Shown one piece after another: positions 1 through 64,000 of a DNA stretch of 64,000 bases (the stretch's first letter is position 1; each line of letters begins with the position of its first letter). The translations under genes and the position numbers were made by a program. Source of the DNA: Podarcis tiliguerta. Lineage: Eukaryota. The notes under the pieces are model-generated. The model searched no databases. It had not been told where the DNA came from and worked only from the letters and a program-made list of their open reading frames with translations. The DNA lies in NCBI GenBank assembly GCA_965153285.1, contig OZ229113.1; one strand, written 5' to 3'.

Positions 1-1013
1 GGTGGAGCCAGACATTTGTGGTTCACACTAATTAACCTTCTATCTTAGTAAATTTATCTACCATGTCAAAATGCACGCAGGAAAGATAGATTTGAGTGCT
101 AAAGTCTGACAATAATATAATGTATTATAATTGCAAATAGAGAGCTTGACATAAGCTGGAGCAAATAAATAAAATCCAGCAAGGTATGACACCTAATAAA
201 CAGTTTTATCTTCACTGGCTTTTGCTTTACACAAAGTATTTTGTAGCATTCCTATCAAAAAAATAAGGAGCAATAAAGCAGCATTATGATTCTGAGTTAC
301 ACCGCTTGGAACGGCACATTATAACATCTGTCAGTAACAAGCTTCTGTCTGTTACAAACTTCAAATGCCACAAGTTAGACACAGAGAGCAGAAAAGCAAT
401 TGTACTGAAAAAAGGCAAACGTAATGAAATTTTCACCGTGTCATTTTTCAAGACAGAAGGCTGTAAGATCTTATATTACTAAATTGGAAAGAGAAAATTT
501 CAGTAGAAAGAAGAAAGAGTGAACTTCATTTTGGATTACTTACCATATAAGATGATGCATGCTTCACATTTTTCTTACACTTTGTCTACTTGGCAACTTC
601 TTGGCATCTATTGGCGCCATTTGGGAAACAAGATTTTGAGTTGACTCCAAGAGCAGAAACCCCATTAACTTGATGCTTCCAGTGTTAGGAGGAGAGGGGA
701 TATTAATCAAATCTGCACTGGAGGTCCGGGGAACCTCAAAAACAAAATGAGAGGTGGTGTGGAGGCTGGAGGAAAAATTAGTGAAAATTACCTCTCCCTC
801 CCTCTTTTCTACAGCAGTGGTCTTCTCTAGATCCACATTCCCCCAGTGAACAAAAGGAGCCCCTTCATTCACAAGTGGGAAAGTCTAGATTCAACCCTTC
901 TTTAAAATCTGTCTTCCTTAAAATTGAATCTTGTTATGCTAGGCATTTACTTTAATATTCAATTAATGTCTGAACTAGTGTTTACAAGAGGAAATCATGT
1001 TGTTTTCTTTAAG

Positions 1014-1184
1014 GCCTATGCTAAGAAGGCAGCGCTGAAAAGTGGTTTGGATAAGACTGTGAGTCTTCGAAAGGATTTATCAGAGATGCATGAGTGGATT
1101 ACACAAGCAGAAGAAGAGTACCTTGAGAGAGATTTTGAATATAAAACACCAGATGAATTACAGAAAGCTGTTGAGGAACTGAAG
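1014..1184 (+). CDS. DMD: Dystrophin coding exon (human exon 26 equivalent), spectrin-repeat rod
   Basis: tttaag|GCC...AAG|gtaaca; 171 bp; [57 protein letters not shown] matches dystrophin. Confidence 0.97.
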
Positions 1185-2438
1185 GTAACAAAATACAAAG
1201 TGACTTGTTTAATTTGTATCTGATCTTCTTCTTGAAGTTATTGTTACACACAATCTGTTTGTTCATTTGAAAGAGCTGGGTATTTGAGCTTCACTTGAGA
1301 ACTATTAAATTCGAAGCAATAGGTGGTTTAAAGTAATTTCACTTCAATTTAGCATCTGTTATAAGTTTTTTGACTCATCAAAGAATTGCATTTCTATAAG
1401 TTCCCTTCCCCCATGCTTAATTGGATTTAGTGTTGCATTTGTATATGTCCTTATTGTTTGTGGGTACCCACATCAAATTCTGCACCTGTTCTCATATGCT
1501 TCCATTCTCTTTTCTATGATAATTGCATCAGATGGTATATAATTCTTGGGCTATTATTCCTCTGAATGTAACTTCTCCCAGATGGAATTCAGAAATTGTA
1601 GGCACTCATAAATGGGAATAAGAAGGTTGCATTCAGCAACAATTTGTGCTTTCATTTTGCTTTCCCACAACATATAGAACAAGTGACAAGTCCCTGTTAT
1701 GCTAACTTATCCCTATAAATTAGAGATGTTACTTAGGAAAATGTTCCCATTGAATATAGATTCATTTCATTCCTTGACTATATTGTGGGTTTTCTCAGTT
1801 TTATCTGATATGGATATTAGTGCATATTGGCAATAGTACAGCCAGAGCTGTTTGGCACCCTCATTTAGTGCCATTTTAGATATTGGCAATGTGGGGACAT
1901 GTTTCCTTGTCCAGCTCTTTAAACCAGAAGCAAGGATAGCAATAGCTGTAATAAGAGGAATATTTCCTACAAGTTTTACTCGGGGTCACTTCAACAGCAC
2001 TACAAGTTGCCTTGTAAAGATTTAGGCACCCATGTCAAGGAAAGCCTGCTATGTAGCTGAGGTAAGGACACAGAAAGATGCACACAGAGTGTGCATGGTA
2101 TGTGATTATATTACTTAAGACAACAAAATGAAATGAAAACTCAAAACTATACACCTCATATCAATTATACCTGAGAACACAAGAACGGGCTATTTTCTGT
2201 AGTGGCTCCATGTTTGTAGGATGCTCTTCCCAGGAAGGCTTGGCTGGCAGCTTCATTATACACCTTTAGGAATCAGGCAGAAACATTTCTCTTCAACCAG
2301 GCCTTGGGCTGATTAACCCCAGAGTAGTAGCCACTACCAAATAATGAGGAAAGGAGCTTGCCAGATCTTGAATAGGTGGGGAGGAAGAGGAAGTGGAGGG
2401 GGTCTTAATGCTTGCCTTGAACATATGAGCCTCTACAA

Positions 2439-2574
2439 CAGGCATAGGCAAACTCGGCCCTCTAGATGTTTTGGGACTACAGCTCCCATCATCCCTAGCT
2501 AACAGGACCAGTGGTCAGGGATGATGGGAGTTGTAGTCCCAAAACATCTGGACGGCCGAGTTTGCCTGTGTCTG
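2439..2574. mobile_element. hAT-type MITE, near-perfect palindrome
   Basis: TIRs CAGGCATAGGCAAACTCGGCC / GGCCGAGTTTGCCTGTGTCTG; exact 8-bp TSD CTCTACAA at 2431-2438 and 2575-2582. Confidence 0.9.
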
Positions 2575-2780
2575 CTCTACAACATGAATATGGAGCAGTG
2601 AAATTTGAGCAGAGGGGCTACTGAGATGATCGCTCATCTTTTTAACTACTGCTTTGTGGCATGGAAAATCAGGCAAAACTATATTACGTTCTTTTCAAAT
2701 AATGCAGTGTTTTTACCCCAGGATCCACTGCTTTATTTTCAGGTATCATAATGGATTATTATACATTTATGTATTTTCAG

Positions 2781-2963
2781 AGAGCAAAAGAAGAGGCAAC
2801 ACAGAAAGATGTGAAAGTGAGGCTTCTCACAGAGTCGGTGAACAATTTTATAGCAAGGGCTCCACCTGCAGCTCATGAGGCCTTAAAAAAGGAACTTGAT
2901 GTTCTAACTAGGAACTACCAGCGACTCTGCAGCAGGCTAAATGGGAAGTGCAAAACGTTGGAG
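2781..2963 (+). CDS. DMD: Dystrophin exon 27 equivalent
   Basis: ttttcag|AGA...GAG|gtcagt; 183 bp; RAKEEATQKDVKVRLLTESVN...RLNGKCKTLE. Confidence 0.97.
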
Positions 2964-3315
2964 GTCAGTTCCTTCTCCTGGTAACATTAGAGCATTCCAA
3001 AGTGTAACAGAAAAGATATCAGCTAATGGACAGTTGTCGTGAATCAATGTTTACCCTCATAAGTCTTTAATATAGCCTACTGCAAGCTAGTGCCCTCCAG
3101 CTGTTTTAGACTACTATTCTTATCAACCCCAACCAACATGGTTTCCATGTTTATCTTAATCAGAATTGAATTACTTTTTTTGTTTATTGCTAAGTGGATT
3201 AAAATATATCCTAAAAATTATGCCACTTTCCTAGGATTATTAAATATATTCCCATAACTTCATGGTACAGTTTAAAAAACCCCATTATTTTGTTCTTCCT
3301 TTGTACTTTAATATA

Positions 3316-3561
3316 CAGTCATACCTTGGGTTGAAGTAGCTTCGGGATAAGTATTTTCAGGTTGCGTGCTACAGTGACCCGGAAGTAATGGAGCGCGTTA
3401 CTTCCAGGTTTTGCCGCTCGTGCATGCACAGACGGTCAAAATTACGTCACATGCATGCGCAGAAGCGGCGAATCGCGACCCGCGCAGACACGGGTTGCGT
3501 TCGCTTCTGGATGCGAACGGGGCTCCGGAACAGATCCCGTTCGCATCCAGAGGTACCACTG
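3316..3561. mobile_element. Tc1/mariner (Tigger-like) MITE
   Basis: Ends CAGTCATACCT / AGGTACCACTG flanked by TA on both sides; CpG-rich interior suggests a young copy. Confidence 0.85.
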
Positions 3562-3744
3562 TAGAATTTTGAAATGACCTGATTTTATTTACTTTTTTGT
3601 GGCATTTATATAGATAACCCAATAACACATGTCCTGGTAAAACAGCGTAAGTTATAGGTCTTTTTGTTTGCAATAAAATGTTTTTTAAAAATTTCAAGCA
3701 TTTCTGTATTAAAATTCATTTCTTTTTAAAAACTCATTCATCAG

Positions 3745-3879
3745 GAGGTATGGGCATGTTGGCGTGAATTATTGTTATACTTGGATGTTGAAAACAAATG
3801 GTTGAATGAGGTAGAATCAAAACTCAGGGCAACAGAAAATATTCAAGAAGGCACAGAAGAGATCTCAGAAGCACTAGAT
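3745..3879 (+). CDS. DMD: Dystrophin exon 28 equivalent
   Basis: catcag|GAG...GAT|gtaagt; 135 bp; EVWACWRELLLYLDVENKWLNEVE...EISEALD. Confidence 0.97.
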
Positions 3880-4798
3880 GTAAGTACTGACGTTCTGGTT
3901 AGGAACACACAGACCTTTCCAATAAAAAGTTTCTATGTTAAATCAAAGTGTAATATTCTTCAATGTGTGCTGTGATCTATGCACCCATATGTATATTTTC
4001 CATGAATTGTGTTCCATTAGATTTTCAATTATTATTATCATTGCTATGTACTAAAGGTAGATATGAGCACACAGGGTTCAGATAGGCCACAGCATTCTTA
4101 GAGTAGAATTGGAGCTGTCAAAAAGAATAATGTAGTCTTCTCAACAAAAACAAAGATGTTTAATTCAAATGCTTTATAAACTTATGCTTTGTCTGGTGCA
4201 CGTGCCCTCCCAAATAACTTATACAGACATCCACATCTCTATATAAGCAAATCCAATGGCAATTACTCCCAAGCAATCTTGGGTAGGATTGCAGGTTTTT
4301 GTACTCTACAATTAGATCCTTACATTTATCACATTTCCCTTGTTTTGCTGCAGATGTCTGACAGACCCAAAGTTTTAATAAAAGCCTTAAAAAGTCTTTT
4401 TCAAAGGTCCCAGAATCACTCCGGTTATTAAAAAACATTGACAATTCTTGTTTTAAAAAAATGAAGGAGTAGCATCACAAATTCAATAGTTTCTAGTTAC
4501 CTGAATTGGTTGGTTGTGCTGATGGTCAATTCAGCAAGGTAGCATACATTATAGCCACACTGTTTATTATGTTGATGTGGTATCTAAGCCTTTGTTAATG
4601 TTTGCCTAGTCACATTTCGGATAATTTGTGCCAGAAAATGTTGCACTGATGAGTTTTATTTTTCTCATGAATACTCTTCTATTTTAATGGAAATGTAAGG
4701 TTTATTGCTTCTTTTATTTTAACAAGAGCTTTGAAGGCTCCTTTGTTTGGTGTAAGGGGAATGGCAAAAACAAGTAATACAGTTTATGGATGTTTCAG

Positions 4799-4948
4799 TC
4801 TCTGGGTACATTAATGCAACACCCAGAAGATAACCGCAATCAGATTCGTGAGTTGGCACAGACCTTAACTGATGGTGGAGTTCTGGATGAACTGATCAAT
4901 GAAAAACTGGAGAAGTTCAATACTCGGTGGGAAGAGCTACAACAAGAG
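4799..4948 (+). CDS. DMD: Dystrophin exon 29 equivalent
   Basis: tttcag|TCT...GAG|gtacat; 150 bp; [50 protein letters not shown] (absent from the ORF track). Confidence 0.96.
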
Positions 4949-5224
4949 GTACATTTTAAGAAATAATTTCCTTCCCCCATACTTTTCTCTTAAACACTGT
5001 GTTTAACAGGAGAGCTGAAAGGTAAAGGTACCTGTCTTATAAAATACTGTGTTGTAAAGATGCGGACAACAGTGTTGACGCAAGAAGAAACTAGCAAAAG
5101 TTGTGACAGCTTTGGAAGGGACCGATTAACAGATGCAGCTCTCTGTATATGTTTTTTGTTTCTTTTTATATGTGTATAAGAGGGTCTACCTGGTATCAAT
5201 TTTTCCAGGAAATCTACATACATG

Positions 5225-5337
5225 TCTTCTTATTCTTCTTCGGCGATCACTCATAGCCGAGTAAGATTGTCTTCCATAAAAACGGTTTTAACAATGAGTC
5301 CGTAAGTGACTGTGAAGGCCAATTCTGGACCCACACG
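5225..5337 (-). mobile_element. Short LINE 3' end, probably RTE-type
   Basis: Starts with a (TTC)n-like tail (AAG repeats on the minus strand), followed by a repeat-like body; family assigned from memory. Confidence 0.45.
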
Positions 5338-7789
5338 CAAAGCTCTCAAGTAGGCAAGAAAGACACTTTTTAGTTTAAGAGTGAATGGTCAGTTCCTTTA
5401 AATTTGGCAGCCCCGTTTCATGATGGAAGACGGGGCAGAATGGAAGTAGAGCATAGCTTAGATGTAAACCTGATGTACCCCCAAGTGGCAGGGGTGGCTG
5501 GTCCCATTTTGGCACCTGTGCTGAAACAGGAATTGCCACATCCTGCCTCCCCCCACCCACGCCACCATTTCTGCCACTGGGGTATTCCGCAATGCATAGG
5601 TGCTTCGCTTCTCTGCCTGGGGACGGGTAAGATGCGTGGCAGTGCTACATGCTAGAATGCCTCCCTCTTGTCTGTGAGAGGGAAGGCCTTCAGCTGGCAG
5701 CAGGAGCAGTGGGAGGACAGAGCTCCGCCTCTTGCACTCCTGCCTCCTTAAGGTGGGTGCTTCACCCTGCCTCATGGGCATGCCAACTCTGCCCCATAGG
5801 ACTTTATATAATTTAAATGGGCCTTAAAGACTCAATCTGTGTTGTATAAATAATGCTGTATATATATAGGTGTACATTGCTTTGTAAACCATGTTGGGAT
5901 GAATATATCTTGAAAAGTCTGTAAGTTCATTAAATTAAATAAATGGAAATAAATTCAGTAAATAGAAAACAAAAGAAATGGAGCATTCACATGAAAACAA
6001 ATGGAAAAACAATTTTCCCTTGTGAACCTCACTTTAGAAGGCAGCAAAATTTATTTGGAATAAAAACAAAACAAAAGAGGAATCCTAAAACCCAATGCAC
6101 TATAAGATGTCTAATAAAATAAATCAGCAGTTTAAGAACACTTGGAGTGCAAAATCAGCACAGACTAAGAAAAAACAACACTTTCTTAGCTAGCATTTCC
6201 ATATACCTGCTTACTGCCCTTGACTGCCCCCTCCCCCCCTGCCCAAGGAAATATTGTCTGCACACAGCACCGCTGTAAAGGTAGGCAACAGCAAACAAGG
6301 GGATAGCAGAAGGGGGGGGGGGGAGAGAAAGCATGGGATAGAAAGTGTTTTATACCCATTTTCTGCCCAACCAACCAGGTTTCACAGGAAGCAATCATGC
6401 AATAGTTCTTTGACAACCCGAGCTGTTAATTGTTATGTTCAAGGGGTGGGGGTCGGAATGTAAGGAGGCTGACCTCAATGGTAGTGAATGTGGAAAGATA
6501 AATATTTGTAATTTTCAGGCAGGTCACAGAAGACTTAAATGAGAACATCAGATTCCCAAGAGCCAGAGCACCAAGTTTAATTTACTAATCTTCCCCCTTA
6601 TTTTTGAACATCCAAATCCCTCCAGTTCCACATAACCCTCCTAACAATCAATTAGCATAACACAGGACATTGATAAACCCTCATCACAATTCTTACCCCC
6701 AAAGGCGCTCCTCTCTGATGCCAGCCAACAATCCACATGGTCACTCTCTGGGTTAATTAGCATTAACAAAAGAGCTGGCCAGCTCCTGACACTTGTGCGA
6801 CTGCTGCATGCTTCTGTGACCAGTGTGTTGCCTCATTGTGGATAAAGCTGGCAGGAGGAATCAAAAACACTGGTAATTAAACATTTTCCCTTTGAAAAAC
6901 ACCCTCATTATTATAGCACCCTCATTAAAATGTAAAATGATATATATTTTTTCATTGAGTCATATATCCTTTTTCTGTGGTTTATTGATTGGAAGGTTTC
7001 AAATAAGCTAGATGGGTTTTCTAAAAGCATTATTAGTACCATATACAGTGTGCATGTATGACAGAACATTTGAAGTGGCTGAGGTAATCCTGTCCTGTGT
7101 CCCAGAATATAAAAAAGATATAAAAGTGAGCTTTCATAATACCATTACCACCGAAATCCATGTTTGTTTTACAAAGCGCACAGCAATTTGTTCCTATTTG
7201 TGTGAAGACTACATTCCATTATGAACCGTCACAGGAAAAGAAATAACGAAGGACGTTCAGCTGTTCCCTGTTGGTGAATGCTTTTATAAAATAGTTTTTT
7301 TCATAACATTACTTTCGAGTCCTTGACCTCAAGGTTACACTTCATATGGCCTTGGAAATATAACTGGTAACTCTGATGTGTAGTGTGACTTGACCTCCAG
7401 GTTTATTGAGTGAATAGAAATGTTAGGTTTATAGCCTATTAAAAGAATGAATAATGCAGAGTCAATGCAGATAAAACTAAATTATGAGAAGGCAGAATAT
7501 GAAAGAAGGTGAAAAACTAAGCTGAAAATCGCATGTGTCATCATCTTAAACTATTAAGTATGAAAAGAGGGGCAAAGGGAAATGTAAAACCAAAGAAGGT
7601 CTTAGTAACCATATTGTGGGGTTTCGCTAATGTCATAGGGCAGGCTTAAAGTAATGTGACTTGCTATAGTAGTAATAGGAACAGTCTGACTCTTTCTTTC
7701 CCCAGTTTTTGTAACATTTTGCTGAATGCGGTACCATTAAGAAATATTGTAATAAGGTGAGTGAACCATAAAGAGTCAAGAAAAAACTT

Positions 7790-8144
7790 AAGAGTACTAA
7801 TCATTTCTGGGAGTACTACCATTTAATCCAGGCTCTAAGAAACTATTTATATCCTATGTGAGAGTTTGTTTTATAAACAGCACTTTCATCCCTCTCACTT
7901 GTTGCAGTGGATTATCTGTAAGTGGACTATGATGACGGCAACTTTGTTCTGAGCAAAGGAAATCTCCTGACATATATAATGAGATCAGGAGCTTCCTGAG
8001 GCTTCAGAATGAACAAAACTATCTAATGGCAGGACTTAGTTTTGCAGTCTTCTACTCACTATAGAATTCCTCACTATTTGGTTTGGTTATTTAGGGAATT
8101 TTAGGGAAGTTTGACTTTTTGTGGTTATTTATTTAAAAAACAAA
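7790..8144 (+). promoter_or_regulatory. Putative Dp260 internal promoter / 5'UTR region
   Basis: Lies directly upstream of the Dp260-like ATG; TAATCC at 7824-7829, GGATTA at 7909-7914 and CTAATC near 7797 (K50 homeodomain CRX/OTX2-type sites); boundaries approximate. Confidence 0.5.
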
Positions 8145-8183
8145 ATGGCTGGCAAAAAAAGACGAAATTTATCTTACAAAAAG
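8145..8183 (+). CDS. DMD: Coding part of a putative alternative first exon of the retinal dystrophin isoform (Dp260-like)
   Basis: caaaATGG (strong Kozak) then MAGKKRRNLSYKK and AAG|gtggtt donor, phase 0; a 91-bp intron joins it in frame to exon 30; resembles the human Dp260 N-terminus MSARKLRNLSYKK as recalled. Confidence 0.85.
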
Positions 8184-8274
8184 GTGGTTGTGTATCAGTA
8201 TGAAATTCCTGTGTGTTTTTAACAGCATTAAAGAAAAATTGAATGGCTAATACTCTTTTTCCTTTATTTTTCAG

Positions 8275-8436
8275 GCTGTGAGGAGACAAAAGGTTCTTGA
8301 ACAAAGTATCCACTCTGCACAAGAGATTGACAAAACCCTTCAGTTAATTCAAGAGTCTCTTGCTTTCATTGATCGACAGTTAACTGGTTATATTGCCGAC
8401 AGAATTGATGCAGCACAAGTACCTCAAGAAGCACAG
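8275..8436 (+). CDS. DMD: Dystrophin exon 30 equivalent
   Basis: ttttcag|GCT...CAG|gtgagt; 162 bp; AVRRQKVLEQSIHSAQE...QVPQEAQ. Confidence 0.97.
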
Positions 8437-11400
8437 GTGAGTCTTGTGGACTTTAGTTTAAATAGCTTTATCATTCAAGTGGTCAGTATGATTCCTTTAA
8501 TTTGGTTGGCTTTTTCCTCAAAAATGACGATTTCTAGAATTTTCAGCAGCTGGGGTTAGGAAGCATAATTTGCAACCCATTTCTTGCAAAACTACTTAGT
8601 GGACTACAGATGTGTATTTTGCAGCAAATTCATGTTTTTAGATTTATTTTATCTGTCCTTATGCTGACACAAAATTATTATATGACACTAATATAAACTC
8701 ATTAAATGTTTGTGAAGGTTGTGCTATAACCTTGAAGCAACAGCATGAATACTATAACTCCCTATAGTGCTATTTTTATCATGCCATAAATGACTCATCA
8801 TCTTTACTACTTTTAGTTAACCTCTTAGTAAAGCAGATTAGATATCCCATATATAGTTATTGAGTTATGCAATCATTGATACTGGATAGTTACATGCTTG
8901 TACAATCCTATATAGTCTACTCAGAAGTAAGCCCCATTGAATTCAGTGGGATTAACTCCCAGGAAACTGTATAGGATTGGAGCCATAATCTCATATAAAA
9001 TGAAATAAATTAAAGAATATTGCCACATCCTTCATTCCTTAACTTTGTGTCTGTCAATATTTGCTTCACATTTTAAGAACATTTCTGAAGTACCGTACGT
9101 AACTTTCATTAATTGTATTTGTAAGAAAGGATACATTAGCCAAAATGAAACACAGATTTCTGGAATTGGGTGGAATATATTAGAAGAATTTTAAGATTAA
9201 TGCACAGTTTATATTTTGAATTAAAAAAACCCTTCCCTTATGTGAAAATGGTGGCTTTCAGACATCAATAATGATTGTACTGCAAAACATAATTTGTTGT
9301 GATTTTCAAGGAAGTCTTATAAGGACTTTGATAAACAGATATGGCAAAGATAATAAATATGGTTCTAGCTCAATCCCATTTTTGACTTGGGAGGCAGGTA
9401 TGTTATAAGATTAGTTTATATTTAATGCAGCAGTTATTTTCTGAAACAACTATATTCTTCACTTTAAAATAATAATCTCCTAAGGATGCATCAATTTGAA
9501 CAAGTCCCTAATATTCCCTGGGTTCCATAACCTCTATGCTAATGAAATAAAATATATTGCTAACTTGAAATCAAGATGACATGGAAGGCAATGGATATGA
9601 CAGGCATGAAGATAGAACCTTAGGTTTGATTTAATAACTAGTTAACTATTGGGAAAATACAAATCTGCCATGTACCAAGACAGCTTAGCTCAACATTGTC
9701 TGCACTGACTGGCAATACAACCATCTTTACCACCTTTTTGCCTGCAATGCATGTGCTCTACCTGGACCGTACTCTAAATAAAAAAAAAAAAATCAATTAA
9801 CTTTATATACATTAATTGGTGAACCATTTTCAATAGGCTTGTGTCCTTTCCCCCTGGAAGCATAATGTCAAATTTTGTTAATTCTCTTTACATGTTGTAA
9901 ATGCATTACAGCCACAATAGCAATAAAGTAGTGCCTCTCTGTCTCCTCTTCTCTATAGCATGTTAGATAGTTTGCATCTTTCCTTATCAGCAGCCTTATT
10001 ATGCATACATAAAATATTCTAATGGGTGGGTTATTCCATACCATTTGTGGGCTTGTTTTATCCATCTCTGATAAACCAACTGTGCTTGTGTTTCATCACA
10101 ATAGCTAGACTTGTCCAATTTATTTTATATTGAACATACATGAAAAGATGTGTGTGTACTAATAATTCATATGCATCTGATTAACTGACTGATTGGAAAC
10201 TTAATAATACTTTATTATACAATGTCAAGTATGAATTGTCAACCGGCAATCACATGGGCTAAATCTGCCTCCTGAAGTGTGCACCCCCCCTCTTTCCATT
10301 ACAAACCCTGTTAATTTCTCCTAGGGTTGATTAAAAGGGTGCGAGGAGGAGACTTTTCCTCCTCCTACTTTTCTAACCCCATACCCACCCCTTTTATCTT
10401 CTATTTCCCATTTTGGTAATGGACAAGAGTGAAAGCAGAGGAAGAGTCACATAGAGGCTTTATTTCACTATATTCCACCCCTTTTAAGCATGTTGAGTAG
10501 AAGACCAAGGAGAATTTATCTATGTGTCTATATGCCAGAATGTGTCCACCTAGACAATAGATCTCTAGATTGTTAATGCTGCACCTTCAGGCGAGGCAAC
10601 CTGTTTTAAATGAGACACCAGGCGCATGGAGCACTGCATGGGTTGGTTTTTCTTACATGCCCAGCTTCATGTTTTAATCAAACCTTTGACTCTACCCTGC
10701 CCCATCACTCCAAGATCAAGGTGGAGAAGAAAGGGACATGCAAAAGAGACTGTTGTCTTCTATGTGAACTCCTTGGTGTATCTGTCCTCTCTTTCCATAA
10801 ATATCTCAATAAATAATGTTGGGCAGAGTGTGCTCCAAGATTGGGAGTGTCCCCATGTGCTTGTCAGACTCCTCTCTGCATTCATGTTAACTGCTGGTGG
10901 ATAAAGTCGCCTACATAGTAAATGAGAGTATGAGGAAAAAGCCAAATTGCATACAGTTTCTTGCTTTTACCACATCTGTTCATTTTCAGTTAACAAAAAT
11001 ACTATTTGTAACATTAATGGAATTACAGACTTTATGTTCTTGGACAGAAGATATATCCAGCTTTAGCCTTGTACTTCTAGGGAATAGAGAGAGAGTGAAT
11101 TGCTGAATTGATTAAAATGTGGTCTAGATAAAACCTTCTGACAGATTTTCCTCCCACATTTTGCAGTAATGGTTCCTAATATTCATCTTGATGAGAAAGA
11201 AAGCTGCCAGATATTTCCTGGTATAGCTGTTCTCTCTGGTAATTGTTTAGCAGTTCATCCACTAGCAGATATTCATTTCCAACAATTTCCTCATAAATTG
11301 GTTTGAATTGGTCTAAATTAGCTCATCTCAGTGTGTAGGATATGAATTGTTTTGTGTGACATTGCATTGGTCAGTATTGTGCAAGACATTTGGTTTCTTA

Positions 11401-11941
11401 TGAGCCTACTCTATCATGAGGTGTAAAGGTTTGAAATTTGCATTGGAGTAATTTCACCAGTCGCTGGTTTTTGTTGGAAATAACAGACAGAAATACTTGC
11501 TGGAAAAATCACTGAGATTATTACACTTCATATACTTGCTTCAGATTGGTGTTGTGTATTTATCATGCTTTTTAAAAAAACAATTATTCTACTATAACCC
11601 CTTTTTGTTCACATTTAATTGTTTCTATAGTTATATTTAGTTTTCATAGGGATGAGAATTGTAACCCTGATGGAGAAGCCTTTAGTATGTACCTACAATG
11701 CAATTTAATTGTTCTTTTCTTCAAAATATAGAACAAAGTTATACTTTTTTGTTTTATGTCCAAGTGGGCATAAGAGATACTATCATTTTAAAGCAATAAG
11801 AAGAATATACCAAGTAGAGCACAAGACAGTGTCACAATCTTAGTAATTTCATATGATTTATTCCAGAGCCTGGATCTTATATATTTCCCTGTCAAAATAA
11901 TCTACTTTGATTTTAAACACATCTTTTTTTCCGCCAAACAG

Positions 11942-12052
11942 AAAATTCAATCAGAGTTGACAAGCCATGAGATTAGTTTGGATGAAATGAAAAAACGGAA
12001 CCGGGGTAAGGATGCCACCAAAAGGATATTCTCCCAAATCGATACTGCACAG
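11942..12052 (+). CDS. DMD: Dystrophin exon 31 equivalent
   Basis: aaacag|AAA...CAG|gtttgt; 111 bp; KIQSELTSHEISLDEMKKRNRGKDATKRIFSQIDTAQ. Confidence 0.96.
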
Positions 12053-12579
12053 GTTTGTAAAATTGGCTTTCTTTTACATACTCAGTTCGAATCCCTTCTT
12101 TAAAATACACAAAACTAAATAAGCAATCATTGATTACATGTGAAACAGCTATACTTTCTATCCACAGGGTGGTTGGGGGGTTTTTTTGGATGGGGGGAGA
12201 AAGTCCTGCTTGCTTAGCTTATAACATTATTATTTGATTTACAATGAGACCAAGGAAAAACCAGCATCTATATAAAAATGTGTAGGGTTGAAGAGCCTTG
12301 TTTTAGGGAATTCAGAACGGATGCTTTTGTTAATGCAAAATAAACATATTTGAAAAACCTCTTCTTGTTACTTTCATCTTCACAAATACCCTTCTGCCAG
12401 AAAAATAAATTATTTGGTCAGAATTTTTTTAGCTGTGAGGCCAGATCAGCAATCCCAAGAGAGTTTTAAACTTGCTGTTTGCTTGAAGAGCACGCCTGAT
12501 GGCAAACATTTTTTGAAGTAGACAGTGATTTTAAAGAGCAGGTTCTAAAAAGGCATGGCAGTCAGATGTTCCACAAATT

Positions 12580-12880
12580 AAGAATATAAGAAGATCCTGC
12601 TGGATCAGACTCATCTAGTCCACCATCCTTTTTTCTCTGTGGCAATCAAGTTGCCTGTGGGAAACCTGCAAGCAGGACCTTAGCATAACAGCAACCAGCA
12701 AATGGTATTCAGAAGCATTACTGCCTCTGACTGTGGAGGCAAAGCATAGCTATAATGTCTAGTGGCCATTAGTAGCCTTATCCTCCATGAATTAATCCAA
12801 TTCACTTTTCAAGCTATCCAGTTAGTGGCCACCACTGTCTCCTGTGGGAGGGAGTTCCAAAGTTTAACTATGCACAGCAT
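12580..12880 (-). mobile_element. CR1-like LINE 3' remnant
   Basis: TAAGAATATAAGAAGATCCTGCTGGATCAGAC... resembles the reverse-complemented short-repeat tail of reptile CR1 elements; boundaries approximate. Confidence 0.5.
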
Positions 12881-13202
12881 GGAACATTTCAAAGACCTTG
12901 TGCAAGCCAATTCACCATGAGCATTTTTATATTTATCCCAACCTTCAGGTTTGGGGAAAAGAAAACGAACAAAACCATACTTTAATGGAATGCCACACTA
13001 ACTTTTTCAAATTTTTTGCCAGTGGTTAAAGGTGATAAGTCATATTTACTATTTTGGTTCTTATCTGCTCTGTCAAGCTTACTGTAATGTAGTGCAGTGG
13101 GTGGCGATTCCTGTTAAAAAGAAAAAAATGCTATTCATGTGCAGCTTACCATTGGATTCTTTATTTCTAAAATGGATGCACTGTGCATAACTTATGTTGC
13201 CT

Positions 13203-13345
13203 AATAATAATAATAATAATAATAATAATTTTATTTATATTCCGCCCATCTGGCTGGGTTAACCCAGGCACTCTGGGCGGTCTATAGCACATAAAAAATT
13301 GTAAAACATTAGACATTAAAAATTTACCAATACAGGGTTGCTTGA
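13203..13345 (-). mobile_element. L2/CR1-clade LINE 3' end with (AAT)n tail
   Basis: (AAT)n then TTTATTTATATTCCGCCCATCTGGCTGGG...; same family as the copy near 40216. Confidence 0.6.
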
Positions 13346-13718
13346 ATATGACCTGAAACTAATAATACACTTGCAGACTAAATATTCAGAGGAAATGCAA
13401 CTCAATATTACAACCTATTTGATCGTTTGTGTGAAATGACCTAGCAAGTAGCATTCTTTAAATTCTTGGAAACTTGCTACTAATCCAAAGGAAGCTGTAC
13501 AGGAGGGCACAGTGTAATTGCTTGCTAAGCTGCCTAGACATGCTTTCAAAAGAAAAATAAAGGAAATATCCAAGTTTCTCCTTAGTATGTGGAAGCAGAA
13601 CTGCTCTGTCCCTTACTTTAAAAGTCTTCATAAAATCATGACCGTGACTGTATTAGCATAATGACTTAATCTGCATACTTTGCACCCCTCTTCCTTTCAT
13701 CTCATATATTATTTTCAG

Positions 13719-13892
13719 AAAAAGCTACAAGATGTCTTCATGAAGTTTCGCTTGTTCCAAAAGCCAGCCAATTTTGAGCAGCGCTTACAGGAATGTAAAA
13801 TAATTTTAGATGAAGTGAAATCGCAAGTGCCGAAGTTGGAGTTGAGGAGTGTCGAGCAGGAAGCAGTGCAATCCCAGCTTGATCACTGTATG
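13719..13892 (+). CDS. DMD: Dystrophin exon 32 equivalent
   Basis: ttttcag|AAA...ATG|gtgagt; 174 bp; KKLQDVFMKFRLFQKPANFEQRLQEC...QLDHCM. Confidence 0.97.
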
Positions 13893-14016
13893 GTGAGTAT
13901 TTCCAATACAATAATAGTTCACATGTAAGGCAACTTATTGGACTATACCTATGACGTTTTGCAAAAATCAGTGTAATTTCAGTGAAATTAAACATTTCCT
14001 TTTCTGTGTTGGCTAG

Positions 14017-14172
14017 AAATTGTATAAAACTCTTAGTGAAGTGAAATCTGAAGTGGAAACAGTCATAAAAACTGGGCGTCAGATTGTGCAAAAACAGCAA
14101 ACGGAGAACCCAAAAGAACTGGATGAAAGGCTAACAGCTTTGAAATTACAATATAATGATTTGGGTGCCAAG
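14017..14172 (+). CDS. DMD: Dystrophin exon 33 equivalent
   Basis: ggctag|AAA...AAG|gtatgt; 156 bp; [24 protein letters not shown]...YNDLGAK. Confidence 0.97.
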
Positions 14173-17100
14173 GTATGTTCTACGCTTTTCAGTGCTAAAG
14201 TCTGCCTCTCAACTGTAAAGCGAAATCTATCTCTTCCATTTTGTTGTATTTTGTTTTGTTTATTTTATTTTCCTCTCTTAAATTGATTTTATTTGTCTTT
14301 CCTTTCTCAGTGAGAAAAAGATTCTATTAACTGTCTATTCAGAGTGGCCCAATTATATATTGAAATAATGTAACTAAACAATATCATTTCTAAGTGTAGA
14401 ATTAGATATATGGAGGACTGGCCTTCATATTCAGGATGATGGTTTTCAAGAGAACTTGCAAATACTTGATACTTTCTATTAAAAAATAAGTAAATGCAGG
14501 TTTTGCTCCTACAGTCAAGAAAACAGAATAGGAAAATGCAAAATTAATTAGCACATGCCAATGTGAAATATGCCATTTTAAATGAGGATTTTAATGTGCC
14601 AGTGAAAAGAGTTTTATGGATAGGACAACAAGTGAAAATGAGTAGAGTATGTGTGTAACCTTTGGTTTGCAAAGGAGAAAGTTATTAGAGGGGTGAAGAC
14701 AGTGTAAGGAGGCATAGGAAGAGGGAATGGTGTGTATTTTCACTGCTGCCTCATTTATAAAGCTGCTTAATCCTTCCCACTCTGTTAGGTTTTTAGTCTA
14801 AAAACAATCACCCTGAAATGCTTTTTCACCTGTGGAAGATGCAGGGAAGATACGGAGAACCTGTGTATGTTTTCCCTTAGGTGAAAAAGCATCCTGGACA
14901 GGGTCATTTCAACCTGATAAATGACTTCAGAAGAAAGCAGCCTTTTACCATTAGCCCTTCCTCCAACCAAACTAATTCTGCTTTAAATAAATAAATCAAT
15001 CATGTAATGTGTACTTTGATTCAACTGTTGTGAGATGAAATGGTAAACGGAGTTAACTGTGTAAAAAAGAAAGACCTTAAGATGGCAGTATTTCCTACAT
15101 TTCTTTTATAACATGTAAATCGAAAATGGGGAAATAAAGTGATATTACCCATTATAGTGTACATCCAACCACAATTTTTCTGAAACTCTCCTAGTTGAAA
15201 TAAGGGGTGGGGAGCAGCTATATATATGCTGCACCTGTCATTATTTCTCTAAACTCAACGAAGCACCACTCGTATATAGTTTTGTATGCTCTTAACTATT
15301 TCAAAATTTACATTTCTAGAAATAAACAGTCCCATTAGAATTCAAAGGTCCCTTTGTCCCAAAAGCAAAACAACCAAGATGGACTGTGGCTGCAGTCTTA
15401 TATACTGAATGAAGCACTGAGCTCCATTGAATCCAGCAAACTTACTTCTGAGTGAAATATGCAAGAGGTTGCATTGCTAGTACTATGCAAAAGACACCAG
15501 ATTTCCCCCTCGAATAGTGTGGAAATGTTAAACCAACTATCAACAGCTGTTTTGCATTAACTGTGCATATATGAAAAAGAAAGGGGGAATAAGCTCACTA
15601 GTAGTTAAACACATACTGAAAGTTGCATCAAAAGTATTTACATAGTGCACTTCTCCATATCATAAGCGTAAGGCATGGATCAGAAATTCCCAAGGGTGCT
15701 AACAACAAGCTACTGAGGCTAAAGGGGAGGCAATTATTTATTTGTCTTTTTGCATTGCTTTAATCTGTTAAATGCAGAGGGCTCTTTTGAACCTATCTCA
15801 ATCACTTTACCCTCCAAAAAGGGAGATTTGCAACTGTGTGGTAGTTACTAAGTACTTCTAGGAGCAAGGAGGGACTTTTGAGAAGGGGCCTAACCACAAC
15901 CACCTTCTGAATGGTCAGGAGTACCTGACTCCCTGGACCCACATGGTAACTTCCTTCAGGATAGTTTTTATTAGGTGTGATGGGTAACGGTCAAAAGAGC
16001 AGGTGTTGGGCCTGTGATATGAACCTGTCATTCAGTTTATATGGGTGGAAGCTTCTTTGAATGGAATGAAAATGGAACTAAGCCATTGTCTCATGTCCAA
16101 AGTCTGTTTCGGGTGGCCTAATCCAGCCCGCCGGTCAATTTAATCTGGCTCCTGTGGCAGTATATGTCCTGGGGTAAAATCCTAAAAGCTCAACAACTTC
16201 AATCCTAAAAAAAAGCCCAGCAACTTTGGTCAGCCCTCATGCATGTTCACTTCATCAAATCTGGCCCTCTTTGAAAAAAGTTTGGGTGCTCCTGACAATG
16301 AAGTATGAAGTTAAACTAAAAGAGAATCCAGGTGGGTATGATAATACTGAAGTAGTAACTGCATAGCAAAAAAATGGTCATTTTCATTATAATTTCTGAT
16401 AACAAATTGTGTTTGAAGAGTTGCTCCTTTGATTGCTTCTCTTCAGCATTGATTCATCATTCTTGGTGTCTGCTGCAAGATAAGCTCTTCCTTATGCTGG
16501 AGCTGGAGCATCATCCATCAGTTGCTTCAGACAACTGGTTATTACTAGGTTTCTGTTGCTCTATGTATTTTTTTTATACTGTTCTTAAGTCTGTATTTTT
16601 GCACATCACTTAGAGATGTTAAATATTGTGGTTTAAAATTCCTTTAAAGAAAATAAGAATAAAATGAATAAGACAGGAGTTCTAGGTCGAGCTGGATGAA
16701 AACAACTTTTATTGAATCAATAAATTCTGAAGGTTGGCATTAAAAGGACATAAAACATGACTGCAGTGTACTTAAATATGCATAAAGAGCACCAAGTTAA
16801 AGCATACTTTTAATCTTCATTTTGTTTCTTTTATTGAAGCTAACTTTGCAAATTATAATTAATCTAGCCATTCTGTTTTTGTTTCAGTGTGAAGTAGTTG
16901 GTTTGCTATTAAGTAGAATGCTGATCTAGTACTGACAAAAGAATGTAGTCTAAAGTGTAATGAGAAAGGCTAACATTCTGAGGTGTATTCTTGTCATATG
17001 TTTGCTATAAAAAAGATTTAGCATTTCTGGGAACTGTAGATGTGAAACAGAGGATAGATGACCTCTACAATCATGGGGACTTGATGGTGAAATCTTTTGA

Positions 17101-17206
17101 CCAGGAGAAAAACTACTGCCAGAAATATGAGCATCCGTCTCAGTAGCACTTAAGGTAGTGAAGCATTTAGAGGTTTGGCTCTTCATTCCCCCTCCCCCTT
17201 CTGCAG

Positions 17207-17377
17207 GTGACTGAAAAAAAGCAAGAGCTAGAGAAATGTTTGAAATTATCTCGGAAACTGAGAAAGGAAATGAATGCTCTGACAGAATGGCTGGCAGTGA
17301 CAGATTCAGAACTGACAAAGAGATCAGCAGTAGAAGGCATGCCTATCAATTTAGATGCTGAAGTCGCCTGGAGCAAG
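17207..17377 (+). CDS. DMD: Dystrophin exon 34 equivalent
   Basis: ctgcag|GTG...AAG|gtaata; 171 bp; VTEKKQELEKCLKLSRKLRKEM...EVAWSK. Confidence 0.97.
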
Positions 17378-20300
17378 GTAATAATATATATTTTCTTTCC
17401 TTGTAAACTCACATATGTTTGTCTGGAGTTATCTCGCTGTCACAGCAATACTTCTGCACCCCAAAAAAGTTGTAAACAATATGATATATACTGGTGATAC
17501 ACTGAGACAAAAGAAGTTGGTGTCCAAAATTTAACATATTAACCTTATAGTAGGATGCATCAGGTACCACATCATACTCATAAAAGAAAGGAGGAGAGGA
17601 ATAATTCAAAAGAAAAATAACCCCACATACCCTTTTCTATAACTTTTTGAAAGATTCCATTTTTTCCAGGCTTCAAAGGAGAACTTAGTACAGTGTTAGT
17701 GTATTAGCACCTTCTAAATGTTGAGACATTAAAAGACTGCAAAGCACTGTTGTCATTTTATGCTAGTTTCTTCATTAACATTTTAAACAGGCCATCTAAT
17801 TTTTGCCTTAATTTCAAAGATCAGTTTTATTGTAAAGAACTGATGCTAGAAAAATAATTAGGATGTGTTTTATTTTTAATTAGCTACTAATTTTTAACAA
17901 AAGGAATATATGACACTTTTCCCCCTTGAGGAGGGTCACTGTTCATGTAGTCATTGTTCTTCCTGGATCTGCCTGCAAGAGTAGTAGTCTATATTCCTAC
18001 CCCTTCCTCACTTTAATTCCTCTTATAAACTTGTAGCTGTATCAACTCTGAGAAGTAATTATAAGTTACTGCAACAAAGAACTGAACAGTGTTAGTTCAG
18101 TATAATCACACAGAGCAACGAAAGTAATATAGGCTTTTCGCAATAGAGGCTACAATTCAGTCTCTGTCCATTTAGAGCCATTTTGTGGTTCCCTGGTCAT
18201 TTGTTTCTACCTCCAAGCTGTGCAATACTTGTCAGGGTTTTGCTGCCACAAAACCGGAGCTTTTAGTGAAGTTCTGTCCCTGTAACATTTGGACAGACTT
18301 GTCCCTGTCTTTTTCCATGTCCCAGCAAGCTGTAGCCAAAAATTTGGCATAGTGGCATGAGACATTGATAATATAGGTACAGCCCAGTAAATATTTGTTG
18401 CTTTCAACAGCTTTTGCAGTTTTCCAGAAATTATCACTATGATTGCATTCACTGTTTCAGAGAACAATTTCAGATTCTCAAGGAATGGGAACAAGCTTGA
18501 CAGTCACTGAACATGTTTTTTTCCAAAAGAAATCAAAGTAATTCTTTGTTAATCATGAACGATACTTCTACCACACTTCACATGCCATCCCATACGCATT
18601 TGTATACATATAAAAGCTAACCTTTGTATACTGATTAGATATGTCTACCACAGCTGCAGTTAACATAGGAATGCCTTCCTTTAATTGAATTCCTTTAATA
18701 ATTAAACACTGACTTTGGTACTCCAGAAGTTCTATAATTAGTGTGCGAGGTTTGCTGATTAGAGCAGTTACGCAGTAGAGTGATTTTGTTATTTCTCACC
18801 CTCGCAACCAAAAGGTAGTGCCTATATTACTAAGAAAATCAAGAAGGAAAGGAAAACTTCATTAAAATTTCACACACAGGAGAAATGTGATAATTTGCTA
18901 TAAAGTACCTGCTAGCCTACCAAAGTACTGTCCGCTCTTTTGCATTTTCATGAGTGGAGCTGATAATTTAGTGATTATAGCAGAAAGCTAATGGCAAGAG
19001 AATGTTCCCTTACATCCAAGTTAACAAAGCCAGCGGAATTGAATCAGCTAAATCAGACACCCTTAACTTCGTCAGAGTAGGCTTTGCTAAGGCCAGAAAA
19101 GTGGGCCTTCCTAAGCTCGATAAACTGAGCTGAATACTCCTGCCTTTAACTGAAGAGAGAAACTTCAGGAAATTGGGTTTGAGTGATAAGGAAAAGACCC
19201 CATTAAACCAAAATGTTAGTGACAGAGGGCTGCCTTATTATATGAATCAGGAAGGTAGCATAGAGTATCCTGCCCTAACCTCTAAAAAAACCTCAAACCT
19301 CTAGACTGAAGAGTTTCAGGAAGGATCTTAACCCTCTCCCAGGATAGGGTTGTCACTCTTTAAACCACTTGGCATGGTACATTTCTCCCAGTGCTCATGT
19401 TTCTCCCAGTGCTCATGTGTTCATGTTGTAACTTCTTTCCCCAGTTCTTCTCTTCCCTGCTCTTCTCTTGGGGTCACTTTGAAAGACTGTGTTTCATATT
19501 GTGTTGATGAGCTAGAGAATACTTGACCAGCATAAACAATTTGTTCTAGGCTCTTGGGGCTCATATTTCAGTTAAAGAAATATTGGCCCATTCTCAAATT
19601 TAGAATAGCAGATGGTACTCTCCAGAAAACCTCTATGCCATTTGCTCCTGTTACCATATTTGAACTGAAAGTGCATTACTGTTACATTCTAGCTCACATT
19701 ATAAAATAGTAACAAATATCATGTGCAATCATAATACTGAATTGTGTGTTGAGTTATGCTAGAAACGCAATTGGTAGTGTTGTCTTCTTTCAATGACACG
19801 AATAAAATAAATTAGAAATTGCCATCTTTCATTACTGTTACGGAAAACAGTATAGATGCTTCAAGTTAATAACTGCATGATCCTTTGGCAAGAAGGACAT
19901 AGTAGCAATTTATATAATGATCCTAAACGATCCTATCTGTGATTATTAAGATATATAGTCACCATCTTTTACAAGGCTTATGTGAGTATTAAGCAGTGTG
20001 AAGTTATGTACTCTGTTCATCATCAACTCTGAATGATGAAAGTAACTGCAATGACTGATACAATTTTATCTTTTGCATCATTTTATTCAGATTTCCAGTG
20101 TGCTTGCTGAAAGCACAAACACTGCTTAATTTACCAGCTGCCAGTACTGATAGAGACATCTAGTCCCTGTTGTTGGAAATTGTTTTTTCTTTTGAAGTTT
20201 TACCATGGTTCAACAGTGTCCTCCTGTTTAAGAGTGTGAATATTTCATCAGTGCTTTGAAAAGAAGTAATAAAGAAATCTAGAATTAGACTAGAATGTGC

Positions 20301-20806
20301 AGAGTACACTAAGTACATTTATACTGAGAAGTGGAACAGGAAATAACACATACTTGTTAGGACTTACTAGGCTCTCTCTTTCACTTCTGTAACAGTTCCT
20401 TCTGCCAAACAGAAATCTAAACTGCTACTTAAACTTGGGTGTATGTGGAAAAAATACATGGAAACCCAACATGAGGGATTGCTGCAGGAAAAAAATACCA
20501 ATAAACTTGTGTGCGCACGCATGCATGCAGTTGTTCATGGATCCCATGCTGGATTGTGATCAGTGTATATGTAGATATATGATAGTAGTATAAAACAAAA
20601 TGCAATTCTGGGTAGTGCAATGCAGTGGGGGGTTTTTTTAATCAAATGTATATTCTAGTCTACTTCCAATGAATTCAGCATGGGTTACATAATTAACCTA
20701 TTATTTCCTATGAGGTAGACTAGGGTAATTGCCAAAGACCACCCAATAAGCTTTATGGCTGCATGGGACTAACTCAAACTCTCTGTTCAAATCCTACCCT
20801 CTAACT

Positions 20807-21058
20807 CATGGATAGGCAAACTAAGGCCCGGGGGCCGGATTCAGCCCAATTGCCTTCTAAATCAAGCCCATGGACGGTCTGGGAATCAGTGTGTTTTTAC
20901 ATGAGTAGAATGTGTCCTTTTATTTAAAATGCATCTCTGGGTTATTTATGGGGCATAGGAATTTGTTCATTCCCGCCCCCCAAAAATATAGTCCTGCCTC
21001 CCACAAGGTCTGAGGGACAGTGGACCGGCCCCCTGCTGAAAAAGTTTGTTGACCCCTG
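20807..21058. mobile_element. hAT-type MITE
   Basis: CATGGATAGGCAAACT...AGTTTGTTGACCCCTG; exact 8-bp TSD CTCTAACT at 20799-20806 and 21059-21066. Confidence 0.88.
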
Positions 21059-22118
21059 CTCTAACTGTTATGCTACATTTGTTCTGTGCACAAACTGCCA
21101 TGTTGTGAGAGTCTGCAACTTCCTGCTTCAAAATACAGATTTACCGGTACCTAGCTGCTAATGATTGGATTATTCCAGACTGAATTATTTCCTGGGTATG
21201 TTCTTCTATAGTTCAAAAAAAAAAGAGTCTACAGATGTACACAATATGTTATTAGTTTCAGTCTGCTTTTCTTCCAAGTCGTGGACATGAATTTTATATC
21301 AAACAGAGTCAAGTAAACACACCCAGAGCTTAACTTTGTTGAAACTCCAGGGACCAGTGAGCAAATTCACAGACACCTAAGAGCTTTGGGGAAAATAAGT
21401 TGTATAGACCCTGAGCTTGTCTGACCAAGCTCAACAGATCTTCCCAACTCAAACAGGGATAGGCATTTATTACAATTGCTGTTAGCTTTCTCCCTAATCC
21501 ATGGATTTTCCCAACTATAAAATGGGTTATGTTTGGGGAGTTGTTTAGGGGGGTTGTTTTTGTTGGCTGGATTGCTGGCTTGAAGTATTTGATTATTATT
21601 TTTAAAGCAGGATTTAATCCCATATTAAATCGGCTGAGACAATTGGATGTCTACTTAACACTAATAAATAACTCTTTTTTTAAAAAAATCACATTGTGAA
21701 GAGCTTATCAATGCACTTTTCAACATAGATATACACATATGCTTAAGAGATATGTCACTGATACATTTCAAATGGAGCCTGGCAACTTAGCAAGGAAAAA
21801 TATCAATACTGTGAACACTTGAAGAAAAAGCAATGGTATGCCACAACATTATTTAGATGGAGATTGCTTCTTCTTTGGCTTGTCTTCCGGTACTACTTCA
21901 GTGAGGCCTGGGGTTTCTTGCTTTATTTCATCCTCCCTCCTGCCTGCCCAGCATTTCTCTTTTCTTGCTTCAGCTGAGGCCCTTGTAGCTGTTGTTGCTT
22001 TTCCCTCTGCACGAAGTGATAAAACAGGATTCTATGACTGAGTAGAAGAGAGAGAGGAGGTAGAAAAGAGAATGAAGTCAGGCAAAGAACATTAGCTAGC
22101 TGATGCAGCAGCAAAAGG

Positions 22119-22267
22119 CATGGACATAGCCAGGGAGGGGGCATCCCCTAAATCAAGTAAATAAATAAAAATACTTACCAATCGCTGACCAATCGCACCG
22201 CAGATAGCTTGGTTATCCCCCCCCCAACATTGATCCTGCCCCCCCCCCAAATCCTGGTACACCCATG
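22119..22267. mobile_element. hAT-type MITE
   Basis: CATGGACATAGCCAGG / CCTGGTACACCCATG termini; TSD GCAAAAGG vs GCAATAGG (7/8). Confidence 0.75.
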
Positions 22268-22763
22268 GCAATAGGAGATAAGGCCAACAAGCAGCAGCTT
22301 GCGTCCTCCTCCTAAAGTCACAGGAATGTGTATGTTTTTGCAAAGAACTCATAGTGCTCTTTTTCCTTGGGTAAACATCATTGGTAAAGGGAAGGTTCCT
22401 ACCCATCCTAAAGTATGAGGTGATCCAAAGTGCATAAAGCATGGCACACAGGTATTATGTGAGTTATTGTTTTTGTTTGTTACTATGTTATGTCTTTTTG
22501 TAGTTTTATATTGTAAATTGCCCTGTGATCCTTGGATGAAGGCCGGTATAGAAATTTAATAAATAATAACAATATTGATCAAAAGTAATAAGTTACATAT
22601 TTATTTCACTTTCAATTTATTATGCATGTCTATATTGAAATATACTAGACCTTTTCCTCTCTGCTTCTAACAATGTTAATATGCAACATATGAGTGTTGG
22701 TTCATAATATGTTCTTCCTAACTCTTCTTCCTTATTTAATCATTATGCACATGCTTTTCATAG

Positions 22764-22943
22764 GCAACCCAGCTAGAAATTGAAAAACGCCAGCTTCAGT
22801 TGAAGAACATTACTGATTTGGGAGAAGGGTTGAAGACAGTGCTTAAAGGGAAGGAAAGCATAGTGAACGATAAACTCAGCCTTCTGAGTAGTAACTGGAT
22901 TGCAGTAACGTCTCGAGCTGAAGAGTGGTTTAACTTGTTGCTG
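22764..22943 (+). CDS. DMD: Dystrophin exon 35 equivalent
   Basis: tcatag|GCA...CTG|gtaaga; 180 bp; ATQLEIEKRQLQLKNITDLGE...SNWIAVTSRAEEWFNLLL. Confidence 0.97.
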
Positions 22944-24449
22944 GTAAGAAATACATATTGTTACTTTCTGTTTCCAGAAATAGCACTACATAGCTTGTTT
23001 GGGAAGCAAGAAGAGCAATGGAGATTTAGGATGTCTTTGGAATATCTATTTTATTTACACATATATGTAGGTGGAGCATAATGGAAGTAAACAAATTCCT
23101 TTATCAGGCAGCAAAATGGCTAATCCTCCATAACATCATAACAGCTTTTTTACAGTCCAGCTATATTCCCAACATTCTACCTTCCTATCCACATTCAAAC
23201 TGCAATTACTTCTAGCTGGGTATCTATCCTTCCGCTCAAAAATCTGATGGTTGATAAGAGATTACCAGTAATTAAATGACATTATCGGTTTTTTGTCACC
23301 ACCCATTAGTTTACCAGGAAAAAGCATACAGTGCTAACGCTGATCAAGACAACCATGCAAAATAAGAAAGGCATTTGTTTTCTGTCGTCTATAAACATTG
23401 TTACAACTGAACTATGCATGTATAGTATATATCATTTTTTTAAAAAAAAAATTATTGTAAATGCTATGTTTGTATACACACAGAGAAGTTAGGCTTTAGG
23501 CCCTGTTACTTCACCCTTCATAAAATGTAGCTGTTACTGCCATTAGCAGAGGTGGCCACACGATGAATCATATCATGCAAGAATTCTCTGCAGATTGAGT
23601 TTCACTCATGCCTGGAAATAACTGGAATTGTGAGTTTGCAGGGGCATGCTAAAACTTAGTATGCACAGAATAACAGTTTTTACTTGTAATTGCAGCAGCT
23701 GACACTATTACTGCGAGCCATTAGTGCCCAGAAGGTTAAAGATACAGCAACTTGCCTAAGCCCACTCAGTAAATTCATGGCTGAGCTGGGATTTGAACTT
23801 TCCTGTTCATTTTTTTAAAATCACTACCATTATGGCCAAAATTTTGTTGGCTCTTTGAAATACCAGCTTTGATAGACCTATTGCTGACTGAGTCCCATAT
23901 ATCTGTCTTATCACAATTTGTAAAATGCGACTGTAAACAATTTGGGGGGAAAGGTGGTAATTGTGCCAGTTAAATAATACAACAATGCAATGTTTGGAAA
24001 TTGCTGCTATCGCTATAACAGCAGTTCAATAATATGGCCAACTTCATTTAGCATATGTTCAGTCTACTTGACAGCAGATGTTTGCTCCTTATAGCTGCAT
24101 CATTCTGTTTCAACTGTAATAACAATCATATTACAGACAAAGATAAAAGGTTTTGATAATGTTCTGTTATGATTCCAAAAGGTGTGTTTCTCATGCATTA
24201 TTTATAAACATGATGAAGCCTGCACATTATGCACATTGGCTGTCTCAATCTGAAAATAAAATCTGAAAGTAAAATATTGATTTTAAAAAAATCAATGTGG
24301 CTATATATTTGTCTCATTTCCACCACTAGAATAAAGGAGATAAATAAGAAAAGCTGTATTTTCTTGTAACCACCAACAGGCATTTTTCTCTTACATCAGT
24401 TCTAAAACGTCAGTTCCAGAAGAGTAACAACATTGGCCATACTCTGAAA

Positions 24450-25452
24450 CAGAGCTGTCTTTCCCATAGAGCTTAGTGGCGCGTTGCGCCACAGTGCTGC
24501 CCTCTCAGGGACGCCCCAGCAAGTGGGAGAGCTGTGCGGCTTTGCCGGCGGCCTCCCCTTTCCCTGCATGCCCTGGTGTGCAGATTGCCTCCCAAGCCTC
24601 CTGTGCATGGCGGGAGCGCAGGAGGGGAGTCCGGAAGGCATGTGGGAATGGTTTTGACGGGGAAGCTGGAGCCTCTCCCAGCAGCTCCCTGTCAAAGCTC
24701 TCCACCAGTGGCTTCCCAGCGGGCAGAAGGGAACTCCAAAGCATTGCAAAGATTCTCCTTCTCCTCACCCAGGAGCAGAATGAGCTGCTTTGGCTGCTGC
24801 CACTGCGACTCAGTCCATGCTCTTTTCTGGAGACCAAGCTGAACTCTGACGGAAAGAATTATTTCATGGGATCTGCCCAAGGCGTTTGGCTCCACCCCCC
24901 TCCCCCAAGCTGTGCCTAAGTGCACTTTATTTCTCCCTTTAAGTAGCATTGCGAAATGCAGCGGGCTGCACACACACACACCGTACGCTGCATGTGTGGT
25001 TGTGGGCGAGGACAATCTGCTGCTGTCCCACTGCACCCACCCACCCACTCACTTCAAGGGGGTCAGAGAATCCTGCATGGGCGGGAGGAGGGACGCTATT
25101 TCTGCCCTGGCTCAGCTTCCCGACCGCCACCCTCCTCTCCTCTCTGTCGGTGGGTTAAATGCCCTCTCCTTCCTGCTTTCCTCTGTCCCACTTTCTCTCT
25201 CTCTTTTTATCCAGTAAAGGAAGGGGTAGTTTCCCCCCACCCCCAGCTCTTACCTCTCCTTCCCTGTAGTGAAATCTTGTGGAATTCCCAAGTTCAGGTC
25301 AACAACTCTGGGGAATCTTTCCTAAAAAAGGTCAACAACTTTGGGGTCCCCCCTTAAAAAGGTCATCAACTCCGGGAAACGGGGGTGTGGGGTGTGGCAG
25401 GCACCGGAGGGATCTTTGCACCACGGCGCCGGATATGCTTAAGACGGCCCTG
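24450..25452. mobile_element. About 1-kb GC-rich non-autonomous hAT element
   Basis: TIR CAGAGCTGTCTTT / AAAGACGGCCCTG (11/13); exact TSD CTCTGAAA at 24442-24449 and 25453-25460; subterminal GGTCA(A/T)CAACT repeats. Confidence 0.88.
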
Positions 25453-26292
25453 CTCTGAAAATGCTTAAGGCTAGGAATGATTTCTAAATGGGCTACTCCT
25501 ACTGGCATGCCAGGATCTGCTGTGCGGCTGCCCTCATATGATGAACCACTGTGCTTTAGGTAGCAGCCTTTGCCAGATGAGCCTTATTTGAGCAACACAG
25601 TCTTCCCGAGCTGTGGCATAGGTCTCATTCACACTTCCACTTGTGCTGTGCCTAGAAAGCATGAGTCCAAGTGGTTTTCTCCTTGCCATGTTCCTTTCCC
25701 AGAGAAAACCTGCTCTTCAGTGCTAAATCAGACAAATGTCAATCGGGGGGAGGGGGGGGGACGGACCCAATTGCTGTTTGTTCTGATTGAGAGTGGTTTT
25801 TCCTAGGGGAAAACAGCAGGACAAGATAAACCCATGCTGTATTTTATCTTTTTCTTCAGTCTTGGCAATAGCAGTTATCAGAACAAACAAATTTTCTATC
25901 TCTTGGTATCATTTTATTCAATTCATCAGTTGTCTGTTCTGATATTGTTACTGTTTTTGATATGAGCATACAGTGCACACACATACACACACACTATAGA
26001 ATGATTCTTTCTTATATGGGAACCAGTGGTTGATTTTTTAATATGTTTTTAAAGTAATTCAGAGAATTACTTTAGGTGCTTTGTGGACACCAAAATAATT
26101 TTTAAAGCTGCCTAAAACATTATCAAATATTGCTTTTGGAACACCTTTCACTTTGCCATACAAGTTGAGAATCTAAAGTCCCCCTGTGCTCATGGAAGCT
26201 GGTTTACAGCTCTGTGAACCTGGGCAATTCTCTTTTCTTTTTGTCTCAGCTACTAATTACTTAATAATATGTTCTATTCCCTTTATATGCAG

Positions 26293-26421
26293 GCATATCA
26301 GAGACACATGGAGAATTTTGATCAGAATGTTGCTAACATCACCACCTGGATGTATCGGACGGAAATACTATTGGATGAATCTGAAACACAAAAACCTCAG
26401 CAAAGGGAAGAAATTCTTAAG
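26293..26421 (+). CDS. DMD: Dystrophin exon 36 equivalent
   Basis: atgcag|GCA...AAG|gtaaca; 129 bp; AYQRHMENFDQNVANITTWMYRTEILLDESETQKPQQREEILK. Confidence 0.96.
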
Positions 26422-29400
26422 GTAACAAATACAATTTTCTGAAAAAAAATTATTATAAAAATCTAATAGTGTGCATCCCCAGGGTTTTTGCCCTACAGGT
26501 TTCAAATAATATTTTTAGATAAAAGCAAAACACATTTTCTCTTAACAAAGGCACTGTCTAACAGCTTTTAAATTGCTTAATAGAGCATAGTGAAGGTAAG
26601 TGTATTCAGTACAAAAGCCAAATAAGTTATTGGCTTGAGGATTTCATGGTGAGTAGAACACTTATTGTTAGGCCTGTATCTCTTGAATACCATTTGTATC
26701 TGTTTAAAAATGAAATACCAGCCTTCTTTTATCAGTTTGCTCCTTTTATCAAATATCTATTCTTCTGAGGATTGTTGTTTGTTATATATTCATGTCACTT
26801 CAAAGCTCTCTGAGCAGTGATTTCATTTGACAACATTGTATTTCAGTTTGATATTATCTTTGTGGAAGTGGTTCATCATTTGAAGAGGGATTTTTCAAAG
26901 CGTATTATAGGATGGCTTAAATGTATGTGTAACTTCTGTTGCAAAAATATAATCATACAAATTATGCAGTGCTTCATATAAATTAATATCATACTTGGTA
27001 ATAAATCAGGTTTATAACCACCTGATCGAAGTATGATGTGTGTGTGGGGGGGGGGGATATATATTTCCAAACTTCAATCTCTTCAAAGTCTTGCTCACTT
27101 TCACAACTTCTGGATCTTCTTTCTAAGATTCCTGGCCTGAGTCTTCATAGCTCGTCAAGAATTGTGCTCCACTACTTGTATACGAAATATTATTCCTAAC
27201 CCCTTTCCCCTCCAGCTTTCTTTACCCTGATTGGTGTAGCTCCATTTGCTGCCTCCTTCAGAATTCTGAAATAAGAAAAGATCCAAGAGAGAAATCTCAA
27301 TGTCCCATGCTCCCCTGCCTTTATGAAGTAGGAACATCCTGGTCTTCAATATCTAGTGCTGGCTATAATAAATGGATTAGATCTTACTGATCATGGTTTC
27401 AAGCTTTCTGCTTCCATACTGATGCAATAATGGACAAGAGGAGCAGGGGAAATTCAACCTGCATTCCTGTAATGTCAGAATTGGACTTGATTCTCAGCCT
27501 AGAGACTCCTAATATGTTAACACCACTGCTCTTGGTAAAGCCATAACCACTGCTCTTGGTAAAGTGTTCTGGAAACTGGGTTTTCATTCACTCCCTTGTA
27601 AAAACAAGATGCTTTCCTATCTTCTGTTGCACCAAACAGCACCAAGTATTAATAGAATAGAAATTCAGTTATTCTCTCTAAGGAAATTATGGATGCATTA
27701 TTTCTCCAAGCAGTTTTGTGTTGTAAAGAGGATATTTAGTATGGAAAAGACATAGAAATTAGAAGCATTTTAGAAAGTAAGTAATTAGACCTATCATTGT
27801 TTAAATTATACATATGCTTGTTCCAGATGGTATGGACTAAGTGCCCAGGTTAGTCTTTCTTTTTTAAAAAAATGTTTCCTAAAATTCCAGTGGCAGATCC
27901 TCTGAAGAGTGGGTATCAGATGGATTAAATACACTCCTTTTTTTAGCAGGATGAACTCAGTTGGAATAGCCTAAGCAGTTCAAAGTATAATCAAAGTATA
28001 TTTCACAAAAAGTTTGATTTCAAAAAAGTTTGAATTGAGAATTTGTTAGGGATGACGGCTTGCAGGCCAAGCAATTGGCCAAGCAAGTAAAACAGCTTAG
28101 TTTGCTGAAACTAAGGTACCAAGCCAGATTCATCAGTTTTATAGAGCCAGATGAGGCTCTCTTGGCTTATTGTGATCATTATTGGGCTGAAAGTATAGTA
28201 TCACTCCAGCCATCTGCAGTGTTAGACTTGCAGCATAGATTTAACTGAAGCCACTAGTTCTTATTACTTGCAGTAACCAGAGTTTTACAGGACTTTCTGC
28301 AAGAGTCCCCCATTTGAGACTCTGATACAAATGTATGGTCATTTTCTCTTGAGCATATGTAGATATCTTTTACATTGAACCTACATTGTGTGTGTGCATA
28401 TAATATATAGATAGATAGATGATAGATAGATGCACACACACACACACACACCAGAACAACACTGAAATATTTTTTTCTGTAAGTTCATGATAGCATGGAA
28501 TATGATGTGATGGAAAACTGTTTTAAGAGCACTGGAAGTGGAGTACAGGGATGTACTAACATATTTTTTAAATACCTTAAGGAAACTGTTCTGTAGAATA
28601 CCTTCTGGTTCCTATGCATACCATTAACACGTAAGCTTTCTATAGCTTTGTTTCTTAATGTACAAAACACATAACATCTCAGTAATCCTATAACAGACCA
28701 TATTATATTGAGGGTCAGAGATAGTGGCCTGTCACAGAGCTGAAATTTGCAAGAAGAAAGCATGAAATCTTTCTGCATATGTATTCTAATGGTGATCTTG
28801 GTTATCTGAGTGCTGGTTCATAATGATCCAAATGGCTATATTATCATAGTTATCCACAATTCAAGAAGAAGGTATCATCAGTCTTAGAGGAACCTCAAAG
28901 TATGCACAAGTACAAAAAACCTGGAGGTGTTAAACATTTTGGAGGAGGCAAGAAACAGTCCAGTGAACACTGAGCATGCCGACTTGACTGTTGGTGGGGG
29001 CAGAGAAAGCTTTGTGGGAGGGGGAATGAAATTGGAGTACCCTGAACAGGAGCACTACAGTGTGAGTATCTGCTATTAAATGGGGTCAAAAAAGGCTCTT
29101 GCTATTCTGAAAATAAACATATTTGTGTTATTCAGGGAATCAGCTGAGGAAAAAAATAAGTTATTCAGGATGTTTTTCCTATGCCTTTGATTAAATGCAT
29201 ATTCATCTTCTGTTTCACTGTTTCTGTCAGCCTGAAAATATATATGAAAAGCTAGGCATGGACTGTTCAGAGCTACACAACTGTATGCTTAGTCACAAGC
29301 ATTTATCTAACGTTTGCTTTATGGTTTTGCTCCATATTCCTTTGCACACTCTCTCTTTCTCTTTTCCCTCCCTTCCTTCCTGCATTTATTACTAACTTCA

Positions 29401-29428
29401 AGCCCTGTCTCTTACTCATGGACTGTAG

Positions 29429-29599
29429 CGCTTAAAGACTGAGCTGAATGATATGCGTCCAAAGGTGGACTCTGTGCGTGACCAGGCAGTAGACTTGATG
29501 ACAAACCGTGGAGATCACTGCAGGAAAGTAATAGAGCCTAAACTGGCAGAGCTCAACCAGCGATTTGCAGCCCTATCAGAAAGAATTAAAAGTGAAAAG
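29429..29599 (+). CDS. DMD: Dystrophin exon 37 equivalent
   Basis: ctgtag|CGC...AAG|gtagga; 171 bp; RLKTELNDMRPKVDSVRDQAVDLMTNRGDHCRKVIEP...RIKSEK; TACTAAC branch-point-like motif near 29390. Confidence 0.96.
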
Positions 29600-31144
29600 G
29601 TAGGAGGACATGCTCCTTGCTGAGCTACTTGTATATGCTAAAGAGGGCTTCGCAAAGTGGGTATGGTTGGGGTTTTTTGAGGGCAAGTTTTACAAAGCAG
29701 AAGCTAGCAAGGGCAAAGGAGTGAAATCCGGAATTTAAAAACTGAAACATTGGAAGAGCCTTTGTGTGAGTGTGTATGTAAAATAAACTGTACCTTCCAG
29801 AAGCAAAGTTCCCGTTGTTATTATTATTATTATTGCTTTCGCTAGCCACAAAAATTTCCTGCCGAGAAAAAAAAGAAAGAAATGATGCTTGTTGTTGTTA
29901 TCACTAAAAAGCATGCTGTCATACCAAAATGGAGGACATGTAAAACTAGCATGCGGCTTTTCTATCTAGCATGTTGTCTTAAAGCAAATTCACATTGGTG
30001 CTTCCGGTGCAAGAATCTGTTCACAAGTTTCATTCTGATATGTTTGCAACTCAATAAGATCAACACAGTGAGAATGAGTCAAAAGCAAATCATTTTCACC
30101 AATTTTGTTTGTCTTTATGGTTGCTGAGCTGTATCAGTGGAAGAGTTGGAGAGAGCTTAAAATAAGTGTGGTAAATATTTGGTACTTTTTCTTTTAACTT
30201 TCCTAAAGCCAGATTTTCTAAGACCAGTTCGCTAAATCATTAGGCAGTTCTGGATAACAAGGGGTTTTTTAGCCCAACTGGGCAACTTATAGCACAATCG
30301 TATGCATGCTTATCCTTAAGTAACTCCCATTGTGCTCAGTCAGATTTACTCCCATGTAAATATGTATAGGAATGCAGCCTTAAGATCTAGTTTGCTTGGA
30401 GGCAGCCAGGAGAGCAGGTTGAAAATGGGCAAAGCTGCTTAGACCTGAACCCACCAATATTTGTACTTGAAAAAGGGTGACAGGAAGGGGCTAAACCACT
30501 GACATTTAGAAAAGAAGTGACAACTTCAGGAAGCCTGAGAGAGCTGAAGTAAGTCTGCCTTTTGAGCCATACCCGAAAACAAAAACAAAACTTGACATAC
30601 GGAATTATGAAACTGCTGCATACTGAGTCAGACTATTGTTTTGTCTAGCCCAGTATTATATATTCTGGCATGTAGTGGCTCTCTTTCAGAGCCTTTTCCA
30701 CCCAACTAGGCTTTTAACAGGAGGTCAAGGGCCACTTGCATGCAACCACAGCATCTACAGCTCCAAAAGCTGGTAATACAGCTACAGCAGAAGTTGGGAA
30801 ATTTTGCCTTATCAAAGTTGTCCACATATACACTTTCCCCAACATGAATTGTGCCTAGCTCAGCACCAGTGAACTGTTTCTTGAAACTTCCAATCCCAGT
30901 GCCCACCTAATAAATGTGAAAAGTAGACTTAGGTGAGATAAGGTACTTGAAGTTGTGAAACTTGTACAGAATCTAAAAGCCATTGCGCAAAATGTACTAT
31001 ACACAAATTTATGCAAGATTCTGTTGAGGTAAAAATGGTTCAGGGTTCACTAATAAAATTAGAGGGCATTTATATAAATTTTTGTTTTTTTAAAAAATAG
31101 GGAAAGAAATGAAGGTTCATATTGCATACAAGCATATTGTAAAG

Positions 31145-31273
31145 CAGGGATTGAGAAGTAGTGATTCTCCAGATATTGTTGGAATACGATTTCTGTTATT
31201 CCCAATCATTGGTAATGTTGGCTAGGACTTGAAGTACAATGAAATCTGGAGGGTGACTGTTTCCCCATCCCTG
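31145..31273. mobile_element. Degenerate hAT MITE related to the 2439 family
   Basis: CAGGGAT...ATCCCTG termini; internal CTCCAGAT/ATCTGGAG symmetry; decayed TSD TTGTAAAG/TTCTAAGG. Confidence 0.6.
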
Positions 31274-34099
31274 TTCTAAGGAAACACATAATTATGGGAA
31301 TTGCCCCACTATCCTATTGATTATAAGTTCCACGTAATCACAGACAAGCATTGGGAATCTGGAGCTGGTTTCAATCTACTCAGTCAGCAACTGGCAGTTT
31401 TTATGCTTTTCATGCATGAGTGCTTAGCACTGAAAATTGGAAGCTTCAGTGTTAATACAGAACACAATTCATATATTTTGGCAAAAGCTAAAGTTTTGCT
31501 TAGTATATTAAGCTGTCATAACTATGCTCTCTCCTCACTAACCACAAACTATAGCCAAGGTTTAGTTGTGGCTTAGCTTAGCTTGGCACAGAAGTAAAAG
31601 TGACTAGGAAGGTGGTGTCTGCATGGCCCAGGTAAGTCAGGGATAGGCAGCTTGATCTGGCTAGTGGGCCAGATCCTTATTCCACACATCCACCATGGCC
31701 CAACTTTGATAGTTGGTCTGGATCAACCACCTGTAAATAATTTGACATCATAATCATCACAGATGCAGCAACTTGTTTTGAATGTGTGCTTTCAGCACCA
31801 ATTAGTGATTAGCACCTTCAGAGAGGCTCCTTGTAACCACTGATCAGCAGATAGCACTTTGTCTGGTGCTTTGAATACAAACTGCTTACTCTGGAAAAAA
31901 TAAACATGCTCTATTTTTAAGCAGAGCATTCCCCCCCCCCTCCAGAGAAAGTGGTTTGGATTCAAAGCACTGTGCTAGGGGGTGCTGCGGAAAGCCATAG
32001 TTTGTCATGTGCAAACAAACCTGTTTTGCAGCGCAAACACACCTGGCACAGAAACAATATATTCTTCCTTCCTGATCAGTTGTACCTGTGTAATACACAA
32101 CTTTGTTGCATTAAAATGTTACATTTCACACAGAACATTACATTTACATTTCAATATGTATGCCCTGAAAATATGTATAAAGAAGCCCTCCATTTGTAGT
32201 TTGCTGAAAATATTTGTTTTGTTAATGAACAACCTGTTTGTCACACCACACTACCTATTCTGGTTTGTGTCCGGCGCAAAGATTAACAAAATACAGGTCA
32301 GCCTACTAAGCTTCCTCTCTTCATAAATGGTCAACATGGTGTTATGAGTTTGCAGGGGGCGGGGGAGTAGAGGGTATACTGAGACCCTTCTAACCCCTGG
32401 ATCCAGCAAGTGTTAAAATATAGGCAAGGCTGGCTTCCTGATGAGGTGCCCACAGTTATTTAGAAGGTCAGTGCCAGAGTTGAGGGCAGAGAGTTTGCAG
32501 TGATGTGAGCTAGAAGCGAATGGAGTAAGATGGAGAGAGTCAGAATGATGTTTGATTTCTCTTTGAATTCTAAGCTGCAGCCAGGGAAGAAGCAAAGCCT
32601 TCTTGAGGTGTTAATTTTGTGAATCCCTCCACTGTAGGCTCAGGATGTGTGTTTGTGTGTGTGTAAATAAATCATATATCAAAAAGACAGCAGTGTCTCT
32701 GCTTTGCCTCTTTCCGAAGGAAACATGAACCCTGGGTAAGTGCTTGAGACCCATGAAATATTGTACCACTCAGAGCTTGAGGAGGCATGCAACAATGTTA
32801 TTGTTCTCTGGGTTTAAATAAAGTACTAAAGCTGTAATGACATCATCAAAAATGACCTTACCATTAGGTAAGATGAAGTGGCTGCCTTAGGTAGCAAATT
32901 ATGGGTGCTATTAAAGAGTGGTTTATTTGTATAATGTTGCTACTTGAACTTTCTGCCTCAGGTACCAATTGTCTGTGTTCAGTCTTGAAGATCCAACACT
33001 CCTATTTGTTTCTTTCAGTTAATCTTAGCCATGCCTTGATTTAATGTTGACTAGTTTGCCCTCAGACACATTTTCTTATGGAAATTGAAATAAAACACTG
33101 GGTAGAATGTATTTATCAAGAAATGGGTTACTGCTGAGAGGATTTTTATTTGTGATACATTAGTCTTTTAAATATGACCAAGATTTTAACCTTATTGTAA
33201 TTGAGACCATTTTCTTTTAATCACACTTATTTAGGGATCTTTAAGATTATAGAAGCCAAAAGATGAGGAATTAATAGCATTTTTAGAAAGCAACAGGCTT
33301 GGCTAAAATATTTGTATATTTTTTAAAAAGTCAGGTAAAAATTGTCAAGGAAAGGCAAGTAGGAATATTTTTTTAAGAAACACCAGGGAACAGGAAAATG
33401 GAAATGCATGGCTAGTGGTTTTGTGTTTCTGTTAAAAACACTGTGGGCCCATGAATAAATCACCTTTTACAATGTGCTTACCAAGACAGGATACATGAAT
33501 TAACTGTGTATGTGGTGCTATGTGAAAGGTTAAGTTTAGAATACTACGTATCCTCTGTGACTGGCAGGTTGCAGTTAGTTGAGAAAATCTGGGTTCTTTT
33601 TATTTTTGTGTTAGACAATTGTAATATTTCGCTTCTCACTGGCTTCTTGGATAGAAATCATTGGTCACTCCTTGAATGGGAAAAGTGGTCTGATAATGAA
33701 TTCTGTGCCACATAAAATCTGATTGGTTGAATGAATGGTAGGCTGGCTGGAACATAAAAATGCCACTTCTACCACTGTCCGAGAATGGGCCAGAAGAGGA
33801 AGAAGCTGGAGGAGAAGACTGAGGTGTGAAGGCTGGTGGTGAGGCAGGTTGAGGCTAAGGAAAATCTGGAAGTATAATCTGCCTCAAAAAAAGGCCAAAT
33901 CACTGGTTTAAGCCAAAGGCTGGCAGAGTCTCCATCAAACTGTGGAGGCTGTGAGCAGTGAGGAGAGATCAGTAAGGAGCTTCTGGAGCTGACCCCTCCC
34001 GCAGCCCTTTTTCTTCCACCGTACAGGACTGCTGGGAGAGGGACCAGTCTGACTGGCACAGGTGGGGTCTCTACTTGACTCCCTCTCATCCCTCTCACA

Positions 34100-34282
34100 C
34101 AGGGCCTTGCAGAGACAGGCAGAGGCCCAGGCCAGGTAGATAATGTGCCCCCCTTTTTTTACCCTGGGGATAACTGAAGTCTTATAAATATGTAAGTATT
34201 GTGAATATGCTGACCGAAGCCCCCTTTGGAATCGGAGGCCTAGGCCAAGTGGCCCATATGGTCTCCCCTCTGTCTGGGCCTG
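34100..34282. mobile_element. hAT-type MITE
   Basis: CAGGGCC...GGGCCTG termini; exact TSD CTCTCACA at 34092-34099 and 34283-34290. Confidence 0.8.
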
Positions 34283-34369
34283 CTCTCACATAAAGAAAGT
34301 AGAATCTGATTTGTGTCTATTGGAACTTCCTAGCTCCCTGAGGATTTGGTAGGTGGGTTCTGTGAGGGA

Positions 34370-34370
<1 letters not shown>

Positions 34371-34415
<45 letters not shown>
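34371..34415. repeat. (ATT)15 microsatellite
   Basis: Perfect trinucleotide run. Confidence 0.95.
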
Positions 34416-36983
34416 GCAAGAAGATCCTTTAATAAACCTGTGGTATTAAGCAGCAATCCTAACCCCACTTACCTGGGAGCAAATGCCATTGAATTCAATG
34501 GGACTTGCTTCTCGGTAGACCTGGTTATGTGAGGTCTTGGTATTCTTTCTTACTCCATAGCGGGAAATATGTTCTAGTGGAAGCAAAGTTAAGTCCAAGG
34601 TATGCTAATGTTTTTTTGTCCAAAATAGTCATAAAAATCTCCCTCCGTTTATTTCAGCTGAACAAAGTTCTCTTCCTGACAAACTTCTGTGCCAGCTCTG
34701 CCTTTTGTGGCTAAGATTTTCAAAATACAATTTTGTAAATTTATGTTCTACCATCCTTCATGCCAAAATACGAATAATATGCATTATTTTTTATATGAAT
34801 AACCAGAAATTTACAAAAATGGGAACACCTGAAAACCCGTCTTAATTCACACAGAATGCAATGCTGCTCTTATCTACTGTTTTATACTCAATAGCATTTG
34901 CTCAAGGGCTTATATATATTTATCGTGTCAATTTTTATACCCCATAATCAAATCAATATACCTATGCAGTGTATAAAATTTAAAACCAATACAGAATAAA
35001 ATGAACAAATCCATACAGAAGACATAATAAAATGCAGCATGGTCACAGAAATACAATATAGGCCACCTTCAAGAGGAGGCTTGCTATAACAACAGATATT
35101 TAAGGTGATGCCTAAAACACATTACAGAATGTGTCAGTCTAATCTCAGTGGGCAAAGAGTTCCATGAGCTCAGTGCCACAACACGGAATGCACTATTTCT
35201 AGTCGATAATAACAAGGAATGGCAAATTGTGAGTCAGTTGCAGGTCATAAAGGTCAGGCAAGGGTCTAAAAGGTGAGGTGATTATTTAAATGTAAGTTGC
35301 TTTATACAGTAGTAGTAGTAACTTGGCCAAGCAGCAAATTATCATCCAGTGTATATCCTTTAGCCGACATTTCACATGGTTGCGATAAAAAGTCCTTGAC
35401 CAACTATGCGTGAGGTTCATAAACAGAAGGCGCTTTTGCCCATTTTCCCTTACTACTGCAGTCCTGAACCCCATGTCACTCTATTCTGGAGTGACCCCCA
35501 GTGTGAAAGAAGCAGATTTTTAGGAATAAAGAAGCTGCAGGAGAAATGGAAAGAAATGATCCCATTCTATGAAATGAAGTTGGGATTGCTGACATTCAAA
35601 ATTGCTCAGACTGATATTTGAAGAACTGAATTATGTGTGCTTAGGGCAATGCCATGGGCTAAATTATCTTTTGATCCATTTTAGCTTGGAACACAGAACT
35701 GTATGTTCCCAAACGATGACTCTTTTACTTATGTGTCTGTAAACCTGTGTCATTTGTCACATGTTTTAAAAGCTCATTTTGATTAAAATTGCTGGTTTAT
35801 GGCACTGTGTTAGCTGAGTAGTTTTGTGTCTTAACACCTGAAAGTCTTAAAAGTAGATCTAATGCCAGGAATCTGAAAGGGATCTTTTATTTTGTTTCTT
35901 TGTTTATGAATGATTAAAATTGCACCACATCAACAAGGATGTTCAAAGTTTACAAAAATGGAAGTTCACTATGTAACAATTTGATCATTTTACATCTTAG
36001 TATTAGAATGCACTTAAGACTTTATATTAAATTGTAAGTACACACATATTAATTTCCCCCATGTGATGCATTAATGAAAACAAGTGAAATCTAGCTTATT
36101 GAAGTTCATAAGTAGTCCTTAGTCATGATAAGATTCTAAATTAAAGACAGTATTATAATTTACATAAATCAGTAACTAAGCCTTCTCATAAAGCTTTCTA
36201 AATCCCAATATTGCTTTTGTTTGGGGCGGGGAGGGGGGAACAGGTGATTTCCCACTTTTTAAAGTGGTGTATTTTTAATGTACTGTGCTAGAAATACTCA
36301 GAATTTATGGAATACTTTTCTGTTTTATTAATATGGTTATATTTCTGCCTTTAATAAAAATATCTTTTGAAGTTTAAAACAATATAGAATATGATATATA
36401 TGCATATTTGTGGAAAAATTGCTTCTGAATGTGTGATGAATTTCTGATAGGCCAGGTTTAAACAAAATGTCAGAATTGTGTTTCCTCCCCAGTTCTCATA
36501 AAGTTTAAAATTCATTGAATGCACATTCTACATATTTATTTACATGCATCTACAATCCAAGCCAAAAATGTATTCATTAAGAATATTTGCTTTGTTGGTG
36601 AAGAAGTTGAAAAAACAGCAAATACCTTTATGTTGATTGTGGCTTTTATCATTTTACGGCTTTTATATAGTTTTAATATTGCTTTTTCATTTTGATGATT
36701 TATGATGTTTTTATATGGTTGATGAAGTTCCTTTTGCAACATAAACAAAACTGCTAGGTAAGAGCCATAAATAAAGATTGATCAAGCAAGGTACTACCAC
36801 GAGTTTTGTTACATAAAAGCTATTTTGTAAAATACCCAAAATGTGTATGTAATTAATTTAACAGTTGGGGGCAAAACAGATATGTCGCTTTGGTTTATGT
36901 CTGTAATAAAACAGTATGTGATGTAAAATTGACAATCTTCCTTTCTCTCTCCCCCTTCCCAACTTTCCAACCGTTCTTTAAAG

Positions 36984-37106
36984 CCCTTCATTCCTTTGAA
37001 GGAATTGGAACAGTTTAACTACGATATACAAAAATTGCTTGAACCACTGGAGGCTGAAATTCAGCAGGGGGTGAATCTGAAAGAGGAAGACTTCAATAAA
37101 GATATG
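36984..37106 (+). CDS. DMD: Dystrophin exon 38 equivalent
   Basis: ctttaaag|CCC...ATG|gtaaat; 123 bp; PFIPLKELEQFNYDIQKLLEPLEAEIQQGVNLKEEDFNKDM. Confidence 0.96.
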
Positions 37107-38773
37107 GTAAATTGGTTGTGATGGGAGTATGAATAAAATGGAAATGGAATAAGTGCTGGAGTAAAAATTAGAAACCTCTACGTTTGCATTTGACTCTTTA
37201 GACAGGTTAAACACACTGTCGTTCTGTTTAGCTGCTATAAAATTATACTGCAGCGTTTACTGTTTGTAGCATTGTCATCATAATGTTCTAGTAATATATA
37301 CAATGCTAACTTTCATAGAATAATACTTGCTTATTCCTTCGGAATAATTTTCTGAAATGGACAGAAGTGTATGTCCAGCACCACGTTATAGATATGCTGG
37401 ATCAATCTACAAATCTTTCATTTAACCTGATGCTGACTAAAGCAGAGGTAGGAAAAGTCCAGCTGTGGATGATGTCAGCTATTCAATTTATACTTTTTAT
37501 ATCCCTTTCTAATTTCAGTATTTGAAATCCTTCTATAAAGGTGTTGAATGTTGATGGAAAGGTGCATTATTTGTACTCATGACAAATTCTTAAATAATTA
37601 GGCACCTGTTGTTAAATTGTGTAGCTGAAGAAAGGGGAGTGAAATTGGTATGACTTTAGACAGCATAATTTTATAACTGCAAAAATCTTTGGTACCTTCA
37701 AATCATCACAACTTTGATACTCATTCAGTCTTCAACATCAAATTTAGTGAAAGCTCTGCAGCGTCATCTTTTTTAATCTTAGTAAAAACAAAGAAACAAA
37801 ATTGTACGTGCCTAGATAATGCAGTTTGCCAAATTTTCCCCAGGAAGCCTGTAATTCTAGGATTCACCAAAATACTGGAAATGTCTATTGCAAACGTGAG
37901 GTGAACTCTTGCCTGTATTGTTGATTCTCATACATTTGCTTTCTTTCTATGTATGTTATTGATTGATTTGTTAGTATTGTTAGTTGTTACTAAAGTTATT
38001 AGTAAAGTTGAAATTTTCTGAAAATCACAATGTCAAATTATCTTCATGGATTTTTTTGCCCCAACACTGCATCCAAGAATTGGTTCAAGACTTGCACAGT
38101 CTCTCACCTGATACTAGTGAATCCGCAATATAAATAATTTCAAAATAAAATATGTGGCTAATGTCGCTGCTGCTTCCCATTGATACTTCTACTGTAGCTC
38201 TGAAGGATGAACATCGGTATCCAAGCTTTCAATTCTTAGTTCATAAGCATTCTATACCACAGGGACATTGCTAAATCCTTAAGAAACTTGGGGCAGAGGC
38301 TCACAATATGAATGTGGATAAAACTTGCATGAAACAACATATATCTATAGATGCAAATTTTGGCTGACTTTCAGCAGGAAGGCTACCCTGCAAGGAAAGT
38401 TAAATTAAGCTTTAAAGCAAAGGACAACACATTTGGGACCTGATGAAAAAGGCCCAAGGATATTACTCTTTTGTTTACTCTTCCCTCTTCCTTGACCCCC
38501 TGCCTCTGACATCTACCCTCTGCTGACTTTTTTGAGTTTAAGGTCTTCTGCTTGCAGGGCCGTTGCTTTTTTCTTGTTAATATGTGAAACACCATGTATA
38601 TTCATGGTGTATAAAGGACGATGATAAAAATAATGACTAGTAATAGCACAATATATTTTTTCAAGATTTTCAAGATTCAATAGGCTAAGCAGTCTTGCTT
38701 TATGTGTGGATATATATATTTGGAGAGAATGTTGATTACATTAATTCTTTTTCTTTTCATGAAAAAAAATCAG

Positions 38774-38911
38774 AGTGAAGATAATGAGGGTACTGTAAAA
38801 GAACTGCTTCAACGAGGAAATGTGCTTCACCAAACAATCACAGATGAAAGAAAAAGAGAGGAAATAAAAAGTAAACAGCACCTGTTGCAGACTAAGCATA
38901 ATGCTCTCAAG
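38774..38911 (+). CDS. DMD: Dystrophin exon 39 equivalent
   Basis: aatcag|AGT...AAG|gtagag; 138 bp; SEDNEGTVKELLQRG...QTKHNALK. Confidence 0.96.
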
Positions 38912-40215
38912 GTAGAGAACATAACTAATAAATGCACAAATTCTCTGATCTTTTTTATACATGTTGGTATTGGGCAGGGATGGAGAGTTCAGCAGTCTGA
39001 ACAACTGAGGTTCTTTAGCATCTACCATAGCGTCTTTCCCCCTCCACATAGATATGATCTTCCACAATGGTTTTCTAGTTGTTGTTTAATAAATCAATGC
39101 AGTCTGCTCTATGATTATGAAAGAGGATTTGTCGGCAGCCATTGCTACTTGACATTCCTGGTTGCAGATACCTATTTTTCATTTTATGCCTAGGAATAGA
39201 GAAAAACTTTCAATTCATTTTAAACATACTTTTTGATAGGTTCGCACGCAGGACTGTTAAAATTTCTACAACTTTTCAGTGTTTTTTTCAGTGCATTCTT
39301 CTGACAAATTAAAATGCCTTTGATTAAGGAAACTATATGTAATTCAGATTTTGTGCTGTGGTATTATGCAAAGCTGTTTTATGTAAAGCCTTTAATGATA
39401 GTAAAATTGTATTTAGATTGATCAGATTCTTACTGACAATCTTTACAAGGGGCATGGTTATTTATTTTATTTTTCATTTTTGTGACTCACTGAACACATT
39501 CAGCCTTGATGTGTAACACTAAGACTATTGAGTAGTTAAGCAAATTTGTACCTTGTAGACTGAAAATTGAATTATAGGGAAAGATTAAGAGGGAAGGGCG
39601 GATCCCCAATAATGCATAATTTAATTTAACTATAATATTTATAAAACACAATCAATTACAATAGTTTACAAAACTTATTGAAAGATGTATATATATAGTA
39701 CAGAAATTAACATAGCCTACTTAGAGAAACAAGTAAAGAAGAAAATATTTAGCCTTTACTTATAGTACAATCATGGTTCATCTATTTGCATAACTATTCA
39801 TATACCACCCCCACCGCCGTGTACATATTGGCCACCATTTGTATGCCTTGTTCACAATTTGCAATAAATCACTGTTTGTCTTAAACGATGGTTTAATTGT
39901 GAATGCGCTTCCTCTCCGGATTCCCCCCCCCCGCACATAGCTTCTTCCCCTTCCCCCCACAGTGGCAGTTTATTTCCATTTTAGCACTCATGGTTTGAAA
40001 CAAACCAATTATAGTCTAGATTTCATGAACAGCAGCAGATGAAAAGACGTGGTGGCACTGCTTACCTCCAAGCACAGAGCCAATATGTTGCTCCTCCTGG
40101 TGTGTTTGTTCAGTGTTGGTATCCGCCCTGGTGTGTTCCTAGGCCTTGGAGGGCTAAGCCAGCTGGGGGCCCCTGCAAGGGACCAGCTGCTCTTTTGTTT
40201 GAGTCTATAACTTTA

Positions 40216-40436
40216 AATAACAATAACAATAAATTTATTATTTATACCCCACCCATCTGGCTGGGCAGCTCCCAACAGATTAAAAACAGAATAAAACATC
40301 AAACATTAAAAACTTCCCTAAACAGGGCTGCCTTCGGGTGTCTTCTAAAAGCTAGATAGTTGCTTATTTCCTTGACATCTGATGGGAGGGTGTTCCACAG
40401 GGCGGGCACCACCACCAAGAAGGCCCTCTGCCTGGC
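40216..40436 (-). mobile_element. L2/CR1-clade LINE 3' end
   Basis: Minus-strand translation includes RAFLVVVPALWNTLPSDVK...FRRHPKAALF, a typical L2-type ORF2 C-terminus; followed by an A/T-rich tail. Confidence 0.75.
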
Positions 40437-41063
40437 TCTTTGGTCTAAGAAGACTCCCGCCCTGGAAGGTCTGCATACAAGCTCTGCACGGGCCTGCATC
40501 CACTCCTGTCTGGCTCCCCCCACTCTCCCTCCTGATTAGCAGATGCAGCTCCACTGTTGGGAAGTCATGTAAGGGCTGTCACCGGACTCCATCATCTGCT
40601 ATTGATCACAAACGCAAGCCAGGATCAAAGCATAAGGACCAAGACAGTGACACCAGTTTTCCAACCTAATTTATCAGTTTCATTGATTCAAGAGCTCTCA
40701 GTCACACAACTCATTCATATATGCTCTGCAGAGTTATAGTTAGCAAAGGTAGTTTCTTAGTCTAATGAGATGGCCAGTCAGGTAGCACTGAGGTATGGAT
40801 GCAGCAGGCTGACGGCAGACTGCTCTTTCTGTGCTGCAGAGGTTTTCATCCCAAACTGTCTCTTGGATAAAACATGAAATAATATTATGGCTTGCTTGAA
40901 TGAATTGGGCAGGGGGAGAAGCTGACGGAACCTGCGTGGCTGCTGAAGGTAGAATCACAATTAAACCATAGTTTAAGACAAACTGTGGCTTATTTCAACA
41001 TGCAAACTAGGCCATAGTATGAGCTTGTTTTTGCAGTTCTAATAATGTCTGCATTGTGAACAG

Positions 41064-41216
41064 GATCTGAGGTCTCAAAGAAGGAAAAAAGCTTTGGAGA
41101 TTTCTCCTCAATGGTATCAGTATAAGAGGCAGGCTGATGATCTAATGAGCTGGCTGGATGACATTGAGAAAAAAATAGCAAGTTTACCAGACCCCCAAGA
41201 TGAACAGAAGCTAAAG
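41064..41216 (+). CDS. DMD: Dystrophin exon 40 equivalent
   Basis: gaacag|GAT...AAG|gtaatg; 153 bp; DLRSQRRKKALEISPQWYQYKRQADDLMSWLDDIEKKIASLPDPQDEQKLK. Confidence 0.96.
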
Positions 41217-41247
41217 GTAATGCCAATTTAGAAGCAGTGTTACATAT

Positions 41248-41271
41248 ATTATTATTATTATTATTATTATT
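41248..41271. repeat. (ATT)n microsatellite just downstream of exon 40
   Basis: Trinucleotide run. Confidence 0.9.
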
Positions 41272-42096
41272 CATATATGTGTCACTGTATGTAAATGTAA
41301 TAAGATGTAGAGATATAGTAGTTCAATACTTAATATTATTATTTAAATGATTTAAGTAATGCTTGTTGACTTGCATATTCCTATCCTTGTGTCCTTGCAA
41401 ATGTTACATTAAATAGATTTTAGAAAATTATAGGAAATAATACTTTACTTATGTATATCAAGTGTACTCTGTTTAGAAACTTCCATTGCTTTACAGAAAA
41501 AAAATAATTGATTCTGTATCTTTATTCCAGATGAGCAAATGACTTATCGGTATATGGATGAACTCTTTTTTCATGTTAGCACATTCATTTTCATCAGAAC
41601 ATAAACATATTTCATTGTCAAAATTCTAAAGATTTACTTATTTGTTGTCAAAGAATTGCCTCGTTTATTTTGCATCGTCTTCTTTTGCTTCATTCTCTGT
41701 TGAGTTCTTTGCTTCTTCTCCGTTGAGAAAAACAATTAAAAACTCTAACCATGCAACTGACAATCACTATGGGTATTTAATATGTGGTTTCTGTACATTA
41801 CAGCTATCTTTCCAATTACCTGTCAGACTGTGCTAGGGAGTATTAGACAGTTAATATATGGGCCCACATTACTATCCAGAATACACATGTCACTTAAATA
41901 TTTAAAATCAATGACCCAATACTCACCTTTGTTTTTTTCTGTCTAATTGTAAACAAAAATAAATAAAAATAAGTGTACTTTTTTGTTTGTAACAATAAAG
42001 TTGGGAAAGATTCTACCGAAGTATTTTGCTAATTCTTAGGAGTTTATTATCTAGTTAGCTAATTGTCCTGGGCCCTGTATTGATTTTGCTCAATAG

Positions 42097-42279
42097 GAAA
42101 TTGATCGAGAATTGGAGAAGAAGAAGGAAGAGCTGAATGCGGTACAGAGACAAGCTGATCGCTTGTCTAAGGATGGGGCTGCAAAAGCAGTGGAACCAAC
42201 CCTGATACAGCTCAGCAAGCGCTGGCGAGATATTGAGAGCAAATTTGCTCAATTTCGAAGACTCAACTATGCACAAATT
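42097..42279 (+). CDS. DMD: Dystrophin exon 41 equivalent
   Basis: caatag|GAA...ATT|gtgagt; 183 bp; EIDRELEKKKEELNAVQRQA...FAQFRRLNYAQI. Confidence 0.97.
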
Positions 42280-45200
42280 GTGAGTTGTTCCTGGCAAACA
42301 TGTATGTTTGCAAATCCTGCTACTAACAGAACCCTACTAACAATGAGAGTCCCCACTTCTATGCCAACTTGCCTAAAACAAAGTCTCTGGTCAGCAAATG
42401 TGGGCCACCTTATTTTACCATACAGTATAAACCTCATGGTACACGATTTGCCTGGATAATGCCCTAAAAAAATTTAAAAACACAAGAAAGCAAGTATAAA
42501 CAGCAGAGATTCCTTAGTATTCAACAAAAGTACATCTTAATTTTTGTTGCCTCATATTTTCCATAACATTACCGGTTTAAACCTGTCAGCGTGCCATACA
42601 TTTATTTTGTTCAATAAACATGCGTGACTCAGAAATATGTATTTTCAACCTACCATCCCATGCAAAAACTAATTAGCTTTTATTTCCTCATGATGTACAA
42701 TCTACACACCTAAGAACAGATTGGAGAATTTTTATTTCTACTTCTTATACATAACATAGTCTTTTTTCAGCTTAATAGGACAATACATAATTTTTCTCAG
42801 TTTTTCACTAAACAATTCAAATGTTCTTTTTAATAACTTCTGGAGGAGGGAGAATGCTTCTTTCACCTATCCAGCAGACCTCTGCCATTGGGAAATATGT
42901 CTTATCTGAAATTGTACTTTCAAATAAAGGATGCAATCAGGTTTGCTGAGTTAAGCTTTTAGGTACTGAAAGAATTGTAGTTCTGGTTTGTATATATGTA
43001 TTACAAGAATAGCATTTCCTATTTAAAAAAAAACCCTGATGAGAGCAACATGTTATGTTCAGTGCATGAGAATTGTATTACATGCACCATTTCACTTAAT
43101 CTGTGGACCAATGTTTCATTTGTAAAACTAGTGAATAGACATTTCCTACCTCACAGGGATGTTGTGAGGACGTATTAATGTATATATGGCACTATGGAAA
43201 TTTCTCATGCTTTTTTGAAATCAGAAGCTAACTTTGGTTACAGAAAATATTTTCATAAAGTTTACATAAGTGATCTCATAAATACAATCATATATTGAAT
43301 ATAGATGCCTTTCATTATCATGGAAATTGCCCCCACTTGCTTAGCAGAGGGTGCTTTTTTACAGTGTATTTAGTGCACAGTAATTACAGCTGCAGTAAAA
43401 TGGGGGGGGGGGGGCTTTAAAAAATCAAAAAACACAGTTGCTGTTAATCTGCTTGGTTATCCCATTTACATCAGTTCAATGTTTGCTATACAGGATTTTG
43501 GAAAGAGACTACACCTTCAATTTTCTGCCCTTAAGTTTGTGGAGTATATTCCTCAGGTTTTCCATTTCTTGGTGAAACTTTTATTCATTAACCTGACTAA
43601 GAAGCCAACAAATCTTCAGTGAAGTAGTTCCTTACTGTTTAGAGATGTATGTATAATGTAGTCAACCATGTACAGAAAGGAATGTGCAGAAAAACTGAAA
43701 AGAAATTCACATTCCAGTATTTGGTGTTCTGCTTAGGAGAATTGTTATTAGAACAAAATGTAGAAATCAAGTGATTCTACAATTGGGGAAACAATTTTGC
43801 TGCAGTCCAGACAAACCAGTGCATATAGGAGGAAGATTTTGTATTGTGCCCAAAGATTCTTCCATTAGGAAAAAATACCTTTGAACCCAATCCTTTCCCT
43901 ATGCCAATTATACAGACTGCCCTAGCTATGCTTGGTGGTGAGATCAAAGTTCCATCTAGTTGCCAGTCTGCTGTTCTAGGGAAGTCTTTTTTTTTTTTTT
44001 AAGGGCAATATGGTGATAGCATTGCCTGTTTGTCCATAGCCTCTGGTATTTAGAAATACACTGCATTATTTTGCAGCATAAATAAAGCTCTTGTTTGCAG
44101 CCATGGTGTTTGGCTTGTCCTCACACACTTTTAAAGATCAAGGGCTCAACCTCAGCACATTCTATTTCACATAATCCATCATTCTGCTGCTCAATCAAGG
44201 AGAGTCCAAAAACAAACAACCTCATAAACTGGAAATGTTTTGTACTAGGATGTGCTTTTAAAAGAGCATACCAACATTCAAATGAATCCCAAACTGGCTT
44301 ACAAACAGTAAATAACAATAATATGATAGAATAGATAATATGACAGAATAACATAATAGAATGTCACAAAAACGGCATAACATATAGAACAATTAACAAA
44401 TCATCAGTAAAACAATTACAATCTATAAAACTTTTAACAAAGCAACTAAAAAATAAGCTAAACATCACAGTTAAAGCAAAAGTCATATATGATTAACAAA
44501 TCAATACAGCATTTATAATTTATATAAAGTTATAACAATTCATAAAAAACAATATTAACAGCATTAACAAAATAGTAAACAAAGCACTGTTAGTTTCTAA
44601 CACACACTCCACACTCCCACAACTCATGATCTCTCTCTATTCAGCTCATTAAAATACACATACACATAGAGCTTCTGAAGATTCCTCAGGCTGGAGGTGG
44701 GGCAGGACAGGTGAAACCAATCACCCCATAATGACAAACAGAGCCTCTCTTCTCACAGTTCTTCCTCTGGAAACCGCTCTCTTATGAAGGCTCTAGGGTG
44801 GCTGGAGGTGGTGCAAGGCAAGTGGCCATTACTTATATTTAGCCATCTAAACATGTTCTAGGGTATTATAAAAGTGAATGTTGAAAAAGACTGCGCATTA
44901 AGGTAAGTCTACAGACTTTGTTTCGTCATGTTCAACTGCAAGTAGTTCATAGCTGAATTAGTTTTAAGTCTTCTCTGGTTTTATCATTCCTTTAAAAATA
45001 GAAGGCTAATACACTATTTTTATAAGAGCACCTCGTGGGAATTGTTCTGCAAACATATCACCATAGTACTTTTGCTTATCTGTTAGAAACCAGAAAGGAT
45101 AATTTAACCAACCTATCCACTTTCAGCACTAGTTCACTAAGATATTATTGCTGGCAAAAGCATGTCAAGGACACATATTTAGCCATTTTTTTGATAGAAA

Positions 45201-46264
45201 AAAATGAAATATGTGCACAGTATTTACATACTTATATAGCAAGCAACCAGATCTTCACACTCTGTTTCTATAGACACAGGTGTGCAGAGAATATAAGGAA
45301 AATGAGCAGTCAGGCAGGAACATTTGAGTAATCAAGTCACCTCTGTTGGAAACAGTGCCATACAATTTATCTCTCCTCTTTCAAATTTGATATGTTATTA
45401 AGCCACAAGAAAGAATTGGATGAAATCTGTTCCCTCCCAGCCGTTCCATTTAGATCTGAATACTTTGCATCACTCTGCCAAATGGAGGGTTTTAATTGTT
45501 TAGTGGTAGGTCTACAGTGTGTTCATACTTGCAAAGTGGTGTTATATGGCAGTGAGGGTTATGATAACACACTGAATTTAAATGTGTAGCTTTTCTACAT
45601 CTGACTGAATATCTAAGCTGTTAAGGCTATGTATCCCCCCACTCCCAAATGCAATATTGTCTATTAATTCAGCACAAGATCACAATGGTTATTTTCCTGC
45701 TCCAATGTTTTAATTTTTTACAATTGAGTATGTTATTTGGGCAAAGTGCCATGCAATTTTCACATTTCCTCTCAATATAATACAGCTTTCAGAATTGCTT
45801 TTAGCAACTGAATACAGTGCAGTTGGCTTAACAAAGATGCACTGGTGAATAGAAAGGATGAACAATTAACAGAAAGGGCTTCCCAGGGAGCTTAAAAAAA
45901 AAAGGATTGTCACTTATTGTTTAGATGTCTATTAAAGTTAGTGACTCTTTCAAAGTTAACAAGAGACTCACATGCCTTGCATAAATTGAATAACAAGACA
46001 AATAAGGTTCCTGTAATTTTTTAGCAACAATGAGCCTCTATAGCCTACCTACCTTGTTATATTATCTCCTTGAGTGCAGTATTGCAGCTGTAGTGGTGAG
46101 CACTATACCGTATTTATAGAAGGGTGTTTGGTTTCTTCATCGCCTTTTAGTTTCACTGATGGCAACAGAGTTACACAATATCTTTTCCCCACTCTTCTGT
46201 TGGTGAAAGTGTGATTTCATTGCATTTCATAAAGGGCTTTTAATGTAATACAATGAAAGCACTT

Positions 46265-46870
46265 ATGTTGGCTGCCAGTTAGCTACCAGGCTAAATGCAA
46301 GGTTCTGGTTCTGGTGTATAAAGCTATATACAGCTTGGGATGAAGATATCTCAAAGATCGCCTCACCCCTTATTTTTATCCAGTCAATCACAGTGCTCTG
46401 AGGTGAGAGCTTCTGACAGATACCATCTTATCAGGAGGTCTGTTCTCCAGCTCAGCTGGCTAGAGCGTGGTGCTGATAATGCCAAGGTTGCAGGTTCAGT
46501 CCCCATGTGGGATAGCTGTATAGTCCTGGACTAGATGATCCTCATTCTTCCAGATCTGCAATTCTATGATTCTGCGCGTTATAGGAATCAGGCCTTTAGT
46601 GTTGTGGCACCAGCCCTTTGGAATGTCTTCCCCTTAAATATCAGACAGGAGCCATCTCAGTTGCCTTTTTTGTGCCTTCATGAGATATTCTTCTTTCAAG
46701 AGATATTCTTCTTTTAAAGGCTTAACAAGCCTTTTATGTTGAGATCTTTCCCAGTGTGCATCTGTGTTGGAATTGCTTTTAAGATGTTTTCATTGTTTTA
46801 TCACTTGTTGCTTGTCACCCTGGACTTCTTTGGAAGGAAAGTCAGGATATAGATTTAATAAATTAATAAA
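46265..46870 (+). mobile_element. Decayed L2-type LINE 3' end interrupted by a SINE
   Basis: Downstream part translates AFSVVAPALWNVFPLNIRQ; ends in an AATAAA-rich tail; boundaries approximate. Confidence 0.65.
46449..46573 (+). mobile_element. tRNA-Ile-derived SINE with a CR1-type 3' tail
   Basis: AGCTCAGCTGGCTAGAGCGTGGTGCTGATAATGCCAAGGTTGCAGGTTCAGTCCCC resembles tRNA-Ile; tail GGACTAGATGATC...ATTCTATGATTCT is a CR1 3' end. Confidence 0.8.
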
Positions 46871-48327
46871 GGTTCTTTTGTACACTTACTGGGCACTGTA
46901 GATGGGCCTATTTCAAGTGCATGCCATTTTCACCTCTTTTCTCACTTAAAAGTCTACCCCATCCCATCCACATTAATCTGTTAAAGATAAATAATCTATA
47001 CAAACTATCACATTCAGATATTCATTCAAAAGAATGTTTTCCCCTCAAACTGCACATTTCTCAGTGTACTTTCAATACATTTTTTAAACCAATAATTACA
47101 CTGGAATATTTTGGAAATATGGTGGATGAGCAACTACGATGTGTGAAATATGGGGGATAAGTGAATTTCAATCTGAACATTAGTTCTGGAGGTACAGATC
47201 AGATCAATTCACAGTGTAATTCTCTGAGATCAAATTCTTCAAGTATTCTTACTGGAAATGGCTTCCTTTTATCAAAAAGAGTAATAGGATTTGAAGGGCA
47301 TTCCACATAAGATCCATCACACAGTGATTTATAATTAGCTGAAGCCATTTAAAGCAGTTTCAGTGTTATAAGTTAAGAATGACTACTCTGAATATTTGCT
47401 ATGCTACTGCTTCTACTAATACTAAATTAAAATAACATAGCTAATCATTAGAAATGAGTATTTTCATTTGTTTCTTATAGTAAAAAATAATAACACAATG
47501 ATAGAATACCTTTAACAGCTGCATATGCATTTGCGAATGCTAGCAATAATTGTTACTTGTTTCTAAGAGAAATAGTGTAAGTCTAAGTGAAAATAATTTT
47601 ATTGCATACGACCTAAATGTGGTTCAAATATCTGCTTCACAGAAAGCTATATTCACTTACCTATCAAACCTGCCTCATATAGGATATTAAAATATGGCAT
47701 GACTATCAGGATCTGCTGTGTGGTGGGCTAGAACTGCAGTCCAAATGGCCATGGAATACACCCTGTGGAGAGGAATTCTGCATTTCAATCAGCTACTGAA
47801 GGTCACAAGCAGGCTTGCCTGGAGTAAACTTGTAATTTATATATCAACTTAGCTAGCAGTTGGGACATGTCAGGAAGTGGGGGAATATCATGGGTTTTGT
47901 TTTTTGTTTACTCTAATTGCAAATATTGTGCTACGGAGCACAAGAAACTAAAATGAAAATTGATTTTTATCATAGAATATTTCATGGAAAGCTTGACGTT
48001 TACATCTTCCTATTCTATATATTGGGTGGAACAGACCAGTATTTAAATACCATTAAATATGGTGCTTTCTCCACCTCCAAATATTCTTTTACTTTTTTTA
48101 AAAAACAAGATTTAGATGGGGGGGGAGGAGGGAATAAACTCTGAAAAATCTCCTCTGCAAAATTGATGTTTAAACAGATGCTTAGGCTTCATTAAAAGTA
48201 AATGGAGATAAGCAAAATAACATGTTGCTGCAAAAAGGCAGATTTTAAAAAGTAAGAGAGAGAGAGAGAGAGATGGAGAGAGTTGACTATGGAGGAAGGG
48301 CAGAGTTCTTACTGTGGAACACTAATA

Positions 48328-48553
48328 CAGTAGTACCTCAGGTTAAGTACTTAATTCGTTCCGGAGGTCCATTCTTAACCTGAAACTGTTCTTAACCTGA
48401 AGCACCACTTGAGCTAATGGGGCCTCCTGCTGCTGCCGCGCCGCCGGAGCACGATTTCTGTTCTCATCCTGAATCAAAGTTCTTAACCTGAAGCACTATT
48501 TCTGGGTTAGCGGAGTCTGTAACCTGAAGCGTATGTAACCAGAGGTACCACTG
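48328..48553. mobile_element. Tc1/mariner (Tigger-like) MITE
   Basis: TA|CAGTAGTACCTCAGGTTA...TAACCAGAGGTACCACTG|TA; internal TTCTTAACCTGAA repeats. Confidence 0.88.
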
Positions 48554-50646
48554 TAGTCTTTATGAATCCTTGACATGCACCTTTCTAGGATGATGCAGAT
48601 ACATTTCAATGTTCTGATGCTAAAAACTGCATTACAAGTATCAGACAAAACTGCTTTGCAAATATTGGCTACAGCCTGTGGTTAGTGTGAAGGCAGCTTA
48701 AACACAAGTCCTTTTTTGGGCAACATGGTATGGCCTAGCCAGGAAAAGAACAAAGGAGCAAAGCAGTTACAATTTCCTCTTCAGGAGGTTGAATTCCCAT
48801 GCAGTCGTAAGCCATAGTTTGGCTTATAAGGTCATGCAAACCAGGTCACTGTGTTGTTTTTATTTCATAATTGTATAATGTTGTGTGTTACTGTTTGAAA
48901 GCAATATCTTGCTAATTTACATGTAATGCCTGGAAAGTCCTCCTCTTGTACAATCTAATACAGTGTGAGTACTGAGGAAATAAAATGAATGCAAGGATAA
49001 AACTGGTTTTCTAAATAAAATATGTTTTTCTATTTAATTGGAAATCAACTAATGTATCATATACAGGGCAACTTCTAGATTTACCGGTATGTTCATATAG
49101 TTACAAAGCCCTCATTTGAGCGGGGGGGGGGGGTGTCAATTTTGAAGGCAGATCCAGAAAGACCTATATATACCTCAAATCACCTTTATGTTTTTCATAA
49201 AAGTAATGCAAAATTTATATACATCCAATATGGAGCAAACCTTAGCTGTTCTGGAGACTGAGAATTTGTCTTCATTCAAGTGGGACAATCTCATAGTTCA
49301 CTCTGGCATAGCAAGCAGTGCATGAAAAAGGCATTTATATCAAGCCTAAGTAAATATTGTAAATTCCCTGGAGAAGAATTTCTCTTTTGGTGTTAAGAAA
49401 TCCAATATTTATTTAGTTTTTCATGTGTTCCATACTACCTGGAATTAACACTTATTGTTTTAAGAATTTCAGTTACTATAGTTCTGGATGTATAGTTGAC
49501 ATGTTTTGGAGGCTTAAGAAAATATTCCTAAATTTGTGAAACTCTTCCTCAGATGTTGTCTGGCTCTCTTACACTTTTGAGACCAACTCTTATTTTGCTT
49601 CTCACAATACTGAGATGAAAGTAAACTATTGCTTCTCCACAACCATCTTTGCATTTTCAGAATGAAGTTTGACCTTCCTTAATCTTTCCATAGGCTTCTC
49701 AATATTACTTTGAGAGAATAAATCAGTTTTAAAAGGCAAACTGAATAACAGCATCTGTGAAACAAGTATAAAAATTCTGCAGCTCGGGGCATCCCAAAAG
49801 TTAACAGGATTGTATCAATTGCTGCCATTCTGCTTGTACAACAGAATTCCACTTGTACAATGGAAACACCAGCCCTTATCCCCTTCAGTCTCCTGCACAC
49901 CCTGAAAATATGCTCCAGAACATTGGAGGATGATTGAAAAGAGAGGAAAGTTCTGTTGTGTGAGTTGAATACTGCTCATACAGCATTGGATACAATCACA
50001 TATACATAATAATACTATGCTATAGCGTCCTGCATTTTCTCAGAGCCAGTTCCTTTGTTACACATACATGGAAAAGAGAAGCACTTCTGTAGGTAGCTGG
50101 GCATGTAGATACCCCCTCTCATGAGACCTGTGAGCTCTGATTGCTACCTGGTGCTCATAGATCTCACAGGTAAGACTGTTCAGTCGTACTTTATATAATA
50201 CAGTCTAAAAGTGGGAAGTAACCCAAGTAATTTGTGCTTCTTCTTTCTTCAGTTATATGCCATTTTTGAGCTGGCGGTATGTAGTTTTTGATACAGGGAA
50301 AACAAGGAGATATAGACAGAACTGTGTCTCACAAGATATGTTGATGTAAGCCTGCAGTTAGTAATGTACAACACAGCAGTGGTTAAAAAACAGAGTGCTA
50401 TTAGTGTTAAATGAGGGCAGTCAAAAAGATTATGCATATTCAAAATTATGATGAGAGAATACAGTATGCTTTGTACAATTTTTAAACAATAAATATTAAC
50501 TGATATTTTCACTTTTCGAAGTGGATCGGTTATAGTACTTTCAGATGTACCAATAGATTTATCAACATTCTGAAAATATTTCCATCTGGATGTAAAAAGC
50601 AAAAGTAGTTGTGTTGGTGCATAAGAAAAATCCCCACCATCCATAC

Positions 50647-50738
50647 TTGGGCAATACCTTTATTAGGACTAACCAAAATGTCCTTAAATCAGGGCAAGCT
50701 TGACATTTTTGGTTGATCCTAATAAAGGTATTGCCCAA
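50647..50738. repeat. Long inverted repeat (hairpin), possibly Penelope-derived
   Basis: TTGGGCAATACCTTTATTAGGA is perfectly complementary (22 bp) to TCCTAATAAAGGTATTGCCCAA; the stem extends to about 36 bp. Confidence 0.85.
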
Positions 50739-51252
50739 CCATGAATTTGGGGCTATATTGATATGTACATAATATTGCTGAGATTTATCTCAGCACTTTG
50801 CAAAGTCTGCTATTTAGGACCTTTCACATTTACTGAGTTCTATAATAAATTCAGAAGAGAGTTTAGTTGATCAGAAAGATGTAATTAAACTTGCACAATG
50901 CACCCCTCTATAGCTTTTATACTGAAAATACCATTCCAATATGTTAGCATCTTAATGCAGACTGTGATAGGCAAAGCTTAAAATACTGGGAATCTGCCTT
51001 GCATAGCACATTCATCCAATTTAAGATGACATGATTTAAGCTAGAACGAGCATATGCTTATTTGGCTATCTGAATCTTCTTGCTTCCATAGAAAGAGTTA
51101 TGTGGGGTCCACCTTGGGATTTTGTAGAATAGTTGCCCTAAGGCTATTGTACTTATTTCAACAACTTAGTCGAGCTTGTTCTCTTAGACAATGGTTTATC
51201 TATTGGGTAGTGGAATGGTGCCAATTTTTGCCCTTTGTTCACCACCATTTTT

Positions 51253-51670
51253 GTATGGAAGTGAGAGCTGGACCATAAAGAAGGCTGATCGCCGAAGAAT
51301 TGATGCTTTTGAATTATGGTGCTGGAGGAGACTATTGAGAGTCCCATGGACTGCAAGAAGATCAAACCTATCCATTTTAAAGGAAATCAACCCTGAGTGC
51401 TCACTGGAAGGGCAGATTGTGAAGCTGAGGCTCCAGTACTTTGGCCACCTCATGAGAAGAGAAGACTCCCTGGAAATGACCCTGATGTTGGGAAAGATTG
51501 AGGGCACAAGAAGAAGGGGACGACAGAGGATGAGATGGTTGGATAGTGTTCTCGAAGCTACCAGCATGAGTTTGACCAAACTGCAGGAGGCAGTGGAAGA
51601 CAGAAGTGCCTGGCGTGCTCTGGTCCATGGGGTCATGAAGAGTCGGACACGAATAAACAACTAAACAACA
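51253..51670 (+). mobile_element. 5'-truncated RTE-BovB LINE
   Basis: Open frame YGSESWTIKKADRRRIDAFELWCWRRLLRVPWTARRSN...WRALVHGVMKSRTR is the BovB ORF C-terminus; (AAC)-rich tail; TSD CACCACCATTTTT / CACCACCCTTTTT. Confidence 0.93.
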
Positions 51671-53230
51671 CACCACCCTTTTTAACATGCATTATTTTCC
51701 CATTGCATCCTTACAGTACCAGCTCAAGACATTTTGTTGCCTGACTCAATTCAAATGTGGTCTTGGCTAAATCCAGTACCTTACTTTACAATTCAGACAA
51801 AAATTTCTGTCTCTAACTCCTGCACTCATTGCACAGCCTAAATTTGACTTCATTGGCAGAACCAGCATCCCTACCCAGTTTCAGTGTTACCAATGATCCA
51901 GTTTATTGAATAATAATAAATTGTATATGCTCCTAAAATCACTTTGAAGTTTCTGATTTACATTCAGGAGATGAAGGACTTCAGAGCAGTGTACAATGGA
52001 GTGGTGTTCTCTGTGTTGTGATGGTGGGATGTGTGTGTGAGTCATGTATATGAGCTGAAAATTGGGAGTGGAGTAGAGCATGCTTACACATCTGCTAACC
52101 CAGTGTTTCCAAAGTCAGTAGGGACACAAGTATCAACCAGTTCTCAAATGGTAAAATGGGGGTGCTAGGATTCACTACTAGAAACTATGCATCTGATGTT
52201 CATGGGGAATGGACTGTTACAGCATTATAACAAGAGGTACATAGGAAAACTGCCATCTAATGCATGATAAGAGACCCAATCCAATTTCTACATCCTGGCA
52301 ATAGTTACTAAAACAGATTATGTTGCCTAACAAATGGCAACAGAACTGGTTGGAACTATGCACTCTCGTGATTCCCCATCACTCCCTACTTTCCTGGTTT
52401 ATATTGTCATCTACTGTACACACCTAAAGGACCAAACAGAAACGGTGTAAGATTATACAGAATAATGGCACAAGCTCATGGCTTAGCTGACCTTACCCTT
52501 GCCAACTGTTGTAGTTTTGTGTGTGTCCCCCACCTTATTATTTCCCTTTCGCTTTTTGCACTTTAACATGATGTTTGTAGCTGGCATTGTATTGTTATCA
52601 AAATCTTAAGAAAAATTATTGAAACATCAACAATGGGGTAAAGAGAGATGTGTGAACTAGTCTTTAATGTGTGGTCAGTGTGTAAAATTCAGTCCGTAGT
52701 TAAAATTTAGCAAAAATTTAAAAGAATCTTAATAGTTCACACAAGTTAATTTTTGAATTCCAGATGAAAATCTTGAAATAAAACTCAGATTTTGGAACTA
52801 GAGCTAATCATTGTGCTGAAAAACTTGGCACATCTACGTAGCACTTTCAGGGGAGCTTTCCATGTTAGGATTTCCCATCTAGCTTGTATGTTCTTTATTT
52901 ATAGATTTATATGACTATGCTGCTAGGAAAAGTCTGCAGAAGCCCCATACGCACCTACTCCTCTCACCTTTTATGGTCTCAGAACCATAGTCACTAATGT
53001 CCCATAGTTAGCCATCATAGTTAGCCAGATTTACATTTTTGGAGAAGTAAGATAAAAATGCCCTACTATATGAAGCATTAAATATCACAATCAAATGAAT
53101 TAGCAGGATATGTTTATTATGGTTGTATAATTTGAGGTGGGGTGCTACATTGTTTATATATTACTATTTTTTAAGTGCAGTGACCATTTTTTGAAACTAA
53201 AGGAAAAATTCTGTTGTATATCTATACCAG

Positions 53231-53425
53231 CAAACAGTTCGTGAGGAGACAACTGTTGTGATGACTGAAGGTATGACTGTGGAAACCTCTTATGTGCCTT
53301 CTGCATACCTGGCAGAAATCCTTCGGCTTCTACAAGCTTTGTCTGATGTGGAAGACCTCCTTAATTCTCCCAGTCTGCAGGGGAGGGACTGTGAGGATCT
53401 TGTCAGACAAGAAGAGTGCCTCATG
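53231..53425 (+). CDS. DMD: Dystrophin exon 42 equivalent
   Basis: taccag|CAA...ATG|gtaaga; 195 bp; QTVREETTVVMTEGMTVETSYVPSAYLAEI...QEECLM. Confidence 0.96.
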
Positions 53426-56400
53426 GTAAGACTCAAACAATTTGAATAATTTGAATAATAATTTGAAGGTAATGTACCATTGCACAGTGATATAGTTCAC
53501 AAAAGCTTATACCATAAGGTGCCAGAAGACTCTGTTGCTTCTCCTTTGGTCAGTTTCTTTCTTTAATTTTCTCTCTTGGCATTAAAAAAACCCAAAAACC
53601 AATTTCCTAAACTAGGTTGCAGTCCCAACTCCACTTACCTGAGAGTTAACCCCATTAAAAGGGCTTAGTCCCAGGTAAATGGGGTTAGGAAATACAGGCC
53701 ATATCTAACGCAACAGCTCTGCTAGTGCAAGGGACTCCCATATGAGCAACAGAACTTACTCTCCTATCCCCATCATTTTCCTATGCCCTTAACATCAGCT
53801 TTGGAGGGTTGGCGGACCACCGTAGGAGATTTTGGGGCACATGGGAAGAGGACAGTAAACCTCACTAGTTCAGCATGAGATACACACTGAGTTAAAAAAT
53901 GAAATTTAAACAAAAACGAGAAAGAGGACAAATGTACAGAAACATCCACGCAAAGCAGTGGCAACAAAACGTCTTTAGGCAATTTTTAAGGTGTTTTTTT
54001 TTGTTAGTAATAAAAAAGAAAATATATAAATGTCAATGTAACAGTAGTGTATATATCCATAAAGAAATGATAAGCAATACAGTACAAAGTTATTTGGTAT
54101 TAATTAGCGTAAATCAGTCCATAACCATTTTATGTTTATGTTGCTCCTAATATATTATTCAATATTTTCTTGAATCTTACGCCCAGATTACTTTTTAAAG
54201 TGTATGATGACATTGTTGTTGCTATTCTTTACTAAAAAATAATTACTCTTGCTGATGTGGTTAGATTATGCAAAAATTAGATACTGTATAAATTACTGTT
54301 ATTTGGTCCTTTACTGTTATGTGTTTTCCATGTTGTCAACTGTATTGGTCAGAGAATCAATGGCCCAGCAAAAGGATTAGTAGCAGATGAATGGATCCCC
54401 ATTAGTACTCTTTAAAGTCACACATTTGCGCATCTCAGTATGAATTATTTCCATAACTAATCACTTGTTATTCCACATGTATTTGATATTATTGTAGCTG
54501 ACACCAACTTTAATGATACTGATTAACATGGTTACAAGTAACTATTGCTGTAGGTTTAATTTAACTGAACTGTTAAAATGTCAAGAGATGGTAGTTGTGG
54601 GCACAGTTCCATCTTCCTCCGAAATAAATCTATCACAGTAGCCAAATAGATCTTACAGATTCATATGCTTTCGTAAGGGATATAGTTTTGATCTGAGCTT
54701 CGTAATGAATGGATATTTATTTCCTGGTAAAATCATTCATCATTGTCATTATCCTGGAATAAAAATAGAAACATGGGACATAAATTGTATAGCTGCTGGT
54801 TGGAGAAGGTTTAAAATTAAATTGTGGTTGATTTTTTATCCCTAGTAGATTCACATGAATCAAATTTCAAGACAGTAGTAGGTAGAAGTATGTTTTAAAG
54901 TCTTTTGTTAACTGTTTTTTGATAGCATGTTTAATTAATACCCTTTTATGGGAAACTGAAACTGGTCCCGAGTTAAATAGTCTCAACAATAGCCATCAGT
55001 TGCAGCCAAGGTTATGGAATCAGCTTAGAGACCCTGGTTTCCATAGAACCCAATACATGGCCCTATGAGGACTAAGTTTTAAGTTATCTGCAAATGGGAT
55101 TTTGCTGATCAACCACTGAATCTGCAGTCCTGTTGTTCACAGTAGTGGAAGGCAAACTGATCAGGCCCAATTGTCATCATGTAGCCAACTGGGGATCCTG
55201 AAAATTCTGGAGTCCCACCCTCTCTCTGCTCTCAGAATGCCCTGATTTGGGACTTTCCTCTGGAATGAATACCGCCAGTGAGCTACCTGCCTTCCCACAC
55301 GTTTGGTGGCCGGCAAGAGGCTAAGTGAGTCTAAAGAGCTGGGCAAAGGGACATCTCCACCTAATCTCTCCTGCACTGTGTAAGGGGATTTTGGATTGTT
55401 CTGCTCGTTAAGTGAGAACATAAACCAAGCGGGCAAAAATAATGGGAGTAGCCTTCCCATCCTTATAAACATACACAGTATATTGCTATGGTCTATATCA
55501 GAGGCGGATTTAGGAGAGTGTGACTGGTTTGGTCACACTGGACAACTGTGATGAAGAATAGAAGACGAGAGACAGGGGTGCTGAATTTGGGCATTGCACA
55601 GGCTGCTGATGAAATTTGAGACCCCTTGGTCTGCCACTCCAGAATCTTCTTCCTGAAAGAACCAGCCATCAGTCTTCATGTTCCCCAGTAGTGTAGTGTT
55701 AACATTGTGCTCTTCCTATGATTTGCTCATTGTTTTCCGGTGCACTATATCCTCATAACAACACTGTGACATATGTTAGACTGAAAAATAGTGAGTTGCA
55801 TGCAAAAAGTACGTTCCTCTGACAGTGACTGGCCTAAGTGATCATCCAGTAAGTTTCATCAGTGAATAGTGAACCTAGGCTACTCAATTCTAGTAGAACA
55901 TTTCTAGGCTGGTGGTTTACTCAATCATTGATAAATCAGGCCAGGAATACGTTAATAAATGTTGTTTTCCATAAGGATTATTTCTGACAGCACATAGCAT
56001 TTGTAGGTGAATAGAAATCTCCACTAAAAATGTCAATTCCAGATAATTATAACCCTTTGTCTCTGCCTTGGCTGTGATTTTTGTCCTTATCCCCAAAGAT
56101 TATATATGTAAATCCACCAGTTCTCCTTAGGAATCCTCACCATTTCTGTTTATGCTAGATATTCATTAATCACTCTAAACCTTTCATTCTCCCAGCAAGA
56201 ATGCATACATAATCCTCTTTAAATGTGCTGGATTTATGAAAGTTGTAGCAAATATTATGATTCATAGTTCTAGTACATATTTAAGACTGCGATTAAGTAG
56301 TGGATCTTTTTCTCTCATTCATGAATGGTACAAGCTGTGCTTCTCTCATTTATGATATCAATATAGAAACTGAAATATGATTACAGATTTGGTATTCATT

Positions 56401-57590
56401 CCAGAAGAATGCCTCATCCTGTAGATATTTTGTTTTCTAAAAATATATTTGCATTTTTGTAAAAGAAATGCACATCTGGATTCTATCAAATAAGCCTAGG
56501 AAAGAACTGAGGAACTCAATTTTAGAAATGAAGTCTAAATGGTAAAGTTTAAAATAGCCCTTCCCCGTAGCTGAGCAAAACCCAATTAACCACAATCCAT
56601 AGAACCAACGTGAATGAATACACTTTCCAACCTGATTTGGATGCTTGGCACACAAATTTCTGAAAAGTCAAATTACTAGAGAATTTTGTTCTTAACTGTC
56701 AGAGAGAGGCAAATTTTAGGAAACAAAAATAAATGGCCATCAAAATTCCTTTGATTTGATTTCAAGAGCAATGAAATTGATACAGTTCCCAAGCGCTATT
56801 GCCACTTCATCTGCTAATGGGCTTCTCTAAGCCTTTCTTTCTCCATTCTTAAAATGAAATCAGAGTGCACTTTTCCTAGCCAGTTTACAAACACACTGAT
56901 GGCATCTAAAGCAGCTTAAACATATTTCTGCTCTGCAAATGCATGCCTGCCTGAGGAGAGCCAGTGCCCGCAGTGCCAGTGGCTGGCCACTGAGGGTGGG
57001 AGCTGAGAAGGGCACCCAGCAGAACTGGTGCCAGGATGGGGGCACGGATAGTGGCAGGGAGAAGGTGTCTCCTGCCCCATTGGTTAATCAAAGGCTGCCT
57101 TCCCTTGCTCCGGCAGTAGCCCGGAGCAAGAAAAAGCCAATCTATCTATTTTGCGGTGACCTGAGTAAATATGGTTGCACACGAGTACGGGGTGCATAAG
57201 GGGTGCCTTTACTCACACATGCATTCTCTCTCTCTCTCTGACACAGACTCACACACAGAACGTTAAACAAGCCATTTCTCCTTTGCCTTTTATATTGGAT
57301 CTTTCCACTAAACCTCTCCACCAAAACTCCCCTCGCTTTTCTTTTACTCCCCAAGTCCATTAATTCCCTCACACACACACACTCCAGGGCTATAACTCCC
57401 TCACACTACATCCCTAGTATCTTCTTTGAATTACTACTCACAGCTTCACCTCTCATACAATCTCAAGCCTATATTCATTGTTCAATCAAAAGCTAGGAGT
57501 ATTATATGCTACATATTTTAGACAAAAGCTTGCTGCTTCTTTTCAATTGTATCTGATTCATCTTTTGTGTTGCTTAACATGGCATTGCAG

Positions 57591-57763
57591 AAAATTAAAG
57601 ACAGCCTAGGGAGATACTCAGGACAGATTGAAGTTATTCGCAATAAGAAGACTGCAGTTTTAAAAAGTGCCACACCTGGAGAAGCTGGAAGGATACAGGA
57701 AAAGCTGACACAGCTTACTTACCAGTGGGAAAAAGTTAACAAGATGTATCAGGACCGACAAAC
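57591..57763 (+). CDS. DMD: Dystrophin exon 43 equivalent (ends in phase 2)
   Basis: ttgcag|AAA...AC|gtaagt; 173 bp; KIKDSLGRYSGQIEVIRNKKTA...QWEKVNKMYQDRQ. Confidence 0.96.
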
Positions 57764-60221
57764 GTAAGTAGCTTATTTACAGTTGTTCATTATCTTAACA
57801 AGCCTCATTAGTATTTGGCTTACATTGTGTAGTAGCACCTTTGAATATTCTCTGTGGAAAATATTTTGCTGATTTCGGATTGAATCTGTCTTAATATGTG
57901 GATGGTCTTGGTATTTCTCTATGGATAATGTATTCATACAATCATTTGACTAAAACTAGATTAATGCACCTCACTGTTTGTATTATTGCAATCAAGCTAA
58001 TATAGATATCTTCCTCAATAAAGGGGCTATTGTTTTTCTTACATTTTGGGATGATAGAATAATAAGAAAATAAGGAGGAGTGGGTTAGGAAAAGTAGTTC
58101 TGGTCTAGCTGTCACTCTTAAGACACAGCAGTTTCTTTTGTGATAGAAGCCACTGTGTACCTGTTTAATTACATTTAATTATAAATTTACATTTACATTT
58201 AATTATAAGTGGTGCTTTTGGAAGCACTCTATAAAATATGCACAGATTGTTGCAATCATAGTGAATTTTGGTGGAAGGAGTTGGGTGAAAAGAAGGCTGT
58301 ATCTTTATTGAGATTAATCATGACTGCAAATAGTTTGGCAATGTATCATGAGGAACTTGAGAACGGTATTGAGGAAGTCCAGTGATAACCCAGGGCCAAC
58401 TGCAAGGTAAAACATTGAGGCAGAAGAAAGCAGAGGCCAGTGCAGTTTGGCCATTGTTGCCTTTAAGCCACCATTGCTTTCTAAGTTTAAGACTGGGAAG
58501 TGCACCAAACCTCAAGGTTTCTTCATGAAGCCCTGCCTAGTTTAGTGGATTATAGAAGTCTCTTCCCAGTCTAAGTCTAAGTAAGACTGGAGTACCTGGC
58601 TGCTGTAAAGGTATCAGTTGCAACATGAGAAGTACAGACGTCTGAATACAAATATCCCTTCTCCCTCCTGGTAAGCTACAGCAACACTGGTGACATGAGG
58701 TCAGTTAAGAACTGCTGCCCTGGCCTAGTAACTACTCTGTCTGTATATATGATGTGTGAATGGAGCTATTAATGTTGGCTTCTTTGTACTAAATGTGGTC
58801 CATGATATCATGGTACTAATGTCACGTATCACAGTATTTTCTATGGCAGACAAGATAATCTATTGATGAGAATCTAAAGTAGCCCTAAAATGTGAATACT
58901 ATTAATTAAAATGTGGTTGGTGGATTTAAATTTTGTCTTCTAATTATTGTTATACTGATAGTAAACACAATAAAAAGGGACACACTCTTAAATTTAATTG
59001 CCATTATTCAAAGGCAAAATTCTATAGCAGCAGCAGCAGGGGCTATATTGTTTCAATATAGGAGTGATTTTTCAGAAGTGTTTAGTGTTTGCATTTTGTT
59101 GTATGAAACTTTGATGTGCTTTTGGCGAGCAAGGGTAGTAATCAGTGTAGAATATAATAATAAGAGTATATTGTTACACCATTGAACAACAAATATTTAA
59201 CACATGTAAGAACAACTTGATATCAGATGTGTTAAAATGAACTGCAAATTATATTCCACACTGTAGATGTGCATAGAAGTGTATTTTATTAAAATGCAAT
59301 CTGTATCTAGCTCTTGTTTTGGTTCATTCTTTGATATTTCTCTCCCCCTGCTTTCTCCCAGTGTGATACATTAAACAGCTAACCTTGTATTGGCTTCCTT
59401 TAGCTCATTTAGGCTGTAATCCTATAAAAACTTGCCTGAAAGTAAGTCTCATTGAGTTTTCTTCTGACCAGACATGCATAGGAATGCATGAAATGACTAC
59501 AGGACCGAGCTGATAAGATAATTTGGAACTGGAAAAAATATGCCATTAATCCCCTATATGTCATTGCTGTTTGGCCTCCTCTTCTAAAGCGCAACTTAGA
59601 GACAGATGTATGATCTGGGAAGGTTTCCAGGTTCTCTCTTTGTGTGTGTTTCCCCCTTTTTAAATTAGACAACTTGGCATTGTCTGCATTATGCAGGATT
59701 CTTCTGTTTGTCTCTGTGCCATCTGTGGCAGTGAAAATGAGTTATATTTGCCTCACATGGTGAGGTGCTCACCAAGAGAATAACAATGTTTTCTCAAAGC
59801 TTAGCCTCAGACACATTTTTGCTCTCTGCTAAACAAAAAGGAATTCTGTGATTTATATTATTATCACCACCATCATCATCATCCCTCTTGCTAGATTCCT
59901 CTGGCAGTCTGCAGCAGGGTGGGCAGCAATTCTAGAAAGTAGGGCTTTTGGCTCAGCCTTATTTATTGAATATATATTATTTAAACACTCTTGCCCAGAT
60001 AACACAAAAACTGTAAATGCTGATTTACCCCTGCCCAAAAATACCCTCCCCAAAATACCTCCAGGACTGATTTTGTTGATCTAGTAGTTACTCTAGCATA
60101 TCATATGGTGATCTAGCATATCATATGGATGTGCTACTGCTGTCACATGCTGACAGCTTCTAGTAGCCACAGATAAAAGTTGAGTGCAGGGTGGGGACCA
60201 GAGATGGTATGAGGTATGAGC

Positions 60222-60382
60222 CACTTGTGGAAGAAGGGGGTGTGGTGGGTGCGGTTCGCCCTGGGTGTCATCTGGGGGGGGGGTGTTGACATTGCCGTCC
60301 CGTCCCCTGGGATGCTTGCCCTGCCCCTGGGTGCACAGCATGTGTGCTGCTCTGGGTGCCAGGGCAGCTAGCTCCGCCTCTG
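60222..60382. mobile_element. hAT-type MITE (younger member of a stacked pair)
   Basis: TSD GTATGAGC at 60214-60221 and 60383-60390; right end TCCGCCTCTG, left end degenerate. Confidence 0.6.
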
Positions 60383-60389
60383 GTATGAG

Positions 60390-60740
60390 CAGAGCCAGTC
60401 CTGCCACTAGGCACAGAGAGGCCACTGTGTCAGGTTGCAGAAGTCCTCAAGGTGGCACCTCTGTGGGCTCCCAGTCTAGCTCACCACCTCTGTCAATAGT
60501 GGAGAAGTGGAGCCAGCATCCGTGCCAATTTGGAGTAAGATCTCACCTCAAATTGCATAAGATCTTGCACTATTTTGATCTCACCCCAAGTTGGTGTTGA
60601 TGGCAGTGGTTCTTCTCTGCCAGCAGCGGATGCAGCAGATTGCACAGGGCAGGAGGTGGCGGTGGCAGAGTAGGTAGTGCAGGCGGCGGCAGCAGTGGCA
60701 GGGCAGCACTCAGGTGGTGAAACAAGACGTGCCACCCCTG
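60390..60740. mobile_element. hAT-type MITE (older member of a stacked pair)
   Basis: CAGAG...CCCTG termini; GGTATGAG on both flanks (60382-60389 and 60741-60748). Confidence 0.65.
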
Positions 60741-63700
60741 GGTATGAGGCAGAGATTCTGTGCTCATTTTTTAAAATTGAAAATGCATTAAATTACGTGG
60801 CGATGTTCCAAGTAAAGGTTCTTCATACTGGAGCACAAGAATATTAATGTATGTATGGGCTCTTGCCATCAGCACATGAAAGGGTCTTACCAAGATGCAA
60901 AGCAAAAATGCAGTTTATTTCTTAGCTGACTGTTAACAAAGTAAGTACCAGAAGACACTGAAGCATAAAATGTTAAATTGCATGAACTTTCGTTTTGTTT
61001 TCTGGTTTAATCTTTTTCTCGCCATAGTGTCACTTTTGCTGTCACTATTTTACTGGGCTGTTCTGGAACGTGGCCGTGTCCCTGAAGCCATCTGTGTTTT
61101 TCTGAGAATCATCTGAGCTGCACAGAAATGCTTGGGAAAACGGAGATTAAGGCAGACAATATGGCCTCTAGCACTTCGCTTCTAGTTATAAGAAGTGGAA
61201 GTATCATTACAATTCTGCCCTTGAGACATGGATCAAGAACCTTGCCAACATGCATTTTTGATGCTTAAACTTCAGGATTGGTTTTAGAAACGGTGGCGCT
61301 CTCCTCCCTTGCGCTTTCAGATTCAATTTTTGTGTTAGTCACTTTAGTGTACATATATATTTTTGCATTTCAGTACAATATCTTGTGTTAAAATGTTTTT
61401 CAAAGGAGTAAGGAAATAAGCATATAGGTGATTCCATTCTAGTGAGCAAATACAATAACATCAAAATATCACTGAGTGAGTGAGACCCTTTTATTTGCTT
61501 CTGCTTTTCCTGTCAAAAAAGGCATTGCTGTTTCTCTGTACTGGTCTGACTATTATTTCATAAATTATGCGAGTAATCAATGTTTTCAACATGTAGGCCA
61601 ATTAGTTTGTTTCTGGCAATTGCCACCATCCGATTCTACCAAAATAAACAGGCTATTTGACAAACCATCATTTTGTTAAATAAAACAAATGCAATCTAAA
61701 GAATACTGTTGGTTTAATGCTACAGATTATTGCATTTTCAGTGCACAGCAAGACTGGCATAATGAGGTCAGAGTGGGCATCATAATTCACCAAAGGTAAA
61801 TACTTAGCTTATATTTTGTGGTCACATAGCAGCAAAATGTGATTAACAATTAGAATTGTCAACAAAATTCATTATTCCCTTGTTTGGAATACAACCTTTA
61901 GTACAATATTCCAATCTGATGCAAGAATTAGAAGCCTATATTCCTAATATTTCTCTGCTTTGGATTGTAATCTGAGATGGAAAAGAACTTCCAGCTGTAT
62001 TCTGCCTCATAATAACTCACTCATTTCCAGTGCCTCTCCAAACCTGGCTATTGTAGATGCAGCTACTGCAGGAAGTAGGCTTCTCTTTCCCCCTCCCTGG
62101 GTGCATATGGATCACTACTACAGCAGCAACCCATGTGTTGGTGCCTTTGAAAATGCATGGGCTCCTGCTGCCTTGGGAGTTAAATATTTTTCCAAGAGGG
62201 ACGTGGAAGAAAGAAGGTATTACATAGGAAGTGGGACCAGTAACTTGAAGATGGGACCATTGGGTTAAGTTCTACTTCCATGTATTTGTTCTACAGCTGG
62301 AGGGGAATGCAGGGCAGGAGAGACCCACCTGTGCATTCTACAGACTCTATCCTTGTGTTCAAAATCACCAATCCCAACACTAATCATCAAAGGGGTTGGC
62401 TCATATTCATTGTCCTTCATTCCTTAGAGTTTCACCCTGATCTCAAACCTACTTTGATTATCTGTTTCCTTGTAAAACATGAATTAGCTCTCCCCTTCCA
62501 GGTGTCACCGTCTTGTATCTGTTCTGTTGGCCACTGCTTTTACACAAGTTACTTCAATGACTAAAATCTTCTTCTTGTGAGTTGCTGAAGGCACTCCCTC
62601 ATTACATTATTATTTTATTAATCATAATGTCAGAGAAAGATATGGAATCATTTGGCTTGATGTGAATAAACTTTCTTTGCTATTTCTAAGTGCTTGTGGT
62701 CCAGGAACAACTACTATACGAAACAGCATCATGAGATTCTTTGCGAGTTGGTGAGCTGGTGCTCTTAACTGATGCACCAGCCATAACCTATGCCAATTCC
62801 CCAAAAGGCTTCTCCTTGCCAACAGACATCATAGTAATCTTAACTGGATTGAGGCTAAGCCATGTGGCTGATTTCCAGGCCCTTCTTAACCATGCCAAAA
62901 ACGGAGAAAGCATGGAAGCAGAAAAATCGGATAGTAAACAGGAAAAGATTCATTGATATGCAGTCAGATAGCAATCTTGTCCAAATCATTTATGCAGATA
63001 CAAATCTGAGAATTTGTTTCTAATTGCAATGTTAGTGCTTGCTTCCACTAATTCATCTGTGACAGACTTTCCCCCTTTCTTTCTAAAAGACTTGGTGCAG
63101 GATATAATTTGTTGGACTGCCACACACCCAGCTTTCCTTATTTTCAGTGCTTTATGAATATTAAATAGTAGCAGTTATATGCCATGCTAGGCATATAATA
63201 GTTTAAGATGAAGGAATAGGAGTGTCATATTCTAATTACTGAACTTCTTTGTTGTAACTGAGTTTGTTGTTTTGGGGACTAAGAATATTAGATCAGAAAA
63301 TATGTTTATAGGTTAGTCATTGGTGATCTGGATTTTTTTCTTTTCAATAGCACTATGATTTCCTTATATTAATAGCTGCATGAGCTGCAAATCCCATGTT
63401 TTGTCTTCTTCATACTGGTGCCTCAATAAGATGCATATTGTGTTTGACTCTTGCTTACTTGGAGAAACATTATTCAAAAGTTATCTATTTTGTCCTTATC
63501 TAAAAAGTTAAATCCCTTTTAAAAAAAATTTAAAATTGGTATATTTTGTTCAGTTGTTTAGAAACTTTACAACAACGTTGGGGAAACTGGCCCTTCAAGA
63601 ATGGTGGAAATACAACTCCCAGCATCCATTATCATTGGCCATGCTGGTCATGAGGGCTAGACACCAGCAACATCCAAAAGACTACCCAGGAAAAAACACA

Positions 63701-63766
63701 ATCTTATACCGATGGAGCCTGTTCTAATTGTAATGTGGGTGGGTGGGTGCAATTAGGGTTGCCATA

Positions 63767-64000
63767 GGGACACGGGTGGCGCTGTGGGTAAAAGCCTCAG
63801 CGCCTAGGGCTTGCCGATCGAAAGGTCTGCGGTTCGAATCCCCGTGGCGGGGTGCGCTCCCGTTGTTTGGTCCCAGCGCCTGCCAACCTAGCAGTTCGAA
63901 AGCACTCCCGGGTGCAAGTAGATAAATAGGGACTGCTTGCTAGCGGGAAGGTAAATGGCGTTTCCGTGTGTGGCTCTGGCTCGCCAGAGCAGCGATGTCA
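63767..64000 (+). mobile_element. Sauria SINE 5' part (truncated by the window end)
   Basis: GGGACACGGGTGGCGCTGTGGG...GGTTCGAATCCC...CCTGCCAACCTAGCAGTTCGAAAGCAC; Pol III A box near 63777 and B box at 63831-63841. Confidence 0.9.

What the first reader, a model, noticed from the sequence alone, without database searches (positions are those of the whole stretch)
8145..8274. Hidden 13-codon first exon of a reptilian Dp260 (retinal dystrophin) in intron 29
Seen: ATG in strong Kozak context (AAAATGG) encoding MAGKKRRNLSYKK, then a phase-0 GT donor and a 91-bp intron to exon 30. The joined product reads MAGKKRRNLSYKK-AVRRQK. Known: mammalian Dp260 starts in intron 29 with a 13-aa peptide, recalled as MSARKLRNLSYKK, so the last 7 residues would be identical. 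Inference: this internal isoform predates the mammal-reptile split. The exon is too short for the ORF track and is easily missed by annotation. The KKRR run is more basic than the human peptide and resembles an NLS or lipid-binding patch, which is speculation.
Basis: partly seen in the sequence, partly recalled or inferred. Interest (0 to 1): 0.8.

Follow-up and report, generated by a model that had tools for sequence, protein, structure and literature searches.

The report
Lizard Dp260 dystrophin first exon
The short hidden exon is real and is the lizard counterpart of the first exon of the retinal dystrophin Dp260, but a 2007 paper already showed this exon is conserved in all four-limbed vertebrates, so it is an ordinary find.

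Summary
An ATG at 8145 in a strong Kozak context opens 13 codons (MAGKKRRNLSYKK). A GT donor follows at 8184, then a 91-nt intron, and DMD exon 30 runs 8275-8436. RNA contigs of two related lizards join exon 29 (4799-4948) to 8275, which fixes intron 29 and the exon 30 acceptor.

The peptide matches the published Dp260 N-termini: 11/13 with chicken, 9/13 with human and mouse, last seven residues identical. A bird Dp260-type start scanned over all six frames of the window hits only here (11/13; next best 6/13). ATG plus in-frame GT alone is common by chance, so the identity carries the weight.

Jin et al. 2007 (PMC1790709) reported this exon, its flanks and its short intron (101-130 bp) in human, mouse, chicken and frog, and called the Dp260 promoter a tetrapod innovation. 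NCBI's pipeline already models this start in a bird.

Use of the exon in this lizard is not shown. Four RNA runs of unknown tissue and very low depth gave only exon 29-30 joints. The NLS or lipid-patch idea rests on one extra arginine and is untested. Interest is low.

The parts
8145..8183 (+). Coding part of the Dp260-type alternative first exon: 13 codons, MAGKKRRNLSYKK
   Evidence: 11/13 identical to the chicken peptide and to bird P0017. The only such match in the six frames of the window.
8184..8274 (+). Isoform-specific intron of 91 nt. Donor AAG|gtggttgt, CTAAT branch-like site near 8247-8251, pyrimidine tract, acceptor ...tttttcag|GCT
   Evidence: The published size in human to frog is 101-130 bp. 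The donor is inferred by homology; no junction read was seen.
8275..8436 (+). DMD exon 30 (162 nt, 54 codons), shared by the full-length form and Dp260
   Evidence: Exon 29-30 joint in transcript contigs X1 and X14 and in raw reads X23 and X24. 85% identical to a bird protein that NCBI names dystrophin-like.
4799..4948 (+). DMD exon 29 (150 nt). It defines intron 29 as 4949-8274 (3326 nt)
   Evidence: joint skipping 3326 nt, GT..AG.
7950..8144 (+). Presumed 5'UTR and core promoter of the Dp260 transcript. The start site is not mapped. TATATAA at 7973-7979, short upstream ORFs starting at 8009 and 8027, in-frame stop at 8112-8114
   Evidence: Read from the sequence. Length guessed from the human exon R1 of 236 bp with a 197-bp 5'UTR. 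No read covers it.

Best explanation
The segment is the lizard orthologue of exon R1, the alternative first exon of the retinal dystrophin isoform Dp260. By analogy with mammals, a promoter in the last few hundred bases of intron 29 starts a transcript in photoreceptors. Its first exon ends with 13 codons (MAGKKRRNLSYKK) and is spliced across a 91-nt intron, in phase 0, to exon 30. The product is a dystrophin of about 260 kDa that lacks the actin-binding head and the first third of the rod. In mammals this form sits at photoreceptor terminals with dystroglycan. Shown here: the anatomy, the orthology of the peptide, and the position in intron 29. Inferred: the promoter, the start site, use of the donor, and retinal expression in this species.
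For: The anatomy is exactly as described. Exon 29-30 joints in RNA fix intron 29 at 4949-8274 and the acceptor at 8275. Published Dp260 first-exon peptides are human and mouse MSARKLRNLSYKK, chicken MSGKKMRNLSYKK and frog MNSKSHRNSSYKK, all followed by AVRRQK. The published isoform intron is 101-130 bp and the flanks are conserved (PMC1790709). The window peptide is 11/13 identical to chicken and 9/13 to human. The NCBI-predicted bird protein P0017 starts MSGKKMRNLSYKK-AVRRQK. Its first 13 residues find only 8145 in the window, at 11/13, with the next best at 6/13. ATG, frame, length and donor have stayed intact across a split that I recall as roughly 280 million years from birds, which argues for purifying selection.
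Against: No read or contig covers 8145-8183 and none joins 8183 to 8275 in the two raw RNA runs and two transcript assemblies laid. Their tissue is unknown, they come from related species, and exon 30 depth was only about 2-4 reads, so this is weak evidence. The donor AAG|GTGGTT lacks the consensus +4A and +5G. The intron (91 nt) is a little shorter than the published range. No squamate relative could be compared at the DNA level.
Confidence: 0.9

Rival explanations
1. It is a conserved relic. The exon sequence survives, but the Dp260 promoter is no longer used in this lizard lineage, so no such protein is made.
For: No exon-1 reads or junctions in four RNA runs. The donor is somewhat weak.
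Against: ATG, 13-codon frame, RNLSYKK and GT are all intact after very long divergence. The RNA runs were of unknown tissue and very shallow at this gene. Dp260 is retina-restricted in mammals, so absence elsewhere is expected.
Confidence: 0.05
2. The conservation reflects a non-coding role, such as a splicing or enhancer element next to exon 30, and the open frame is incidental.
For: Jin et al. note that the adjacent genomic sequence is conserved too. The layout ATG plus in-frame GT is common by chance.
Against: The frame, the length of exactly 13 codons and the start codon are kept from frog to human. Transcripts with this exon are cloned in human, mouse and Xenopus.
Confidence: 0.03
3. It is a chance open reading frame with no relation to Dp260.
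For: Short ATG-GT frames are common: 80% of shuffles have one.
Against: 11/13 identity at the orthologous position, against a best of 6/13 elsewhere among 127,924 13-mers.
Confidence: 0.01

Closest known systems
Human and mouse Dp260 (R-dystrophin) exon R1 in DMD intron 29 (D'Souza et al. 1995, cited from memory; Kubokawa et al. 2010, PMC3000234)
   Same: [quoted passage not shown] Has 13 unique codons ending RNLSYKK, phase-0 splicing to AVRRQK, and a very short isoform-specific intron.
   Different: Residues 2, 3, 4 and 6 differ (AGK.R against SAR.L). The intron is 91 nt against 101-130 bp. Intron 29 is only 3.3 kb here. The primate cryptic intron in the 5'UTR and the 16-residue variant cannot be assessed, because the lizard 5'UTR is not mapped.
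Chicken Dp260 first exon predicted from the genome (Jin et al. 2007, PMC1790709) and the NCBI model of Apaloderma vittatum (P0017)
   Same: Sauropsid versions with MSGKKMRNLSYKK, 11/13 identical to the lizard peptide and followed by the same exon 30.
   Different: Lizard has A2 for S2 and R6 for M6, giving a KKRR run.
Other internal DMD promoters and first exons (Dp140, Dp116, Dp71)
   Same: The same principle: an intronic promoter with a unique first exon gives an N-terminally shortened dystrophin.
   Different: They sit in other introns (44, 55, 62), outside this window, with other peptides and other tissues.

Membership tests
Dp260 (retinal dystrophin) alternative first exon R1 | The host gene is dystrophin (DMD), not utrophin | tested here: met
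   Exons 30, 31 and 32 of the window are 85%, 81% and 91% identical to P0009, which NCBI names dystrophin-like. Exons 26-29 were recognised by eye from memory of the human protein.
Dp260 (retinal dystrophin) alternative first exon R1 | Lies in intron 29, about 100-130 bp upstream of exon 30 | tested here: met
   Intron 29 is 4949-8274 by RNA joints. The exon ends 91 nt before exon 30. The published range is 101-130 bp, so it is slightly shorter.
Dp260 (retinal dystrophin) alternative first exon R1 | Encodes a 13-residue N-terminus ending R-N-[LS]-S-Y-K-K, in phase 0 with exon 30 | tested here: met
   MAGKKRRNLSYKK is 11/13 to chicken and trogon, 9/13 to human and mouse, and 7/13 to frog by my own count.
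Dp260 (retinal dystrophin) alternative first exon R1 | GT donor directly after codon 13 | tested here: met
   AAG|GTGGTT at 8181-8189. Its use is not shown.
Dp260 (retinal dystrophin) alternative first exon R1 | Transcript that starts in intron 29 and joins exon R1 to exon 30, mainly in retina | tested here: inconclusive
   No such joint in X23, X24, X1 or X14. Only exon 29-30 joints were seen. Tissue is unknown and depth at exon 30 was about 2-4 reads.
Dp260 (retinal dystrophin) alternative first exon R1 | Protein of about 260 kDa at photoreceptor terminals | not testable with these tools
   Needs a western blot or immunostaining of lizard retina.

The most novel reading that the evidence does not exclude
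The lizard-specific change L/M6 to R creates a KKRR run that, together with KK and RRQK just downstream, gives lizard Dp260 a targeting property (nuclear import or acidic-lipid binding) that the bird and mammal forms lack. This might be linked to the cone-dominated retina of diurnal lizards, whereas mouse Dp260 is richer in rods than cones.
Probability: 0.03. Interest if true: 0.3.

Novelty: already known. Interest (0 to 1): 0.1.

Why it matters
It matters little beyond annotation quality. The exon should be included in gene models of squamate DMD so that the Dp260 isoform is represented. It adds one more sauropsid data point to the published conclusion that the Dp260 promoter and first exon arose in an ancestor of tetrapods. 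It also shows that residues 7-13 (RNLSYKK) are the constrained part of the peptide. No open question becomes testable through it.

Tried and rejected
1. RNA support. One search for runs and one laying of reads gave only exon 29-30 joints.

2. Fetching genomic neighbours of exon 30 from other squamates.

3. Searching the open frame around the exon itself. At 35 aa it is under the tool's 40-aa minimum, and it cannot be lengthened without crossing a stop.

4. A profile search with a bird partial dystrophin plus the window's exons 30, 31 and 32 as separate rows. It found one Dp260-type start, bird P0017, and no squamate one in the 83-264 aa range.

5. The large representative search was not run. 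The third word search was left unused as low yield.

7. Promoter clues. There is one CRX/OTX-type site at 7823-7829, but the motif is not enriched (14 seen, 20.8 expected). No paper links CRX to the Dp260 promoter.

8. Pfam on exon 30 and on stray ORFs, and Rfam on the whole window, gave nothing.

9. A few protein hits looked mammalian (for example P0038 and P0052). They were set aside and not compared or searched further.

10. Paper searches for Dp260 in squamates found nothing relevant.

Full report
**What is there.**
- ATG at 8145-8147 sits in aaaATGg, with A at -3 and G at +4.
- Thirteen codons, 8145-8183, read MAGKKRRNLSYKK.
- GT follows at 8184.
- After 91 nt, with a CTAAT branch-like site and a long pyrimidine tract, the acceptor AG at 8273-8274 leads into an exon at 8275-8436. 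That exon reads AVRRQKVLEQSIHSAQEIDKTLQLIQESLAFIDRQLTGYIADRIDAAQVPQEAQ and ends at a CAG|GTGAGT donor.
- An in-frame stop at 8112-8114 makes 8145 the first ATG of its frame.

**The gene and the intron.**
- Stop-to-stop frames on the + strand show the preceding dystrophin exons. I recognised them by eye from memory of the human protein.
  - Exon 26 ends near 1190.
  - Exon 27 is near 2790-2972.
  - Exon 28 is near 3745-3879.
  - Exon 29 is at 4799-4948.
- Later exons are visible in the ORF list.
- A bird protein that NCBI names dystrophin-like (P0009) maps by tblastn to three exons:
  - exon 30, 8275-8436, 85% identity;
  - exon 31, 11942-12052, 81% identity;
  - exon 32, 13719-13892, 91% identity.
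- Transcript contigs of 6,060 and 9,371 nt from two related organisms, and five raw RNA reads, join 4948 to 8275 with GT..AG ends.
- Intron 29 is therefore 4949-8274 (3,326 nt), and the candidate exon lies at its very end.

**Is it more than chance?** The layout alone is not. In shuffles of the 500 nt before exon 30, 80% contain at least one ATG-led frame of five or more codons with an in-frame GT that leaves a 70-300 nt intron. The peptide is another matter. I took the first 13 residues of the bird protein P0017, obtained by a tool, and compared them with all 127,924 13-mers of the six frames of the window. There is one match of 11/13, at 8145 on the + strand. The next best is 6/13.

**What it is.** Jin et al. 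2007 (BMC Genomics 8:19, PMC1790709) give the Dp260 N-termini in Additional File 1A:

| Species | First-exon peptide |
|---|---|
| Human, mouse | MSARKLRNLSYKK |
| Chicken | MSGKKMRNLSYKK |
| Frog | MNSKSHRNSSYKK |
| This window | MAGKKRRNLSYKK |

Each is followed by AVRRQK of exon 30. The lizard peptide is 11/13 identical to chicken and 9/13 to human.

The same paper states four things:
[quoted passage not shown] - Fish lack it.
[quoted passage not shown] A Xenopus transcript was confirmed by RT-PCR.

The human exon R1 is 236 bp, with 13 codons and a 197-bp 5'UTR (PMC3000234). The lizard segment meets every sequence-level criterion of this exon. Its intron, at 91 nt, is slightly below the published range.

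**Is it already annotated in sauropsids?** I ran a profile word search with P0009 plus the window's exons 30, 31 and 32 as separate rows. It returned P0017, 'PREDICTED: dystrophin-like, partial [Apaloderma vittatum]', which starts MSGKKMRNLSYKKAVRRQK. Automated annotation therefore does find this start, at least in a bird. No squamate model with this start appeared in the length range the tool can see (83-264 aa). Full-length Dp260 models, which I estimate at about 2,300 aa, are outside that range, so this says nothing about squamate RefSeq models.

**Is it used in this lizard?** This is not shown.
- The run search listed no run on record as RNA that holds the stretch. I laid two raw RNA-seq runs and two small contig sets, all of other organism labels than the best DNA holder.
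- One low-depth intron piece from organism A differs at 7 of 167 positions, while exon 30 is identical.
- All four runs show the exon 29-30 joint. None shows any read on 8145-8183 or a joint from 8183 to 8275.
- The tissue is unknown, and exon 30 depth in the raw runs was about 2-4 reads.
- In mouse, the Dp260 first exon is detected only in retina samples, mainly in photoreceptors (PMC9896479).
- The second part of that test, conservation in other squamates, could not be run. The 35-aa open frame around the exon is below the search minimum.

**How it most likely works.**
- By analogy with mammals, a promoter in the last few hundred bases of intron 29 fires in photoreceptors.
- The first exon carries a 5'UTR of unknown length and the 13 codons.
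- The 91-nt intron is removed, and translation from 8145 gives a dystrophin that starts in the middle of the rod and keeps the dystroglycan-binding end.
- The donor AAG|GTGGTT has good exon-side bases but lacks +4A and +5G.
- Upstream there is TATATAA at 7973-7979, two short upstream ORFs at 8009 and 8027, and one CRX/OTX-type site at 7823-7829. That motif is not enriched in the window (14 seen, 20.8 expected), and no searchable paper ties CRX to this promoter. These are leads only.

**The basic-patch idea.** The lizard peptide has six basic residues of 13, and chicken and human have five. The difference is one residue (R6 for M or L). KKRR fits the loose monopartite NLS pattern from general knowledge, but nothing here tests it.

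**Verdict.** This is a real, correctly read orthologue of a known exon of a known isoform, and its conservation across tetrapods, including a sauropsid, has been in print since 2007. It is already known, and interest is low. Its value is for gene-model completeness in squamates.

**Housekeeping.**
- A few mammalian-looking protein hits were set aside.
- No exon 1 to exon 30 joined sequence was made.

Noticed in passing
window 5233-5337 and 8915-8963: Short interspersed-repeat pieces inside introns 29 and 30. In the RNA runs and transcript contigs they reach depths 100-1000 times that of the DMD exons, with loose ends on both sides and many variant letters. These are copies sitting in many other transcripts, not local expression.
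   Followed up: partly
window 24000-26000 (ORFs 24402-25357): A GC-rich island (GC 0.48 against 0.32-0.43 elsewhere) with overlapping ORFs of more than 100 aa on both strands, in the intron after the exon at about 22.8 kb. The two ORFs I scanned had no Pfam hit. It could be a CpG island or a GC-rich repeat.
   Followed up: partly
window 51191-51664: A 157-aa ORF with a mirror ORF on the opposite strand. From memory it resembles the C-terminal end of a BovB/RTE-type LINE ORF2, but it has no Pfam hit.
   Followed up: partly
window 1-42500: The DMD gene is very compact here. Exons 26 to about 38/39 fit into about 42 kb, and intron 29 is only 3.3 kb. The Dp260 first exon is kept nonetheless, whereas fish with a 113-bp intron 29 lack it.
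   Followed up: partly
window 4799-4948 and 8275-8436, runs X1 and X14: Transcript contigs from two differently labelled organisms have 0 differences in exon 30 and 3 in exon 29. An intron piece (8448-8614) from one of them has 7 differences in 167. The available RNA therefore comes from related species, not from the sequenced one.
   Followed up: yes
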